DNA from: Promethearchaeati archaeon SRVP18_Atabeyarchaeia-1
GTDB taxonomy: Archaea > Asgardarchaeota > Atabeyarchaeia > Atabeyarchaeales > Atabeyarchaeaceae
Length of the DNA stretch: 64,000 nt
Assembly: GCA_037308085.1 (NCBI GenBank)
Contig: CP147779.1
Location: 256,001-320,000 of the forward strand
Direction: 5' to 3'
Part shown: in pieces, positions 1-64,000 of the stretch
Layout: the number at the start of each line of letters is the position of its first letter
Numbering within the stretch: position 1 is the first letter of the stretch
Made by a program: the position numbers and the translations under genes
The notes under the pieces: generated by a model
Seen by the model: only the letters and a program-made list of their open reading frames with translations
The model's database searches: none
Told to the model about the DNA's origin: nothing

Positions 1-698
1 ACTTCGTCGACGATGTCGATTATTGGTCTGAAGTCTGGCAATCCATAGAGAGGCTCTATGCAGAAGGAGCAGCCTCCTGATATACATCTCGGGCATCCTC
101 GATAGGTCTCCACTTCACAAATCAGTGTTTCAGGGTAGTTTGGATGCTGCTTGACGATCTCTGCACCCTTCACAGCATATTGCGCTATTTCGTGGGCACT
201 GCTTCTCTTCACTTCTCTGTCAATCCTGTCTTCATGCAATTTCTCTCTCACTAATTGTGAGACAACGACCTCGACATCGCCATGAGCCACAACATCGAAT
301 AATGAGGAGATCATCTTGTCAGGTCTTTCAGCAATCTTTCCTCCTTCGACACCGCAACCGAATGTCGCTGCTGGACCTCCTAACACTTTGACGGGTTTAC
401 TGACCATCTTCATGTAATGAGTGATTTCCTTCAAGTCCCCAGGTGTACCTCCTAAGTACTTCCCTGGCACAGCGACTCCAGCTATGACAACAAGAAGATC
501 CAAGCGGTTCAATTGGGAGAGTATATCCGATGCGAATCGTCGTGTTTGATCCACAGTGAAGTAGCGTGTTGTACTCTCCGGATTTGAATGGGAAATTGCG
601 CCTGCCACGTAGCGTGGGTAGGGGGAAAGGTACGGCGGCACCCCCAGACATGCCGGCTCATCAACATAGCAATCAAGTATACCAGCTTTCACTCTCAT
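1..698 (-). CDS. Radical SAM protein (COG1031-like), 3' end runs off the window
   Basis: Not in the ORF track. Manual translation from ATG 698 gives MRVKAGILDCYVDEPACLGVPPYLSPYPRY...EVETYRGCPRCISGGCSFC (DEPACLGVPPY family motif plus radical SAM Cys motif). Confidence 0.8.
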   Translation of the reverse strand, partial: MRVKAGILDCYVDEPACLGVPPYLSPYPRYVAGAISHSNPESTTRYFTVDQTRRFASDILSQLNRLDLLVVIAGVAVPGKYLGGTPGDLKEITHYMKMVSKPVKVLGGPAATFGCGVEGGKIAERPDKMISSLFDVVAHGDVEVVVSQLVREKLHEDRIDREVKRSSAHEIAQYAVKGAEIVKQHPNYPETLICEVETYRGCPRCISGGCSFCIEPLYGLPDFRPIIDIVDE

Positions 699-868
699 CT
701 TCTCCGAATCAGAAAGAACCAGCGGCCACTTACTGATTTACCATTCCTACATCAATCTACTTGCTGCAGTCTTAAATAATCGCGAGGTAACGGTTTCCCT
801 CGGGCATTTCGTGGATTGCGTTAAGATTCTTTAGCTTGCACAGTCTCCACGACCGAGAGAGCTGACAA

Positions 869-1777
869 TCACTTGTGCCTAAGCGACTCTGCGATCGCGT
901 GCATTTCCGCAATGTCAGGTGCGCTCGAAGAACTGAGGAAGATATGGAGCATTCTGCCACCGGCAGAAGGATATGGAACAACTACTTCGTGGTGCATGGT
1001 CTTCTTTGCCGACCATACGTGCCACTCGACATCGGCGCCCAGCAATTGTTCTTTTGGTTTTGTGAACCTCACTTTTTCACGCTCGTGGTGGTAGCTGGGG
1101 TGGTCGCCGATATACACCCCGAGCTGGGAACTCGGCGCTCCCAAAGGGACCACCTTCTGCAGCCGATAGACTGTAAAATCTAGTCCAGGCTGCGCCGTGA
1201 GCGCATATCCATCGGGGACTAGGGCGGTAAATGCTCCAATCTCGCGCGGGCCGCCTTTGAGGTTGAGCACCTTGTCGCCGGGTGCAATGGTCGCGGCGAT
1301 TGAGCGAGCCAACTTTACGCAACCTGCCGCGTCCGCGCCTGCCTTGCGGTTGACGAAGAACCCGAGCAATTGGACCAAGCCGTCTTCATGGTTCATGACC
1401 ACGGATAGGACAGGGACGGCGGTCTTGTGAAGATCCAGCTTTGCCGGTGAAATGAGGAATCCGCGACTCTCGCGCGCTTCTATCCTAGCGCCACCCATCT
1501 CCCACGTGTCGACCATCTTCTTGACCTGCCTCTCAAAGTCTTTGCTGGCCGTTCTAAGAAGCTCGTATGCCATGACGATTAGGCGCTCGTCGCCCGCATC
1601 CAGCACGACGCGTGACTCTTCCTCCGCTGATTCTGCGGCGGACATAATGTTCTCGTGTCGCGCTTCGAGCTTAGCGCCCGCGGGCATCCGGATCGTGAGA
1701 CGCCCATTCAAGAGCTTCAGCGGCCGATCCACAAGTTCCAGTTGCCTCAACTTGCCTTGAGCCATTTTACACCACAT
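869..1777 (-). CDS. Hypothetical protein, GC-rich
   Basis: 302-aa ORF; likely start MAQGK at 1765; no motif recognised. Confidence 0.7.
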   Translation of the reverse strand: MWCKMAQGKLRQLELVDRPLKLLNGRLTIRMPAGAKLEARHENIMSAAESAEEESRVVLDAGDERLIVMAYELLRTASKDFERQVKKMVDTWEMGGARIEARESRGFLISPAKLDLHKTAVPVLSVVMNHEDGLVQLLGFFVNRKAGADAAGCVKLARSIAATIAPGDKVLNLKGGPREIGAFTALVPDGYALTAQPGLDFTVYRLQKVVPLGAPSSQLGVYIGDHPSYHHEREKVRFTKPKEQLLGADVEWHVWSAKKTMHHEVVVPYPSAGGRMLHIFLSSSSAPDIAEMHAIAESLRHK

Positions 1778-1933
1778 TTCATTTTGGATTGGTGATGTTC
1801 GGTATACGTTATTGCTTACTTAAACGTGCCGAGAGTCCTCCTCGCGGAAAAGCTATTCCGAGCCAAGAAAATGCTGCGCCTAGCCTCTCAGACGCTTCGG
1901 TTTCTTCAGCCACTAACCGGAAACCAAGATGTT

Positions 1934-2263
1934 CTACTTCTCCATCGTTCTGAACCGCGGGGGGGCGACTCGCTCCTCCTTGCACTTCGGGCATTTCTTC
2001 GGGCGCCGAGGTTTCTTCAGACTTTTGAATACGAAGCCACATGCCCTACACGTGGGGGGAAACATAATTACGCATTCCCGCCCTCTCGACTCCGCGTAGA
2101 CGCTTTTAGCAATGTGGTCTAGGTCCTCATAGATTGTCTCCACATCAATGCGTTCGCCGAGCAATGCTACTATGTCTTCAACGGAGAGCGGGTTCTTGGA
2201 GTCTTTCAGCATCCGCTGTATCCGTTCGCGCCTGCTTAGCATCAACATAGTGATGAGAACCAT
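1934..2263 (-). CDS. HTH-Zn-ribbon transcriptional regulator (COG3357-like)
   Basis: N-terminal HTH followed by PPTCRACGF...CPKCKEE. Confidence 0.8.
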   Translation of the reverse strand: MVLITMLMLSRRERIQRMLKDSKNPLSVEDIVALLGERIDVETIYEDLDHIAKSVYAESRGRECVIMFPPTCRACGFVFKSLKKPRRPKKCPKCKEERVAPPRFRTMEK

Positions 2264-2292
2264 CTCTGCCAGTTTGTGAATGGATCCGTAGT

Positions 2293-3315
2293 CTACTTGA
2301 AGTGCTCATAGCCCTTGGGCTCTATCTTCCTGACTCTGCCCCCTTCGGTCTTCAGGGTGACATGGCGTTCCCTCGTTGCTTCCCCTATCTTGTACAGAAT
2401 CCCTCCAGCTTGCTTTATGGCCTTCTGAGCCGCGTCCCACAATCCATGCTTGACCGTAACTACCAACTCATACTCTTCCCCCCCATAAAGCGCCAAGTCC
2501 AGCGGGTCAAGCCTGTTTTCATCAGCAAACCTGAGTACTTCCCGCGGTATGGGAATATCCTCGACACGGAACCCCACCTTGCTTGATCTTGCGAGCTCGT
2601 GCATAGCCCAAGCTAACCCATCAGAGCTATCTATCGACGAAGAAAGACACTTAGACTTGCCCAGGGCCACTCCCTCAAAGACCCGCGCCCTCGGCTCACA
2701 GACCGCCGCAACCAACCGCCGCCTAATTTTAGCATCAGCACGTTCTCTCCCGAGCAGGAGCTTCAACCCAGCCCCAGTCAAACCAAACTGACCAGTTACA
2801 GCCAACGCGTCCCCCACTGAAGCTCCGCTTCTCCTTACCAAGTTCGACTCCTCCGCGAAGCCAAAGGCCATCCCAGAAACTATTAGATCACCTGATTCAC
2901 CTGTGTCTCCTCCAACGACACATGCTCCAAACCTCTCAGCTTCAACCGAAACCCCGCGCATCAAGCTTAACGCATCCCCGACAAGGTAGCTGCGCGGCAG
3001 CCCCAGCGATATCATTATGCCCGTCGGCTGAACTCCCTTCGCGCCAAGATCACTGAAATTCATGGTTACAGCCTTCCTTCCAACCTGCCGCGGAGTCATC
3101 CCAGGCGGCACGTCCGTGGCGCCAACAAGCATGTCTGCCTTAACAACAACAACTCTGCCGCCCCCCAGTTGCACCGCCGCCGCATCGTCGCCAGTGGGGA
3201 GAGCTTGCCCTGGACAGGGCTTCAATAATCCCAAAATCTTCTTAACCACCGCGCGCTCCCCAGCATCACCCATTGACAATCCCGACAGATTTCTTGGCAA
3301 AACAATCTCCACCAC
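2293..3315 (-). CDS. thiL: Thiamine-monophosphate kinase
   Basis: GDDAA, NFSDLGAKG, VGGDT, DSSDGL and GGEEYEL motifs. Confidence 0.92.
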   Translation of the reverse strand: MVEIVLPRNLSGLSMGDAGERAVVKKILGLLKPCPGQALPTGDDAAAVQLGGGRVVVVKADMLVGATDVPPGMTPRQVGRKAVTMNFSDLGAKGVQPTGIMISLGLPRSYLVGDALSLMRGVSVEAERFGACVVGGDTGESGDLIVSGMAFGFAEESNLVRRSGASVGDALAVTGQFGLTGAGLKLLLGRERADAKIRRRLVAAVCEPRARVFEGVALGKSKCLSSSIDSSDGLAWAMHELARSSKVGFRVEDIPIPREVLRFADENRLDPLDLALYGGEEYELVVTVKHGLWDAAQKAIKQAGGILYKIGEATRERHVTLKTEGGRVRKIEPKGYEHFK

Positions 3316-3534
3316 ACGAGGACACTGCTCCCTTCATATTACTTTGGAGGATAAAAGAATTGACCCGTCAGAGATGCTTCGCCGTCAACTAATGTAACAA
3401 TGGTCGGGGTGGAACCATAGGCTCCGTCTTTGCGCAAGTGAATTCGACGCGACGGCAAATTGGAAAAACTTAAAAAGGAAGAAGCCGAGAATCCACTTAC
3501 AAGGACGATAGAAGGTCCCCGAGTCAGAACACGT

Positions 3535-3744
3535 GCGGAGGTAGCCAATCAAAGCCTTTCACGAAAAGGCTGGGCAAGGCCTGGTCAAAGGCGCAGGAAT
3601 GAGGATCGCCATTTATGGCGAGCATATGTCCTGTTCCGTAGGGATTATGATCCGCCGCAGGGTTGGTGGTGGCGGTTAGTCCCGTATCGTGGGTTCAAAT
3701 GCCGGGTTGGAGCCGCAACTCGGCTGAGACTCCCTCCCTCCGCA
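3535..3744 (+). tRNA. tRNA-Leu(GAG) with four BHB-like introns (3549-3578, 3605-3627, ~3646-3686, 3700-3730)
   Basis: Spliced product is GCGGAGGTAGCCAAGCCTGGTCAAAGGCGCAGGAATGAGGGTCCTGTTCCGTAGGGATTCGTGGGTTCAAATCCCTCCCTCCGCA, matching the archaeal Leu consensus. Each insert is a hairpin flanked by 3-nt bulges. Confidence 0.85.
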
Positions 3745-4095
3745 TCAGCTCTTCCGAATTCCTGCCTCTGAAGGACTACTGGCGTCCCTGCTGTGTGGCT
3801 GCTGGGCTGGTTGGTCGCCCGCTATTCTCCTTAACGAGGTTTCTCTCTCCTTTCCCTTCTTTGTGAGTCCTCTGTAGATATTGATTCTTCTGTGCCGACA
3901 TCTTCGTGGTAAGGGGTTGCGTGCCTGGAGCTTCGAAATACTGATAGGGGTTGGGCGTATGGAGCACCGTTGGGTAACTGTTATTTACTACACGCGTTTA
4001 TTCTTGAGGTGTCTCAGTCTTCGTGTTTGTTCTGACTACTGCAAGGGTATGACTGGTGGAGAACTGCTTCTGAGCTCGAGGTGCGGAGAGGAACG

Positions 4096-5742
4096 ATGGA
4101 TTTCGAGATAAGGGATAAGGATGTTTGTGGGCGTATTGGCGCGATCAGGACGAAGACTGGGTGCTTCGAGACGCCTGTTCTCTTGCCGGTTGTCAATCCT
4201 TTTGCGCTTAGGGGTCTCTCCCCGTCTGATCTTGAGAAGGAGTTCGGGTGCGAGGCAATAATAACAAATGCGTATCTTCTCTGGAAGCACTCTGCGAAGG
4301 AGTCTTTTGAGCGTGGCGTCCACAAACTGCTTGACTTCTCTAAAAGCATTATGACTGACTCGGGCGCATATCAACTATTAACCTATGGTGACGTGGGAGT
4401 GGAACCGAGGGAAATTGTAGCTTTCCAGGAGAATATAGGGAGCGATATTGCGGTCATCCTAGATGTTCCCACAGGAGGGTATGAGAAACGGGATCGTGCG
4501 GTTTTCACGGTCGACGAAACCATAAGGCGTGCCAAGGAACTGGGAAGCATAAAGAGAAGAGATGATATTCTGTGGGTCGGTCCAGTGCAGGGTGGAACAT
4601 ACCTAGATCTCGTGGAGCACTCCGCTAGGGAGATGGGGAAACTTGGTTTCGATATCTACGCCATAGGTAGCCCTACTCAGATCATGGAATCGTATAGGTT
4701 CGACAAGCTTGTTGACTTGGTGGCTACGGCCAAGTTCAATCTGCCGATAGAGAAACCAGTGCATCTTTTTGGGGCCGGGCATCCTTCGATCTTCTCCCTT
4801 GCTGTGGCACTTGGATGCGACATGTTTGACTCGGCGTCGTATGTTCTCTACGCTAAGGACGATAGGTATATGACTGGCTCTGGAACTCGAAGGCTAGGTG
4901 ATTTGAGGGAGAAGGTCTGCACCTGTCCCGCTTGCCAGAGGTTCGAGTTGAAGGAGATGTTGGCTCTCCCTGCGGATGAACGCTTCACCGTTGTCGCTCG
5001 GCATAACCTCTACCTGTGCTTGAATGAGATTCGGGTGATCAAGCAGGCAATACATGAGGGAAGGCTCTGGGAGCTTGTCGAAGTCAGAGCTAGAACGCAC
5101 CCACGGCTATTGGAGGGGCTGAAGAGGCTGCGGAAATATCGCAGACAACTTGAGAAATATAGCCCTATGGTTAAGCCCCATGCAATCTTCTACGCTGGTC
5201 CTGAATCATTGCTGAGACCAGAAGTAACTAGGCACCTAATGAAAATGAATAGGATATCGGCTCCATTGGGAACCGAGATTCTCGTAATACTCCCTGAGCC
5301 AGACAAGAAACCGTTCAGTAAGTCGAAGCAACAGAGAAAGTACAGAAGAATAATTAGGGAAGCTCTTGGTAGGGGACAGCTGGAGAAGATTCATATTTGC
5401 ACCGTATCGAAGTTTTTCGGTCTGATACCGATGGAGCTTGATGAAACCTATCCACTTGCTCAGCATGAGGCACCAAGAACACCTGATCTGGAATCAAGGA
5501 AAATGATATCACACTCAATCAAATCTTACGTAAGAAAACACAAGTATCGTGCTGTGCTGCTTCACGCTGATCACAAGGTTCTTGGCAAATGTGCGACTGA
5601 TAGTATCCTCAAATTGTGCGTGCAGCTTGGAATATTCGCCCTTCTAACTCCAAGAGAAGCGATTCACCCCAGAAGCAAGCAAGCCCTGGATGAGTTTAGA
5701 CACGCAATTATCGAGGCACAGAGTCACCTAGACGGAGAGTAA
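4096..5742 (+). CDS. tgtA: Archaeosine tRNA-guanine(15) transglycosylase
   Basis: ETPVLLPVVNP, MTDSGAYQ, HLFGAGHP, FDSASY and CTCPAC Zn motifs. Confidence 0.92.
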   Translation: MDFEIRDKDVCGRIGAIRTKTGCFETPVLLPVVNPFALRGLSPSDLEKEFGCEAIITNAYLLWKHSAKESFERGVHKLLDFSKSIMTDSGAYQLLTYGDVGVEPREIVAFQENIGSDIAVILDVPTGGYEKRDRAVFTVDETIRRAKELGSIKRRDDILWVGPVQGGTYLDLVEHSAREMGKLGFDIYAIGSPTQIMESYRFDKLVDLVATAKFNLPIEKPVHLFGAGHPSIFSLAVALGCDMFDSASYVLYAKDDRYMTGSGTRRLGDLREKVCTCPACQRFELKEMLALPADERFTVVARHNLYLCLNEIRVIKQAIHEGRLWELVEVRARTHPRLLEGLKRLRKYRRQLEKYSPMVKPHAIFYAGPESLLRPEVTRHLMKMNRISAPLGTEILVILPEPDKKPFSKSKQQRKYRRIIREALGRGQLEKIHICTVSKFFGLIPMELDETYPLAQHEAPRTPDLESRKMISHSIKSYVRKHKYRAVLLHADHKVLGKCATDSILKLCVQLGIFALLTPREAIHPRSKQALDEFRHAIIEAQSHLDGE

Positions 5743-5770
5743 GCGTCAAGAAGCTACCGGGGAATGTTGA

Positions 5771-6442
5771 GTGAAAGAACTAAGGCTAGACCTGCATATT
5801 CATACATGGTACTCAAAGGACGGAATACATCCTCCGAGCCTCATATTGAAAACCGCATTCTCCAAGGGGTTGGATGTCATCGCATTGACGGACCACAATT
5901 CTGTTCGAGGATTAAAGGGGATAAGAGGTGGAGTTCACGGCATCACAATTGTGCCCGGCATTGAAGTGGACACAATCGAAGGGCATGTGATAGGGCTCGG
6001 AATCGAAACCGAGATAAAGCCTTGGCTGACTGCAGCCGAAACGATTGAGCGGATCAGAGACGAAGGAGGAATTTCGGTGATTCCACATCCGTTCGACTAC
6101 CTCCGGCGTGGTATCGGATCAAGAGCCAAGACGATCGGGGCTGATTTAATCGAGGTAATGAATTCCAGATCCAATACGCCTCTTGCTAACTATTGGGCTA
6201 GAAGAACCGCCGACAAAATACACAGCCCGATTACGGCTGGCAGTGACGCACACTTGGCCGAGGATGTTGGAAATGTATTCTTAGCGTTCGACAACGAGGA
6301 AAGTGAACAAAGTGTCGACTCGATTCTTAGGTTGCTGACTTCGCGACGGGGAGCTAAGCCCAGAGTTGTAGGCGGTCTGACGCCCCTGAGTAGCAGAGTA
6401 AGGAAAATAGCTTTGGTGAGACTAAAAAGAACAAGCGGATAG
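5771..6442 (+). CDS. PHP-domain metal-dependent phosphoesterase
   Basis: DLHIHT, LTDHN, PHP and GSDAH motifs. Confidence 0.88.
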   Translation: MKELRLDLHIHTWYSKDGIHPPSLILKTAFSKGLDVIALTDHNSVRGLKGIRGGVHGITIVPGIEVDTIEGHVIGLGIETEIKPWLTAAETIERIRDEGGISVIPHPFDYLRRGIGSRAKTIGADLIEVMNSRSNTPLANYWARRTADKIHSPITAGSDAHLAEDVGNVFLAFDNEESEQSVDSILRLLTSRRGAKPRVVGGLTPLSSRVRKIALVRLKRTSG

Positions 6443-6460
6443 ACACAGGTTAGAAGAGCA

Positions 6461-7687
6461 TTAGAGCTTTTGAAGCCCCAAATCGATTTCCAGAGTTCTC
6501 CTCTTCTGCTGCGCCAAAGCACTTCTTGCGATCCCGAATTCACTTGCTTTCGCGTCTTGCCTCTTTAGGGCTTCTATTTTGGCCGTGGATTCTATGACGT
6601 TGCTCTCAACATAAACTCCGAGCTCTTTCATTTCAGCAAGCTCATGGAAACCTGCCTCGAACCCCATGGTATCGGCGTCAGGACCCAGAACAGACTCACC
6701 TTTTATCCCTGTGAGGAGAAGTATCGTCCTTATGATTCCATTGAGGTTAGGAGAGACCCGTGCTCCCCAGATTACCTTTGAGCTCGGCGCCATCCTTCTC
6801 GTTACGAGTTCGGCGACCCGGGTAGCTTCTGAGAGAGTCATATCCGCCCCACCTGAGACGTGAACTAGCGCACCGGTCGCCCCTGTGACGACAAGAGAAA
6901 GCAGAGGATTGTTTAGCGCTTCTTCAACTGATTTCTCGGCCCTGTTCTCCCCCTCAGCCTCCCCGATACCTATTATGGCTACACCGCCGACACCCATGAT
7001 TGATCTGATATCAGCAAAATCGAGGTTAATGAGAGACGGCAGCTTGATCGTTTCAGTGATTCCCTTAACCATGGTTGCAAGAACCTCATCGGCGACCGCA
7101 AAGGCCTCTTCAATCGGGTAGTCTGGCGCAACCTCCAGTAGCTTGTTATTATCCACCACTACAACCGTATCCACATGTTCCCTTAGTCTGCTGAGACCTT
7201 CACGCGCCCTTTGGTTCCTAAGTTCCCCTTCGACCTTGAAAGGTAGAGTCACAACCCCTATCACTATGGCCCCGACCTGCTTAGCTATCTCGGCCATAAT
7301 AGGAGCTCCGCCGGTTCCTGTTCCTCCCCCCAAACCGCATGTTACGAAAACCATGTCGGCGCCCTCTAACGCCTGCGAGAGAATCAGGCGACTCTCCTCG
7401 GCGGCAGCAGCGCCTAGCTCTGGATCTCCTCCAGCACCAAGACCACGGGTAGTTTTCTCCCCTATCAATATCTTCCTGTGAGCAGGAACCGAGTCTAGGT
7501 GCTGTTTGTCGGTATTTATCGCAATACACTCCGCGCCTTGAATCCCGAGATGCATCATTCGTTTAACAGTATTGTTGCCGCCTCCGCCAACGCCACAAAT
7601 AATAATCACTGCCTTGCCTGGCTCACGAACACTTGACGCTCTCTCTTCCTTCGCGTGTTTGATGGCATTCTGGATTATCGATTTCAT
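6461..7687 (-). CDS. ftsZ: Cell division protein FtsZ (FtsZ2-like context)
   Basis: GVGGGGNN, GGGTGTG signature and INLDFAD. Confidence 0.95.
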   Translation of the reverse strand: MKSIIQNAIKHAKEERASSVREPGKAVIIICGVGGGGNNTVKRMMHLGIQGAECIAINTDKQHLDSVPAHRKILIGEKTTRGLGAGGDPELGAAAAEESRLILSQALEGADMVFVTCGLGGGTGTGGAPIMAEIAKQVGAIVIGVVTLPFKVEGELRNQRAREGLSRLREHVDTVVVVDNNKLLEVAPDYPIEEAFAVADEVLATMVKGITETIKLPSLINLDFADIRSIMGVGGVAIIGIGEAEGENRAEKSVEEALNNPLLSLVVTGATGALVHVSGGADMTLSEATRVAELVTRRMAPSSKVIWGARVSPNLNGIIRTILLLTGIKGESVLGPDADTMGFEAGFHELAEMKELGVYVESNVIESTAKIEALKRQDAKASEFGIARSALAQQKRRTLEIDLGLQKL

Positions 7688-7743
7688 CGACTACCCTCCA
7701 AAGCCGATAATCTCCCCTATTTCCTTGGGCTTTCTGCCTAGGC

Positions 7744-7935
7744 CTACCTTGCAAGGACAGATGCGGTGGCACTTGAGGGGCGTTCCCATAACTCGTTCTT
7801 CAACAGATCCCTTACAGCAATCCGAATTGCCTCTGACCTGTTGGGATAAATTCTCGACCTGACGAGTTCCTCTATGCCCTCGAGGAAAGCTTCTGGTAGA
7901 TGTATTGTTACAAGTCTTAGACCTCGATGTTCCAT
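7744..7935 (-). CDS. cdrS: Ribbon-helix-helix regulator, CdrS-like
   Basis: VTIHLP...YPNRSEAIRIAVRDLL, lying directly upstream of ftsZ. Confidence 0.8.
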   Translation of the reverse strand: MEHRGLRLVTIHLPEAFLEGIEELVRSRIYPNRSEAIRIAVRDLLKNELWERPSSATASVLAR

Positions 7936-8252
7936 AATATATTCTCACCAGAATACTACTTCGTAATACGGGCATATAAGCCTAAGTAATGCGTGTGACA
8001 TCTGCTCGGATTACATCATGACCATCTCCTTATAAACCTATCTTGGATGCTTCATCATGTTCGCGGCATCAAAGATGTCCTGGAGCTTAGACTCGAGAAA
8101 TCGATTTACATTCTGTATAATACCGCACTTTTGAGCCAATTGACTCCTTTTTGGGCAAATTTGAGCCTGAATCGCACGATAATTGTCATCTGGCTCCAGG
8201 TCTGAGCATTGTATTAGTCCTGCGGTTGCGGGCGTATCACCGACGTAATACT

Positions 8253-8555
8253 TTAGCCACCAGATATTGGGGGCAGTATTGCAACCACATCGCCGTCCCT
8301 GACCTGAGCATTGAGACTCTCAGGATTTCTGAGGCTCTGCCCATTGACCATTAAGGAGATCTGCTGTTTTATGGAATCTTGCCCGGGTTCCTCAAATACG
8401 TACCCACTGAAGTCTTTCCCGTACTGCGTTGAGAGCCTTCGGAGAACATCCCGTAACGTCGTCTTCGTTTTCTCCAGTTCCATCTTCTCCTCTCTTTTTC
8501 CGGTAATGTCCCGGAGAGCCGCGAAGAACTTTATCGTTATCTTCGTCGTCCTCAC
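8253..8555 (-). CDS. MoaD/SAMP ubiquitin-like protein
   Basis: IKFFAALR at the N-terminus and ILPPISGG at the C-terminus. Confidence 0.88.
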   Translation of the reverse strand: MRTTKITIKFFAALRDITGKREEKMELEKTKTTLRDVLRRLSTQYGKDFSGYVFEEPGQDSIKQQISLMVNGQSLRNPESLNAQVRDGDVVAILPPISGG

Positions 8556-8611
8556 CTATTCCTCTGCTCCCTCGGTGCACGCTCCTGCTGGTCTACCTAG
8601 ATGAGGTTTCG

Positions 8612-10153
8612 CTATATCTTTCTGTTGAACATTCGCCAAGTCAAGCACAGTGTCTTGGGGTGGGCTGCCTTACGCTCATCAAGTCTCCTCCTTGATGTGT
8701 TCACGGGTGCGTCGTGTAAGAGGCGCGGGGATTCGTGGGCCTCTCTAACTATTTCCTCCATTGCTTCGGCGAAGTTGTCTAGATCTTCTTTTGTGGCAGA
8801 CTCCGTTGGCTCTACCATTAGAGCTTCCTCGACTATTGATGGGAAGTATATTGTTGGTGCGTGGATCCCATGGTCAAGCAGCCTCTTTGCAACATCCAGC
8901 GTCGTGACTCCAGTTTCCTGTTTGAGTTTTTCACCGCTAAGCACTGATTCATGCTTTCTCGGTTTCTCTCGCAGTGTCGGTTTCAGAACAAGAAGTTTTG
9001 ACAACTTGGACGCTATGTAATTACTGTTCAGGACAGCGATGCTGGCTGCTTCGGCGAGTCCTTCTGCGCCCATTGTGAGTATGTACGTGAATGCTCTGAC
9101 CAGCACGCCGAAGTTGCCATAGAACCCCTTGACTTTTCCAATTGACTGCGGCCGGTCATAATCGAAGTAGTAGTGCTCTCCGTCAAATTCCACGGTGGGT
9201 ATTGGAAGGAATCTCTCCAGCTGCTTGGTCACTCCTACTGGACCAGCTCCTGGTCCTCCTCCTCCATGAGGTGTGGAGAACGTCTTGTGCAGATTGGTGT
9301 GGACAATATCGAACCCCATGTCGCCTGGTCGTATTCTGCCCACGATCGCATTAAGGTTCGCGCCATCGTAGTAGAGAAGCCCACCGGCACCGTGCACCAG
9401 TTCGGCTATTTCCCCAATATCTTCTTCGAAGAGCCCCAGCGTGTTGGGGTTCGTTAGCATCAGACCTGCCGTCTTATCCGATATTGCTGCCTTAAGGGCA
9501 TCGATGTTCATGCATCCTTTCTCGTTAGACGGAATCGTGACTACATTGAAGCCGCCCATGGCCGCGCTTGAAGGGTTTGTGCCGTGAGCCGAGTCTGGTA
9601 CCAAGATATCGGTTCTTTTTCCAAGTTCGTGGTTTAATCGGTGGTATGCTCTTATGATCTGGATCCCGGTGAATTCGCCATTTGCCCCCGCGGCGGGTTG
9701 GACGGATACGCGGTACATACCCATGATTTCTGCTAGCCATTTCTCTAGTTTAAAGATTATTTCGAGTGACCCTTGAACGGTGCTCAAATCCTGGTACGGG
9801 TGGATTTCATTCAGCTTCTCGAGGCCTGCTATCTGATCATTGATTTTTGGGTTGTATTTCATCGTGCATGAGCCGAGCGGATAGAATCCTGAATCTACGC
9901 CGTAGCTCATCTGTGATAGCCTAACGAAGTGCCGTGCAACTTGTACCTCGGATAATTCGGGGAGCGCAGGAGGTTTTTGCCTACGCATAGTGGAAGGAAC
10001 TAGCTTCCCCGGGTCCCCAACAAGCCTTTTCACTTCTTCATCGATTCTAGGTAGTTTGAACCCCGTTCTTCCTTCTTCTCCCATTTGAAAGATGAGAGGC
10101 TCATCCCACGATGCCTGTCTGAAAACACTTTTCTTAATCGTCATCTTGTTCAC
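8612..10153 (-). CDS. gcvPB: Glycine dehydrogenase (decarboxylating) subunit 2
   Basis: PLGSCTMKYNP, SAHGTNP and NLHKTFSTPHGGGGPG (PLP Lys). Confidence 0.95.
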   Translation of the reverse strand: MNKMTIKKSVFRQASWDEPLIFQMGEEGRTGFKLPRIDEEVKRLVGDPGKLVPSTMRRQKPPALPELSEVQVARHFVRLSQMSYGVDSGFYPLGSCTMKYNPKINDQIAGLEKLNEIHPYQDLSTVQGSLEIIFKLEKWLAEIMGMYRVSVQPAAGANGEFTGIQIIRAYHRLNHELGKRTDILVPDSAHGTNPSSAAMGGFNVVTIPSNEKGCMNIDALKAAISDKTAGLMLTNPNTLGLFEEDIGEIAELVHGAGGLLYYDGANLNAIVGRIRPGDMGFDIVHTNLHKTFSTPHGGGGPGAGPVGVTKQLERFLPIPTVEFDGEHYYFDYDRPQSIGKVKGFYGNFGVLVRAFTYILTMGAEGLAEAASIAVLNSNYIASKLSKLLVLKPTLREKPRKHESVLSGEKLKQETGVTTLDVAKRLLDHGIHAPTIYFPSIVEEALMVEPTESATKEDLDNFAEAMEEIVREAHESPRLLHDAPVNTSRRRLDERKAAHPKTLCLTWRMFNRKI

Positions 10154-10166
10154 CTTTCCTTAAGAT

Positions 10167-11612
10167 TCACTCTTTTCTCAAGTGCGTTTGGCTTTCCTGG
10201 CCTCTTTCTATTCTGTTGGAACCTGCCATGACCTCCTCAGAAGCTTCAACCAGATTCTCTATGTCCGCCTTTGAGTGGATCTCGGTGACGCATAGCAGTG
10301 CAGTATTTCCAAACTCCGGGAACTCCTTATCAATTGGGTGACCACCTTGAATGCCTCTTCTAAGGAGTTCGCCGTTGTAGACGCTTATGGGTTTGCCCGA
10401 TTCATCAGTACTCAACGTGAATTCCTTGAAGTGCGCTCCTTCGATCACCGGCACTCTTAATCCCTTTATCTTGCTCAGTCTGCGGATTGCGTAGTTCGTG
10501 TCTGCAAGGATGAGTTCTCCGAGTTGTCTGAACCCCTTGGCCCCGAGAAGAGAAGAATAGACCAACGCTGCTACCGCACATAGTGCTTCGTTGCTTGTTA
10601 TGTTCGATGTCGCTCTCTCTCTTCGTATATGCTGTTCCCTTGTCTGAAGGGTTAATACGAAGCCAGTGTCATTACCTTCAAGCGTTGTTGTCATACCTAC
10701 GAGCCGACCAGGCACTTGTCTTATCAGCTTCAGATCCTCCCTGCAGCCAAGTATTCCAAGGAGCGGACCACCGAAGCTCATATGGTTACCAAGCGGTTGG
10801 CCTTCGCCTATCGCTATGTCAGCATCGTACTCCCCCGGGGGGCGGATTACTCCAAGCGATGTGGGATCTACCCCAGCTATGAGAAGGCTTCCCCGCTCAT
10901 GAGCTATCTTTGAGATATCATCGACCTGTTCCTCTAAGAACCCGAAGTAGGACGGGTTCTCAACGTATACGGCTGCTACGTCCTCGGACAACTTGTCCTT
11001 AAGAGACTGAAGGGATAGTTGACCCGTTTTCTCTTGTGGCGATATTTCCTCAACTTTTATTCCAGAACCCTCGACATAGGTTTTCAGTACTTTAAACCTA
11101 TCCGGATGTATGATGTGTGGAATCAGAATGATGCTCCTTTGCGTCACCCTTTTTGCAAGCAGAGCCGCTTCTCCAAGTGCTGTCGACCAGTCATAGAGTG
11201 AACTGTTGACGACCTCCATGTCCAGCAACTCAGCCATGACGCTTTGGTACTCAAAAAGAGCTTGCAGAATGCCTTGCGCAATTTCAGGTTGATAGGGCGT
11301 GTACGATGTCAGGAATTCGCTTCGACTGACAATCATATCAACTAGGGCAGGTACGTAGTGAGGCCACACGCCAGCGCCCAAGAAGGTTGGCATCTCGTGT
11401 ATGGTTCTGTTCTTGAGTATGATCGAGTTCAGAATGCGCCGGACTTCAACTTCGGAATGCGAAGATGGCATTCCCCTTAGCTCATGCCTCGGGATGCTTT
11501 TAGGTATATCACGGTAGAGTTCTTCGACGCTCTCGACGCCGATTTCCTTCAGCATCTCTCTCATGATCTTCTCGGAGGAGTTGGGAATATAGGGGTTCGA
11601 ATCAGGGATCAT
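10167..11612 (-). CDS. gcvPA: Glycine dehydrogenase (decarboxylating) subunit 1
   Basis: FLTSYTPYQPEIAQG and TREQHIRRERATSNI. Confidence 0.95.
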   Translation of the reverse strand: MIPDSNPYIPNSSEKIMREMLKEIGVESVEELYRDIPKSIPRHELRGMPSSHSEVEVRRILNSIILKNRTIHEMPTFLGAGVWPHYVPALVDMIVSRSEFLTSYTPYQPEIAQGILQALFEYQSVMAELLDMEVVNSSLYDWSTALGEAALLAKRVTQRSIILIPHIIHPDRFKVLKTYVEGSGIKVEEISPQEKTGQLSLQSLKDKLSEDVAAVYVENPSYFGFLEEQVDDISKIAHERGSLLIAGVDPTSLGVIRPPGEYDADIAIGEGQPLGNHMSFGGPLLGILGCREDLKLIRQVPGRLVGMTTTLEGNDTGFVLTLQTREQHIRRERATSNITSNEALCAVAALVYSSLLGAKGFRQLGELILADTNYAIRRLSKIKGLRVPVIEGAHFKEFTLSTDESGKPISVYNGELLRRGIQGGHPIDKEFPEFGNTALLCVTEIHSKADIENLVEASEEVMAGSNRIERGQESQTHLRKE

Positions 11613-11897
11613 GTGTTGTGTGCACCTCTCAGATCTGCTTTTCCGCGGGATAATTCTGCCTCTTCCATTGACATGTCGAGGCGATAGAGTATTTCATCGC
11701 ACCTAGTGGCATAAGGTAGACATTAACCTTTTTTCAGCCTTTTGGGCAATCGTGCCAGATGGAGAAGAGCGGTAGAAGCACTTCCAGAGAGTCATTTGTT
11801 CCATAATATTACTCAGACCTCAATAAAACGGAAGTATTCCAGCACGTAAAGTGCAAAAAGCTTATTAGGTATCGTTATTTCAAATGAGTGTCATCAG

Positions 11898-13721
11898 TTG
11901 TGGTGGGTTTGCACTTTGAGCACCAAGAAGTACGCTGATTTGCTGATAGTGTCATTCATGCTGTGCGTAGTCACTTTCGCTCTTCTTGGAGGGGCTCCTT
12001 TCGCTAATTCTTCGCAAGCTGCTTATGGCTATGGTCACAATGGCCTCGGCAGCAGCAGTCCGCTTCCTCAACATGACATTGGACCTATTGATCAGAACAT
12101 TTCGCTTGTCAACACTCAGGCGATAAGGGTTGTGAGTATTGGAGACTGCGGCTTGGTGACCGTAAACGATACCGTTACAGTCCGCAACAACGGCAGCATC
12201 ACCGCGTTCTACTGGACATTCTACTTTCCCCCAGACGCGTATACGAATCTAACATATGTTGCAGCTTACGGCAACGGGACGAGTCTGAATGTGGTTGCGG
12301 TCCCACCATTCGAGTCATTTGTGGGTATGAGAGCCGATCTCACAGACATAGGCGGGTTGGCTGTCAACTCCTCCATACGTATGACTCTGATTCAGCAGTA
12401 CTCTGGCCTTGTCAAGCCCTATCCAACACCAGGAACGCAACGAGCCTTACTTTACTTCTACAGGTTTCTAGTGTCCCCTTATCTCACGATGAAATACAAT
12501 GTGTCCGTTCGACTCCCAACGTCGGCGACCCCAAGCAATGAGCTGACCGAGATGTACGCCAGCATAGTCGCGCCCTTCAACTGCACTAGATTGGGTTCCG
12601 CATCGGGCGGAAGTTACAACTTTGTGCTCGCTGGCGGGCAGTCTTTAGTAGAAGTTAGCGTTGACCGCGTTCTTGAGATCAGGGCTGATGGGTACATTTC
12701 CGTGACCGAGACCCACCGCGTCAGGAACATCGGTCCTCAGCCTTTCGGAACCATCAGTTTCACTTTGCCACTCACAGTGATTGGCGGAAGTCTAGAGGCT
12801 CGAGACTCATCTGGGCAATTAGATTTGTTATCCCAAGGAAGAATCGTGACGGTGGCTTTGCGCTACTACCTAAGTGTGAACAATAGTTTCACCTACTACG
12901 TGTCCTACAGGACATACATCGATGATTATAGGACATTCGAGAATGGGTTGTATGTGATCCGTATGTCGCCAGTCACCGTCTACAATTCAAGCGTGAGTTC
13001 AGAGACGACGTCAGTGATTTTCCCGTATCGTGATCAAGTGTATTCCGCCAGCAACTCCCCGAGTGAGGTTGGCGTAAAAGGGGATAATATGATAGTCACC
13101 TATGTGTTCCATAACGTCACACCTCTGAACGCCGGTTCGGTTGAACTGAGGTACAGCGAGGATGCTTCACTGGCTTTCTTGCGACCGCTCGTCATATCAT
13201 TGGGAGTCCTCGTAATTGGTTTCGCATATGTAGCCGCCAGGAAGTTCTTCCGCAAAACGGGTCCGACAAGTACTGTAACAGTAACTGGAGTAAAAGAGCG
13301 GGGGCTCTCTCCTATAATCAAGACATTCTGCTCAAACTATGAGGAAAAGACTGCGCTGACCCTTGAAATGGAGAAACTCGCAGAGGATCGGCGGAAGGGC
13401 AGAGTCAGTAAGAGGGCTTACATTGAGCGCGTCCAACTTGGAGGACGGCGCATAGCTTCACTCACGAACAGCATTAATGAGGACAAGAAAAAGCTCATTC
13501 CAGCAAGCAAGAGGTTTGCAGCGATCATAAGGCAACTTGACACATACGAAGAAGAAAGGGAGAACGCTAGAGCAGCTCTCGAGAACTTGGAGCTGAGAAG
13601 ACGACAAGGAAAGGTCTCGGGAGACGTGTACAACAGCCTCAAATACGAGAACACTAAGAAGATCGATAAAGCGACTGCTGGTATCGACAGTCTGATAGTC
13701 CAGTTCCGCCAGGAAGCCTAG
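11898..13721 (+). CDS. Ribophorin-I-like (OST1/RPN1) type I membrane protein
   Basis: Signal peptide; two repeated beta-rich domains (RVVSI..GLVTVNDT and RVLEI..GYISVTET); many NxS/T sequons; one TM helix; cytosolic coiled coil. Confidence 0.65.
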   Translation: MWWVCTLSTKKYADLLIVSFMLCVVTFALLGGAPFANSSQAAYGYGHNGLGSSSPLPQHDIGPIDQNISLVNTQAIRVVSIGDCGLVTVNDTVTVRNNGSITAFYWTFYFPPDAYTNLTYVAAYGNGTSLNVVAVPPFESFVGMRADLTDIGGLAVNSSIRMTLIQQYSGLVKPYPTPGTQRALLYFYRFLVSPYLTMKYNVSVRLPTSATPSNELTEMYASIVAPFNCTRLGSASGGSYNFVLAGGQSLVEVSVDRVLEIRADGYISVTETHRVRNIGPQPFGTISFTLPLTVIGGSLEARDSSGQLDLLSQGRIVTVALRYYLSVNNSFTYYVSYRTYIDDYRTFENGLYVIRMSPVTVYNSSVSSETTSVIFPYRDQVYSASNSPSEVGVKGDNMIVTYVFHNVTPLNAGSVELRYSEDASLAFLRPLVISLGVLVIGFAYVAARKFFRKTGPTSTVTVTGVKERGLSPIIKTFCSNYEEKTALTLEMEKLAEDRRKGRVSKRAYIERVQLGGRRIASLTNSINEDKKKLIPASKRFAAIIRQLDTYEEERENARAALENLELRRRQGKVSGDVYNSLKYENTKKIDKATAGIDSLIVQFRQEA

Positions 13722-13842
13722 TGAAAGACTGTTGAGAAGAACTGACTGACGGAATGATACCAAAAAGCTTTTTTAAGCATTTGATGTCAATTCTGACCTA
13801 ATTACAGCGTCACCACTTATGATTAAGGAGGTAACCTGTTTC

Positions 13843-14031
13843 ATGGCAAAAATCAATGTGGATCTCGACAAATGTACAGGCTGCGGGACATGCTCCGAAG
13901 TTTGTCCTCAATCATGCTTCGAACTGGACAGCGAAGCGGGGAAGACGAAGGTCGTCAACGAGGACGAATGCTTGGCATGCAGAGCGTGCGAATCCCAATG
14001 TGAGCAACAGGCCATAAGCATTGAGGAATAG
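13843..14031 (+). CDS. 2[4Fe-4S] ferredoxin
   Basis: CTGCGTCSEVCP and CLACRACESQC; GGAGGT RBS upstream. Confidence 0.92.
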   Translation: MAKINVDLDKCTGCGTCSEVCPQSCFELDSEAGKTKVVNEDECLACRACESQCEQQAISIEE

Positions 14032-14171
14032 AAGTCGGGGGCTTGATTCGAGTCAGATAGGGCTACCCCTCTTATTTTCTCCAGCTGAAACTGTCAGTTT
14101 GAACTGCGGACAACTCCATAAGCAGAATTCAGGAAACAATTTTAAGGTGTGAGAATCCTGTATGACTGTAG

Positions 14172-14309
14172 AGCCCCGTGGTCTAGCGACCCCGAGCCAA
14201 CGGTCGTCGGCTCGGGCTAGAAGCCAATGATGGCGGGCTTTGGACCCGTTGACGGGAGTTCGAATCACTCAGATGATTTTTGAGGGCGAGAGTCTCCCCG
14301 GGGCTACCA
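14172..14309 (+). tRNA. tRNA-Gln(TTG) with two BHB introns (14189-14222 at 18/19; 14265-14292 at 59/60); CCA encoded
   Basis: AGCCCCG/CGGGGCT acceptor; GCGGG-CT-TTG-GA-CCCGT anticodon arm; BHB helices CTAG/CTAG and TTCG/CGAG. Confidence 0.9.
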
Positions 14310-14492
14310 ACTCTCTTCTTCCTCACTGGTTTCTGCGCTTAGGCGCGGACTAACACTAGTTTTCCAAGCTACTCCTTCCGGATAACCCGAGGAAGCATAC
14401 TTATAGGGGTCAAAGCCAGTTGACTTATCACTCATCCAAGATTCGAGTTTGATTTGAATCCCAGTACAAGGGATCAGAAGTGAGGGAATCTT

Positions 14493-15851
14493 ATGTTAGA
14501 GGGTGATGCGGTTAAGGAGTATTTGAAGCGGACACCGATGTCCAAGAAGCTATTTGAAGAAGCATTGAAGTATTCGCCTGGTGGTGTGAGTCACAACATC
14601 CGCTATTTCCGGCCCTATCCGTTTTTTGTGAAAAGAGCGGAGGGCTCGCGCCTGATAGATGTTGACAATAATGCCTACACAGATTACTGGATGGTTCATA
14701 TGTCTGCCATCCTCGGGCATGCACACCCAGAGATCATTAGAGCCATTTCTCGACAGATCCCCATGGGCTTTCACTATGGGACGGCAAATGAGGTAAGTGT
14801 AGACCTTGCGGAGACGATCTGCAGGAATCTGCCGTCCGCTGAGATGTTGAGGTTCTGCAATAGCGGATTGGAAGCAACTAGTTATGCTGTAAGGCTCGCC
14901 AGAGGTTACACGAGCAAGAAGTATATTGTAAAGATGATCGGGGGATGGCATGGAGGAAATGAGTTGCAGGTTGCAGTAACACCGCCTTTTGACAAACCTG
15001 AATCGAAGGGTATCCTCGATGAGCAATCAAAGTTCATTGTTTCAGTTCCCTTTAACGACATAGAGGGAACTTCAAGTTCTATAAACAAGCTCTCCGGCGA
15101 GATTGCTGGGATCATAGTCGAGCCCGTGCTGGGCTCAGGCGGATGTATCCCTGCTGACCTTGAGTACTTGAAATCTCTGCGGGAGCTTGCCCACGATAAT
15201 GATGCTTTGCTGATATTCGACGAAGTAATAACCGGTTTCAGAGTCGCACTCAACTCGGCGCAAGGTTACTTCCACGTGAAACCTGATCTTACAACATTGG
15301 GCAAGGTGATAGGCGGCGGATTCCCGATAGGTGCGCTGGCCGGAAGGAAGGAAATCATGAATCTCGCTGATCATACCCACGCAACGGGAAAGGGGGAATA
15401 TGTGTGGATTGGCGGAGGGACCTTCTCGATGAACCCAATGTCAATGACAGCAGGTCTTGCCACCCTTAGGTTCCTAATCGAAAACCCGAAGCTCTATGAC
15501 CATATCGGAAGACTCGGAGAAAGGGCCCGCACCGAAGTCGATAGGCAATTCGCCGACCGCGGGATCCCTACAAAGAGTACTGGCATGGGTTCCCTGCTCC
15601 AGACACATTTCCTACGCGAAGAAGGGCTCTGCATGAAGAATGCTGAGGACAAAAGCATTAACACGCTAAAGGAGAAGCAGTCCAAATACCACTTCAGGCT
15701 ACTCGTTAATGGAATCTTCTTCCTTCCAGAACACGAAGGGGCCATCTCCGCTGCGCATAATGAAAGGGACATTGAGAGGCTTGCGGAGGCATCTGGCAAG
15801 ATCGCGGATGAAATGTTAGTAGAAGAGAAGTCCCTCCAGTCACGAGACTAG
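14493..15851 (+). CDS. Class III PLP aminotransferase, glutamate-1-semialdehyde aminomutase (HemL)-like
   Basis: SPGGVS, NSGLEA, LIFDEVITGFR and GKVIGGGFP. Confidence 0.8.
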   Translation: MLEGDAVKEYLKRTPMSKKLFEEALKYSPGGVSHNIRYFRPYPFFVKRAEGSRLIDVDNNAYTDYWMVHMSAILGHAHPEIIRAISRQIPMGFHYGTANEVSVDLAETICRNLPSAEMLRFCNSGLEATSYAVRLARGYTSKKYIVKMIGGWHGGNELQVAVTPPFDKPESKGILDEQSKFIVSVPFNDIEGTSSSINKLSGEIAGIIVEPVLGSGGCIPADLEYLKSLRELAHDNDALLIFDEVITGFRVALNSAQGYFHVKPDLTTLGKVIGGGFPIGALAGRKEIMNLADHTHATGKGEYVWIGGGTFSMNPMSMTAGLATLRFLIENPKLYDHIGRLGERARTEVDRQFADRGIPTKSTGMGSLLQTHFLREEGLCMKNAEDKSINTLKEKQSKYHFRLLVNGIFFLPEHEGAISAAHNERDIERLAEASGKIADEMLVEEKSLQSRD

Positions 15852-16576
15852 CGAGCTTTCACTTTCCTTTTTTCTATTTTCTCTGACTTCTCTGTCTTCA
15901 AGTTGAACGGTTTTCCCTCATTAAGTACCTTCTCAGGTATCCTGGCCGACCATCTCGTCAGAAATGCAACATCCTCATCCGCATTCCTCAGGTCGTCCGG
16001 TAATAAGTGGGGTATGGTTTCGATCACAGGATACCATCGCTGGCATTTCTTGCACGTAATCAATGCTTCCTCCACCTCTGTCAGGAAGAAGTACCAATTC
16101 AGCAGGTGTATATCTGGGAGTATCCCCTGAAACACCTTCTTCAGTTCGTCCAAGCTGACCTTTGTTGACGCCGCTCCAAACTGCTTGGCTGTTTTGCCCA
16201 CGGTGTCTGTTACCTTGGCCTTGACTTGTTCAAGAACCTTGGTCGCCGGCGACGCAGTCGCATCGTCTATTGATTGGGCTGAGGCAACCTTCTCGTTGAC
16301 AATTCGCAGGTATTCTGCGAGCGGTTTCTTTTCGCGCGAAAATTCATCTTCAATCTGGAGCTGATCGCCCTCATCCATCTTTACGCATTTCTCCTTCTTT
16401 CCATTGGGGAGAGTCAATATACAGCTGTCCTCAAGAACAGAGAGCTGACGATTCGTGAAGGCCGATCCAACCTTCGAGAAGTCCTTCTGGTCAGTCTCCC
16501 AGTTGAGGATTCTAAGATCCAGTGGATAGTGCTTGCAAATCGGGCAGGCCAGTATGTCAAGAAGCCATATTCTCAT
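15848..16576 (-). CDS. Trm112-like methyltransferase activator with a long internal insertion
   Basis: LLDILACPICKHYPL...CKKCQRWYPVIETIPHLLPD, with ~145 aa between the Zn-finger halves. Confidence 0.8.
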   Translation of the reverse strand: MRIWLLDILACPICKHYPLDLRILNWETDQKDFSKVGSAFTNRQLSVLEDSCILTLPNGKKEKCVKMDEGDQLQIEDEFSREKKPLAEYLRIVNEKVASAQSIDDATASPATKVLEQVKAKVTDTVGKTAKQFGAASTKVSLDELKKVFQGILPDIHLLNWYFFLTEVEEALITCKKCQRWYPVIETIPHLLPDDLRNADEDVAFLTRWSARIPEKVLNEGKPFNLKTEKSEKIEKRKVKAR

Positions 16577-16588
16577 TTTGACCTTTCA

Positions 16589-17752
16589 CTACCTTTCTCT
16601 CTGATGAGATATAGCATTGCCTTGTGTTCTTATGACTTTCTCCCGCCCCACGGTTGAATGTGGCTCTAATCTTACCTCGGAACAAATCAAGGTATCTTCG
16701 CCTATTTTGCAGCCCGCCCCCAGTACGGCGTATCTCTCTATTCTGGTGTTCGAGCCAATCTCACATTTCTCGTCCAAAATGCACTTGTCGAGCGTGACCC
16801 TTGAATGAATCTCTGCTGAGCCTAAAACAGATGCCCCGTTCAAGTTTGACGATTCCCCCACGCTCACTCCGCGCTTCAATACCGTCCCTGGACGCACCGA
16901 TGCGCCCTTTCTAATCGTACACGAGTCCTCGATGTAGGCTGGACCTTGAATGGTGACTCCCTTCTCGAGGCTTGATCCATCCCCGATCCAGACGCGCCCC
17001 TTTATTGTAGCTTTGGCAATATCTGCTGTGGCAGAGATCGAGGTGGAGAGCTTGCTGAGAATCCATGCGGATGCTTCAAGGAAGCCTTCGACGCTTCCAA
17101 TATCTGTCCAGAACCCTTTTGCACGGTACCCATATAGAGGATTGCCTTTTTCCAAGATAGCCGGAAAGACTTCTCCTGCAAAGTCACATTGTCTATTTCT
17201 CGGGATCAGGTCAAGAGCCTCTGGTTCAAGAACGTACAATCCAGTGCTTATCAAATCGCTCTGAGTCTTCTGGGGAGGAGGCTTCTCCTGAAAACCCGTA
17301 ATTCTGTCGCTGCGACCTAACTTTACTACGCCATATTTCCATGGTTGCTTAACTTGAATTACACTCAGGGTTGCGAAAGCTTTTCTTTTCTTGTGGTATT
17401 CCAACTGTCTTGCCAAATCGATGTCCGTTATATTGTCTCCTTGAATCACGGCGAAAGTCTCGTCCAAGAATTGATCAGCATTCTTGACCGAGCCGGCGGT
17501 GCCCAGGGGGGTATCCTCTCTAGGGTACCTCATAGTGACCCCGAATCGTGAACCATCGCCAAAGTAGCTCTTGATCTGCTCCTCAAGGTAGTTAGCGGTG
17601 ACAATTATTTCGCGAAACCCTTGTTTTGAAAGCATTTCTATTAGATATTGTAGGACGGGTTTGGGTCCTATAGGTAGCATTGGTTTGGGTCGTGAATATG
17701 TGAGTGGACGCAGCCTTGTACCATAGCCACCTGCTAGAACCACCGCCTTCAA
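16589..17752 (-). CDS. NDP-sugar pyrophosphorylase (mannose-1-phosphate guanylyltransferase-like)
   Basis: LAGGYGTRLRPLT..PKP, PLGTAG and a C-terminal hexapeptide LbH region. Confidence 0.88.
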   Translation of the reverse strand: MKAVVLAGGYGTRLRPLTYSRPKPMLPIGPKPVLQYLIEMLSKQGFREIIVTANYLEEQIKSYFGDGSRFGVTMRYPREDTPLGTAGSVKNADQFLDETFAVIQGDNITDIDLARQLEYHKKRKAFATLSVIQVKQPWKYGVVKLGRSDRITGFQEKPPPQKTQSDLISTGLYVLEPEALDLIPRNRQCDFAGEVFPAILEKGNPLYGYRAKGFWTDIGSVEGFLEASAWILSKLSTSISATADIAKATIKGRVWIGDGSSLEKGVTIQGPAYIEDSCTIRKGASVRPGTVLKRGVSVGESSNLNGASVLGSAEIHSRVTLDKCILDEKCEIGSNTRIERYAVLGAGCKIGEDTLICSEVRLEPHSTVGREKVIRTQGNAISHQRER

Positions 17753-17832
17753 TCATTTGCCCCCTAACTGTATCTGTCCATGTAGAAGACACTCTGCTAA
17801 TGACATGGTCAACTTGACATGAGAATCAATAT

Positions 17833-18120
17833 TCACGTGCGCCTCTTCCTACTGATTTTGGAGGCTTTTGAATCCGAGGCATTAAGGTTTCTTGAAAAGT
17901 AGAACTTGACCAACAAGTTCCAAGCATAGAGCCAGATGAGGAGTACAAGGCCAGCAACAGCCAATTGGATTATGTTGATTATGAGCCTACCAGGTCCTCC
18001 AACAAACAACTGATCGATGGGTGGTATCAAAGAGTACTCTAGCGCAAAACAGAGAATCATTGTGAACCAGACGATTGAGATGATCAGTAGCAAACCAGCC
18101 ATGTACTTCCAGTTTGTCAT
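17833..18120 (-). CDS. Small two-TM membrane protein
   Basis: Two hydrophobic helices and a basic tail; co-oriented with its neighbours; GGTGA RBS. Confidence 0.7.
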   Translation of the reverse strand: MTNWKYMAGLLLIISIVWFTMILCFALEYSLIPPIDQLFVGGPGRLIINIIQLAVAGLVLLIWLYAWNLLVKFYFSRNLNASDSKASKISRKRRT

Positions 18121-18150
18121 TGCCGATTTTCACCTTTCTGCGCTAGTCGA

Positions 18151-19161
18151 CTAGAAGAACAGAATGACTGTCACTATTGCTAGAGCTGAGCTGAAGATTG
18201 AGAGAACTGACAACGCTCTGACAATCTCGTTTTCGTGCAGTGGTGTACTCGCAACCACCATTCTCGTCAGAGTCAGGGGGGCCCTTGTGTCTGGGTTGGC
18301 GGCTATTCGTTCATCATTACGGAGAAATGTTGGTCTCTGTCTAATCTCTCCTCTTTCAAATAACCTGCCTATGCTTGCCAAGCTGTGGTAGGAATTCATT
18401 ATGAAAGGTATCGCCGCGATGATCGTGACGACCTCAAGTCTGCCGATGATCGCTATAGCCGCGATCATTGATCCAACAGCCAGTGAACCCGTATCGCCAT
18501 CGAAGACCTTTGCTGGATATCTGTTGAAGAAGTAGTATCCTGCTAATGCGCTGACCAAGACTGCCGAGAGAACCATTCCCTCCGTCGATCCCAGAATCAC
18601 AGAGCATATGAGCAGGGCGACTGCCACAGGGATGCATGTGCTTGGCATTGCCCCGTTTAGGACATCTAACATGTTTACACCGTTTGCTGCCATGGCTGTG
18701 CCTACTGGAATCAGCAAGGGGTAGAATATCGGAAGCCTGGTCTTCCCGATAAAAGGAAAGATGGGAAAAGGAGAATAAGTCTGCAGCAAGAGAATTGGCC
18801 AGCAGGCTAGGGCAGTCAAAACTGGTTTAGTCTTTGCACCAAGTCTCTTGAAGTCGTCCAGCAAACCGATTATTGCGCCTGTTCCGATCATAAGCGCCGC
18901 TGAGAGTATCTCTACCTCTATCTCTGGGATAAGAAAAAATGCAAGGCCGCTTCCAATCAGTAGGGCCATTACTATGCCGATGCCGCCCATTTCTGGAATC
19001 TTTGGTTTCGATAGTTTGTGATAATCTATGCCCGTAATGCCAGATCTTTTCAGCTTTCTGATCAATAGGGGCATGGTTGTAATGGTGACCGCGAAAACAA
19101 TCATTGATATGACTGCGGTCACTAGGACCGAATAGATGTCAACTGTTCCTAGTGTATCCAT
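18151..19161 (-). CDS. UDP-GlcNAc:dolichol-phosphate GlcNAc-1-P transferase (AglH/Alg7/MraY family)
   Basis: DYHK..KPKIPEMGG, GLLDD, NMLDVLNG and FDGDTG; polytopic membrane protein. Confidence 0.85.
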   Translation of the reverse strand: MDTLGTVDIYSVLVTAVISMIVFAVTITTMPLLIRKLKRSGITGIDYHKLSKPKIPEMGGIGIVMALLIGSGLAFFLIPEIEVEILSAALMIGTGAIIGLLDDFKRLGAKTKPVLTALACWPILLLQTYSPFPIFPFIGKTRLPIFYPLLIPVGTAMAANGVNMLDVLNGAMPSTCIPVAVALLICSVILGSTEGMVLSAVLVSALAGYYFFNRYPAKVFDGDTGSLAVGSMIAAIAIIGRLEVVTIIAAIPFIMNSYHSLASIGRLFERGEIRQRPTFLRNDERIAANPDTRAPLTLTRMVVASTPLHENEIVRALSVLSIFSSALAIVTVILFF

Positions 19162-19258
19162 CTCGTCATACCAACCTGTTCACTCTGGTCAACGCAGCTT
19201 GGAATTAATAGGCTATACTCTCTCCACAAATAAAACCATTGCCTACCTTAACGAGACA

Positions 19259-19819
19259 CTACTGCTTTAGTATCTCCCGCAGCGCACTCTCGATTTTGCC
19301 TGCAACTGTCTCAGTTGAATACTCTCTAAGAACCTTCTCTCGACCTTGAGAGGCTTTTCTCTTTCGGTAGGCGTCATCGGTTAGCACCTTGTAGAGCTTA
19401 TCAGAAAAGTCATTGATGTCCCCGACCTTTGCATAGACAACCGCATCTCCGTAGACTGATACTATTGACGGGATCCGGTAAGTAACCACAGGCTTGCCCT
19501 TTAGGAATGCTTCCCCAATTGTTAGCCCAAATCCCTCAAACTCACTTGTTGATATCAGCACATCGCATCCTTTCAGGAGCTGCTCCTTTCTCTTGTCTGA
19601 CACGCTGCCTAAGAAATGCGAGCCCTCAATCTGCCTTCCAGCTTCCTTTGCTTCCGCTAGTAGCGTCCCTTCCCCAATCATGTAGAGTTCGGCGTCTCCC
19701 AGTTTCTCTTTGATTTTCTTGATCACCGCCAGCGCATCTCTTGGCCTTTTGTTTGGCTCCATTCTCGAGATCCATAGTATCTTCTTCGTCATGGCCTCAT
19801 TCCTCGGGGAGTTCTTCAC
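19259..19819 (-). CDS. GT4 glycosyltransferase, C-terminal half (split or frameshifted)
   Basis: ILWISR..PNK and SEFEGFGLTIGEA (EX7E). Confidence 0.7.
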   Translation of the reverse strand: MKNSPRNEAMTKKILWISRMEPNKRPRDALAVIKKIKEKLGDAELYMIGEGTLLAEAKEAGRQIEGSHFLGSVSDKRKEQLLKGCDVLISTSEFEGFGLTIGEAFLKGKPVVTYRIPSIVSVYGDAVVYAKVGDINDFSDKLYKVLTDDAYRKRKASQGREKVLREYSTETVAGKIESALREILKQ

Positions 19820-19824
19820 CGACT

Positions 19825-20442
19825 CTAATCAAGTATGTTGCCAACTGTAAATACCCTTTTAACCTTGAATCTCTTGAGCAAAGCGGAGGTATAACCACTA
19901 ACGGATAGAATGCCGTCGAAGTACTTCAAAATAGAATAGTTGGCAAATATCCTCAGGAGGGTACTGACTTTCTTTCTTAGTGAGGGGGCATAGCTAAGAA
20001 AGAGTCCTACCGTTTCCGGAACATCATGGTGAAACTCAACAACCTTCTTTCCCAGCAACTTCGCCATAACTAAGACGGGGAAAGTTATCGGCCCTGCATT
20101 TACCAAGATGACGTCGAAGCTCTTTGAAACCTTTATCATTAACGGGAGTAGTTTCAACGAGAAGAGAGGGTAACGAATATATCCCGTTGTTTGTGGAACC
20201 TTAATTCGCAGCTCATTACTTCTTCTTCCCAGGATCTCTTCTGTTTTTCCGGTGTTCATTACCAAGAGAATCTTGTCGTTTCTTTCACGTAGTTTTCGGC
20301 AGAGACGGATGAATGTTAGCCTCCCTCCTGCAGCACGAATAGAGTCATCGGATATCGCCAGAATTCTCAATCCGTTATCCAAGTCAGTCAAGACTCCATC
20401 AAACATCTTAGATGTCAGTTGCTTCGGCTCCTCGGAGCACAC
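19825..20442 (-). CDS. GT4 glycosyltransferase, N-terminal half (split or frameshifted)
   Basis: RILAI..AAGG, HHD and SVS; ends at VGNILD, the NG(V/I)D domain boundary. Confidence 0.65.
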   Translation of the reverse strand: MCSEEPKQLTSKMFDGVLTDLDNGLRILAISDDSIRAAGGRLTFIRLCRKLRERNDKILLVMNTGKTEEILGRRSNELRIKVPQTTGYIRYPLFSLKLLPLMIKVSKSFDVILVNAGPITFPVLVMAKLLGKKVVEFHHDVPETVGLFLSYAPSLRKKVSTLLRIFANYSILKYFDGILSVSGYTSALLKRFKVKRVFTVGNILD

Positions 20443-21380
20443 TCATCTTTCTCTGCCTGAGCATTCTGTGACTTTGCCCAGAAGATTAGGTCCTCGACCG
20501 ATGGCTCACTCATGGTTACCCCGGTCAGCGAGCTCATTTTGACCAAGTCTCTCAAGATATCGATCTTGTCCTCGTCCTTTTGTACATAGAACGTCACATC
20601 AGAACTGTCAGGCTTTCTTCTGTAGCTGTTGCAAAGAGAGTTGAGAGTCTTGTCGCTTTGATTCGAGCCAAACGATGCCTCAATGGCGGTCTTGAACTTA
20701 AGCTTCTTGATCAAATCATCCACTCCACCCGAGAGAACAATTCTCCCTTCATTCAGAACGATGCATCTATCTATTGTCTTCCTGGCGAAGGACATGTCAT
20801 GGGTCGCGACTAGGGAGACGATTCCTTCCTCGATCATGAGATCAGAGAGAACGATCCTGTTCGCGACGTCGAGGTTGGCCGTTGGTTCATCGAGAAGTAG
20901 AAGCTTAGGATGTCTACCCAACGCGACTGCAACAGTCAGTATGACTCGCTCTCCATACGATAGATACCCCCACCACTTGTTCCATATGTTACTTACTCCA
21001 CATTTCTTGACTATCTCCCGAACTCGCTCAACATCGACTCCGGCTACGCGCCGATAGAAATTCGCTATTTCGGCCGCAGTGAATCTGTCGTGGTAGTTTA
21101 GCTCAGGGGAGACGAATCCTAATAGCCGCCGAACAGCTCGGTCACGCTTGACTACATCCATCCCGAATACTTCACATTTGCCTTCATCCGGTAGAAGCAT
21201 TGTTCCTACTATTCTGAGCAATGTCGTCTTACCGGAGGCGTTTGGTCCCAAAACCCCAAAGATCTCTCCTTCACCTACTTCGAACCCAACGTGTGAAAGG
21301 ATCCTCTTCCCTCCAGCCGTCTTGCCTATGTCATCAGCAACGATAACTGGCATACGATCATGGCACCTCACAATGTCCAC
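20415..21380 (-). CDS. ABC transporter ATP-binding protein
   Basis: GPNASGKT, LSYGE and LLLDEPT. Confidence 0.9.
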   Translation of the reverse strand: MDIVRCHDRMPVIVADDIGKTAGGKRILSHVGFEVGEGEIFGVLGPNASGKTTLLRIVGTMLLPDEGKCEVFGMDVVKRDRAVRRLLGFVSPELNYHDRFTAAEIANFYRRVAGVDVERVREIVKKCGVSNIWNKWWGYLSYGERVILTVAVALGRHPKLLLLDEPTANLDVANRIVLSDLMIEEGIVSLVATHDMSFARKTIDRCIVLNEGRIVLSGGVDDLIKKLKFKTAIEASFGSNQSDKTLNSLCNSYRRKPDSSDVTFYVQKDEDKIDILRDLVKMSSLTGVTMSEPSVEDLIFWAKSQNAQAEKDECAPRSRSN

Positions 21381-22210
21381 AGTGTTCCTCTCTTCTTGGC
21401 AACTCTGACGCCTCTTTTCAGGATGAGATAACCAGCAGCTAACGCTGAAACTGCTATTAGAGGCGCCACAACGAAATATAGCGGCAGGCTGCTAGGCAGA
21501 TTCGGTTTTAGAAGTGCGTAACGGGTCACTGTAAGAAGGTAGTACGTGGGAAGCAAGTACTTCAACACGCTGAAAGGATAGGGTATAACGTCCGTGCTGA
21601 AAGTGAGACCACTAAGGAGGGCAATAGCGTCGTACACTGCTCTCTCCAAAGTTGATATGTGTTTGTAAATGACGTAGAGACCCAGAAACAGTAGAGCGAA
21701 CGCGAAGAAAAACAACCACGATATGACGTACAGAAACACTATGGAAACCAGAGATGCAAAGCTGATCGCTAGGTTGACACCAATAATACCCAAGGTAACT
21801 ATAAATGGTATCGAGAAAAGCAAGGCGTTCAGCGTCTGCATAATCGCGTACCCCAATGCAAGTTCAACGAAGCTTGCACCGTACACATAGAGCGTCAATA
21901 CATTCTTCCGCTGCATATCATAGTAGAAGTCAGAGACCACATTATAGAAGGAGCCTGAAACCGAGACCCACACTATGTAACCACTCAGCAGAAAATACGC
22001 ATAGCTGACCCCCGAGAACTCGGTGCCTTGGATTGACACAAAGACGCCAACCAGAATTGCGTAGAGTGAATCCTTCAGTGATGGGAATAGTCTGTAGAGG
22101 TAGTCCACAGGGTATTTGCTCTGCATTTTCAAATTGCGATGAGTAATCCCCCAGACAACCCCGAGGCGCCTGCGTATAATTGGGAACCAATTGCGCAATT
22201 CACTCACCAC
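21368..22210 (-). CDS. ABC-2 type permease
   Basis: About 6 TM helices; LLSG..FS...P..L...LPTYY; overlaps the ATPase gene. Confidence 0.82.
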   Translation of the reverse strand: MVSELRNWFPIIRRRLGVVWGITHRNLKMQSKYPVDYLYRLFPSLKDSLYAILVGVFVSIQGTEFSGVSYAYFLLSGYIVWVSVSGSFYNVVSDFYYDMQRKNVLTLYVYGASFVELALGYAIMQTLNALLFSIPFIVTLGIIGVNLAISFASLVSIVFLYVISWLFFFAFALLFLGLYVIYKHISTLERAVYDAIALLSGLTFSTDVIPYPFSVLKYLLPTYYLLTVTRYALLKPNLPSSLPLYFVVAPLIAVSALAAGYLILKRGVRVAKKRGTLWTL

Positions 22211-22301
22211 TATGAACTGGAACTCTCGGGATGAATTCAGCTAGGGGCATCTTTTCCTAAGAGAGATATCCTTGGATTTAAATATGGGGCTTCCATTCGC
22301 A

Positions 22302-23471
22302 TCATTCTTCTTCTGTGCCTGATATTCGCCTTCTCGTCCAAAAAGGCAACACAGAATCTGGAACCTTCCTTATTATTCTTTGATTCCACAAGCGCTCCCT
22401 CCAGAAGTACCGAAAGTGAGCCACATTCCACAGATAGGCATGAATGGTCGGCCCCAAGGCAGTCGAGCTTAGATCGGGTCTCCATTTATCCGAGAAGCGC
22501 CTTGCTACGGCATTCTTAAGCGCCAATAGAATTCGTCTGAAAATATCGTTCAAAAAGCGAATCACCAGATATCGAGCCAAGTTTCGGTCATCATAATTCT
22601 TTATCAGCATAGCGATCTGATTCTTCTTCTTGACATAGAGGACCTTTGGGAGCCTTTGTCTGTTCATGGTCCTGCCACCGGCATGGTACACAATAGAATT
22701 TGGGGAATAAAGCACCTTGTAACCTGCCAAATTGACTCTCCAGCCAAGGTCAGTATCTTCGTAGTAGATGACGAATTTCGGATCAAATAATCCAACTTGC
22801 CTAACAACATCGGTCTTGATCATAAGAGCGGCTCCTTTGGCGTAGAAGATCTCAAGGTCATCATCATATAGGCGCCGGTCTATTTCCCATGCCCCCCTGT
22901 CTCCACCAGCGCCCATACGGGTTACCATGCCTCCAGCGGAGTCCAGCATTTTGGTGTTGTCCATGCACATTACCTTGCTCTGCAACATTCCGACGCGGGC
23001 ATGCTCTTTCTTGCCCTGCTTGACTATTTCAGTGAGAAACTCTTTGTGGACAGTCGTATCGTTGTTCAATAGATAGATGTACTCAGGGTCAAGGTTCTCG
23101 AGGGCATATCTTGCGCCAATGTTGTTTCCGCCAGAGAAACCGTAGTTCTTCTCATTCTTGATGAGAATTGGGCACGTGCCCCTCTCGGCTTTTTTCATCG
23201 ACTCATCTCGCGCAGAGTCTGCCCTAGTTTTATCGTGTTTGGCGTACGCCAGTGGATCGACAACTGCGTTGTCGACGTAGGGGTTCGACACAACCCTTAT
23301 TCCTGGTCCAGCCCAAGACCTTATTCTCTTTAGTGAGTCATCTTGAGAGCCGTTGTCGACAATAATAACATCATAGTTTGAGTAGTCGATCTTATCCAGT
23401 GACTCCAAGCACTTCAAGGTGTCTTGCCAATTGTTCCAATTCAGAATGATTATTGAAACCCTTGGGTTCAT
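22302..23471 (-). CDS. GT2 glycosyltransferase
   Basis: IIILNWN, VDNGSQD, LLNND and YYEDTD. Confidence 0.9.
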   Translation of the reverse strand: MNPRVSIIILNWNNWQDTLKCLESLDKIDYSNYDVIIVDNGSQDDSLKRIRSWAGPGIRVVSNPYVDNAVVDPLAYAKHDKTRADSARDESMKKAERGTCPILIKNEKNYGFSGGNNIGARYALENLDPEYIYLLNNDTTVHKEFLTEIVKQGKKEHARVGMLQSKVMCMDNTKMLDSAGGMVTRMGAGGDRGAWEIDRRLYDDDLEIFYAKGAALMIKTDVVRQVGLFDPKFVIYYEDTDLGWRVNLAGYKVLYSPNSIVYHAGGRTMNRQRLPKVLYVKKKNQIAMLIKNYDDRNLARYLVIRFLNDIFRRILLALKNAVARRFSDKWRPDLSSTALGPTIHAYLWNVAHFRYFWRERLWNQRIIRKVPDSVLPFWTRRRISGTEEE

Positions 23472-23558
23472 CGTCTTCTTGTCACTGCCCCTTTGCACGT
23501 GCAATCTGCATGAGACATTAGCGTCATAGACTCTTACTGTTAGAAATCTCTCCAACGT

Positions 23559-24629
23559 CTAGCTGACTTCTGAAGCAATAGGCTTGCCCTTTCCGATGAA
23601 GGTTTGATACATCCTATCTGCGCACGACTTGGCGTCAAACAGCTGCAGCACCCTGCTTCTGGCCTTGTGGGAAAGAGCTGCACCCTTATCTGGATTTCTC
23701 GCTACCCATTCAATAGCTCTTGCAATATCCGTCTCAGACTTTTCGTTGATGAGGATTCCGCAATTTCCGATCACGTCAGGAATTGCGCCCGTTCTAGTTC
23801 CAATAACGACTCTGCCGTAGGCCATCGCCTCGATCAAAGCCATACCCAATTGCTCGGCCCAACCACCAACGACTAGGGATGGCATGACGAAGATATTTGA
23901 CCAATTGTAGAATTCGTGAAGTCTATCTCGTTTGACGAAGGGGACAACCTGCAGTTTCCTTCCCAGCTTCAGGTTAGATGCTAATGCCTCAAACTTTGAT
24001 GTTTCTCCTTCTCCAACAATCTTGGCCTCAAAAGGCATCTTTAGATGAGATAGCCCTCTGAGTAAGTAAGTCAATCCTTTCTCCTCAGCCAGTCTACCCA
24101 CATAGAGTATTCGTGGCATATCCCAGGAAGATTGGGTACCCTTGAATCTCAGGGAATCTACTCCAAAGGGTATCACATAGATCTTCGTTGCGGGAAAGCC
24201 GAGGTGGACCCAAACCCTTGCTGTGGAGGGGACAGGCACGACTAGTCTAGTGAGCCTCTTCATAAGCGGCATCACTTTCGCTCGCTTGAGAACAATGTTC
24301 TGGAAAGCATAGGAATACACCTTTGGATGAATCATCGAGATTGCGAAGCTATGCCGGTAGTACACCTCGACTGGCACTACGACATCTGGCCTTGACTTCA
24401 GGATGTGAGCAACCATTCTAATAGCAAGCCTGTTCGGAGAAGATGTGCCAAGCTTGGTTATGTGGTTAAAAGCTATGCCTTCAGCCTCGAATATCCTTCT
24501 ATTCTGGTTATCTCTCGCTGGCGAGTCACCATAACCAACTATCTCGACTTCTGCCATCTTAGCCAGGTACTTGAGCGTATCAACCATCGTTGGATTGAGA
24601 CCGGCAATCGTAACCAAGGCAACTTTCAA
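23559..24629 (-). CDS. GT4 glycosyltransferase
   Basis: YVGRLAEEKG and EQLGMALIEAMA; TTG start after a GGAGGTG RBS. Confidence 0.88.
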   Translation of the reverse strand: MKVALVTIAGLNPTMVDTLKYLAKMAEVEIVGYGDSPARDNQNRRIFEAEGIAFNHITKLGTSSPNRLAIRMVAHILKSRPDVVVPVEVYYRHSFAISMIHPKVYSYAFQNIVLKRAKVMPLMKRLTRLVVPVPSTARVWVHLGFPATKIYVIPFGVDSLRFKGTQSSWDMPRILYVGRLAEEKGLTYLLRGLSHLKMPFEAKIVGEGETSKFEALASNLKLGRKLQVVPFVKRDRLHEFYNWSNIFVMPSLVVGGWAEQLGMALIEAMAYGRVVIGTRTGAIPDVIGNCGILINEKSETDIARAIEWVARNPDKGAALSHKARSRVLQLFDAKSCADRMYQTFIGKGKPIASEVS

Positions 24630-24737
24630 GATAGTTGGGCCACCTCCTTCTCGATTCGATTTATGAATGCGCCATATACGGTATAATCTGCAGCCAGAGT
24701 GTCTCTGGACAGCTCTGAAGACCATTAGAGATAGGGT

Positions 24738-25889
24738 TCACTTGGCTAGGCGTCTCTTTTTCAGCTCATTCAGGGACTTCTCGAATAGATCGACGGCCCC
24801 CCATCCGTGAGACTTGCCCCACTCCACCAACTCCTCCAATCCATCTCTGAAGGTTACATCTGGCTTGAAGTTCAGCAGCTTTCTGGCGCGGTCAATGTTC
24901 GCATAGCAGTGTCGTGTGTCACCCTTTCTATACTCCTGCGAAACGACTGGCCTCAAGCTCCCTTTCTTGTCATACATTTCGATTAGCATGTCAGCTATCT
25001 CAAGGATTGAGATCGATACCCCTGAGCCTATGTTTACCGGAACGCCTCTGGCTGAACTTAACTCCATTGCTTGAACGTTTGCTTTGGCTACGTCCCTAAC
25101 GTGAACAAAGTCTCTGAGTTGCTTCCCGTCTTCGAAAATATAAGGAGGCGCATTGTTTAATATCCGACTCGAGAAGATTGCGCATACACCAGTGTACGGA
25201 TTTGAGAGCGATTGTCTCGGGCCGTATACATTGAAATACCTTAGCGCAACTGAAGGTAGGCTATAAGTCGAGCCAATGAGCAAGCACATCTCTTCTTGAT
25301 GTCTCTTGGACATTGCATAGATCGACGCTGGCGCAAGGGGTTTATCTTCACTTGTTGGAATTGGCTTCACGACAGATCCGCATGAGGGGCAGACCTGCTC
25401 CCATTTCTTCCTGTTTAGTTGATCTTCGGTTCTGATATTCGGGAAGACTTCACATGAGCACTTCTCACACCAGTATTTGCCTTCACCATAAATGCTCATA
25501 GAAGAAGCAACAACCAGTTTCCTGACCGAACTCTCTCCACTGGCTAGTACATCTAGTAGCAGGGAAGTTCCTCTTGTGTTTGAATTGATGTACCGATCGA
25601 TCTGGTACATCGATTGTCCTACACCAACCTGCGCGGCGAGGTGGATAATAGCTTCAGATTCTTTCAAGAGCGTCTTCAGGACCCTTGCTTCGAGTATGTC
25701 TTCTTTGATGAACCTTGCTTTTGGATTCAAATAGTCTGGAGGCTTTGCGTCTGGACCATGAACTTGTGGCTCAAGCGAGTCAATGACTGTGACTGCATAG
25801 CCCTTCTCCACAAGAAGATCCACGGTGTGCGATCCTATGAATCCCGCTCCACCAGTCACAAGAACATGCTCTATGCCCTTTGCTTTCAT
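24738..25889 (-). CDS. NAD-dependent nucleotide-sugar epimerase/dehydratase
   Basis: TGGAGFIG, SSMSIYG, YAMSK and LRYFNVYGP. Confidence 0.9.
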   Translation of the reverse strand: MKAKGIEHVLVTGGAGFIGSHTVDLLVEKGYAVTVIDSLEPQVHGPDAKPPDYLNPKARFIKEDILEARVLKTLLKESEAIIHLAAQVGVGQSMYQIDRYINSNTRGTSLLLDVLASGESSVRKLVVASSMSIYGEGKYWCEKCSCEVFPNIRTEDQLNRKKWEQVCPSCGSVVKPIPTSEDKPLAPASIYAMSKRHQEEMCLLIGSTYSLPSVALRYFNVYGPRQSLSNPYTGVCAIFSSRILNNAPPYIFEDGKQLRDFVHVRDVAKANVQAMELSSARGVPVNIGSGVSISILEIADMLIEMYDKKGSLRPVVSQEYRKGDTRHCYANIDRARKLLNFKPDVTFRDGLEELVEWGKSHGWGAVDLFEKSLNELKKRRLAK

Positions 25890-26027
25890 GAGAAGTTCCA
25901 CTCGACCAGAAGTTTTAATATACAATCCTAATTTAGGATAGCTAATAAAAGCCTTTCTCGAAATCGCAAACCCCAAATGCGAAGTGGATGCCAGCAACAT
26001 TGCCTGGTAAGTAGAAGCGAGTCGAAT

Positions 26028-27533
26028 ATGAGTTACAAGGTCTTGGTTGCTAATCTGCCGGGTCTAGTCGAAGAGAGAACTGGACACTTTAGGCATTACG
26101 TCAAGGCGGGGAGCAGATGGCCCTTTACAGCAGGATTTGGCCGAGAAATAGGATACTTACCGTATCCGTTTTTCCTGGGTTACACGAGTGCACTCCTCAA
26201 ACGGGATAGCGAAGCTGAAGTTAAGGGCATTGATGGCGTAGTCGAACATATGACTGACAAAGAGTTTCTTGCGAAGCTCAAGCAAGAGTCTCCTGATCTC
26301 GTAATTGCTGAGGTACCAATACTAACAATGACGGACGATTTAGAGCTACTCAAGAAAATAAAAGAAGAGTTGGGAGCAAAAATAGTGGTCTGCGGTCCTC
26401 AGACCACATCAATGGCTAGGGAGATTCTAACAAATAGTCAACATATCGACTATGTCATGTTGGGGGAATATGAGCTAACTGCGCTGGAACTTGTTGATAG
26501 ACTCGTGAGGAAATCCAGCAATGATGCCCGAACCATAAAGGGACTAGCTTGGAGAGATAATGGGAAAATCATTCTCAATGAGAGAAGACCCCTATTGAAG
26601 GATTTGGACTTCCTGCCTTTTCCTGACAGAGAGGATTTTCCAGGCGATAAGTACAGAGATTTCGCTTTCCTCATGCCATGCATTCAGATGTATTCATCGA
26701 GAGGATGCCCCTTCAGATGCATTTTCTGCGCCGAACGCCAGGTCTTTTACGCGGAACCTACTTACAGAATGCGGAACCCGGGCAAAGTCGTTGACGAAAT
26801 GGAGCTTGTCATCGAGAGGTTCAAAGCTAGGCAAATATACTTTGACGACATGACCTTCACAGTAAGGGGAGAACATGCGACCGGCATTTGCAGGGAAATA
26901 ATCAGACGAAAGCTTGAGATTCCATGGACATGCATGGGAGATGCCATGGCTTCAACTTTCGGCGAACTTGAAATTATGAAGAAGGCTGGATGCATCGGGA
27001 TGAAGTTCGGTGTGGAATCCGCGGTCCCGGAGATCTTGAAGAATATAGGAAAACCTTTGGATCTTGCCAAAGTCCGACAAGTTGTCGAATGGCTTAGAAG
27101 GCTTGGAATAAGAAGCCACGCGACCTACTGCATAGGTCTTCCTGGCGAGACGCTGGAGACCATAAACCAGACCCTGAAGTTCGCATCAAGCCTTGGCTCG
27201 GACTCGTGCCAGATTTCAATGGCCACCCCCTACCCTGGTACACCGTTTTTTGAGCTATGCAAGAAGGAGGGGTATCTCACCACAACGGATTTCTCAAAGT
27301 ATGATGGAACACAGAATGCTGTCATAGCATATCCGAATCTGTCTGCAGATGCTATTAAGAAATCATACGAACTAGCCAAGGAGAGCCTCTTTAAACCTGG
27401 AAAGAGTTTCAGTCTGGCATGGTACATGTCTAGACCAAGAATTGCTTTGAAAACCATCATGTTGAACTATCACAAGAATGGTCTGAAGGGATTGCTGGCA
27501 CTCTTCCGTAAGGGTCTAGGTAAACTTGCCTAG
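26028..27533 (+). CDS. B12-binding-domain radical SAM protein (HpnJ-like)
   Basis: N-terminal AGSRWP, GEYE, SRGCPFRCIFC, FGVES and TPYPGT. Confidence 0.85.
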   Translation: MSYKVLVANLPGLVEERTGHFRHYVKAGSRWPFTAGFGREIGYLPYPFFLGYTSALLKRDSEAEVKGIDGVVEHMTDKEFLAKLKQESPDLVIAEVPILTMTDDLELLKKIKEELGAKIVVCGPQTTSMAREILTNSQHIDYVMLGEYELTALELVDRLVRKSSNDARTIKGLAWRDNGKIILNERRPLLKDLDFLPFPDREDFPGDKYRDFAFLMPCIQMYSSRGCPFRCIFCAERQVFYAEPTYRMRNPGKVVDEMELVIERFKARQIYFDDMTFTVRGEHATGICREIIRRKLEIPWTCMGDAMASTFGELEIMKKAGCIGMKFGVESAVPEILKNIGKPLDLAKVRQVVEWLRRLGIRSHATYCIGLPGETLETINQTLKFASSLGSDSCQISMATPYPGTPFFELCKKEGYLTTTDFSKYDGTQNAVIAYPNLSADAIKKSYELAKESLFKPGKSFSLAWYMSRPRIALKTIMLNYHKNGLKGLLALFRKGLGKLA

Positions 27534-27599
27534 CTCGATATCAGTGGATTTGCTCAGAACCTGAATTCATCCTACTCTTACCAACTGAGGGAATTCAAT

Positions 27600-28520
27600 T
27601 TGAGGATCTCTGTAATAATACCAGCATATAACGCAGAAAGGTACATTGCAAAATGCATTTCATCCCTCAAAGAGCAGATTGTAAGTCCACACGAAATAGT
27701 GGTTGTAAATGATGGATCCACAGACAGGACGCACATGATAGCAAAATCACTTGGAGTCGTCAAGATCGTGAATCACCCAGTAAATAGGGGAATCGCTGCA
27801 GCCAGAAATACGGGAATAAGAAATTCGACGGGTGACATAGTAGCTTTTATGGACGCAGACTGCATTGCAGGGAACGACTGGTTGGAGAATATTGGAAAAG
27901 ACTACGCAGACCAAGCGGTTGGAGGAGTCGGGGGTAAGGGGATCGAAGCCTCCAGATTTGGAATAGCCGATGAATTCAGATCTAGGTACTGCAGACAATC
28001 CCACGGAAACAAGAAGAGATACGTTCAAATTCTATGGGGTCTCAACATGTCCTTTAGAAGGAATGTAATATCAAGAGCCGGAGGCTTCAATGAATTCTTT
28101 AGGACAAATGGAGAGGACGTCGAGTATTCGCTTAGAGTTGTAAAGACTGGGTACCGCTTACTCTACGATCCAAAGGTAGTTGTCTATCATCTGAAACGAG
28201 ACAACATGTTTTCGATTCTGAGAACAGTTAATCGCAGCTTCAAATTCGGGTACATGGGACAAGTACTAGGAGGAGCCGCGAGTGCCACTCCGCGAAGAAT
28301 GATCGGAAAGGCCAAAGGAATCACCGACAAGTTTCTGTATCGGCTACGCGGAGAGTTGCCCCGTGGAAATCTGGGAATAACCGTTTTGTCCTTCCTATCG
28401 ATGATAGCTGAACTCTTTGGACTAAGGGCAGCTTGGATAAGCCTCAAAAGACGTCAGAAACTTGTACTTAGCCAGAAAACTGGAAAACCAGTTGACTTGT
28501 GCATGCGGTCAGAGTCCTGA
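27600..28520 (+). CDS. GT2 glycosyltransferase
   Basis: IIPAYN, NDGSTD, FMDAD and GED. Confidence 0.9.
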   Translation: MRISVIIPAYNAERYIAKCISSLKEQIVSPHEIVVVNDGSTDRTHMIAKSLGVVKIVNHPVNRGIAAARNTGIRNSTGDIVAFMDADCIAGNDWLENIGKDYADQAVGGVGGKGIEASRFGIADEFRSRYCRQSHGNKKRYVQILWGLNMSFRRNVISRAGGFNEFFRTNGEDVEYSLRVVKTGYRLLYDPKVVVYHLKRDNMFSILRTVNRSFKFGYMGQVLGGAASATPRRMIGKAKGITDKFLYRLRGELPRGNLGITVLSFLSMIAELFGLRAAWISLKRRQKLVLSQKTGKPVDLCMRSES

Positions 28521-28590
28521 GTTTGCCGAACTCGTGGTTTGCATTTAATAGATATCGCAAAGATAATGGTCTCTTAGAAGGATTGATCCC

Positions 28591-29655
28591 TTGACAATAG
28601 AAGAGAAGAGAATCCTAGTTACAGGTGGAGCGGGCTTCATAGGCTCACATGTTGCCGAATTCTTCGCGGACAAAGGTTGCGAAGTGACAGTCTTAGATAA
28701 CCTCTCAAGACACGAACTACTCGGGAAGACCGAGCGCAGCGAAGTCATCCATTACAACTGGGATTATCTTAAGCGAAGAAAAGTAAGGCTTGTGAAAGGG
28801 GATGTTCGAAACGCTGATGATTTAGGAAGACTTTGCAGGAGCGCTGACATCGTAGTTCATGCTGCTGCTCAGACAGCTGTGACAACTTCAGTTGCATCTC
28901 CGGATGTTGACTTCTCGATTAATGTTGATGGAACAGCCAATTTGCTTGAGGCGATCAGAAAACTAAATGACAACGCAACACTCGTTTTCTGCTCGACCAA
29001 CAAGGTCTATGGTGAGAAAGTCAACAACATCCGGGTTTTAGAAGATGAGCGCAGATATCGCTTCGAAGAAGAATATTCAAAGGGAATCGGCGAGGATTTC
29101 GGAGTGGATCTCTGCGGGCACACACCATACGGGTGTTCCAAGCTAGCAGGCGACATCTATGTTCAAGATTATGCTCAAACCTACGGGCTGAAAACTGGTG
29201 TGTTCAGAATGTCGTGCATATATGGTACGAGGCAGTTCGGGATCGAGGATCAGGGGTGGCTTGCGTGGTTCACGATAGCAACTCTTACTGGTAAGCCTAT
29301 AACAATATATGGTGATGGTAAGCAAGTACGTGACGTACTTTTCATCTCTGATCTAGTAAGGGCATACGAAGCGTTTATTGAGCGAAGCCAGCAGCTACGG
29401 GGTGAAGTCTTCAATATGGGAGGAGGACCAAGCAATACGCTGTCCCTGCTTGAGCTCCTGTCACTCCTCAAGGAATTGACGGGAAAGGAAAACAGGATAA
29501 AGTATAGCGATTGGAGACCTGCCGATCAGAAAGTGTACATAACCGACATACGGAAAGCTAAGGAACGACTCAACTGGTCTCCCTCGGTAGCACCCAAGCA
29601 AGGCGTGAAATTGCTCGCCGACTGGGTGACCGCTAATACGGGTATTTTCACTTGA
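28591..29655 (+). CDS. CDP-paratose/tyvelose 2-epimerase-like SDR
   Basis: AAQTAVTTS, STNKVYG, YGCSK and EDQGW. Confidence 0.85.
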   Translation: MTIEEKRILVTGGAGFIGSHVAEFFADKGCEVTVLDNLSRHELLGKTERSEVIHYNWDYLKRRKVRLVKGDVRNADDLGRLCRSADIVVHAAAQTAVTTSVASPDVDFSINVDGTANLLEAIRKLNDNATLVFCSTNKVYGEKVNNIRVLEDERRYRFEEEYSKGIGEDFGVDLCGHTPYGCSKLAGDIYVQDYAQTYGLKTGVFRMSCIYGTRQFGIEDQGWLAWFTIATLTGKPITIYGDGKQVRDVLFISDLVRAYEAFIERSQQLRGEVFNMGGGPSNTLSLLELLSLLKELTGKENRIKYSDWRPADQKVYITDIRKAKERLNWSPSVAPKQGVKLLADWVTANTGIFT

Positions 29656-29741
29656 AATGAGGAGAACAGGTCAATTCATGGAAGTACGTGTTATTTGGGA
29701 CCGTTTGAAATGTCAACATCAGCTTACATGGGAAAAAGCCT

Positions 29742-30548
29742 ATGCTGAAGACCATCTTCAGAAGAGTCACTGGTCTTTATTGGAGATATTGTAGGTGGTA
29801 TGAGGCGTATAAATGGCTTAACGAAGTACGACCATTTTTCCTTCGTGAGGCCGAAACATTCTTGTCAGAAAGAGGCTTTCTAAGGAATGGACAATCAATG
29901 GAGGACCTGCGCCAAAAGTGGCCATCATATGTGGCAGACCTCTTTGACCCCTCATCACCAGCTAGATTCTATCTTGGGTGGAATGGAGATGTTGGAGCCT
30001 CAAATATCCCTGCAAATATCATTGATCAGTTTTCTCGTCCGCACATTGCATATGCCTTGATCAGGCAGTTTGGCAGGAATCATCAATTCAAAGGATCATT
30101 GCTGGATTTTGGGTGTGGCACTGCTGCCGTTTCGCTATCTTGGCAAGTGACATGCGCAAATCAATCGGGTCTCCTATTATCAGATTTTGAGAATCTACCT
30201 AGAGAGTTTGTGAGATACTACATCAAGAAATACCCTAGGTTCAGAAGAGAATTAGTCGACATAGACCTCAAAGAGATTCCTGATTATTCAATTGATGGCA
30301 TTCTATGTATTCATGTTCTTGAACATCTACCCAATCCGACAACTTTGTTTAAGTTGATTAGTAGTAAGCTTAAGACCGGGGGAATATTCATCGTGGAGGC
30401 TCCTTGGGGGGGACATCCGGAGCACCTCAAAGAAGCCCCAACAGACTGGAACGAAGAAGGAGGCAAAGAGCTTCTAAGTACAGAATACACTATGCTGAAA
30501 AAGATGAACCCGTATGTTTCATTATCGGGAGTATACAAGAAGAAATGA
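29742..30548 (+). CDS. Class I SAM-dependent methyltransferase
   Basis: LLDFGCGT and HVLEHLPNP; visibly more AT-rich than the core genes. Confidence 0.82.
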   Translation: MLKTIFRRVTGLYWRYCRWYEAYKWLNEVRPFFLREAETFLSERGFLRNGQSMEDLRQKWPSYVADLFDPSSPARFYLGWNGDVGASNIPANIIDQFSRPHIAYALIRQFGRNHQFKGSLLDFGCGTAAVSLSWQVTCANQSGLLLSDFENLPREFVRYYIKKYPRFRRELVDIDLKEIPDYSIDGILCIHVLEHLPNPTTLFKLISSKLKTGGIFIVEAPWGGHPEHLKEAPTDWNEEGGKELLSTEYTMLKKMNPYVSLSGVYKKK

Positions 30549-30853
30549 CATTTCGTAGTTCTTCTTTAATTTGTCAAGAAGATGCTTAACTGGCTCTACT
30601 AACATACCGTTCCATCCTTATTTCTGAACATATTTATGAATGGGGTCTCCTGAAACGCCATCATTGGAGCCTATCTGCAGAAAAAAAGTTCTCAGTCTCT
30701 TACATAGTTGAGGATTACTGCTTCATAATCTCTCAGATTTTTGGGGACCCGTTCGTATGCAGCCTGAGGAAAACTCGTTATCAGAAATGAATTTGCGAGT
30801 CGTCTCAGACTGTGCAATACATTTCTAAGCTGTTTCTTGGTTCTTCTCAACAT
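30549..30853 (-). pseudogene. FkbM-family methyltransferase 5' fragment
   Basis: Manual translation gives FFLQIGSNDGVSGDPIHKYVQK*GWNGMLVEPVKHLLDKLKKNY, with an in-frame TAA, an upstream frameshift and truncation. Confidence 0.7.
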
Positions 30854-31175
30854 GTTTGGAATCAACGTGCAGAATCTAATGAGTGATAAGTTTCACTCCC
30901 AGACGAAGATCTCCGATCCATCGTGTCTGAAAACAGTTATGTAGTGCATCCAGATGTTATATACTTCAATCTGCCGCTTGATTTGAAGCGGTTTAGTCCG
31001 AGAAATGAAAGCACTCTAACTTCATGTCTCGACCATATCTGAGCAGGTAATTCTTAGATCCCCAAATTCCCAATCCAAGCGAACAAGAGAGATATTAAGT
31101 GCTTTGGCTCGCAATACCATGCGTAGAAGAGATCCTGCTCAGTTCACATTCAAACTGAAATAGTTAATCAATTCA

Positions 31176-31973
31176 ATGCGGAAGATCTCTATGGGCAATC
31201 CTTTCAGATGGACTTTTGGCGTTGTAGGGAGAAGAAGGCTTTCAACCCTCTTAAGGGGACCACCTCGCCGCGTTCTAGGAAGAGTTTACAGACGCGTCTC
31301 GATCCTCGTAGTCACTCCTAGGCTGAGAAGTCTGGCTAGTCGAGTGAAGGACATTGAAGAAACAGCTGAGCTTGCTTTTTCTTTCAGGCAATATGGCATC
31401 TCGCTGACGCCTCTTCAGGTGAGAGATGAAGTTACAGAGTTTCTCGACTATGTCAAGAGGACCAAACCAATGATCCTCCTCGAGATCGGAACCGCCAAGG
31501 GTGGAACACTGCTCATGCTTACTAGAATCGCCCTTCCTAGGGCAACGATCATAAGCTTAGATCTTCCCAGAGGGTCTTTTGGCGGAGGCTATCCAAGGTG
31601 GAAAATTCCACTTTACAGATCCTTTGCTAAGCAAGAACAGAAGATACATCTCCTCAGAGCCGACTCACATGATTTCCGTACACTTGAGAAAGTCAGAACA
31701 ATAATAGGGAGTCATAAACTAGATCTTCTGTTCATCGATGGCGACCACACCTACGAGGGCGTCAAGAAGGACTTCGAGATGTATTCTCCATTGGTGAGGA
31801 GAGGTGGAATAGTAGCTTTTCATGATATACTTCCTCATGACAAGCTTCATGATCCCATGAAAGAAATCGGTGTTGACAGGTTCTGGAGACGACTCAAGGA
31901 TAATCATAGGTGCTTAGAGATTGTGAAGAACCGAAGACAAGGTTGGGCAGGTATTGGCATTCTGCACGTATGA
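31176..31973 (+). CDS. Class I SAM methyltransferase (Methyltransf_24-like)
   Basis: LEIGTAKGG, FIDGDHTYE and AFHD. Confidence 0.85.
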   Translation: MRKISMGNPFRWTFGVVGRRRLSTLLRGPPRRVLGRVYRRVSILVVTPRLRSLASRVKDIEETAELAFSFRQYGISLTPLQVRDEVTEFLDYVKRTKPMILLEIGTAKGGTLLMLTRIALPRATIISLDLPRGSFGGGYPRWKIPLYRSFAKQEQKIHLLRADSHDFRTLEKVRTIIGSHKLDLLFIDGDHTYEGVKKDFEMYSPLVRRGGIVAFHDILPHDKLHDPMKEIGVDRFWRRLKDNHRCLEIVKNRRQGWAGIGILHV

Positions 31974-32182
31974 GATTGCCAAATCTGCTTCATTGTGGAT
32001 GGTTTAAAAGTGCGACAGTAAATATATTCACAATGAGTATCAGTCCGGCTACTCGTGCGAAAGAACGGAACGGAGAAATTCCGAAACTAGGGGCAGCTTG
32101 GTGCGAAAGTTGTTGGAACTCCCCTAGGAATGCAAATATCAAGAAAATATAGGTCGCGGAAGTACTCGATAGGTGACCGAAC

Positions 32183-34432
32183 TTGCCATTAGAAAAACTG
32201 AGTGAGATTCCTGGTGTAGGGGCGAAAATTGCTGAAAAGCTCGTCGAAGCTCTCGGCAGCGAAGAAGAAGCTCTCAGGGCAATCACAAATGGTGACGCCG
32301 CAGCCCTAGCAGCGGTTCCTGGCTTCGGCCATGGCAAAGCCCTCAGAATCATCAGATCATTCTACGAAGCCAGAGAAGGTGTGACCCTGGAGCAGGTAAT
32401 GAGAACTCAGGATACCGTGGAGATCTACGATCACATAATGAACATAATCAGATCCTATGCGAGAACTGATTACGCCGGCGACAAGCTCTCACTCTACTTC
32501 CCGCTTCCCTCCAGCAAGATTGGGGCTATGGAGGACAGGATATCAAGGTTCAGCGAAGCCAAAAGACTAGTTGAGAAGATTGGCAACGACAAGGCTGCTG
32601 CGATCTCAAAATGCCTGACTAGGATTCACGGTTTGAAGCGCTGGTCGGAGAAGAAGCAACTGAAAGGAAGACTAATCATAACAGACAGCGAGGAAATACT
32701 GAAGGATCTCGAGAAGAGCCATGTCTCAAGATACTGTACAGTTCGCCATCTCGCCCACGGGGAGGCGCCATCAGAAGAGGGAGCATCATTCTCCGAAGAC
32801 ACCGATGGGATCGAGCGAAGAGAGAGGGAAGGGGAGGGAATTGTTGAGCTTTCCAAGGCGTATGATGTCGTAATCTTCATACCTTCCGGTACATCATACT
32901 CACCCGTCTTCGACAATATTGACAACTTGGAGCTGATCAAGAAGGAGTGGACTATCGACCAAGTCGCACCTGAGAGCATAATCGACTTCTACTCCACTAA
33001 CACGGATGTCATAAAAGCTATCTGTGAGCTCTCTGAGATTTTCAAGACCATGCCCGAAGAGCGCGCCATGAAGGAGTTCAAATCGGGGCTCGACTCCGAT
33101 GGACTGCGTCAAGTTGCCACGCTGTCTGGTTCTATCACCGACAAAGGAGAAGCGATTGGGGATGCCTATCCCGAACTGGGCAGGTTAAGGAAAGCGATCA
33201 GGAGCTTCAATTCAGTCATAAACGACGTTGAGTCATGGGTCAACGATGAGATAAAGAAACGGGTAGGGGAAAGCAGTGTGACCATTCGCGGGGAGCAAGT
33301 AATCAATATCCTCATGGCTGCAAGAGACGACGCGATACCGCCAGAAGAACTCAACAGATACTTGCCACCAGAAGTCGTACAGGTCGTGACAACTACGTTG
33401 ACCAAAGGAGAAGAAAACATAGTCAGCAAACTCGGCCTGAAAGGCGATGAAGAGTCTCTGGTGGAGGGCGTGATACCTAGAAAAGTGGCGCTCCCCATCG
33501 AAGTGGACAGAAGGAGAGTGAAGGAGCTCGAAGACCTCCTAAGAAGGGAGTACGCGATAAACGAATACCGTGAGCTGAGGAACCTGGCAGGCAAACTTAT
33601 CAAGTACATGAGTGCGGTAGAGAAGGCTCTTCAGACACTTCTAGAGTTCGACCTATTCTTCGCCGTGGGCCAATTTGCCAAGGACTATGGCTTGACTCCG
33701 CCGAAGCTTTCGAAGGACGATTTGGGGGCTGGATTCAGGAATGGAGTGAACATCTTCCTGAAAGAGGAGGAACTCAAGAAGCGCCTTGAGGCAAGACCCA
33801 TCAACTACATCGTTGGAAACGTCCCTCTGGGCGCCCAACTTAAGGGTACTAAAGGCGAAAGGGTTGTCCTGCTGAGTGGTGCGAACTCAGGCGGGAAGAC
33901 TTGCTGCATCCAGACAGTTGCACACGTAGTCATCATGGGACAGATGGGTCTACCAGTCCCAGCCGAAGACGCCTGCATTGGAGTATTTGACGAGATACAC
34001 TACTTCTCAAAGTCGAAAGGAGTCGCGGATGCAGGGGCATTCGAGGCCACTCTCAGAAGCTTCGCTAAGGTAATCCTCAGCCAGAAAAAGAAAATCATCC
34101 TCGTAGATGAGCTTGAGAGTATCACGGAACCTGGCGCAGCAGCGAAGGTCATAGGAGGAGTTCTCGAGAAGCTCAGCGAGAATTCCAATACATGCGCAAT
34201 CTTCGTGAGTCACCTTGCCGAAGAGATCTCTAAGGCAATAAAGACCGCGATAAGGATCGATGGAATTGAGGCAAAGGGCCTAGACCAGAACATGAACCTA
34301 GTCGTTGACAGAAACCCCATATTTAACCACCTCGCAAAAAGCATGCCTCAGCTCATAGTCCAACGCCTCAGCGCGCTCGCAAAGGGGGATGAGAAGGAAA
34401 CTTACGACCACATCCTAGCAAAATTCCGGTAA
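32183..34432 (+). CDS. Archaeal MutS-family ATPase with N-terminal HhH motifs
   Basis: IPGVG and VPGFG HhH motifs; SGANSGGKT; AGAFE; VDELE; SHL. Confidence 0.85.
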   Translation: MPLEKLSEIPGVGAKIAEKLVEALGSEEEALRAITNGDAAALAAVPGFGHGKALRIIRSFYEAREGVTLEQVMRTQDTVEIYDHIMNIIRSYARTDYAGDKLSLYFPLPSSKIGAMEDRISRFSEAKRLVEKIGNDKAAAISKCLTRIHGLKRWSEKKQLKGRLIITDSEEILKDLEKSHVSRYCTVRHLAHGEAPSEEGASFSEDTDGIERREREGEGIVELSKAYDVVIFIPSGTSYSPVFDNIDNLELIKKEWTIDQVAPESIIDFYSTNTDVIKAICELSEIFKTMPEERAMKEFKSGLDSDGLRQVATLSGSITDKGEAIGDAYPELGRLRKAIRSFNSVINDVESWVNDEIKKRVGESSVTIRGEQVINILMAARDDAIPPEELNRYLPPEVVQVVTTTLTKGEENIVSKLGLKGDEESLVEGVIPRKVALPIEVDRRRVKELEDLLRREYAINEYRELRNLAGKLIKYMSAVEKALQTLLEFDLFFAVGQFAKDYGLTPPKLSKDDLGAGFRNGVNIFLKEEELKKRLEARPINYIVGNVPLGAQLKGTKGERVVLLSGANSGGKTCCIQTVAHVVIMGQMGLPVPAEDACIGVFDEIHYFSKSKGVADAGAFEATLRSFAKVILSQKKKIILVDELESITEPGAAAKVIGGVLEKLSENSNTCAIFVSHLAEEISKAIKTAIRIDGIEAKGLDQNMNLVVDRNPIFNHLAKSMPQLIVQRLSALAKGDEKETYDHILAKFR

Positions 34433-34511
34433 GTACCAGACACCGTTCACGTATTCTGGCGAGTGCAAAGCGCAAATCACGAGTTGTCTAGAGGAGAAGA
34501 GAGGGAGACTC

Positions 34512-35348
34512 ATGAGCACATCCGCAGGAAGCTCTGGAACTTCTATCCCGAATCCTCCGATAATAGCACTCCTGTCAGATTTTGGATTGAATGATCCATA
34601 CGTGGCTTCTATGAAGGGTGTAATACTGTCGATTTGCAGGAGAGCGGTATTGATAGACATTACACACGCGGTGGCTAAATTCAATGCGCAGCAGGGAGCA
34701 TACTTGCTGGCTGCTACTGTCTCTTATTTCCCTCCTGGAACAATCCACGTTTGTGTGGTGGATCCTGAGGTCGGCACGGAGCGCAAGGCGCTCCTGATCA
34801 AAACCAGGAGAAGTTACCTTGTAGGGCCGGATAATGGAGTTCTGATCCCTGCAGCCGACAAAGAAGGGCTTGAGAGGGTTATTGAAATAAGAAACCGTAA
34901 GTATGTGTTGGGTCGCATCTCCTCAACGTTCCACGGAAGGGACATATTTGCATCTGTGGCAGGGCATCTGGCGGAAGGCGTCTCAGCAGCCGAGTTTGGC
35001 CCAGAGATAGAGGAGTACGTCCGTCAGAAACCCTCGAAGCCCCTGGTATCAAGAGATAGAGCGGTGGGACAGATAATCCACATAGACGGTTTCGGAAACA
35101 TTGTAACAAATATCTCGCCTGATGAGCTTAATGAATTGAAGATAAGGGCTGGCTCCATGATTAGCGTTGGCATTGGGCTAGTCACTAAGAGAATGAAGTT
35201 CTGCTCAACCTATAATGAAGTGGATGTAGGCGAGCACCTCGCGTTGGTAGGAAGTACTGGATTCCTTGAAGTATCCGTCAATAGAGGAAACGCCTCCTCA
35301 ATTCATAATGCACAGGAGGGATCCCAGGTAACTGTTTCAAGCAATTAG
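34512..35348 (+). CDS. SAM hydroxide adenosyltransferase (DUF62)
   Basis: SDFG, VVDP.VG, TFHGRDIF and DGFGN. Confidence 0.9.
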   Translation: MSTSAGSSGTSIPNPPIIALLSDFGLNDPYVASMKGVILSICRRAVLIDITHAVAKFNAQQGAYLLAATVSYFPPGTIHVCVVDPEVGTERKALLIKTRRSYLVGPDNGVLIPAADKEGLERVIEIRNRKYVLGRISSTFHGRDIFASVAGHLAEGVSAAEFGPEIEEYVRQKPSKPLVSRDRAVGQIIHIDGFGNIVTNISPDELNELKIRAGSMISVGIGLVTKRMKFCSTYNEVDVGEHLALVGSTGFLEVSVNRGNASSIHNAQEGSQVTVSSN

Positions 35349-35582
35349 TCAAGGAGCGCGCGTAGTCATGGTCTTGGGTAATTCTTAGGTATAAGAAATG
35401 GAGAAGAAATCTGGCAACTGAGTTGTAGAGATATGTATTTAAAGACGCCCAGTTTACTATTCGCATGTCCGCATGGTGATGTTCTTTCCTAGACAAAGCA
35501 AAAGAGCCAATGCTCTCCCGGAACACTTCAGAGCTCGTCAGGGACATCATTGTCCGTGTGTTCCCAAGAGGCGAATGTGGCA

Positions 35583-36122
35583 ATGGTTAACAGGGGATTG
35601 TTCGTTGGGAGATTTCAGCCCTTTCATAAGGGTCACCTGCACGTGATCCAAGATATCCTCAAGCAGGTTGGCGAAGTCATTGTAGCCATTGGGAGTGCTC
35701 AGTGTAGCCACACATCTGAGGACCCTTTTACTGCAGGCGAGCGAATAGACATGATTAGAAGATCGCTGATTGCTCAGCATATTGACCCCTCGAAGTATCT
35801 CCTGATCCCCATCACCGACGTGAATGACAATCGGCTCTGGGTTTCCCACGTGACTACTCTGGTCCCGCACTTCGACGTAGTGTTTAGCAACAAGCCCCTG
35901 GTGAGAATACTGTTCTCTGAGGCTGGATTCAAGGTTCAATCTATCGAATTCTTCCACAGAGAGGAATACTCAGCGACTGAAATACGAAGCAAGATCGTTA
36001 GGCAAGACGAAGAGTGGAAGAACCTTGTACCAAAAGAAGTTGTTGACTTCCTTCTTTCTATCAAAGGAGACGAAAGGCTAAGAGCAGTTGCAGCAACTGA
36101 TACTCTACATGGCAAGATGTGA
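35583..36122 (+). CDS. nadM: Nicotinamide-nucleotide adenylyltransferase
   Basis: GRFQPFHKGH, FTAGER and SATEIR. Confidence 0.92.
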   Translation: MVNRGLFVGRFQPFHKGHLHVIQDILKQVGEVIVAIGSAQCSHTSEDPFTAGERIDMIRRSLIAQHIDPSKYLLIPITDVNDNRLWVSHVTTLVPHFDVVFSNKPLVRILFSEAGFKVQSIEFFHREEYSATEIRSKIVRQDEEWKNLVPKEVVDFLLSIKGDERLRAVAATDTLHGKM

Positions 36123-36152
36123 GCGCATGTGACAGGGTGCCGCGATGCTCCA

Positions 36153-36545
36153 TCAATGCTGGGTTGCCTTGCGCAGGTCTTCTCCCTTTACGAGATACTT
36201 CCTCAAGTCTATTCTGCCTGCACTGTCAACACTCACGCCCTCTTCCCTAAGCATCTTAATCTTTCTCTCAACGTTTTCGCCTGAAGTCTCGCCGCTGAAA
36301 CCGCCAATGTCGCCAGAAGATCTGATTACTCTGTGGCAAGGTACCTTGGGGGCGAAGGGGTTGTCTCTTGCTGCATTGCCAACGGCCCTGCTGAACTTGG
36401 ATCCGCCCATGGCCTTTGCAAGTTCCCCGTAGGTCGTCACCTTTCCCCTGGGGATCTTGGTCATTAACTCATAGACCCTTTTTTGAAAATCTATTACCTC
36501 TTTCATTTCTCGTGAACACATCTCCCTGCTCTGAACCGTCTCCAA
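36153..36545 (-). CDS. ogt: Methylated-DNA-protein-cysteine methyltransferase (MGMT domain)
   Basis: IPRGKVTTYG, RAVGNA and PCHRV. Confidence 0.88.
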   Translation of the reverse strand: METVQSREMCSREMKEVIDFQKRVYELMTKIPRGKVTTYGELAKAMGGSKFSRAVGNAARDNPFAPKVPCHRVIRSSGDIGGFSGETSGENVERKIKMLREEGVSVDSAGRIDLRKYLVKGEDLRKATQH

Positions 36546-36675
36546 TACTGGAAAGTTAGTGACCCGTCCTAAATAGACATATTCTGGGCATTTGAATATA
36601 AGCTTCCATATAGATTAAGGGAGATGGCATAATGCTGATTCTCGGATATCGTCAGCCTCGAGTGGGTCTCTGCTC

Positions 36676-37740
36676 TTACCTGTTTCTCTTAAATCCTACG
36701 CCGTTGCAGGATATGATCCGGTTACTATTCACCTGGCTGATCGTGAATTCTGTATTCACGAATTCCTTAACGATTGCCATATTGGTCTTCGTGTGAAGCG
36801 ACAGATCTGAGGCCAACATGGTTGATTTGCCGCTCGCCAAGGCAATGTAGGGAATCATCATATCTGATAAGTTAAGGTCGACGGCGCACCTCCTGTCCAA
36901 CAAGCCAATCAACTTGGTGGCTGCCTCAATGCCGACTTCCTCGGCAGGTTTACCCTTCTCGCCAAGGCAATCAGCTCCAATCCGCGCATTACTGGTTGTA
37001 GATGCGCACAAGGCTATTCCGCTGCCTGGACCGAGGTGGGATATTTGATCGTCCATGTGCCAAACTTCTATCTCGACGTTCCTGTATCCATTGCTAATTA
37101 GCTTCTCTCTTGCCGCATCCGCTTGTCTGGTGGCAACGTGTCTAGGTAGCTTGACGGCGTGACTTACTCCCTTGATGCTATCCACCTCTCCGAACTCATC
37201 GAGTCTGATCGATGCCAGCCTGTCTGGAACCGGAGCGATCGTGACTTTGACTGTTCCCCCACCCCTTGGGTAGTGACCTCTCTTAACCAGCTGAGTGGTA
37301 ATTTGGCAACCCATCCTTCGGATTATCGGAATAAAAACCAACTCAATGAAATCAAAACTCGGGCTAAAAGGCACGTCCGTCCCACCAGTCAATTCGAGCG
37401 AGACCCCACTTGGGGCGAAACAAGCAACTGGAGCCAGAGCCTGCAGGATCAGAGATACACTTCCAGCGGTACCCACGTCGATCTTGAAGTGGTCGCCCCT
37501 AATCTGCTTAGGGTGAAACTCTATTGACTGCGATCCTCTTTGGAGACCTTCCACCTTCGCGTCGACAAGTCTGGCTATGGCATCGACAGCAGAAATGTGC
37601 TGCGCCTGTAGCCCGGGGTTCTCTCGCTTCGCCCTTATTCTTGTCACCTTAACGGGATCCCCAGTCAAGGCTGACATGGCGACTGAGGTTCTCAGTATTT
37701 GACCACCGCCTTCTAGGAGACTTCCATCAATCTCGATCAT
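36676..37740 (-). CDS. rtcA: RNA 3'-terminal phosphate cyclase
   Basis: EGGGQILR, PGLQAQH, GGTDV, YPRGGG and SLHTKTN. Confidence 0.93.
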   Translation of the reverse strand: MIEIDGSLLEGGGQILRTSVAMSALTGDPVKVTRIRAKRENPGLQAQHISAVDAIARLVDAKVEGLQRGSQSIEFHPKQIRGDHFKIDVGTAGSVSLILQALAPVACFAPSGVSLELTGGTDVPFSPSFDFIELVFIPIIRRMGCQITTQLVKRGHYPRGGGTVKVTIAPVPDRLASIRLDEFGEVDSIKGVSHAVKLPRHVATRQADAAREKLISNGYRNVEIEVWHMDDQISHLGPGSGIALCASTTSNARIGADCLGEKGKPAEEVGIEAATKLIGLLDRRCAVDLNLSDMMIPYIALASGKSTMLASDLSLHTKTNMAIVKEFVNTEFTISQVNSNRIISCNGVGFKRNR

Positions 37741-38819
37741 TTGCCTGAATCACCACGTTCCGAGCCAAGCGCCCCTTCTTGTACGCAGCTATCTTGCACA
37801 AGCGCATCAAAGACTGTGTTGACAAGGGTGTCTATGCCCTTCCCTGTCAGAGCGCTGACTTCGAATATTGTTTTCTCGTCTGGAAGCGACTTTCTCACTT
37901 TGCTGAGCTGCTCCTCTGTGAGTATGTCAATCTTGTTTACAACTATAATGTGTGGAGTTTCCTTGAAGAGGTCTCTTATTTCCCTTGAGATGTTGATCTG
38001 GGTCTCCATTGAGTATCCGCACACTTCGGAGGGATCGAATAAGAAGACTATCATCTTTGCGAGGTATCTGAGGGCTATGATAGCTTGTAACTCGAGTGGG
38101 TTTCTCCTGCTTACCGGTCGATCCAGTAGACCTGGTGTGTCTATTACCTGGACGCGTCTCTTACCACGCGTGAGATGCCCGATGACCAGGTTCTTGGTTG
38201 TAAATGGATATTCGGCAACCTCGGGCTTAGCCGATGATATCAGACGAACCAGTGATGATTTGCCGACGTTCGGGGCACCGGAGACTACTACCGTTGGTTC
38301 ATACGGGTTAATCGATACGATCTTTCTCAGCTTGTTTCTTGCGTCGCCGAGCAGCTCCAGCCTGCCACCAGCTTTGTTGATCACTGAGGACAAGCGGCCG
38401 TAGCATGCTCTCCTCAACCCCTTTAGTTCGGTAAATGTCTGAGCAGACTTGGTTCTGCGAATGAAATCTCGACTTACGTTCTTGATGACTTGCCGATATC
38501 CGTCTATTCCCCCGATTGCTTCCTTCAGCTTGTCCAAGCCGATTGTGACGTCTGCGATTTCCTTGTAGAAAGTGTCAACAGAGTCCAGTGATGGGAATTC
38601 CTTCACGATACTTGTGAACTGCTCGAGCATGACCCTAGAGGCGGTCTCCAGCTTCGAGGATTCAAGGATCTTTGCCCTATAGAGCCTGTCAATGATCCTT
38701 CTACTGATCGTTGGTCTTGTCTTGTTGGCCTTTCTGAAAGATAAGTCCAGTACTTCCTGGCTGGTCGGGACTCTCGGGAGTTTTGCAAATGGATTCATTT
38801 TTATGACGCGACCTTCCAC
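37737..38819 (-). CDS. NOG1-family GTPase
   Basis: GAPNVGKSS, YPFTTK, DTPGLLDRP and NKID. Confidence 0.92.
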   Translation of the reverse strand: MEGRVIKMNPFAKLPRVPTSQEVLDLSFRKANKTRPTISRRIIDRLYRAKILESSKLETASRVMLEQFTSIVKEFPSLDSVDTFYKEIADVTIGLDKLKEAIGGIDGYRQVIKNVSRDFIRRTKSAQTFTELKGLRRACYGRLSSVINKAGGRLELLGDARNKLRKIVSINPYEPTVVVSGAPNVGKSSLVRLISSAKPEVAEYPFTTKNLVIGHLTRGKRRVQVIDTPGLLDRPVSRRNPLELQAIIALRYLAKMIVFLFDPSEVCGYSMETQINISREIRDLFKETPHIIVVNKIDILTEEQLSKVRKSLPDEKTIFEVSALTGKGIDTLVNTVFDALVQDSCVQEGALGSERGDSGK

Positions 38820-38890
38820 ATAGTATATGTCATCGAGATAAACTCTTAAATACGATTCTAGATTATCCTTGAAGCCAAGGTGATCTAATC

Positions 38891-39520
38891 ATGAACTTGC
38901 CATCTGATGCCGCGCAACAGCAAATCGAGATTCCTCTGGGCGCAACTACGATAGGTCTGGTCTGCAAGGATGGAGTGGTTCTTGCCAGCGAGCGCAGAGT
39001 AGCGTGGGGGACTTTCGTCCTAAGCAAGGCGGGGAAGAAGGTCTTCAAGATAGCTGACAAGATTGGGGTCGCCTGCGCGGGCTTGATGTCAGACATGCAG
39101 GTACTCGCACGCACGATGGGAGCGCAGGCTGCGTTGTACTTACTCGACATGAGAAGGCCTATGCCAGTTAAGGCTGCCGCGAAACTCTTGTCGAACATCC
39201 TGTTCGAGAGAAGGGGCTCGCCACTCTTTACGCAAACAATAATAGCTGGCGTGGACGATGGTGGCCCGCGGATGTTCATCCTCGATCTCCTTGGCTCGTT
39301 GATCGAAGATAAGTATGCTGCAGTTGGAAGTGGGGCTCAAGTGGCAATTGGTGTTCTCGAGGCCGAGTACAAGGAAAGCATCACCGTGGAACAAGGAAAG
39401 GAAATCGTGATCAGGGCGATCAGATCAGCGATCGAAAGAGATGCAGCGTCGGGTAACGGCGTTGACATTCTGACCATAACAAAGAGCGAAACTTCTGAGA
39501 TCTCCGAGAGTCTGAAATGA
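38891..39520 (+). CDS. psmB: Proteasome beta subunit
   Basis: GATTIGL, ASERR, VGSGA and RDAASG. Confidence 0.9.
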   Translation: MNLPSDAAQQQIEIPLGATTIGLVCKDGVVLASERRVAWGTFVLSKAGKKVFKIADKIGVACAGLMSDMQVLARTMGAQAALYLLDMRRPMPVKAAAKLLSNILFERRGSPLFTQTIIAGVDDGGPRMFILDLLGSLIEDKYAAVGSGAQVAIGVLEAEYKESITVEQGKEIVIRAIRSAIERDAASGNGVDILTITKSETSEISESLK

Positions 39521-39573
39521 GATAGCATTTCCGAAAAAAGCATCTCCCATTTTTCTTGAAGCAGAAGACTATG

Positions 39574-40560
39574 TTATTGATCGAACCTTACCGGCTTCTC
39601 CAGCCTGCTTAGTAACGCCACTTCACTTTTCAGTACATCATCCAATATCCTGTAGCCAGTAATTTCTGAGAGCCTCTTAGAGAAATCCATTATTTCCCAG
39701 TGTTTGGGCATGTGTTCGTATTTCATTCTGCCAGTCTGCAGACCGTACCCGACATTCATCGCTCCCTTGGGCTCAACATACGTGCTATTCCCTTTCATAA
39801 CGAGTTTGGCATAGCCCTCTGGATCCTTCAGATTGAGACCTCGGGCAAGCGTCATCCGGATGACCGTGGGGCACTTGAAACTTCGAAGCAATTCTATGCT
39901 CTCCAGGAGCCTTTTCCAGCCATCGCCTAGCCTGGGTCTGCATACTCTCCTGTATGTTTCCTCGTCGGGGGCGCAGACGCTCAGATATAGTTGCGAGGGT
40001 TCAACTGAGAGGTTCGACAGGACTTCGGGGAATGTCCCGTTGCTGACTAGGAAGATTGTCTTGAAGCCTCGTTTGAATGCCTCCTCGAACGCAGTACTCA
40101 GCCTCTCGGCGCCGTAGAGTGTGGGCTCCCCGACAAGTGACGCTGTGAGGTGATTAGGAGCCATGGCGTCTTCCAGCATCTCTCTGCTCACCTTGCGGTT
40201 GGAGCCATAGCCTGTTAGAATTCTCTTGTGTTCCCTAATGCATGAATCGATGAGCTCCTTGGGATCATCGTATTCGGACCAGCTCAGCTCATCCCACTTT
40301 AGCCCAAGGTCAGTAGGTTGGACACGCCAGCAGAACAGGCATGCCTGGGAGCAAGCAGGCACGGGAGTGAATTGCACACATTTATGGGACCTGATTCCAT
40401 AGAACCTCTGCTTATAGCAGTGATCTTGACCCTGGCTGGTCAGCGACTTCCAGAGCCACCTGCAGGGCTTCACAAGCCCGCTTTTCCCAATGAAGTGATA
40501 CCGCTGGTACCGCAATGCTTTCTTCAATTCCAGAGGAAGCGACAAGTAGTAGCACACCAC
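39574..40560 (-). CDS. taw1: 4-demethylwyosine synthase TYW1/Taw1
   Basis: KPCRW, CYKQRFYGIRSH, CSQACLFCWR and SLVGEP. Confidence 0.92.
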   Translation of the reverse strand: MVCYYLSLPLELKKALRYQRYHFIGKSGLVKPCRWLWKSLTSQGQDHCYKQRFYGIRSHKCVQFTPVPACSQACLFCWRVQPTDLGLKWDELSWSEYDDPKELIDSCIREHKRILTGYGSNRKVSREMLEDAMAPNHLTASLVGEPTLYGAERLSTAFEEAFKRGFKTIFLVSNGTFPEVLSNLSVEPSQLYLSVCAPDEETYRRVCRPRLGDGWKRLLESIELLRSFKCPTVIRMTLARGLNLKDPEGYAKLVMKGNSTYVEPKGAMNVGYGLQTGRMKYEHMPKHWEIMDFSKRLSEITGYRILDDVLKSEVALLSRLEKPVRFDQ

Positions 40561-40669
40561 AGATTCAATGGAGCCGATGTTTAAATATTGTTTTGTGTTC
40601 TCTATTAGGGGAGACTTCGTAATAGGAGCCCCTTAACTCTGACCCAGTTTGCAATAGGTGATTTGACCC

Positions 40670-41311
40670 ATGAAGTTGGAGGAGATTATTGACGAGGTGC
40701 GGGAGAATCTGGATAAGCGAGATGAGGCGCGAGAGAGAGTCTTTGACCTAACTAGGCAGGCTATAAGACTCTGCGCGACCACGATCAAGTCTATTCACAG
40801 GAAGGAATTCGATCTTGCCGAGCAGAATATCTCCAAGATCAAGGAATCACTTGGAGACGTAGTTAGTAGCCTCGACAGCGTTCCAGAACTACTTCACTCA
40901 GGAATGGTGAACTCGGCTTTCCAAGAGTACTCAGAAGCCGCGCTCCTTATGTCCTTGGTCAAGGATGGCAAATATGCTTCGCCCGAGGAATTGTCAGTCC
41001 CATTCTTCGACGCTTACGTTCTGGGGTTAGCGGATCTTATTGGTGAGCTGAGGAGAAGCGCTCTTGATGCCGTATGCGCGGAGAACACTGAACAGGCTGT
41101 GACCGCTCTTGACAGTATGGACGAGATACTTGCAAACCTCGTCACACTGGACTACCCAGAAGCGATAATCCCGGGGTTGAGACACAAGTGCGACGTCGCA
41201 CGTAACCTAGTGGAGAAAACTCGCGGGGACATAGCCAACTCCGTCAGCAACCAGAAGTTGGTTCAAGAGATAAAGAAGCTGAATGAAAAGTTGGATGGCA
41301 TGAAGCTCTAA
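40670..41311 (+). CDS. Translin-family protein
   Basis: QEYSEA, YVLGLADLIGELRR and LRHKCD. Confidence 0.85.
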   Translation: MKLEEIIDEVRENLDKRDEARERVFDLTRQAIRLCATTIKSIHRKEFDLAEQNISKIKESLGDVVSSLDSVPELLHSGMVNSAFQEYSEAALLMSLVKDGKYASPEELSVPFFDAYVLGLADLIGELRRSALDAVCAENTEQAVTALDSMDEILANLVTLDYPEAIIPGLRHKCDVARNLVEKTRGDIANSVSNQKLVQEIKKLNEKLDGMKL

Positions 41312-41400
41312 GCACGGATGCATATTCTGTTTCTTCCTTCGAAGACTCCGTGCGCCGCCAATTGCTCTCTATCCTTGGAATGGGGGTGAAATAACCAGAA

Positions 41401-43020
41401 TTGACTAGACTGAAACCTAAGGAGATTAGAGAGAAGGCCGAAGAGGATTTTGCCAAGGCTTGGATCGAGACTGGTCTTCTTCTCTCGGAAGACAATATGA
41501 AGCCCAGGAAATATCCGTCAACTAAGATCGAAGCTGGAAGGCCTCACGTGGTTTTCGAGACAACTGAGAGGCTCAGGAGACGTCTCCTATCACTTGGATT
41601 CTCAGAGGTTCTGAACCCAGTGATAGTGGATGAAGCCGAGATGTTCAAGCAGTACGGGCTCGAAGCGCCGGCAATCCTTGACCGCTGCTTCTACCTTGCC
41701 ACACTCGAAAGGCCAGACGTAGGACTAGGCAAGGAGAAGATCAACGAGCTGAAGACACTGGCAAACTTGGATGAAGAGAAGATACCAGTGCTGCAATCTA
41801 TACTACATTCCTACAAGAAGGGGGAAGTCGATGGGGATGACTTGATCGAGAGAATTGCAGAGGCTCTGGGGATCAGCGACGTCCTCGCGATGAGGGTGTT
41901 GGACAAAGTCTTTCCCTCGATGAAGGGTATGACCCCCGTTCCGTCCAAGATGACTCTGAGGTCTCACATGACTACAGCATGGTTTCTGACACTCTCAAGT
42001 ATGCAGGGAAAGGTCAGGCTCCCCGTAAGATTGTTCTCGGCCGATGTCAGGTTCCGCAGAGAGCAACAGGAGGATGCTACGCATCTCAAGACCCATCATG
42101 TGGCTTCGGCAGTAATAATGTCAGACGATGTCTGCTTGGATGATGGAAAACTTCTCGCTGAAGCGATCCTTGGCGAATTCGGCTTCAAGGATTTCAGATT
42201 CAAGACCAAGAGCGTTACGGCGAAATACTATGCCCCCAACAGCGAAATCGAGGTCTTTGTGCCCAACGTCGGGAAGGGGGGAGAGCTTGTCGAGGTTGCA
42301 GATTTCGGTCTCTATGCTCCGACAGCACTAGCGAATTATGACCTCGAGTACCCTGTACTAAACCTAGGCATGGGTGTAGAGAGACTCGCTATGGTGCTGC
42401 ACGGATATGATGACGTTAGAAGACTAGCGTACCCCCAGTTCTACGAAGAGTGGAAGCTCAGTGACAGAGAACTGGCTACGATGACAAGAATCGATAAGAC
42501 CCCCAGAACAAATGAGGGAAAGCAACTCGTAGATCATATAATCAATGCCGCTCTCAAAAACAAAGATGTGGCAAGCCCTTGCAGTTTCACCATCCTTGAG
42601 GGACTACTGCTGGGAAAAAAGGTCAAGGTGGAGATCTATGAAAATGACCCTGGCGTGAAAATGCTTGGCCCAGCTTCACTCAACAGCATCTACGTCTATC
42701 GGAATACGATAGTTGGAATCCCTCAATTGGAACTTAAAGAAGAGCCCTTAATCCCCATAAAGGAAATCAGAGAGCGTGGCGTTCCCACTGGTATCACTTA
42801 TCTCGAAGCCGCAGCAAATCTGGCTGCGTTCAGAATAGAGGAGGGCATCTTGACCGGGGAGAGAAAGATAGATATCAGAATCAAGATGGCGAAGTTGCCG
42901 AGCGACGTAAACCTGTTGATAGACGAAGTCGCACAGAGATACATAATGTCCAAGAGATTGAAAATAGATGTTAGGGGACCCGTCTTCATAGGGGTTAGAG
43001 CGGAAATCACTGGAGACTAA
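41401..43020 (+). CDS. sepS: O-phosphoserine-tRNA(Cys) ligase
   Basis: EAPAILDRCFYLA, LRSHMT, FRREQ, KYYAP and NLGMGVER. Confidence 0.92.
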   Translation: MTRLKPKEIREKAEEDFAKAWIETGLLLSEDNMKPRKYPSTKIEAGRPHVVFETTERLRRRLLSLGFSEVLNPVIVDEAEMFKQYGLEAPAILDRCFYLATLERPDVGLGKEKINELKTLANLDEEKIPVLQSILHSYKKGEVDGDDLIERIAEALGISDVLAMRVLDKVFPSMKGMTPVPSKMTLRSHMTTAWFLTLSSMQGKVRLPVRLFSADVRFRREQQEDATHLKTHHVASAVIMSDDVCLDDGKLLAEAILGEFGFKDFRFKTKSVTAKYYAPNSEIEVFVPNVGKGGELVEVADFGLYAPTALANYDLEYPVLNLGMGVERLAMVLHGYDDVRRLAYPQFYEEWKLSDRELATMTRIDKTPRTNEGKQLVDHIINAALKNKDVASPCSFTILEGLLLGKKVKVEIYENDPGVKMLGPASLNSIYVYRNTIVGIPQLELKEEPLIPIKEIRERGVPTGITYLEAAANLAAFRIEEGILTGERKIDIRIKMAKLPSDVNLLIDEVAQRYIMSKRLKIDVRGPVFIGVRAEITGD

Positions 43021-43025
43021 GAAGA

Positions 43026-43730
43026 ATGACTAACAGTGACGCAAGTAACAATGACAAGTCAAGTATGTGCGGTCGAATTCTGAATCAACAGGTGATTAGC
43101 CACTGGGAAGCTATTCAGAAGAGACTCGCTAGAAAAGTCATCCAGAAAGACTCATTCGAGTATCCCCCAAAGCTAGTGGCCGGCGTCGACGTCGCCTACC
43201 TGGGGAACGAAGCGTTCAGCGCTGCAGTAGTGTTAGACAACAAGACACTCCGGCTTGTGGAGAAGCAGGTAGACCGATCTATTGTCAGCGTTCCATATAT
43301 CCCGTCTTACCTCGCATTTAGAGAAGTTCCATTGTTGACCAACGTGATACGGAAACTGAAACAGAAGGCTGACGTCTTCCTCGTCAACGCCCACGGAGTA
43401 GCACACCCACTGAGGTGTGGCTGCGCTTCACACCTCGGGGTCGTACTAGACATCCCTACAATAGGTGTTGCAAAGAGAATCCTTTCTGGTAAGATCTCTG
43501 AATCTGAACAAGGCGAAATAAGGTACTTGAGGGATGGAAATGAAGTCATCGGGGCTACTCTCATGACTCGGGGTGGCTCCAACCCGATTTTCGTATCAGT
43601 TGGACATAAGGTGAGCCTCACCTCAGCAATTGGAATCGTACAAGGAACTCTCAAGGAAGCTCGTTTGCCTGAACCTTTGGAACAAGCTCACAGACTATCA
43701 AACGAATCCAGAAAGGAAAACCATAAGTAA
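43026..43730 (+). CDS. nfi: Endonuclease V
   Basis: GVDVAY, PYIPSYLAFRE, AHP...G.ASHLG, GVAK and PEPL. Confidence 0.88.
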   Translation: MTNSDASNNDKSSMCGRILNQQVISHWEAIQKRLARKVIQKDSFEYPPKLVAGVDVAYLGNEAFSAAVVLDNKTLRLVEKQVDRSIVSVPYIPSYLAFREVPLLTNVIRKLKQKADVFLVNAHGVAHPLRCGCASHLGVVLDIPTIGVAKRILSGKISESEQGEIRYLRDGNEVIGATLMTRGGSNPIFVSVGHKVSLTSAIGIVQGTLKEARLPEPLEQAHRLSNESRKENHK

Positions 43731-43752
43731 ATGGCCTTGTAGATACTTCGAC

Positions 43753-44445
43753 ATGAAGGCGATCCAGTTGAAGGAGTCTCCGCTGCTTACCTTGATCGCT
43801 CTCGCGAGCATGGGGGCGTACAGCAAGGCGCTTGAAACCACAACAACTATCGTTGGAAAGAAACTTGGAATAAGCCAGCAGACGGCATCTAGGCGACTCA
43901 GCCAGCTTGAGAGGACTGGTTGGATCACGAAGGAGAGAACGCTAAAAGGGCAGGGAATCAGGATAAGCAAGGAAGGTGTTGAGGTTCTGAGATCAATCTA
44001 CGGAGAGCTGAGAAGCCTTCTTGAAGGGGAGCTCGCTTCACTGGATATAGAGGGAACAGTGTTCTCTGGGATGCGTGACGGCGCGTACTATGTCACTAGG
44101 GAAGGGTACGAGAAGCAGTTCATGGAGAAACTCGGATTTAGTCCTTACCCTGGAACCCTTAACTTGAAACTCAAGACGGGGTTGGAGGTACAAGCCAAGC
44201 GAATACTTGATGCTTATCCCGGAATCGTCATAGAGGGCTTCGAGGATGGGCAGAGAACATTTGGCCCTGTGAAGTCTTTCAAGGCAGTAATAAACAATAA
44301 GATCGAGGGTGCTATCCTCCTAATAAAGCGAACACACCACGGCGAGAACGTGATGGAGATCATATCGTCAGTATATCTTAGGGACAAACTCGGACTCAAG
44401 GATGGCGACAGAGTCAATCTCAAGATTCTGATTAACCAAAAGTAG
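43753..44445 (+). CDS. ribK: wHTH-fused CTP-dependent riboflavin kinase (RbkR-type)
   Basis: SQQTASRRL HTH; GFSPYPGTLN; RTHH. Confidence 0.9.
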   Translation: MKAIQLKESPLLTLIALASMGAYSKALETTTTIVGKKLGISQQTASRRLSQLERTGWITKERTLKGQGIRISKEGVEVLRSIYGELRSLLEGELASLDIEGTVFSGMRDGAYYVTREGYEKQFMEKLGFSPYPGTLNLKLKTGLEVQAKRILDAYPGIVIEGFEDGQRTFGPVKSFKAVINNKIEGAILLIKRTHHGENVMEIISSVYLRDKLGLKDGDRVNLKILINQK

Positions 44446-44472
44446 AGTGGCCCCAGATCCTTTAGGTTAAGC

Positions 44473-44940
44473 TCATTGCGCCGTTCTCATTTTGTCCATG
44501 ACTTCTTGGATGCGTTTAACGACTTTTGATGTGCTGTTTAGAACTTCATCGCCGTATTTCGTAAGTCTCTTGATTCTTGTTCCGGCAAGACCCCTTTTCT
44601 TTAGCTCTGTCTTCAGGAAATCCTCTGTGGGTTTCTCGTCGTATCCGAGCGCGATGATGTCTGGTCTGAGTTCTTCGACTACTCTTAGCCTGTCTTCTCC
44701 CTCGTAGCCTAGAATCGCTTTATCAACAGGCTTCAGTGACTCTACTAGATATCTTCTCTGCTCCTCTGGGAATATTGGCTCCCTGCCCCTAAGCTTTCTT
44801 ACAGTCGAGTCTCTAGCTATTATGACTATCAGCTCTGAGTCCTTGCCGCCTAGTTTTCGACTTTCCTCCAAGTACTTTGCGTGACCAGCGTGAACTATGT
44901 CAAAAGTTCCAAAGGCTAGGACGCGTATTCTCTTAGCCAT
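44473..44940 (-). CDS. ribL: FAD synthase
   Basis: FGTFDIVHAGH, IIARD and LGYD; adjacent to ribK. Confidence 0.85.
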   Translation of the reverse strand: MAKRIRVLAFGTFDIVHAGHAKYLEESRKLGGKDSELIVIIARDSTVRKLRGREPIFPEEQRRYLVESLKPVDKAILGYEGEDRLRVVEELRPDIIALGYDEKPTEDFLKTELKKRGLAGTRIKRLTKYGDEVLNSTSKVVKRIQEVMDKMRTAQ

Positions 44941-45037
44941 CTTGTACAACAACCAGCAGGTGCTCTTACCGTCGGCGGCCTTTCGTCTATTGTAGTCCCT
45001 CAAAATAGTATGTGCTATAGCTTAAAAGTCTTGATAT

Positions 45038-45898
45038 TCATTTGCCCGCATCTCTTCTTGTTAATAGCGACCCTGGAGCCCCAAATAGCTTCACGAGTGT
45101 CTCAGCCTCCATGAAGTGGAGCTCCCCTGGAACAATAAGTGTGTAGGGAGGCGCGCCGAAATCTGCCTCCATCAGATCCTTGATGTAGCCGCACTTGACC
45201 GTTGGCTCAGGGGAACCAGCATGAGCGACTCCCAGCAGAATTCTATCTTTGGTGAAGACGCTCTTCTTCCTTATGTTCTCAATCCTCAGCATGAGAGCCA
45301 AAGCACCCTGAATCGAGAGAAACTCGCCGCTTTCCACGTTCAAATCGAGGAGCACAAGCGTGTGAAGACCGCGCGAGAAATTGTCCAAGACGACATCATA
45401 GGAGGACAAGGGCAAGTGACCTTCCTGCGGCAGAGGTATCGTGACCGCTCTTCCGAACTTGTAGTGCTGCAAGCCTGTTAGGCTTGGTGCGGCAGAGAAA
45501 ATCGACGCGGCGTGGACGATTTCAGTTTTGATCCCCAGTTCAAAGGCTCTCAGCCTTAGACTCACGTGCGTCGTCGCAGCGAGCGGATCGCCTGGAACCA
45601 GAAGCACTACTCTCCTACCTTTTGCCCGCTCAAGTATTCTCCAATCTGCGTCCTCCTCAAGGTCGTGCCTGCTTGCGACAGTAATCCTCTTGCCAATCCT
45701 TCTCTCCAAGTGAGCTATGTTGAGACCCGGCATCACGCTGGTGTAGAATTCTGCATACACTTCATCGGCTTTTCTTGCTGATCGTATTCCAGACAAGCTT
45801 ATGCCATTGTGATCCCATAGACCCATTCCAACGAAAGCCAGCGTTCCTCGTTCTTCGCTTTTTCCTCTGACTAGGGATGGAAAGCTGTTCTTACTCAT
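45038..45898 (-). CDS. dph5: Diphthine synthase
   Basis: EFYTS, GDPLAATTH, GLQHYKFG, LHTLVLLD and LHFMEAE. Confidence 0.93.
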   Translation of the reverse strand: MSKNSFPSLVRGKSEERGTLAFVGMGLWDHNGISLSGIRSARKADEVYAEFYTSVMPGLNIAHLERRIGKRITVASRHDLEEDADWRILERAKGRRVVLLVPGDPLAATTHVSLRLRAFELGIKTEIVHAASIFSAAPSLTGLQHYKFGRAVTIPLPQEGHLPLSSYDVVLDNFSRGLHTLVLLDLNVESGEFLSIQGALALMLRIENIRKKSVFTKDRILLGVAHAGSPEPTVKCGYIKDLMEADFGAPPYTLIVPGELHFMEAETLVKLFGAPGSLLTRRDAGK

Positions 45899-46048
45899 CC
45901 TTTTAGCCTCCCAGTTCGATGGATTTTTAACGGTTACCTCCGTTAAATAGATGCAAAGTCTATATTAATGTCGGACAGGAATTAAGCCAGATGACGGAGC
46001 GCCATGGCCAACTTGGGAACAGCATTCAGGTGGAGGGACAGATGATTC

Positions 46049-47257
46049 TTGAGCGAGTTACCGATAGACTCCTTAATGACCTGGTATGAAGAGAAAACAA
46101 AGGAGCTGTTCAGCGTCTTTGCTTCTGACACAGGGAAGAGGCTTGGTGGGATCAAACAAGCATCCAGGGACATTAAGCTAGTTTTGGACGAGATCAACAG
46201 CTTGAAATCAACCCAAGAGGACGAGAACCTGAAAGCCGCGCTCGACAGGTTCATCGAACGAGTGAGCTCCACACTCCAAAGTGTGACATATCCCGATGAC
46301 CTCACCTACTCGACTGTCGGCGACTTCCTAAGCAGAATTGAGAGGTCAGTTGCTGATATATTCGATGCAGGAAAAAGATGGATCCCCAGATTCCGAGGCC
46401 GGAAATACAAATCCGTTATAGTGGATCTGGATAAACATTTCCGCGAGCTGACCAAGGAAACACAGGACCTAAGTTCCGCCTACAAGCACTACGTTCACCT
46501 AGAGAAGGTCGAACGTGTCAGAGACGGTATCCAGGGATTAAGTGAGATGGTGACCAGAATACCAATACTGAAGGCTGAAATCAAAGAGCAGGAAAAGAAG
46601 CTTCAGAATGCCAGAGACCTCGTCAGTGCGGGCGAGTCAAGGCACAAGGAGTACAAGAGCGCCACCGGAATCGATGAGAAAGAGCGCATCGACAGGGAAC
46701 TCGAAAGAATCCGCCAGAGCTTAGGCAGCCAGATCGATCTTCTGAAGAAACCCATGTCGAAAATCAGAGAGCTGTCTGAGGCAGGAACGATCCATGTGAA
46801 ACCCGAACACATAACGGCCATTGACCTGTACTACCACGACATAATTGATGCCTTAGGTAGCGAGTCTGAGGGTTGCCCAGCGTTTAGGGATCTTCTGACT
46901 GAGATGTCGAGGATTATGGACAGCCTAGGCCTAGAGGGCAGCAGACAGCGGAGGACTCTAAAACGCATAGAAAGCCTGCTGAGTAGCGATCTGCTTCAGT
47001 CTTCGCAGAAGAGAGTGAAGGAACTCCTGCAGAGAAGGGAGGAAGTAGCCAAGGTCTACCAACCTGGCGAGGAAAAGAAAATACTCACGGACCTTGAAGA
47101 AGCGAAAAAGCTACTCCGTGACGAAGAAACAAAGACGTACAGGCTCAATGAAGAGCTTGATCAGCTTTCTTCAAAGTTGAAGAAGAATTCCAAAGAAATT
47201 AGCTCTGAAATAGCCAAGATCACAGGCAAGAAGATTCACATCTCACTAAACAGTTGA
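46049..47257 (+). CDS. Hypothetical coiled-coil protein
   Basis: 402-aa E/K/L-rich helical ORF. Confidence 0.75.
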   Translation: MSELPIDSLMTWYEEKTKELFSVFASDTGKRLGGIKQASRDIKLVLDEINSLKSTQEDENLKAALDRFIERVSSTLQSVTYPDDLTYSTVGDFLSRIERSVADIFDAGKRWIPRFRGRKYKSVIVDLDKHFRELTKETQDLSSAYKHYVHLEKVERVRDGIQGLSEMVTRIPILKAEIKEQEKKLQNARDLVSAGESRHKEYKSATGIDEKERIDRELERIRQSLGSQIDLLKKPMSKIRELSEAGTIHVKPEHITAIDLYYHDIIDALGSESEGCPAFRDLLTEMSRIMDSLGLEGSRQRRTLKRIESLLSSDLLQSSQKRVKELLQRREEVAKVYQPGEEKKILTDLEEAKKLLRDEETKTYRLNEELDQLSSKLKKNSKEISSEIAKITGKKIHISLNS

Positions 47258-47269
47258 AATGGTTGACTG

Positions 47270-48370
47270 CTACTCGACGATGGAATCAACCGCAACCTGC
47301 CACTCATGAGGCGCAGACGATCGAACCAGCCGTCCTCCGAGAGTTGTGTGCAATGTTCTACCCAAGGACTTTAGTCTGACACGAAGCGCTTCCACTGCAT
47401 CTCCGATTGGGTCAGACCCAGATTGGAATTGATATGAGTGCAGGACACCGCCACCGGGCTTCAGGGCGGAGCACGCTGCGTCCATGAATTCAAGAGATGC
47501 AGATGGAAGGTTCATTATGATTCTGTCTGCTATACCTGCTAGGTTCCTCGAAATGACCACCCGAGCGTCTCCGAGTATGGGGTCTACGAGTCGCTCGACC
47601 TTGTTCAATCTGCAGTTCATCTTTATATACCGAACTGCATCGGGGTTCACATCGATGGCATGGACCACAGCACCCTTTTTCTTGGCAATCAATATCGCGA
47701 ATGGCCCCACCCCTGCGAACATGTCAATCACAATCTCCTTTGGAGACACTTGTGATGCGACCCGAAGATGCTCTGTTGCAAGTCTTGGACTGAAGTAGAC
47801 CTTTGTGACGTCCAGGACGTACTGGCAACCGTGTTCTCTATGAGTCGTTACAGTTCTGGCTTCACCTAAGACGTGCTCGTAGCTTCTCACTCTATACTGG
47901 CCATCGACCGCCCCACTCTTGCATAGCACGGTCTTGACCCCCCTGTGGACTTCAATGATTGCCTCTGCAATCAGCCTCTTAACCGAATCGAGCCCCCTAG
48001 CAACCTCAATGATCGCGATGTCGCCTATCACGTCAAAAGAGCGCCCGACGGAGGGTAGCAGCTTGGGATCGATCCGGTCCTTCAAAACCTCCGCGACACT
48101 CCGCGGATGCCCCGCCTTCTCCAGAAGCCTGGATTCAACTTCGACCGATTCGGTCTCTGGAGCTAGACCCCTCAAGACTTTCCATTCATTGTCGTCAGGT
48201 TCTCTGAGCAGAGGAATATCTACAAAACGATCGCCCCCAGAAATTCTACGCTCCACGTCCATCAGAGCAAGTTGGATCAGCTGCTGCCGAACCTTCTCCG
48301 CCGAAGGCTTCAAAACACGCAGGCAGAGTGATTCGCCCTTCATGTCTACACTTCCAACACCTGAAGGCAT
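47270..48370 (-). CDS. trm5: Trm5/Taw2-family tRNA (G37) methyltransferase
   Basis: FDVIGDIA, YFSPRL, DMFAGVGPF and IMNLP. Confidence 0.85.
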   Translation of the reverse strand: MPSGVGSVDMKGESLCLRVLKPSAEKVRQQLIQLALMDVERRISGGDRFVDIPLLREPDDNEWKVLRGLAPETESVEVESRLLEKAGHPRSVAEVLKDRIDPKLLPSVGRSFDVIGDIAIIEVARGLDSVKRLIAEAIIEVHRGVKTVLCKSGAVDGQYRVRSYEHVLGEARTVTTHREHGCQYVLDVTKVYFSPRLATEHLRVASQVSPKEIVIDMFAGVGPFAILIAKKKGAVVHAIDVNPDAVRYIKMNCRLNKVERLVDPILGDARVVISRNLAGIADRIIMNLPSASLEFMDAACSALKPGGGVLHSYQFQSGSDPIGDAVEALRVRLKSLGRTLHTTLGGRLVRSSAPHEWQVAVDSIVE

Positions 48371-48456
48371 TCGGACTGAGCTATTGAAGTTATCGCTTGC
48401 AGTTCATACCAAAAAAATTTATAACACCGTAGTCTAATCCTACTACACTAACGGCG

Positions 48457-48624
48457 GGGCCTGTAGCTCAGCCAGGTAGACGAAGCGGCAAACAATGACT
48501 TCAATGATCGCCTAAAGCGTCGGGCTCTTAGCGTCAGGTTGTTAGCCTCGAGAGTAACCCGATGGCCGGGGGTTCAACTGCCTATTGCAAATGAAGTAGG
48601 CTGAAAATCCCCTCAGGCCCGCCA
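48457..48624 (+). tRNA. tRNA-Lys(CTT) with three BHB introns (48480-48515 at 22/23; 48531-48556 at 37/38; 48579-48607 at 59/60); CCA encoded
   Basis: GGGCCTG/CAGGCCC acceptor; TCGGG-CT-CTT-A|A-CCCGA; BHB helices AGGT/GCCT, CTCT/AGAG and TTCA/TGAA; TTTATAA box upstream. Confidence 0.9.
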
Positions 48625-48736
48625 AATTCTCACAAGGAAACCATGGTTTGCGCCATCTCTCAGCCAATCCAATCGGAAAGTCGATCTATCCTAATGCAGG
48701 AACATGGCGTGAGAGAAAGTCTCGAAATCCGGGATG

Positions 48737-48785
48737 GCGACTCTTCCCACCCTTGAAGGACGTGGGGTTCCTCGCAACGAGCATG
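48737..48785. repeat. Solo IS200/IS605-type end hairpin (copy of 53985-54034)
   Basis: GCGACTCTTCCCACCCTTGAAGGACGTGGGGTTCCTCGCA aligns with GCGATTCCTCCCACCCCTGACGGGATGTGGGCTTCCTCGCA. Confidence 0.7.
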
Positions 48786-48789
48786 AAAG

Positions 48790-49218
48790 TCATTCACTTT
48801 CGACAAGAAGTTCGATCGAGACCTTGTTTTCTGGGTTTCTCAGTCTCTCAATGATTCTTCGATCTAGGTCTTTTGCTGCTTTGTTTGCTCTCACCATTAG
48901 CGTTCTTTCACATGTGAAGCTGCTTTTTCGACATACCATGTCTTCTCTGCTTGTTAGACGTAGCTGAGGGTCTCCTTGCCCCGTGACCTCTTCCTTCAGA
49001 CCGCATACTTCTAGAACGAGCAGAACTTTTGATGATTCTCTTCTGAGAAGGTTCTTGAAGAGGTTACTAAAATCGCTTGGCGATTTGCTTGCGTTGGCGG
49101 CAATTATACAGTCACCTTTGAGAGTGACCTCTTCCGCCTTGGTTATCTCCAGGGTTGTTCCGTGAGTTCCCCTGATGCAACTATGACCGTATGCAGTTAG
49201 GCACTCGATGGCTTTCAC
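48790..49218 (-). CDS. DUF371 family protein
   Basis: GH..I.GTH.TTLEITK, GDCII, RKS and ANKAAKDL. Confidence 0.85.
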   Translation of the reverse strand: MKAIECLTAYGHSCIRGTHGTTLEITKAEEVTLKGDCIIAANASKSPSDFSNLFKNLLRRESSKVLLVLEVCGLKEEVTGQGDPQLRLTSREDMVCRKSSFTCERTLMVRANKAAKDLDRRIIERLRNPENKVSIELLVESE

Positions 49219-49404
49219 TTTGATTGCACCCGGCAGTTTGCCTGGATTGATCCGGAACCGTCTATGCTTTTTAATATGGCTATGGCTTATTACTATATAG
49301 CTCTGAATTCCAATTAGTTTCTCGCGCCGTGGGCTCAGTTACTCTGTCTAATAAATGGGAGAAACGGTGAAGAGGAACCGAACTGGAGTCTGTTTGTAGC
49401 GGGT

Positions 49405-50119
49405 GTGGAGTTGAAAGACTTAGAGAAGAACAAGCAGAGGCTTCTTGAGCACTACGTTGACGAAGGCATTGCTAATAGTAGCACTGTGATCAAGGCATTC
49501 ATGAAGGTTCCGAGAGAGGAATTTGTGCCGGAGGACGTCAGGGATTCTGCTTATGATGATCGCCCCCTTCCGATAGCTTTTGGGCAAACAATAAGTGCGC
49601 CACACTACTTGGGAACCCCAAGTTGGGCGAGACATGGTCATCATAATGTGTGAACAGTTGAAGCTTGAGGAAGGGCACCGCGTGCTCGAAGTGGGAACTG
49701 GTTCGGGTTACCATGCTGCGATCTGCGCCGAAATCGTTGCACCTGCCTCATCTCGGAAGCCGGGGCATGTCTACACAATCGAGAGAATAAGGTCCTTAGC
49801 CGACTTTGCTAGGGAGAACTTGAGGAGAACAGGTTACGAGGACCGCGTGACTGTAATTGTCGGAGACGGAACAGTAGGTTACAGGGAGGCCACGCCGTAC
49901 GACAGAATTCTTGTGACGGCGTCAGCGCCCAAAATCCCCGATCCTTTGGTCGAGCAGTTAGGCGACGCGGGAATAATGACGATCCCTGTTGGCGGTCGGT
50001 ACGGCTGGCAGGATTTGGTCATTATAAAGAAAATGAAGGACGGCAAGATAAAGACCGAGAACTTCGGTGGAGTAGCGTTTGTGCCCCTAATTGGAAGACA
50101 TGGCTGGGAAAACGAGTAG
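49405..50119 (+). CDS. pcm: Protein-L-isoaspartate O-methyltransferase; exons 49405-49603 and 49632-50119 (228 aa spliced)
   Basis: [23 protein letters not shown]|[16 protein letters not shown] and FVPL. The two track ORFs join on removal of 28 nt. Confidence 0.9.
49604..49631 (+). other. 28-nt BHB intron in pcm mRNA
   Basis: GTG-CGCC-ACA-[CTACTTGGG aac CCCAAGTTG]-GGCG-AGA-CAT forms helix-bulge-helix-bulge-helix; the canonical cuts restore the reading frame. Confidence 0.85.
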
Positions 50120-50215
50120 ATAGTTGCCGGTGGTTTCGGTTCCACTAGGCAGGGCTACTCATTTTCTGCCAACTCTTGCGCTTTGCTTCTTGCGTGTTTT
50201 TAAAAGACTATATAT

Positions 50216-51124
50216 ATGGATAGGATCGAGAGTAAAGGACAATACCTTGAGCCCAGCGTTCACGGCGCGGAAAGTGGGTTGTCGATGGCTGAAGAACTCA
50301 TGGAGAAGGCCTCAGATCTTCGGACTAGGGGGTCGCCTGAAGAGGCAGCGAAGCTGTACTTGCATGCAGCGATTGAATTTGAGAAGAGCGGTAAAGTTGC
50401 TGACGCTGCCCAAGCGTACAACGCGGCTGGTCTACTTCTGAGCGAGGCAGGCAAGAGTGAGGAGGGGTATAACCAGTATGTCAAAGCAATCGAGGGATTC
50501 TCAAGGCTCAATGATGAAGAGGGAAAGGCTGACTCCAGTTACAATGCTTGTGTCGCCCTAAATGATATGGGCTCCTATGAGGAAGCAGTCAAGCATTGCT
50601 CAATTGCCCTGCAACTCTATGAAAGCCTGAAAAGCGAAGAGAGGATGGCAGACGCACTCTACGGGATGGGACTTGCGTACCTTGGATCAGCCAAGTTAGA
50701 CGAAGCCCTCGGCCTGTTCAGCAGAGCACTTGAGATATGCAAAAAGATGAATAACTATGAGGGAATCATGAGCATCTCCCTCGACATAGGCAACATTTAC
50801 AAGAAGAAGGAGGAATTAGACAAAGCGCTCGTCTCGTTTAAATCGGCGCTCGAGGTGGCACGGAAGCTGAAAGATGACGCGAGCATGGGGGATGCCCTCG
50901 TCGCAATGGGAGAGGCATATGAACTTTCTGAGGAATATGGAAGATCAGCGGACGCCTTCCTTTCAGCGGCGGAAAAATACTTGAAGGCCGGAATGGACGA
51001 CTTGGCGGAGGAATACAGTAGTCGCATCGAAGACCTAATCGCAGACTTGACCGCTGTCACAGCGGAGAGAGTCAAGAAGAAAATGGAGGAGATACGCGGG
51101 AGGATTCCAAAGAAACAGTTGTGA
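50216..51124 (+). CDS. TPR protein, alpha-SNAP-like N-terminus
   Basis: Repeated TPR helices (EEAAKLYLHAA..F...G...DAAQAY); true start may be 50285. Confidence 0.8.
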   Translation: MDRIESKGQYLEPSVHGAESGLSMAEELMEKASDLRTRGSPEEAAKLYLHAAIEFEKSGKVADAAQAYNAAGLLLSEAGKSEEGYNQYVKAIEGFSRLNDEEGKADSSYNACVALNDMGSYEEAVKHCSIALQLYESLKSEERMADALYGMGLAYLGSAKLDEALGLFSRALEICKKMNNYEGIMSISLDIGNIYKKKEELDKALVSFKSALEVARKLKDDASMGDALVAMGEAYELSEEYGRSADAFLSAAEKYLKAGMDDLAEEYSSRIEDLIADLTAVTAERVKKKMEEIRGRIPKKQL

Positions 51125-51144
51125 GGAACGGATTCCAGCTCTCT

Positions 51145-51669
51145 TCAAGGGTTCATCTTACCGAAGATTCTCTTCGCGATGCTTGTGAATGCACTGTTAA
51201 TCAATTCACCAGTCTTGGCACTAGTCTCGAAGAATTCGGCATTGATCTGCGTAGCCTGAGTCGCACCGTCTTCTTTCTTAACCGACCTTTGGCTGTCGAG
51301 ATCAGTCTTGTTGCCAAGTAGGGTCAGAGGGATATCTCCGCAAATGCCCTTGACCTCCTTAGCCCACTTGGGTATTACTTCGAACGTGTTTCTGTCCGCA
51401 ATGCTGTACACTAAGACCGCAGCCCTCGCACCTGGATAGTAGAATGACCTTATCCTCATGAATTGAGCTTGCCCACCTAAGTCCCACATTTGGAGCTTTA
51501 TCTGCTGGCCGTCAATATTGAGGGTTTTGACGGCGAAATTGGTCCCGATAGTCGTTATGTATTCGCCTAGAAACCGATCTTGTGTATATCGCAATATAAG
51601 CGAAGTTTTCCCGACTCCGCCTTCTCCCACCACGACAACCTTAAACACGAACTTGGGAGACTGGAACAA
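51145..51669 (-). CDS. Rab-like small GTPase
   Basis: GEGGVGKTS, TIGTNF, WDLGGQ, GNKTD and ETSAK; no C-terminal Cys. Confidence 0.92.
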   Translation of the reverse strand: MFQSPKFVFKVVVVGEGGVGKTSLILRYTQDRFLGEYITTIGTNFAVKTLNIDGQQIKLQMWDLGGQAQFMRIRSFYYPGARAAVLVYSIADRNTFEVIPKWAKEVKGICGDIPLTLLGNKTDLDSQRSVKKEDGATQATQINAEFFETSAKTGELINSAFTSIAKRIFGKMNP

Positions 51670-51745
51670 GGTTTTGTGACCCCCTCACTTATTGAACAAT
51701 AGACTGAAAGGGTTGTTATATGGTTTTCTGGTCAAGCTAATTCTC

Positions 51746-52573
51746 TTACTCCGCATTGTCACTTATATTCTGTTCTCTCATTAAAGGCTTCTCTTTGCCA
51801 TCATCGCCTTGGACATCCTTCAGGTAAGGTGAGGTCAGGATCTTCTTTGCGCTCTCAACTATTGTTGGTCCTATTCCCTTCACATCTGAGATTGGACCTG
51901 AAAGGCGCCTTGTTTTGCCAGTTTTGGACTGAAGTATTTCAGCTTCAGCTATTTGCCTGAATACATTGTATGGCGTCTGAGCCTTTGAAAGTAGGCTGTC
52001 TGCGAGTGTCACGCCAACGTTTGGGAGACCGCATATCAGGTACTGCTGCTGCTGGGCAAGCGTAAGCGTCTTTTCCTTAGGTCTTATTACGATTGGGCGC
52101 TTGACCTTTACTTGTTCAGAGTACGCTAAGCGCTCAATGAATCTGGCAGTATGCTTTGTATCTGGGGTGGGAACTATTGAGATCCTGAGTTGCACAGCTA
52201 GACTCGTCATTGCCCCCCAGATTGAACTTTCGTTTACCTTTCTCATCTTGAAGATGATCGGCATGTACCCCTCTAGAACTAGTATCGGGATCTCGTACGC
52301 ATCCTTGAGCCTGGAGCACTCATCGAAGAGCCTGTTCGTGTAAATAGAACTCGCAAGCTCGTTTACGCTCTTCCTCTCGACAGCTACGCGATCTGAAACG
52401 ACATAATCTGCAACGCTTAGCTGTTTCTCGACAACATTCACATCAAGCTCTCTCAGATATTCGCTAACCCGTGAACGCAGTTCCCGGTTATCAACGAAGA
52501 CTGTCACTCTTCCTGAATTTGATCCTCCGCTTCCTTTTGCGTAGGAGTCTAGAGTATCCTGATTCATTCTCAC
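51746..52573 (-). CDS. XPF/ERCC4 structure-specific endonuclease (short form)
   Basis: VDNRE, ADY.VSDRVAVERK and two HhH motifs (LPNVG, VKGIG). Confidence 0.9.
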   Translation of the reverse strand: MRMNQDTLDSYAKGSGGSNSGRVTVFVDNRELRSRVSEYLRELDVNVVEKQLSVADYVVSDRVAVERKSVNELASSIYTNRLFDECSRLKDAYEIPILVLEGYMPIIFKMRKVNESSIWGAMTSLAVQLRISIVPTPDTKHTARFIERLAYSEQVKVKRPIVIRPKEKTLTLAQQQQYLICGLPNVGVTLADSLLSKAQTPYNVFRQIAEAEILQSKTGKTRRLSGPISDVKGIGPTIVESAKKILTSPYLKDVQGDDGKEKPLMREQNISDNAE

Positions 52574-52676
52574 CCACTTTCCTCACTACTTCGTGAACGT
52601 GCGTCATATTTAAGAAAATGGGTTTGGAGAACCTCTCGATCTTGGAGAAGCAGAAGCGTGGAGAGCTCTCTGGATA

Positions 52677-54035
52677 GTCAGTTACCCACTGCCAAAGCTT
52701 GTGGGCTTGCAACTCGGGGTTGTCTGGCGCGGCCTTTCAAACCCTTCACCTTGCCAAACGCGCCTACTGACGGAGGCGTTCCCCCCAGGAAACTGGTCCA
52801 TCTTGTCGGCTCTTGATGTGTCCTGTGTTTGGGCCGCCCTGAGGGCGATGTTGAGGCTCGCCACGCGGTCTCGGTTCGCCTCGAAGCCGCATGCCCTGCA
52901 CCTGAAGTAGGAGTAACCAACCCAGTTCGTCTTGCTCGTGCGCCTACAGTAGGGGCAAGCCTGGGACGTGTACCTGGGATCAACCTCGACGAGCAGCACG
53001 CCCTGCCTCGCAGCCACGTATCTGAGGGCGTGTCTGAGGAAGCCGTAGGGGGTGCGGTTCACCTTCCTGCGGCTCTTCGCGCTCCACTCGCCTCGCTTCT
53101 TCCTGAGGTGCCTCAGCTTCTCCACTACGATGTTTGCGCCGAGTGCTTTTGCCTGCTGCACGATCTGGTTGGCGATGAGCCAGATGCTTGTCCGCACGTA
53201 GTTACTCTGCCTCTTGCCAAGGCGCTTGAGCTTGAGCCCCGCCTTGCTCCTAGACGATGTATCCCTCCATGGCTGGAGCGCTGTTCTACTTTTCTCGAAG
53301 TTGAACTGCGTTGTGGAGACCTCCTGCCCAAGGTAGGTCTGCTTCAGGACGCCGCAGCTTGGGCCTATGACGGTGGTGGCGATCCTCGAACTGTTCACGT
53401 CCACTCCCAGCCAGTTGGATTTCACCTGAGGTTCTGGCGTCTCCTTGGAGAGGACGGCGAAGAGCTTTATGCTACTCTTCATGATGATGATGATGCTCGG
53501 CTCCTAGCCCTGAGTCAAGTGCTCTTGGAGGCGCTGGTATGCTCCATCCCTACTTATCGGCAGGCCGATTCTCTTGTTGCTAGCTCTCAGTGTCAGCACG
53601 GGGTTGCCCCTCCTGGTCTCCCTGAAGCTGAAGAGGCGCGCGTCGAAGCGGACGACGCACTTCTCGACGACGCTGCCGCCGCTGATGGTTTTCCTTGCGC
53701 TCCACGCGTAGCTTGTGGCCTCGATGATGAGCTGGGATGCCACTTGGTGCCTGCCTCTTAGTGCCGTGTAGGTTTTGTGGTGGAGGTCGGCTCTGCTCTT
53801 GGCGCCGCCAAGGTAGCTGAGGGCCTCCTTCACGGTGGCGAGGAATGTGGTGTAGGTTTGCTTGAGCATTCTCCTCTTTGCTTCTGTGGGTTCGAGGAGG
53901 TTGAGAGGTAGGCACTTTCTCATGGTATCTCCAAAAGGATGTTAGGGGAGCGCGGTATTTAAGGCTCCCAATTGGAGTCTCGCTGCGATTCCTCCCACCC
54001 CTGACGGGATGTGGGCTTCCTCGCAGCGCCGATGT
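52677..54035 (-). mobile_element. IS200/IS605-family (IS1341-like, tnpB only) element
   Basis: GC-rich tnpB; left-end hairpin at 53985-54030; right-end hairpin CCCAC...GTGGG finishing AACTGAC at 52677. Left boundary approximate. Confidence 0.8.
52682..53923 (-). pseudogene. tnpB: TnpB RNA-guided endonuclease with one in-frame TAG (53504-53506)
   Basis: Two in-frame ORFs; RuvC residues GVDVN, VVEKL and NRDRVASLNI; Zn ribbon CPYC/CRAC. Confidence 0.85.
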
Positions 54036-54160
54036 GAGAATCGCAACCGCAAAATAGTGAAGGGGGACACGTGGAACCGCAAACCCTTATCCATAGCTTT
54101 CTTGCGGGTTTTTGGTTAGGCCAAGGCGGCGCTCGGATGCGAATGGATTACGCCGCAGGT

Positions 54161-54595
54161 CTATCTCTTAGCGTTTTTTCTTTTGTGCCGGACCTTTGGA
54201 GCCGCCACTTTACGGGATCTGACCTTCTTGTGGCGTACTCTTGTTTTCGCAGTGTACCCCATGGCTTCGAGTTTCTGTCTTACTCTCTGCCTTTCGTCCT
54301 CTTCTGCCTCTTTCTGCATTTGTTCCTTCAAAGGCAGGAGCTGTCTGTTTACGTCGAATAGCTTCAGCAAGTACTGCTTGACAAGCTTGTCATGTTGCCT
54401 TGCCGTCATCTTGGAAGTGTCGTATTTTGTTTCTAGCTGTTGTATCTTGCTGCGCAGGTCGTCAGCTTCCTTCGTAAGGGCATCAACTTTCTCAGTCATA
54501 CCTGGATTATCTGGAGCGTTAATTGGGCTTGCTGCAGGTTCGGCTGCTAATAGAACTTCGTTTCCGGAAATACCATTACTGCTTCTATGCGGCAT
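54161..54595 (-). CDS. Hypothetical coiled-coil protein with a basic tail
   Basis: 144-aa ORF with a heptad pattern and a K/R-rich C-terminus. Confidence 0.6.
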   Translation of the reverse strand: MPHRSSNGISGNEVLLAAEPAASPINAPDNPGMTEKVDALTKEADDLRSKIQQLETKYDTSKMTARQHDKLVKQYLLKLFDVNRQLLPLKEQMQKEAEEDERQRVRQKLEAMGYTAKTRVRHKKVRSRKVAAPKVRHKRKNAKR

Positions 54596-54871
54596 TGGCT
54601 CTATTTTTCCCCCATCTTGCAGCTTTCTAATCCGCTTTTCTTTACTATACTGGGTGCTAGAAGCTTTATGAGCATTTCCAATTCAATGCGAAGTCCACAA
54701 TACTTGACGACTTAGGAGGCGATTTTTCCCTGACTGAAAAGACCATGTCGCGAGAGGGAAGGTTCAACCGGATTTTTATATCTATAATCATCTCATAGAA
54801 TCAGACGCCGGTTTTTTAATATTGGCAATGTTTATTTAAGGATGTCCCGCTTGTATTACCGGGACTGAAAA

Positions 54872-55327
54872 TTGAGTGAAGTTCCTCATGTGAGCGCCCC
54901 AGATGCCGGGAACCTGACTCGTGAGGCTCGCATATGGCAGCGGGACGAGCTGCTTCTGATTCTAAAGTCCACGGGCAGATGCCTGCCCTTAGAGGACATA
55001 GCCAAGTTCATTGATTTCCTTGAAACTGTTCTGCCTGACGACAAGATAATCAGATTCTCAGGAGTCCATCATGTCAGCAGGCAACTTGAGCAGATGGCGA
55101 AGTCAGAGCTCATCGAGAAGCGTGGGGTTTGCTACAAGATAACCGAGAAGGGCAGCAAACTTGCGGATGAAGCGGAGCTATCAATAGAGGATAGCGAGGT
55201 AACTAATAGGGCCTGGGCTACCGTGAGGAGCGCGCTTGCTAGCCTACCCTCAAGCAAGCTGGCTTGGGACTCCCATCTGAACGCGACAACGAAGCGAATT
55301 GGAGAGGAGTCTCAGAAGTCAGGATAG
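54872..55327 (+). CDS. Putative winged-helix protein
   Basis: LEQMAKSELIEKRG.CYKITEKG wing motif. Confidence 0.6.
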   Translation: MSEVPHVSAPDAGNLTREARIWQRDELLLILKSTGRCLPLEDIAKFIDFLETVLPDDKIIRFSGVHHVSRQLEQMAKSELIEKRGVCYKITEKGSKLADEAELSIEDSEVTNRAWATVRSALASLPSSKLAWDSHLNATTKRIGEESQKSG

Positions 55328-55430
55328 CTTCGATCGGCGAAGACCTTCGCCCGACCAGCCGAATCAAAACTTATATTAGCCCTAGCAGGAGAGAACAACA
55401 TTCTAGCAACCATGAGAAGGAACAGCGGAC

Positions 55431-56015
55431 TTGATTTCAAAAAGAAAGGACAAACTGGCTAGGTTTTTCCGCCCCTTTGCGAAGATGCTCGAGAAGATGC
55501 ATCTAACACCCAATGCGGTTACCTTTCTTGGGTTTCTTCTTTCCTTGCTGATCGTTCCCTTCACGATCCTGTTGAATTATAATCTGGCTGGAATCATGAT
55601 CCTCATCACGGGGCTCTTTGACGCCTTGGACGGAGCTCTAGCAAGATTGACCGACAAGATCACTGCGCGAGGTGGCTTCCTTGATTCGGTTCTGGACAGG
55701 TACTCGGACGCCATAATAATGATAGCGATAATCTTTGCAGGCCTCTGCAACGTTGTCTGGGGATTCGTTGCATTAATCGGTTCACTGCTAGTAAGCTACT
55801 CGAAGGCACGCGTGGAGGCGTTTGGAGTAAAACACTTTGTTGTGGGATTCGCCGAGAGACCCGTAAGGCTCCTCATGATAGCTCTGGCATTCTTCCTCGA
55901 AAACTGGTACCCAAAGACACTAAACTATGCGATCATAGCTCTGGCGATCCTTACCCACCTGACTGTTCTGCAGAGAAGTATAATGGCAAAAGACGTGCTG
56001 TCTGGACGCTCCTGA
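55431..56015 (+). CDS. CDP-alcohol phosphatidyltransferase (archaetidylinositol-phosphate synthase-like)
   Basis: TPN..T and DALDGALAR...GGFLDSVLDRYSD. Confidence 0.9.
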   Translation: MISKRKDKLARFFRPFAKMLEKMHLTPNAVTFLGFLLSLLIVPFTILLNYNLAGIMILITGLFDALDGALARLTDKITARGGFLDSVLDRYSDAIIMIAIIFAGLCNVVWGFVALIGSLLVSYSKARVEAFGVKHFVVGFAERPVRLLMIALAFFLENWYPKTLNYAIIALAILTHLTVLQRSIMAKDVLSGRS

Positions 56016-56123
56016 CCAATGCAGAAGCGGAATCGAGGAGGCTTAGATGCCTCGGGCATCCATCTGGAAATACGATTTCATTTTCTCAAAGAATGAGGGA
56101 TCACCGAGGATCGCCCTGTCTTC

Positions 56124-56471
56124 CTAGGTAAGGTCGAATGCGTTCTTCATCAGTTTGGTGAGAATTATCTTTGCAGCTTGCATTGCACGTTCGCCGTCCT
56201 TCGTTATCACGTAGTATTTCCTGTCTGGTTTTCCCTTGGCCTCGCTTTCGGCTCTCTTGCTTTCGACTAGTCCATCCCTAGCCATCTTGTAGAGTATTAC
56301 ATATGATGTGACCGTTGCGGGCTTGAACCCGAATCTCTTGTCTATCATCGCGCGGACCTCGTATCCATATCTCGGGCTTTCCTGAAGGAGACGTAGGATG
56401 TATATCCAGAGGTTTTCACTAGTCATTTTCGCTACGAACCTTCGTAGAGCCTTGAATTCATCAACAGTCAA
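56124..56471 (-). CDS. PadR-family transcriptional regulator
   Basis: PRYGYE and RKYYVITKDG. Confidence 0.88.
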   Translation of the reverse strand: MTVDEFKALRRFVAKMTSENLWIYILRLLQESPRYGYEVRAMIDKRFGFKPATVTSYVILYKMARDGLVESKRAESEAKGKPDRKYYVITKDGERAMQAAKIILTKLMKNAFDLT

Positions 56472-56604
56472 GAACCTGCCTCCAATGTAAAGATCAGTAC
56501 AGTGGGATCGTCCCTGCGATTGATCTCAAAGACTGTTTGTATTTTCATCTAAACGAGTAATTTAATCTTGTGACATGGTTTGTACCAAAAAGACCCTTTC
56601 CTTC

Positions 56605-57219
56605 TCACACCCTTGGGCGTCTCCGATCAAGTTCATCTTGGGTAAGAGTGATAACTTGGGATGAGAGATAGCTGAGTGGCCCCACGCTTACCCTTCTGGC
56701 GCGTAATCCGTCTAACATACTCTCTTCCTGCGGACTCAGCCCTTTCTGGTCGCCCAAGACGAAAGTATCATCGCATTCGAGATCGAAGTTGACATTTCTA
56801 ATATCTTCACCCCTTTCATGAAGGTAGTAGAGCCCACCTGTAGCCAAACTGTGATGTAATAACTCGGCAAAGGATTCCCTTTCGATCGAAACGCCTTTCC
56901 AATAGGGGACGGGATGCTTCTTCCCACTTTCACAGCCGTCGCTCAGGACTCTTCGTAGTAATCCTGCTACTGCTATCTCGGAGAAAGGTATAGTTCTGAT
57001 TTCTTTTCCGTCAAATTCCAGACATAGAGGTGCTCTGGTCCCGCCTTCAAGCACCGCGATGAAGGTGGTATCGGTCCTTATTCGCTGATTATCGAGAAGA
57101 GAGGCGATGGAGCATCTGCAAACCACATCGAGTCGACCGCTAGAGGACGGCAGATCCTTCAAGCTGAAGTCCCCCGAAGCGTGTGCCTCACTTGCCTTGA
57201 GTATGAAGATGCGGGTCAA
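56605..57219 (-). CDS. trmY: tRNA (pseudouridine54-N1)-methyltransferase
   Basis: DLPSSSGRLDVVCR, LHERG, FVLGD and SVGP.SY. Confidence 0.88.
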   Translation of the reverse strand: MTRIFILKASEAHASGDFSLKDLPSSSGRLDVVCRCSIASLLDNQRIRTDTTFIAVLEGGTRAPLCLEFDGKEIRTIPFSEIAVAGLLRRVLSDGCESGKKHPVPYWKGVSIERESFAELLHHSLATGGLYYLHERGEDIRNVNFDLECDDTFVLGDQKGLSPQEESMLDGLRARRVSVGPLSYLSSQVITLTQDELDRRRPRV

Positions 57220-57507
57220 CAGATGACTGACCTCCCTTCCCTATGGAAATGCCGTCCCGCGCACTAACCAACCGACAAATCAGATCGGGATCTACTCAAC
57301 ACCGTGAAGGCGGAACTTCGAATCTATATACGCGCTATGATGATCGAGTGATTGATAGGTTTGACCATTGGGGGCGGCATTCTAAAGGTTCCCAAGCTGA
57401 GACAATAACACTATAATGCTTATATGCAAGCCTAAGCCTATTGAAGTTATGATACAGAGTTCTGTTTGCCCATGGGTAATAAGAACTCTCAGATGGTGTT
57501 GACTACA

Positions 57508-57792
57508 ATGACTAAGAAGAGAAGAAGTCGCGGAAGATCCAAAGGTGGATCTGGTAGAAAAGGTCTGGTTCAGTGCTCTAACTGTGGTACGCTAGTTCCC
57601 AGAGACAAGGCGAAGAAGGTAACACGTTGGGTTTCCCTAGTCGACCCTGTGATGGCGAGGGAACTCAGGAAGCAGGGAGCCATACTTCCACATGAGAAAG
57701 TGATGAAGTACTATTGTGTATCCTGTGCCGTTCACTCAGGGGTCTCCAAGGTCAGGGGCAGGGATGAAAGAAAAGATCATTCGCGGTACTAG
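57508..57792 (+). CDS. rps26e: 30S ribosomal protein S26e
   Basis: MTKKRRSRGR, CSNCG..VPRDKA and YCVSCAVH. Confidence 0.95.
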   Translation: MTKKRRSRGRSKGGSGRKGLVQCSNCGTLVPRDKAKKVTRWVSLVDPVMARELRKQGAILPHEKVMKYYCVSCAVHSGVSKVRGRDERKDHSRY

Positions 57793-57846
57793 TACAATTT
57801 AGGGGCTATTGCCCCTCCGGTTTCTGTCCAGATTTCTTAAGTCGTT

Positions 57847-58794
57847 GTGATTAGGCCTGTTGCCAATCAAGACTCAATTGAAGGATTGGTGTCAGTGCTC
57901 GACATTGCCGTATTCGGCCACTTCGCTATAGACCAAGTGGAAAGGGATGGAAACGTACTTCCTCCTTCTCTGGGTGGAACTGTTACCTTCTCCAGTCTAG
58001 CCGCTGCGAGGTTAGGGGCTAAAGTCGGAATCGTCTCAAAGGTAGGACCGGATTTCAGAGACGACCATCTTCTCGTATTCGCTCGAAGTGGAATTGATGT
58101 TTCGGGAGTGAAGAAGGTCAAAGCCCCTACGACCAAGTATAGACTGCAGTACACGGGGGAAGAGAGGAATCTAACGCTCCTGTCAAGGTGTGATCCCATC
58201 AAACCTGAAGATGTCAGGCACCTTCGGGGCAAAGCCAAAGCTGTCCATCTAGGTCCAATAGCTGGTGAAGTTCCCCTTGAGACAGTCAAGGAGGTTGCCA
58301 AATGGAGCACCATTGTCATGCTTGATCTTCAGGGGTTCGTCAGGAAGTTCGACAGGAATGGCAAGGTCTCCCTCGAAAGGAATCCTCAGCTCCTGGAAAT
58401 AGTCAAGAGAGCGATGATAGTGAAGTCTGCTCTGCAAGAGGGGGAGACCGTAATGAATGTTTCTGGATTTGAGGAGGTCGCTTCATCGTTTCTCAATATG
58501 GGATGCAAGATCACAATCGTGACCCTTGGCGGGAAAGGGGCCTACATTTCCACCTGTGAAGGAGAATCTCTTGTCGTTCCTGCAATCAACCCCCGCAGGA
58601 TCACTGATCTCACTGGAGCAGGAGATGCTTACGCGGGTTCATTTCTCGCAGAGTACCTGAAGACCAAAGATCTCAGACGTTCAGCGATAATCGCAAGCTC
58701 AGCGGTCTCATTCAAGGTTGAAGGACACTCAACGTCAGGATTCGCGTCAAGAGCAGACATAGAGAAGCGAGCCAGGGAGTACCTCGAACAGTGA
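57847..58794 (+). CDS. PfkB-family carbohydrate/nucleoside kinase
   Basis: LGG, VG.D, DLQG and DLTGAGD. Confidence 0.88.
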   Translation: MIRPVANQDSIEGLVSVLDIAVFGHFAIDQVERDGNVLPPSLGGTVTFSSLAAARLGAKVGIVSKVGPDFRDDHLLVFARSGIDVSGVKKVKAPTTKYRLQYTGEERNLTLLSRCDPIKPEDVRHLRGKAKAVHLGPIAGEVPLETVKEVAKWSTIVMLDLQGFVRKFDRNGKVSLERNPQLLEIVKRAMIVKSALQEGETVMNVSGFEEVASSFLNMGCKITIVTLGGKGAYISTCEGESLVVPAINPRRITDLTGAGDAYAGSFLAEYLKTKDLRRSAIIASSAVSFKVEGHSTSGFASRADIEKRAREYLEQ

Positions 58795-58957
58795 CCGCAA
58801 CCGTCGAGTATAGGATCTAGCTTGGCCAAGAGGCAGGGAAATCCCACGACTCAGAAAAACTGTCGGAAACCAAATCCAGAATAAGCCTAACGGTTAGTTT
58901 AATAAGTCATGAGGACAATCAAATGATTCAATATGAAGTTCGGTGGGTAGACTGCAA

Positions 58958-59254
58958 ATGAAGATTAGTGATCTAAAAGCCGGCATGCGGAAAGTTGATC
59001 TTAAAGTCAAGATTGTGGATGTGGGAGAGCCCAGAGACGTGAATACAAAGTTTGGGCCCGGTCGCGTTGCGACTGCTACAGTGGCAGATGAAACTGGACA
59101 GACGAAATTGTCTTTGTGGAACGATGACATTGAAAAAGTCAGCCAAGACGACGTCATCGAGATAAAGAATGGTTACATAACCGAATTCCGAGGGGAACTT
59201 CAACTAAACGTTGGGCAATACGGGACAATGAACATAACTAAGGAAAAGGACTAA
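58958..59254 (+). CDS. Single-OB-fold ssDNA-binding protein
   Basis: ISDLK.G, VADETG..KLSLWN and I.NGY..EFRG.LQLNVG. Confidence 0.9.
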   Translation: MKISDLKAGMRKVDLKVKIVDVGEPRDVNTKFGPGRVATATVADETGQTKLSLWNDDIEKVSQDDVIEIKNGYITEFRGELQLNVGQYGTMNITKEKD

Positions 59255-59461
59255 GCGCTCCGCGGAGGCAACCTCTCGTCCTGCGGCGCAACTTCGACGG
59301 GAGCCCCGCGAATCCGGCTTGAGCTGTTGAGAGAAAGGGTGCCACGAGCTACTTCCTGTTTTTTGCCGTCATGATACTTGAATTGTCGTATTTGCTCATG
59401 TTGGTCTCCAATACTGAGGGGTTGTTGCCTCGGTTTTGTCTGCTCTGAATGTCAGTTTAGC

Positions 59462-60346
59462 CTACATTTCTGTCAGCTCTTTCGGTGGAATGAACCTAGT
59501 TCGAGGGTCTTCGAGGATCCTATCCAGAAGTCTAATAGTCTCAGGCTTGTCCTCTGGGAACTTCGCCTCGAAGTCAACGTAGTCCGAGACGTGGTCATTG
59601 TATATCTCGCTATGAACATCCAGACTTGCCAAGATTTCACGCTGCTCTTTTATGACCTCGTACGGTGTCAGCAGCTTGAATCTGCCTTCTTTGACTTCCT
59701 GAAATAGAGGCGTGTTTGCCAATATGTTGAGTGTTCTAAACCTGATGAAGTCCGGATCAGCTTCGTTGAGCACCCTAGCGGTTTCCTTGGCGTGTTCCTG
59801 TGTGAGACCCTTTCCCCCAAGCCCCAAGAGTACGTAGAGGGAGAATTCTATTCCAGCATTCTTTATCCTTCGTCCAGCTTGGACAATGATCTTCGAGATA
59901 GTTCCTTTTTTCATTAGCTTAAGGATTCGGTCACTTCCGCTTTCGAGTCCCATATGTATTCTTCTCAAACCGGCCTTCCTCAATTGCATAAACTCGTCAG
60001 GCGTCTTGGCTATGGCGGATCTCGCCGACGAGTAGCACGTTATTCTTTCTAGCCTTGGGAAAGTTTCTGATATTCTATTCAGCACTTTCAGCAGTAAACT
60101 TGTTGGGAGACAGGTCATGTCCGATCCTGTGAGGAAAACCGTGCTATAGTAATCATGATAAAGCTTCTTCGCCACATCAATCTGCTGAAAGATCTCTTCT
60201 AGTTCGAGGACCTTGAAGCCTTCTCTTTGCTTATAGATTCCGCAGAATCTGCATTGATTATAGTTGCAGCCTTGAAATACTTCTACGAGTAGGCTGTGCG
60301 CCTCAGACGGGGGTCTTATCAGAACTCTGCCCGATCCCATAACCAT
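59462..60346 (-). CDS. Radical SAM protein
   Basis: RPPSEA.S, CNYNQCRFCGIY, GLESG and LLGLGG. Confidence 0.88.
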   Translation of the reverse strand: MVMGSGRVLIRPPSEAHSLLVEVFQGCNYNQCRFCGIYKQREGFKVLELEEIFQQIDVAKKLYHDYYSTVFLTGSDMTCLPTSLLLKVLNRISETFPRLERITCYSSARSAIAKTPDEFMQLRKAGLRRIHMGLESGSDRILKLMKKGTISKIIVQAGRRIKNAGIEFSLYVLLGLGGKGLTQEHAKETARVLNEADPDFIRFRTLNILANTPLFQEVKEGRFKLLTPYEVIKEQREILASLDVHSEIYNDHVSDYVDFEAKFPEDKPETIRLLDRILEDPRTRFIPPKELTEM

Positions 60347-60556
60347 GTGATTCCACCTTGCTCCCTGCTTCCACGAACTCTAACCTTCTGCTTCACTACC
60401 CAACCAAGCTAGCAAGGTTTAAAATGATGAGTTGGAGTTCCTCTATTTAACATCTGGGACTCTATTCCTGGAAGAGCTTTGCGCACAGATAAATGATTGC
60501 CAAATCCTGCTGAAAGCTAGTGTAACTGTAACAGTTGTCGTTGGAGGCTTTAACAG

Positions 60557-61987
60557 ATGAAGATCAAGAAGGAGGAAGACTTCAGTTCCTGGTATGATGA
60601 AGTGCTCCAAGAGGGAGAGCTTGTCGATATTCGGTATGGCGTGAAGGGTTTCATCATCTACAGGCCGAACATAATGCGAATCATTAACCAAGTATATCGG
60701 CTATACGATGTCGAACTCGAGAAAACCGATCATAGTCCTTGCCAATTTCCAGTAGTTATTCCCTTGAGCTACTTCAGGAAGGAGTCTGCCCATGTTCAAG
60801 GCTTCGAGGATGAAGTATTCTGGGTGACTAAGGCGGGAAGCCATGAGCTGGAGGAACCCTTGATACTGAGGCCGACTAGCGAAACTGCAATCTACCCTAT
60901 GTACTCCCTGTGGATCCGGACCTACAGGGATTTGCCAATAAAATATTACCAGGGAGGATCAGTTTATAGATATGAGACCAGGGCGACGAGACCGCTCCTC
61001 AGGGGTAGGGAGTTTCTCTGGATCGAGACTCACACGGCGCATGCAAGCCTTGAAGACGCGGAAGACCAAGTCAAGCAGGATATGAGCATCGCGAACAAAG
61101 TCGTGTACGAGAAATGTGGCATTCCTTTTCTAATGCTAGATAGACCTGAATGGGACAGGTTTGCGGGAGCACAGAGAACTTATGGGTTCGACACCCTGCT
61201 TCCCGATGGGAAAGCACTTCAGATAGGGACTACGCATCTGTTGGCTGACAACTTCTCCAAAGTATTTGATATTCAGTTCGAGGGCAAAGATGGAAGTAAG
61301 AGCTTTGTGCAGCAGACATGCTATGGCCCTGGAATCTCACGAATCGCTGCCTCCGTAATCTGCATTCACGGCGATGACTATGGTTTAGTCCTACCTTTTG
61401 AGATGGCCCCTGTCCAGGTAGTTGTTGTCCCAATAGTTTTCAAAGAAGGGGAGAAGACAGTTATCGAAAAATGTGCCGGGATCGCGAAGCGACTTGAAGA
61501 ATCTGGAATCAGGGTGAAGTTTGATGATCGAGAACAATCGGCTGGATCCAAGTTCTATTACTGGGAGCTAATGGGTGCGCCGGTAAGGGTCGAGGTTGGC
61601 CCCAAAGAAGCACAAAGCCAAACGGTGACCCTGTTCAGAAGAGACAATAGGACGCGTCAAAGTTGCAGCGAGGAAAATCTGACCGAAGTAATCCTGAAGG
61701 TTGGAGCCGACATATTGAACTTCCTAAGAAAGAAGGCTGAGGATCGCCTAAAAAGGAGCATAACTTGGGTGAATACAAAGAAAGAGCTACTGGATTCAAC
61801 CAAGAAGGGCGGTTTCTTAAAGCTCAACTTCTGTGGAAGGCAGGAATGCGCAGACGAGATGAAGAGTCAGACTGGGGGTTTCGAAGTCAAAGGGACTTCC
61901 TTTGAGTCTGATGAGAAACCAAAGGGGAGTTGCGCATGGTGCGGTGAGACAGCGACCCAAGTAGTGTACGCCGCGAAATCATATTAG
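60557..61987 (+). CDS. proS: Proline-tRNA ligase (archaeal/eukaryal type)
   Basis: LRPTSET, YRYE, REFLW.E.H, LQIGT.H and C-terminal KSY. Confidence 0.95.
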   Translation: MKIKKEEDFSSWYDEVLQEGELVDIRYGVKGFIIYRPNIMRIINQVYRLYDVELEKTDHSPCQFPVVIPLSYFRKESAHVQGFEDEVFWVTKAGSHELEEPLILRPTSETAIYPMYSLWIRTYRDLPIKYYQGGSVYRYETRATRPLLRGREFLWIETHTAHASLEDAEDQVKQDMSIANKVVYEKCGIPFLMLDRPEWDRFAGAQRTYGFDTLLPDGKALQIGTTHLLADNFSKVFDIQFEGKDGSKSFVQQTCYGPGISRIAASVICIHGDDYGLVLPFEMAPVQVVVVPIVFKEGEKTVIEKCAGIAKRLEESGIRVKFDDREQSAGSKFYYWELMGAPVRVEVGPKEAQSQTVTLFRRDNRTRQSCSEENLTEVILKVGADILNFLRKKAEDRLKRSITWVNTKKELLDSTKKGGFLKLNFCGRQECADEMKSQTGGFEVKGTSFESDEKPKGSCAWCGETATQVVYAAKSY

Positions 61988-62125
61988 ATGGGACATCGGC
62001 TGTAGCCAGCGGTAGGATCATAGGATAGCTAATAAAGGTACGACTGAATAGAGTGATTGGAACACGATACTTGTATTCTGATGAAGGTAGAACCTCAGAT
62101 TGAAGTGGAGGTGCAGTGGCTCTCA

Positions 62126-62488
62126 ATGTCATTATATGAGTTGCTAGTAAAGAGGCTTGGAGAAGCAGATAGATACATCAAGGAGGACGGAAAGATCAGA
62201 GGAGCCCTCAGGATGATAGGCAAGATCAAGGTTAATGTCAAAACCACTGATACAGCAGAGAACGTCGGAGCTACAATAAGCACCGACGGGGTGGATTTGT
62301 CCAAGGAAGCAGTTGAAGGACCGGCTATCACAATCACGGGAACTAGCCGAGTCTTAACGGACTTGATTCAGAATCCCGACCGGGCCAAATTCGATGAAGC
62401 CCAACGACAAGAGAAAATAAAGTTGGAGTCACACGGCCTTAAAGGGAAGCTAGTCATGTCTAAGGTGAAGGATCTTCTTTCGGCATGA
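62126..62488 (+). CDS. Hypothetical protein, possibly SCP2-like fold
   Basis: Alpha/beta pattern P.ITI.G....L..L....KIKL; GGAGGTG RBS upstream. Confidence 0.55.
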   Translation: MSLYELLVKRLGEADRYIKEDGKIRGALRMIGKIKVNVKTTDTAENVGATISTDGVDLSKEAVEGPAITITGTSRVLTDLIQNPDRAKFDEAQRQEKIKLESHGLKGKLVMSKVKDLLSA

Positions 62489-62628
62489 GAGACCAAAACT
62501 AAACAAACCTAGAAGCCAACCTTAAGGAAAAGTATTCGACGTTCGTAAGATCGCAATGAGAAGGACAACTATAAAAGGAAACCTCGTATTATTATGGATT
62601 GAAAGACCTCGCCCTGAGGATCCTTATC

Positions 62629-63198
62629 ATGAGCAGCCCATCAGAACTAGTCGACATTCTGCAGAATGTGGCGAACATTTTTCTCCGAGCTGTCGAATCC
62701 ATTGAGAACCGAATGATGATGATAGAGCAGAGGCTCGACCAATTAGAGAGAACGTCCGCAGGATCTGGAGCATACGGGGCACCGCCTCCTAGTAGGGGGG
62801 CACCAGTTGCACCAAGCCAAGCCACGCCATCCGTGATGCAGGATAACCGGAGGGCACCTCCACCAATTATACCCCCGCCAGCGCCTCCTCAGCCACAGGC
62901 CTACGCTAGTCCTCAGCCGCAATGGGGAGCCCCAAGACAGGACAGCTACCCTCAGCCACCTAACCCGGGCTACCAGAGTAGACCACCAGCGCCCTCGTAC
63001 CCGCAGCAAGGCCAACAGCAGCAACCGCAAGGGTATGCTCCACAAGGGTACGCGCCACAAGGTCAGTCTCCTCCACAACAGCAGGGACCGCCTGGACCCA
63101 GACCGCCCGCTAATCCTTTGAACATCCGTCAGGAGATGACGGGTGAACTCAAAGATATTTTCGCAAGGATGAGGGCGCGTGCAGAAGGAAGGCAGTAG
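62629..63198 (+). CDS. Coiled-coil / Pro-Gln-rich / C-terminal helix protein
   Basis: N-terminal heptads, polyproline and PQGYA repeats, ending IRQEMTGELKDIFARMRAR. Confidence 0.75.
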   Translation: MSSPSELVDILQNVANIFLRAVESIENRMMMIEQRLDQLERTSAGSGAYGAPPPSRGAPVAPSQATPSVMQDNRRAPPPIIPPPAPPQPQAYASPQPQWGAPRQDSYPQPPNPGYQSRPPAPSYPQQGQQQQPQGYAPQGYAPQGQSPPQQQGPPGPRPPANPLNIRQEMTGELKDIFARMRARAEGRQ

Positions 63199-63282
63199 GT
63201 TGGTCACCTGGCTACAAGGCAGATGGGGGATTTGAGCGTTGAGCGCTCGTCCTCACGATTGAAGTTAACACCTGTAGATAAT

Positions 63283-64000
63283 CTAGAAGTAATCAGATAG
63301 GTTTCTTTGAACGGGTTGTTTCTCCTTTTCCTCCGTCGCTGGCTTCCTTTGCCGTTGCTGCTCTTCACTTTCTTGGCTGATCTGGATGGAGCGATCAGCC
63401 CGAGTATTCTCGTCTTCAAATATTATGGGCTGCCCATATACTCCGTCGTATCCTGGCCTGAACCTTATCTTCTTCTCCCTCACCCTCAAGATCGCTTCCG
63501 ACACCCTATCTCCTGAAACTGATGCAATCTCACTTCTAGGCGCCTCAAGCAGAATGTAGAGTTCATTTGGGAACCTCTTGAGAAGTCTCCCATATTCCTC
63601 CCACACAGCCTTGGAGAAAACCTCCTTGAGTCCTAGCGCGATGGATATTATCTCTTGAAGAGGGATCAGACTCACATATGGGATAGCTCCTTGGGGCTTG
63701 AAGCCATCCGCCCTATCAGCAAGTTCCTCGACGCGATCCAACACACCGACCGTCAACTTCCTTCCACAGACTGGACATATCTCATGGCACCTGCTGGATT
63801 CCTTTGGGCCAAGGACGACTTTGCAAATCCTGTGCCCAGTGTAATGATACTTCCCGTAACTTGGATCAACTTCAATTGTCTCGATGAATCTTGCTGGATC
63901 TTTCTTTCGGATTGTGTCGACTATCTCCTTGTAGGTCACATTTCGCAGTTCGAGGACATTTGCCTCTCTGCCTACACGGTAAGGCCAAGGACTGTGAGAA
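63283..64000 (-). CDS. Endonuclease Q family (PHP + Zn finger), 5' part outside the window
   Basis: HSPWPYRVGREAN, GKYHYTGHRIC, CPVCG.KLTVGV and PGYDGVYG. Confidence 0.88.
   Translation of the reverse strand, partial: SHSPWPYRVGREANVLELRNVTYKEIVDTIRKKDPARFIETIEVDPSYGKYHYTGHRICKVVLGPKESSRCHEICPVCGRKLTVGVLDRVEELADRADGFKPQGAIPYVSLIPLQEIISIALGLKEVFSKAVWEEYGRLLKRFPNELYILLEAPRSEIASVSGDRVSEAILRVREKKIRFRPGYDGVYGQPIIFEDENTRADRSIQISQESEEQQRQRKPATEEKEKQPVQRNLSDYF

Follow-up and report, generated by a model that had tools for sequence, protein, structure and literature searches.

We found that the plus strand of the window (the whole 64,000-nucleotide stretch of Atabeyarchaeia-1 DNA analysed here) carries at positions 3535-3744 a tRNA-Leu(GAG) gene that is interrupted by four introns. 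This is very likely (probability about 0.92) the functional, single-copy tRNA-Leu(GAG) of Atabeyarchaeia-1, with its four introns cut by a two-subunit splicing endonuclease (EndA) and its exons joined by RtcB. We read it as a working gene because no second copy was found, the exons are conserved and the spliced product is standard. The gene closes a gap in the tRNA complement of a complete genome from a soil Asgard archaeon.

Gene structure, identity and setting

Removal of all four introns, which account for 125 of the 210 nt (59.5%), yields an 85-nt mature tRNA-Leu(GAG) (Table 1). The anatomy proposed in the sequence-only reading, in which inserts of 30, 23, about 41 and 31 nt surround an 85-nt Leu tRNA and roughly 60% of the gene is intron, proved exact to the base. 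ARAGORN likewise assigned the spliced product as tRNA-Leu(gag) with a normal cloverleaf. After splicing, the tRNA has the conserved D- and T-loop bases, the GAG anticodon and an archaeal class II tRNA's long variable arm, as well as A73, A47c, G47d and U47h (hand count against PMC9976931), which together make up the Leu identity set in Haloferax (PMC9976931). Under no-intron settings ARAGORN saw a tRNA only with all four inserts out, and among insert-retaining versions only the one that kept just the 37/38 intron was still called Leu, which required the program's intron option.

Aligning the gene under BHB constraints to a compact, unrelated Leu tRNA recovered the same four junctions. In addition, the mature tRNA aligned gap-free to the Leu-GAG genes L082, L085, L087 and L090 of other archaea, which are 85 nt long and intron-free; these four genes lack all four introns at the corresponding junctions and have A32, a base of exon 2, in common with it. 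Leu-GAG genes of Bathyarchaeia (L078, L080, L083, L086 and L091) carry one or two BHB introns, located in the variable loop, in the T-stem or at 59/60. The T-stem of the Atabeyarchaeia-1 tRNA contains a U.U mismatch, which is common to its relatives (G001 and L072 copy B, described below) and to several Arg tRNAs of the same genome and does not signal decay.

Table 1. Coordinates of the tRNA-Leu(GAG) gene, its neighbours and further tRNA genes of Atabeyarchaeia-1 (window positions unless given as C1)
Feature	Position	Strand	Details
thiL, thiamine-phosphate kinase	2293..3315	-	TIGR01379, E 8e-73; syntenic in three relatives
Probable BRE and TATA box	3462..3477	+	identified by eye, 58 nt upstream of the tRNA
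Exon 1	3535..3548	+	tRNA positions 1-14 (5' strands of acceptor stem and D-stem)
Intron 1	3549..3578	+	30 nt; position 14/15, directly before G15
Exon 2	3579..3604	+	positions 15-37; anticodon GAG at 3601-3603
Intron 2	3605..3627	+	23 nt; canonical 37/38
Exon 3	3628..3645	+	positions 38-47h; Leu identity positions A47c, G47d, U47h (numbering counted by hand)
Intron 3	3646..3686	+	41 nt; 47h/47i, the foot of the variable arm
Exon 4	3687..3699	+	47i-59 (T-arm 5' strand and T-loop)
Intron 4	3700..3730	+	31 nt; position 59/60
Exon 5	3731..3744	+	60-73; discriminator A73; CCA not encoded
tgtA, archaeosine tRNA-guanine(15) transglycosylase	4081..5742	+	TIGR00432, E 2e-167; syntenic in three relatives
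Initiator tRNA-Met	C1 463981-463772	-	210 nt; five inserts; outside the window; not in published list
Ser-CGA	C1 637349-637151	-	3 introns; unlisted
Ile-GAT	C1 447829-448038	+	about 4 introns; unlisted
His-GTG	C1 about 464422-464245	-	about 3 introns; unlisted
Ile-TAT	C1 36840-37083	+	4 or more introns; unlisted

The sequence-only reading had raised the question of another Leu-GAG gene elsewhere in the genome. A genome-wide alignment allowing long insertions found no second Leu-GAG gene in the complete genome, and the same alignment retrieved four other Leu genes (CAA, CAG, TAA and TAG). The first exon occurs only once in the genome, and 42% of the Leu codons in long ORFs are CTC or CTT. The expectation that standard annotation would miss the gene was borne out: ARAGORN and Rfam gave no match when run on the raw window, ARAGORN run on the genome missed it even at a relaxed score, and it is absent among the 40 Atabeyarchaeia-1 entries of the published tRNAscan-SE list (PMC11291895, Supplementary Data 4).

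The gene sits between thiL and tgtA and is preceded by a probable archaeal promoter (Table 1); a promoter scan that found nothing at the locus was a bacterial one, not applicable to an archaeal host. In all four relatives tgtA, which encodes the enzyme modifying G15, comes after the tRNA, and intron 1 lies directly before G15. A functional link to tgtA is no more than a suggestion: the gene order is conserved, but there was no evidence of co-transcription. The window also contains an FtsZ gene (6461-7687, minus strand) and two glycine cleavage P-protein subunits (8612-11612, minus strand), and it spans positions 256001-320000 of a single contig of 2,808,651 bp.

Splice junctions and candidate splicing enzymes

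We assessed the central helix at each junction and obtained the same pairing as the sequence-only reading, with 3/4, 3/4, 3/4 and 4/4 pairs for introns 1-4. Only intron 4 has the strict BHB motif (a fully paired 4-bp central helix plus a flanking helix), combining its 4/4 central helix with a 3-bp exon helix and a 9-bp intron helix, and introns 1-3 fall in the relaxed class. In intron 1 the outer pair is an A.A mismatch, which is kept in all four orthologues, and there is no exon-side helix; intron 2 has an A35.G mismatch in its central helix, with both flanking helices present. When each intron was shuffled with its exact boundaries fixed, the probability of a central helix at least as good was 0.065, 0.175, 0.21 and 0.017 for introns 1-4 (joint probability about 4e-5), and with the intron-side helix added the values were 0.03, 0.0002, 0.017 and <0.0002. 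Folding of the whole precursor (z = -2.85) gave a cloverleaf frame bearing four hairpins. Against our model, three of the four junctions are imperfect compared to mostly 4/4 pairing elsewhere in the genome, where 46 of the 59 well-resolved tRNA introns pair 4/4 by a method that leans to good pairing.

Intron 3 can also pair in a competing 7-bp register, whose stability exceeds that of the splice-competent one by 6 kcal/mol, and excision may require the endonuclease to refold the precursor out of this most stable register. The gene might instead work with its variable-arm insert cut after 3649 and after 3682 (33 nt), generating a 93-nt tRNA with a variable region 8 nt longer, although we regard this as improbable. 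That register lies in the lowest-energy fold, inside the 7-bp helix; its central helix is fully paired (4/4) in each of the four orthologues, where L072 copy B shows one compensatory change, and its product is accepted by ARAGORN. However, its junction bases score -8.8 against a profile of 59 introns from the genome (range -4.4 to 7.6) compared to +1.4 for the standard register, which outscores it in all orthologues too, matches the intron-free homologues exactly in length and does not disturb the foot of the arm, U47h included. We therefore kept 3646-3686, because the junction bases of the alternative score far outside the genome's range. The variable-arm junction 3643-3683, of the same length, was also considered and rejected in favour of 3646-3686, as it pairs only 2/4 and its 3' part varies among orthologues.

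The Atabeyarchaeia-1 genome contains two EndA paralogues and RtcB (E 2e-175). The EndA alpha subunit (L009:1474-2103) most resembles the catalytic subunit of Aeropyrum pernix (E 5e-46), keeps the catalytic Tyr, His and Lys, and has an ungapped insert loop in which K64/K66 match Aeropyrum K44/R46. The second paralogue lacks the catalytic His and is likely the structural subunit. In the Aeropyrum enzyme the loop and K44 confer broad specificity (PMC3241643), and the sequence of the Atabeyarchaeia-1 enzyme makes a broad-specificity endonuclease likely here as well. A relaxed-specificity endonuclease had been proposed earlier from the 3-of-4 pairing, and this part of the argument did not hold up as well: such pairing alone is weak evidence because it was seen in 6-21% of shuffles and because a preprint rejects the relaxed BHB class as too permissive for use as a test (bioRxiv 10.64898/2026.10.13.758758). 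The enzyme loop together with the outer 14/15 mismatch found in all four orthologues is better support than the pairing alone.

Given the features of the EndA paralogues and the presence of RtcB, it is most likely that an (alpha-beta)2 enzyme cuts the four introns and that RtcB joins the exons. The gene would be transcribed into a 210-nt precursor folding with four intron hairpins, and the two-subunit EndA, probably in an (alpha-beta)2 assembly, would cut each intron at BHB-like junctions and accept a single mismatch in the central helix of three of the introns. RtcB would then ligate the exons, five in all, to give a standard class II tRNA of 85 nt for reading CUC and CUU. The four cuts could occur without a fixed order, because each central helix is formed by contiguous precursor sequence. 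The same preprint states that splicing in an Asgard cell has yet to be demonstrated for any of the inserts it newly describes (bioRxiv 10.64898/2026.10.13.758758). Because a single transcript offers four sites, one a full BHB and three relaxed, tRNA-Leu(GAG) is a ready substrate for a first Asgard EndA assay.

Orthologues and intron turnover

We compared the gene with three syntenic orthologues, from G001, from Atabeyarchaeia-2 (G002, the nearest same-family genome) and from a metagenomic relative (L072 copy B, Ga0315309_1000091). The mature sequence is identical in G001, has 2 base differences in Atabeyarchaeia-2 (both in the T-stem, with pairing kept) and 3 in L072 copy B. In contrast, the identity of neighbouring proteins among the four genomes is only 65-77%, and intron interiors have diverged. 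The orthologues carry 2, 3 and 4 introns, respectively: G001 at 14/15 and 47h/47i; Atabeyarchaeia-2 at 14/15, 47h/47i and 59/60; and L072 copy B at 14/15, 28/29 (anticodon stem), a variable-loop site and 47h/47i. With the Atabeyarchaeia-1 set (14/15, 37/38, 47h/47i and 59/60), six intron positions are found across the four genomes, two of which (14/15 and 47h/47i) are common to all.

The 14/15 intron is present in G001, G002 (22 nt) and L072 copy B (33 nt), and the 47h/47i intron measures 32, 32 and 54 nt in the three orthologues. The 59/60 intron is shared with G002 (34 nt, with a different interior) and is missing in G001 and L072 copy B. The 37/38 intron is probably a recent gain because it is absent in all three orthologues, a judgement drawn from four genomes and no tree. 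Where intron 2 (G001 and G002) or intron 4 (G001) is missing, the exons meet exactly at the predicted points. A near-invariant mature sequence combined with differing intron sets in syntenic orthologues indicates a working gene with intron turnover.

It is least probable of all that the gene is a decayed copy or pseudogene with unspliced insertions and that Leu CUC/CUU is read by another tRNA, since the imperfect BHBs, the T-stem U.U mismatch and the existence in a relative of a decayed Leu-GAG (L072 copy A) beside an intact one would fit such decay, but no other GAG gene was found in the complete genome, the exons are near-invariant in four genomes whose neighbouring proteins have diverged as far as stated above, and splice-site geometry is kept at all inserts.

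In L072 (11939-7926, minus strand) Leu-GAG is duplicated, with the decayed copy adjoining thiL and the intact four-intron copy lying 3.6 kb off. The stretch between the two copies encodes a LAGLIDADG-like protein of 361 aa (PF14528, E 3e-6) and also contains an ORF of 277 aa that has no Pfam match. The two copies have related yet different intron sets, offering a possible lead on intron arrival.

The published work on these genomes (PMC11291895) covers the same Atabeyarchaeia-1 genome with matching tRNA coordinates and lists the Atabeyarchaeia-2 orthologue with three introns. It differs from our analysis in putting the middle intron of that orthologue at 37/38 (42 nt), whereas comparison placed it in the variable arm (32 nt). 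We rejected the 42-nt 37/38 intron because it would disrupt the anticodon stem and delete the long arm.

Other Atabeyarchaeia-1 tRNA genes and comparison with known systems

At least six tRNA genes of Atabeyarchaeia-1 are unlisted, namely tRNA-Leu(GAG) and five more (Table 1). Inserts in the initiator tRNA-Met follow mature bases 15, 31, 39, 61 and about 65, and its spliced 75-nt form is called tRNA-Met(cat); insert 5 pairs 3/4 only while insert 4 is still present, which hints at a cutting order. The D-loop insert of Ile-TAT is about 80 nt long and may be two inserts or nested ones. Three published entries look wrong after splicing: His-GTG at C1 366350-366154 reads Val-GAC, Pro-TGG at C1 808245-808089 reads Thr-GGT, and Gly-ACC at C1 2474261-2474396 reads Thr-CGT. 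With the references used, no separate Ile2-CAT or Asp-GTC gene was found in the genome, and a tRNA-Asp search with altered Glu/Gly references gave nothing convincing. At C1 about 1599900-1599735 (minus strand) lies a tRNA-like gene whose acceptor ends pair and which has a T-loop as well as a hairpin insert of the 59/60 type.

The sequence-only reading had described 14/15 and variable-arm sites as rare, which is not so in this organism: Thr-GGT, Ile-GAT, Ser-CGA and Gly-GCC are interrupted at 14/15 too, and introns in the variable region are present in about ten genes. Position 14/15 is not among the intron positions named in PMC4090602.

Valentin-Alvarado et al. 2024 (PMC11291895) report that 92-95% of the tRNA genes in these genomes contain introns, and the four-intron tRNAs on their list include Freyarchaeia Leu-GAG, Ile2-CAT and Arg-TCT and Atabeyarchaeia-2 Trp. 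A 2026 census of Asgard tRNAs gives an average of 2.2 inserts per gene and up to five, and describes repeated gains, D-arm inserts that are often missed and EndA present mostly as two paralogues (bioRxiv 10.64898/2026.10.13.758758). The suggestion that four introns go beyond what is known is thus not supported. Four- or five-intron tRNAs have already been reported for these archaea, and the gene is neither a record nor a change to the known picture. What is new is small, consisting of the unlisted gene, the misplaced Atabeyarchaeia-2 intron and the five further unlisted genes.

Because the census covers only genes detected by tRNAscan-SE, so that fully disrupted genes would be invisible, tRNA-Leu(GAG) probably falls in its blind spot and is absent there (bioRxiv 10.64898/2026.10.13.758758). 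Whole genes, not just single introns, are lost from standard annotation, so intron counts for the lineage are underestimates. We would put at even odds a broader interpretation, in which the gene marks a tail made up of those Asgard tRNA genes that are split most heavily, which the published list lacks and the census probably lacks too, and in which intron 3 may need refolding by the endonuclease. If this is true, the locus, with its six intron positions across four relatives and its nearly invariant mature sequence, would serve as a compact test both for intron gain and for the specificity of Asgard EndA.

Multi-intron tRNAs of Thermoproteales have a maximum of three introns (PMC4033280), in agreement with the figure given in the sequence-only reading. 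Introns in Thermoproteales recur across tRNAs, whereas none of the four introns studied here shares a 14-mer with any other part of the Atabeyarchaeia-1 genome. We therefore see no sign of recent intron copying between tRNA genes, in line with the preprint (bioRxiv 10.64898/2026.10.13.758758). Transposed intron families of the Thermoproteales type were considered and rejected, as no near-identical counterparts of these four introns were seen in other tRNA genes. The gene and its candidate enzyme nevertheless resemble Thermoproteales tRNAs and the crenarchaeal (alpha-beta)2 EndA in their non-canonical intron positions, relaxed motifs, and the same loop and lysine (PMC4033280, PMC3241643).

Follow-up and report, generated by a model that had tools for sequence, protein, structure and literature searches.

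The pcm gene of Atabeyarchaeia-1, located in the window (the whole 64,000-nt stretch of DNA that was analysed), very probably carries a genuine archaeal BHB intron whose removal by EndA and RtcB would be needed for a functional protein. This reading, and with it the claim of the original prediction that expression of pcm depends on the tRNA splicing machinery, is supported by covariation among 19 genomes, exact restoration of APHM at 19 of 19 junctions, insert lengths in all three phases, purifying selection, the presence of EndA and RtcB and the existence of a single pcm gene.

As read from the sequence and its ORF list, the window's pcm lies in two pieces in different frames, with the break between 49603 and 49632. 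The unspliced ORF (49405-49653) continues for 15 unrelated residues past the break to a TGA at 49651-49653, and the downstream pcm frame is +1 and runs to 50119. Excision of 49604-49631 (28 nt) gives GCG CCA CAC ATG GTC, and the product is a 228-aa PCMT. The original prediction had placed the frame break inside TISAPH-MV, ahead of the same TGA, and had obtained SAPHMV and 228 aa by removing 49604-49631 under the bulge rule; every coordinate and the spliced product were reproduced. The parts of the gene, in window positions, are:

49405 to 49603, + strand: pcm exon 1, with a GTG start according to the ORF finder; its last base is the C of the split His codon.
49604 to 49631, + strand: predicted 28-nt BHB intron, from base 3 of bulge 1 through base 2 of bulge 2.
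49632 to 50119, + strand: pcm exon 2, beginning with AC of the His codon, followed by ATG GTC; the stop codon TAG is at 50117-50119.

Exon 1 matched positions 2-59 of the Pfam PCMT profile (PF01135) with 48.8 bits and exon 2 matched positions 61-208 with 153.8 bits, at a cut-off of 20.3; the profile position absent between them is the split His codon. On P. furiosus PIMT 1JG1, the best PDB relative, exon 1 corresponds to residues 13-77 and exon 2 to residues 79-228, and on the single chain of PDB 2YXE the two pieces cover 2-62 and 65-214. Since the exons adjoin on both Pfam PCMT and 1JG1, the break must split a single codon in the interior of a single-domain fold, within the TISAPHM motif. The spliced product matches the PCMT/PIMT profile over its full length, including the TISAPHM pre-region and the AdoMet motif LEVGTGSGY. 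Besides the insert the gene has no other defects, and a search with exon 2 found no second copy in the Atabeyarchaeia-1 genome, so that pcm is single-copy.

Archaeal BHB substrates are cut between bases 2 and 3 of each bulge (PMC2738675). The region around the break in the window's copy folds into the following elements, all on the + strand:

49595 to 49597, + strand: 5' strand (GUG) of the outer helix h, pairing with 49633-49635 (G.U, U-A, G-C).
49598 to 49601, + strand: 5' strand (CGCC, from the Ala-Pro codons) of the central 4-bp helix H, pairing with 49626-49629.
49602 to 49604, + strand: 5' bulge ACA, with predicted cleavage after 49603.
49605 to 49625, + strand: inner helix h', formed by 49605-13 and 49617-25 (strands CTACTTGGG and CCCAAGTTG), with 8/9 pairs, one U.U and an AAC loop at 49614-16.
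49626 to 49629, + strand: 3' strand (GGCG) of the central helix H, internal to the intron.
49630 to 49632, + strand: 3' bulge AGA, with predicted cleavage after 49631.
49633 to 49635, + strand: 3' strand (CAU) of the outer helix h, pairing with 49595-49597.

The hBHBh' elements named in the original prediction (outer helix GTG/CAT, central helix CGCC/GGCG, bulges ACA and AGA, and a stem with 8 of 9 bp) parse as it described them, and the full form holds for the window copy. RNAfold gave -13.5 kcal/mol for the BHB structure and -17.4 kcal/mol for the MFE structure, which shifts the first inner pairs by one register. Taken alone, the fold of the window's copy is modestly above chance (z = -2.1, with 7/200 shuffles equally good); it is more than chance because 19 orthologous junctions keep the structure with covariation. 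No RNA family was found by Rfam and no tRNA by ARAGORN in the 64-kb window. Nearly all tRNA genes of this genome have multiple non-canonical introns, and standard finders may miss such genes in the window.

In the mechanism that we propose, the Ala-Pro codons (CGCC) of the primary transcript would form a 4-bp helix with a GGCG close to the 3' end of the insert, bordered by two 3-nt bulges and closed on its inner side by the intron hairpin. A heterotetrameric (alpha-beta)2 endonuclease would then cut after base 2 of each bulge, and RtcB would link ...GCGCCAC to ACAUGGUC..., by which the His codon and the active-site motif TISAPHMV would be remade. The predicted junction of the spliced RNA is GCGCCAC/ACATGGTC, i.e. 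...ATAAGTGCGCCAC joined to ACATGGTCATC..., and the 28-nt intron would be released, probably as a circle. Without splicing the gene would yield at most an 82-aa fragment, or an N-terminally truncated protein that does not contain the motif.

Exon 2 was searched against 41, then 400 genomes of the same phylum. Interrupted pcm genes, with an open frame ending just before the conserved Met, were found in sample families f1, f3, f7, f8, f14 and f18. After removal of duplicates, 19 distinct junctions remained, from no fewer than 19 Asgard genomes; their inserts are 23-32 nt long, and the lineages carrying them are Atabey-, Frey-/Jord- and Baldrarchaeia and allies. The insert site is identical in all, after CCAC of Pro-His (CCTC in one copy) and in the same split His codon; the first two bases of the 5' bulge are AC in 18/19 and TC in 1/19. 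Excision by the BHB rule restores A-P-H-M at every one of the 19 junctions, with no indel relative to uninterrupted orthologues. In one genome (G015, family f3), the second of three pcm-like genes (G015:C126, L046:52-105) carries a 30-nt intron at this site, with the variant 5' bulge UCU and the Pro codon CCT, and another copy is uninterrupted; these mixed copies could inform on gain, loss or transfer of the intron-bearing allele.

An independent scan for the junction pattern covered one genome per species over 185,579 species. It returned 16 records, every one of them Asgard by title or by contig match or junction, and no instance of the pattern outside Asgard archaea among these genomes. Atabeyarchaeia-2 (CP147780), Freyarchaeia-1 (CP147778), several Jordarchaeia, Baldrarchaeota/Baldrarchaeum and MAG_95 (DXJG01) are among the records; four with generic names ('archaeon', 'uncultured archaeon') match genomes of the phylum sample or share the pcm junction. 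The record JAPDJY010000008.1 (64,896 bp), labelled 'Thermoproteota archaeon isolate S9B3_HD70', is the same as a contig of family f7, which groups with Jordarchaeia, and its NCBI label looks wrong.

The 19 junctions were aligned with MAFFT, with both arms and the 3-nt bulges in fixed register. The insert stems differ wholly in sequence among the 19 genes and yet pair. The central helix is 100% paired at all 19 junctions, and two genomes of different families show a double change from G-C to A-U in it: the Ala codon has gone synonymously from GCG to GCA and the intron base from C to U. Atabeyarchaeia-2 has the compensated pair, CACC/GGUG. Pairing in the inner helix is 94.7%, with all seven counted pairs (7/7) altered on both sides, and in the outer helix 64.9%; the latter is missing from most MFE folds. 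Overall pairing is 89.8%, as compared with 32-52% when the 3' partners were slid by 1-3 columns. Both sides have changed in 8/14 pairs, and the covariation score is 0.506 versus 0.185 for shuffled alignments and 0.08-0.21 for the slid controls; in 500 shuffles, neither the pairing nor the covariation score ever reached that of the real alignment. Among relatives, loops and stems vary freely in sequence. A variable insert at the same site with conserved pairing, which the original prediction had proposed to look for in orthologous genes, is thus what the 19 junctions of 23-32 nt and 89.8% pairing display. Because the outer helix is weak in most relatives, those copies have the relaxed HBh' form; the window copy and a few others are predicted to be strict hBHBh' and most relatives relaxed HBh'.

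The junctions also bear on the coding sequence. The Ala-Pro codons are GCG CCA in 16/19 intron-bearing pcm genes, as against seven codon combinations in 11 intron-less SAPHM genes. Only in intron-bearing genes are the synonymous sites on the exon side of the central helix frozen, an RNA-level constraint on the coding sequence. Three close pairs gave omega values of 0.03-0.06 for exon 1 and 0.02-0.05 for exon 2, indicating purifying selection on both; these values are approximate since dS is saturated. Insert length modulo 3 is 1, 2 and 0 in 5, 11 and 3 sequences, respectively.

In the pcm tree, the genes with an intron fall into four well-supported groups (Atabey; f14/DXJG01-Baldr; Baldrarchaeum; Jord+Frey), and the backbone that connects these is not resolved. 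Constraining the tree to a single intron-bearing clade lowers the likelihood by 16.9 lnL (p-AU 0.041), a marginal rejection obtained with long branches. One ancient gain with losses, or repeated gains at a favoured site, are both possible from these sequences. The persistence of the intron may be due to the rarity of exact deletion and to the conserved Ala-Pro codons, which would provide a stable half of the recognition helix.

Atabeyarchaeia-1 (Ca. Atabeyarchaeum deiterrae) has a genome of 2,808,651 bp in a single contig. According to PMC11291895, this complete genome was hand-curated and validated with long reads, and introns are present in 92-95% of its tRNA genes. Two EndA paralogues, of 209 and 241 aa, are encoded in it at 202-203 kb and 624 kb, both possessing the N-terminal as well as the catalytic domain, and there is a single RtcB (583 bits). 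Asgard EndA is an (alpha-beta)2 enzyme with an L1 loop that gives it a broad substrate range (PMC5829648), and this type cuts the relaxed cbf5 motif in Crenarchaeota (PMC2738675). Cleavage of the relaxed pcm copies would depend on the EndA specificity of these organisms. Two scans of metagenome contigs found no spliced junction of the Atabeyarchaeia type or the Jord-/Freyarchaeia type, and no full-length protein of the spliced type above ~65% identity was found among 5.8 billion proteins; neither result is counted against splicing.

Similar inserts were found in other protein genes of the genome. The gene ahcY (S-adenosylhomocysteine hydrolase) contains a strict BHB of 34 nt at 488226-488259 on the + strand, outside the window; its excision restores GHPS-E-VMDMSF, and the 68 aa downstream continue the AdoHcyase Pfam profile at 225-285. 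A 41-nt BHB with an 11-bp inner helix and a 4-bp outer helix is present in gatB/E (2219068-2219108, + strand, also outside the window), where it interrupts the catalytic GatB_N domain: the upstream piece matches profile positions 2-30, and the downstream piece, which is in another frame, matches 45-215. An in-phase insert of 54 nt (320516-320569) lies on the - strand, 516 nt past the window end, in a putative endoQ gene; it contains stops and has a BHB-like fold. Its excision restores ...LLGTGD/FTSPRW..., a motif which is the support for this case; Pfam has no model for endoQ, and the flanks have no Pfam match on either side.

A structure-first census of BHB-interrupted ORFs was made over the genome, in which fold and open frames were followed by dicodon coding potential and frame-shifted decoys. 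The first version overlooked pcm because of its U.U mismatch. There were ~9,800 hits for the real set and for each decoy shift, and 78 versus 53-72 loci at the strict setting. Because borders between neighbouring co-directional genes get through the filters just as often as real hits do, this census gives no number for the mRNA introns. Abutment on Pfam profiles was tested for four strong census candidates, and gatB/E alone passed. BHB-like hits that join long open frames were located at 1622590-1622640 (with LAGLIDADG upstream), 657500-657549 (PolD DP2 large subunit) and 16553-16605 (DUF7065 protein); each of them may be an intron, mark the boundary of an intein or a domain, or have arisen by chance.

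From the above we infer that pcm transcripts are indeed cleaved and ligated, that this happens constitutively, and that the intron is an insertion tolerated for a long time and not a regulator. A regulated switch, as suggested in the original prediction by analogy with XBP1, with a real intron but conditional splicing, so that pcm output would be gated by EndA/RtcB or by stress as in XBP1/HAC1, is unlikely. The long retention of the site in several Asgard classes and the function of pcm as a damage-repair enzyme would suit a switch, and the 5'-UTR BHB intron of Haloferax HVO_1309 appears to matter for expression (PMC7714728). However, the rarity of exact deletion can account for the persistence, and the intron has no regulation-specific sequence feature, its loop and stem sequences being unconserved. 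Moreover, such introns are also present in ahcY and gatB/E and, by the tRNA figure cited above (PMC11291895), in 92-95% of the tRNA genes of the same genome. With introns in housekeeping genes and in nearly all tRNAs, general and constitutive removal is a simpler reading than a switch.

The exons could also be thought of as a split gene that works without splicing, encoding two polypeptides that assemble, with the hairpin as an intercistronic element and GGYGA as a ribosome-binding site. Exon 2 starts with AUG in 19/19 genes, 5-9 nt after a GGCGA or GGUGA that resembles the anti-16S sequence and could in principle bind the ribosome, and gene callers everywhere annotate a protein of 158-170 aa. 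But this AUG is the conserved Met of TISAPHM in uninterrupted orthologues and no new start, the break lies within one codon, in the active-site motif of a single-domain fold, and the tails of exon 1 are of random length and show no common sequence. Two separate polypeptides would predict neither the exact restoration of the His codon by the BHB rule in all 19 genes nor the covariation between the exon Ala codon and the intron base, nor the frozen synonymous sites. We consider a split gene very unlikely.

Ribosomal recoding, either by programmed frameshifting or by hairpin bypassing as in phage T4 gene 60, would make use of the stable hairpin that directly follows the take-off His codon, and a His codon precedes the downstream AUG in 7/19 sequences. 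The presence of insert lengths in all three phases means that no frameshift of fixed direction rescues pcm, and with His before the AUG in only 7/19, hopping of tRNA-His is not general: the landing codon is non-His in 12/19 and is GAC in the window copy. Several copies have immediate in-frame stops, and the symmetric 3-nt bulges around a 4-bp helix are needed by no recoding model, which makes this explanation extremely improbable. The chance that pcm is a pseudogene or an assembly artefact is close to nil: the deposited gene is frame-broken and public annotation gives the shortened product only, but the insert occurs in 19 assemblies made independently, three of them complete genomes curated by hand and validated with long reads (PMC11291895), so that an assembly artefact is hardly to be expected, and strong purifying selection on both exons of a sole pcm copy that has no other defects, like the frozen synonymous sites of the central helix, would not be predicted for a pseudogene.

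The BHB intron of pcm can be compared with known systems. As of 2020, a BHB intron within an archaeal coding sequence had been confirmed for cbf5 alone (PMC7714728, PMC2738675). The cbf5 intron of Crenarchaeota (Aeropyrum, Sulfolobus; Watanabe 2002, Yokobori 2009, PMC2738675) is, like the one predicted in pcm, a short (16-44 nt) BHB or relaxed-BHB element in coding sequence, cut between bulge bases 2 and 3 by a hetero-oligomeric EndA and too short to encode anything; it likewise occupies a single conserved site in different orders, is missing from particular lineages and is routinely annotated wrongly. The cbf5 gene encodes an RNA pseudouridine synthase in Thermoproteota, whereas pcm encodes a protein-repair methyltransferase in Asgard archaea; cbf5 hosts have one such mRNA intron and the Atabeyarchaeia-1 genome apparently several; and splicing of cbf5 was shown by RT-PCR and in vitro cleavage, while that of pcm is predicted here from comparative evidence. 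Membership in the cbf5 intron lineage (Desulfurococcales/Sulfolobales) was considered and is ruled out by the different gene and phylum, although the pcm intron would work alike.

Non-canonical tRNA introns of Atabeyarchaeia and Freyarchaeia, as described in PMC11291895 and 10.64898/2026.10.13.758758, are found in the same genomes as the pcm intron and are presumably processed by the same EndA/RtcB. They are of similar size (20-60 nt), have BHB or relaxed-BHB form and are concentrated in the same lineages (Atabey-, Jord-/Frey- and DXJG01), but interrupt tRNA genes, not protein genes. In Haloferax volcanii, EndA was confirmed in vivo and in vitro to act on an mRNA, at the BHB intron in the 5'-UTR of HVO_1309 (PMC7714728); unlike that of pcm, this intron lies in an untranslated leader and leaves the frame uninterrupted, and its host is a euryarchaeon with an alpha'2-type enzyme. 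Splicing of XBP1/HAC1 by IRE1/RtcB resembles that proposed for pcm in removing a short frame-changing mRNA intron without the spliceosome and, in metazoans, with an RtcB-type ligase. It differs in its nuclease (IRE1), its paired stem-loop motif and its regulation by stress, so that the likeness is an analogy and not a relationship.

In the searchable literature, no paper was found that connects BHB introns with isoaspartate methyltransferase or with protein genes of Asgard archaea. The word 'mRNA' is absent from the text of the 2026 preprint on Asgard tRNA introns (10.64898/2026.10.13.758758), and the intron passages in PMC11291895 concern tRNA genes only. The mechanism is known, and the pcm instance and the wider Asgard pattern appear to be unreported. 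The pcm gene would be the second gene with a BHB intron in its coding sequence, in a different phylum, and its comparative support is stronger than that of most predicted cases.

At least 28 of the nearest public clusters (JGI, ENA, Logan, NCBI; P0002-P0028, P0034, P0043) are exon-2-only proteins of 158-170 aa. These miscalled proteins, where named from Njord-, Frey- and Jordarchaeales, start at the Met after the intron and do not contain the substrate-binding motif. Since such exon-2-only calls are systematic, metabolic and phylogenomic work on these lineages relies on broken gene models. There are public metatranscriptomes from the source samples of Atabeyarchaeia-1, which makes pcm splicing, as well as the number of spliced Asgard mRNAs, directly testable.

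The intron biology of Asgard archaea bears on the origin of eukaryotic gene structure. The evidence leans towards the pcm intron being one of a whole population of endonuclease-spliced introns in protein genes of the intron-rich Asgards (Atabey-, Frey-/Jord- and Baldrarchaeia). If this is true, such splicing has been overlooked because gene callers shorten the genes without any warning, and pre-mRNAs of housekeeping genes would be routinely spliced by protein enzymes in the closest prokaryotic relatives of eukaryotes.
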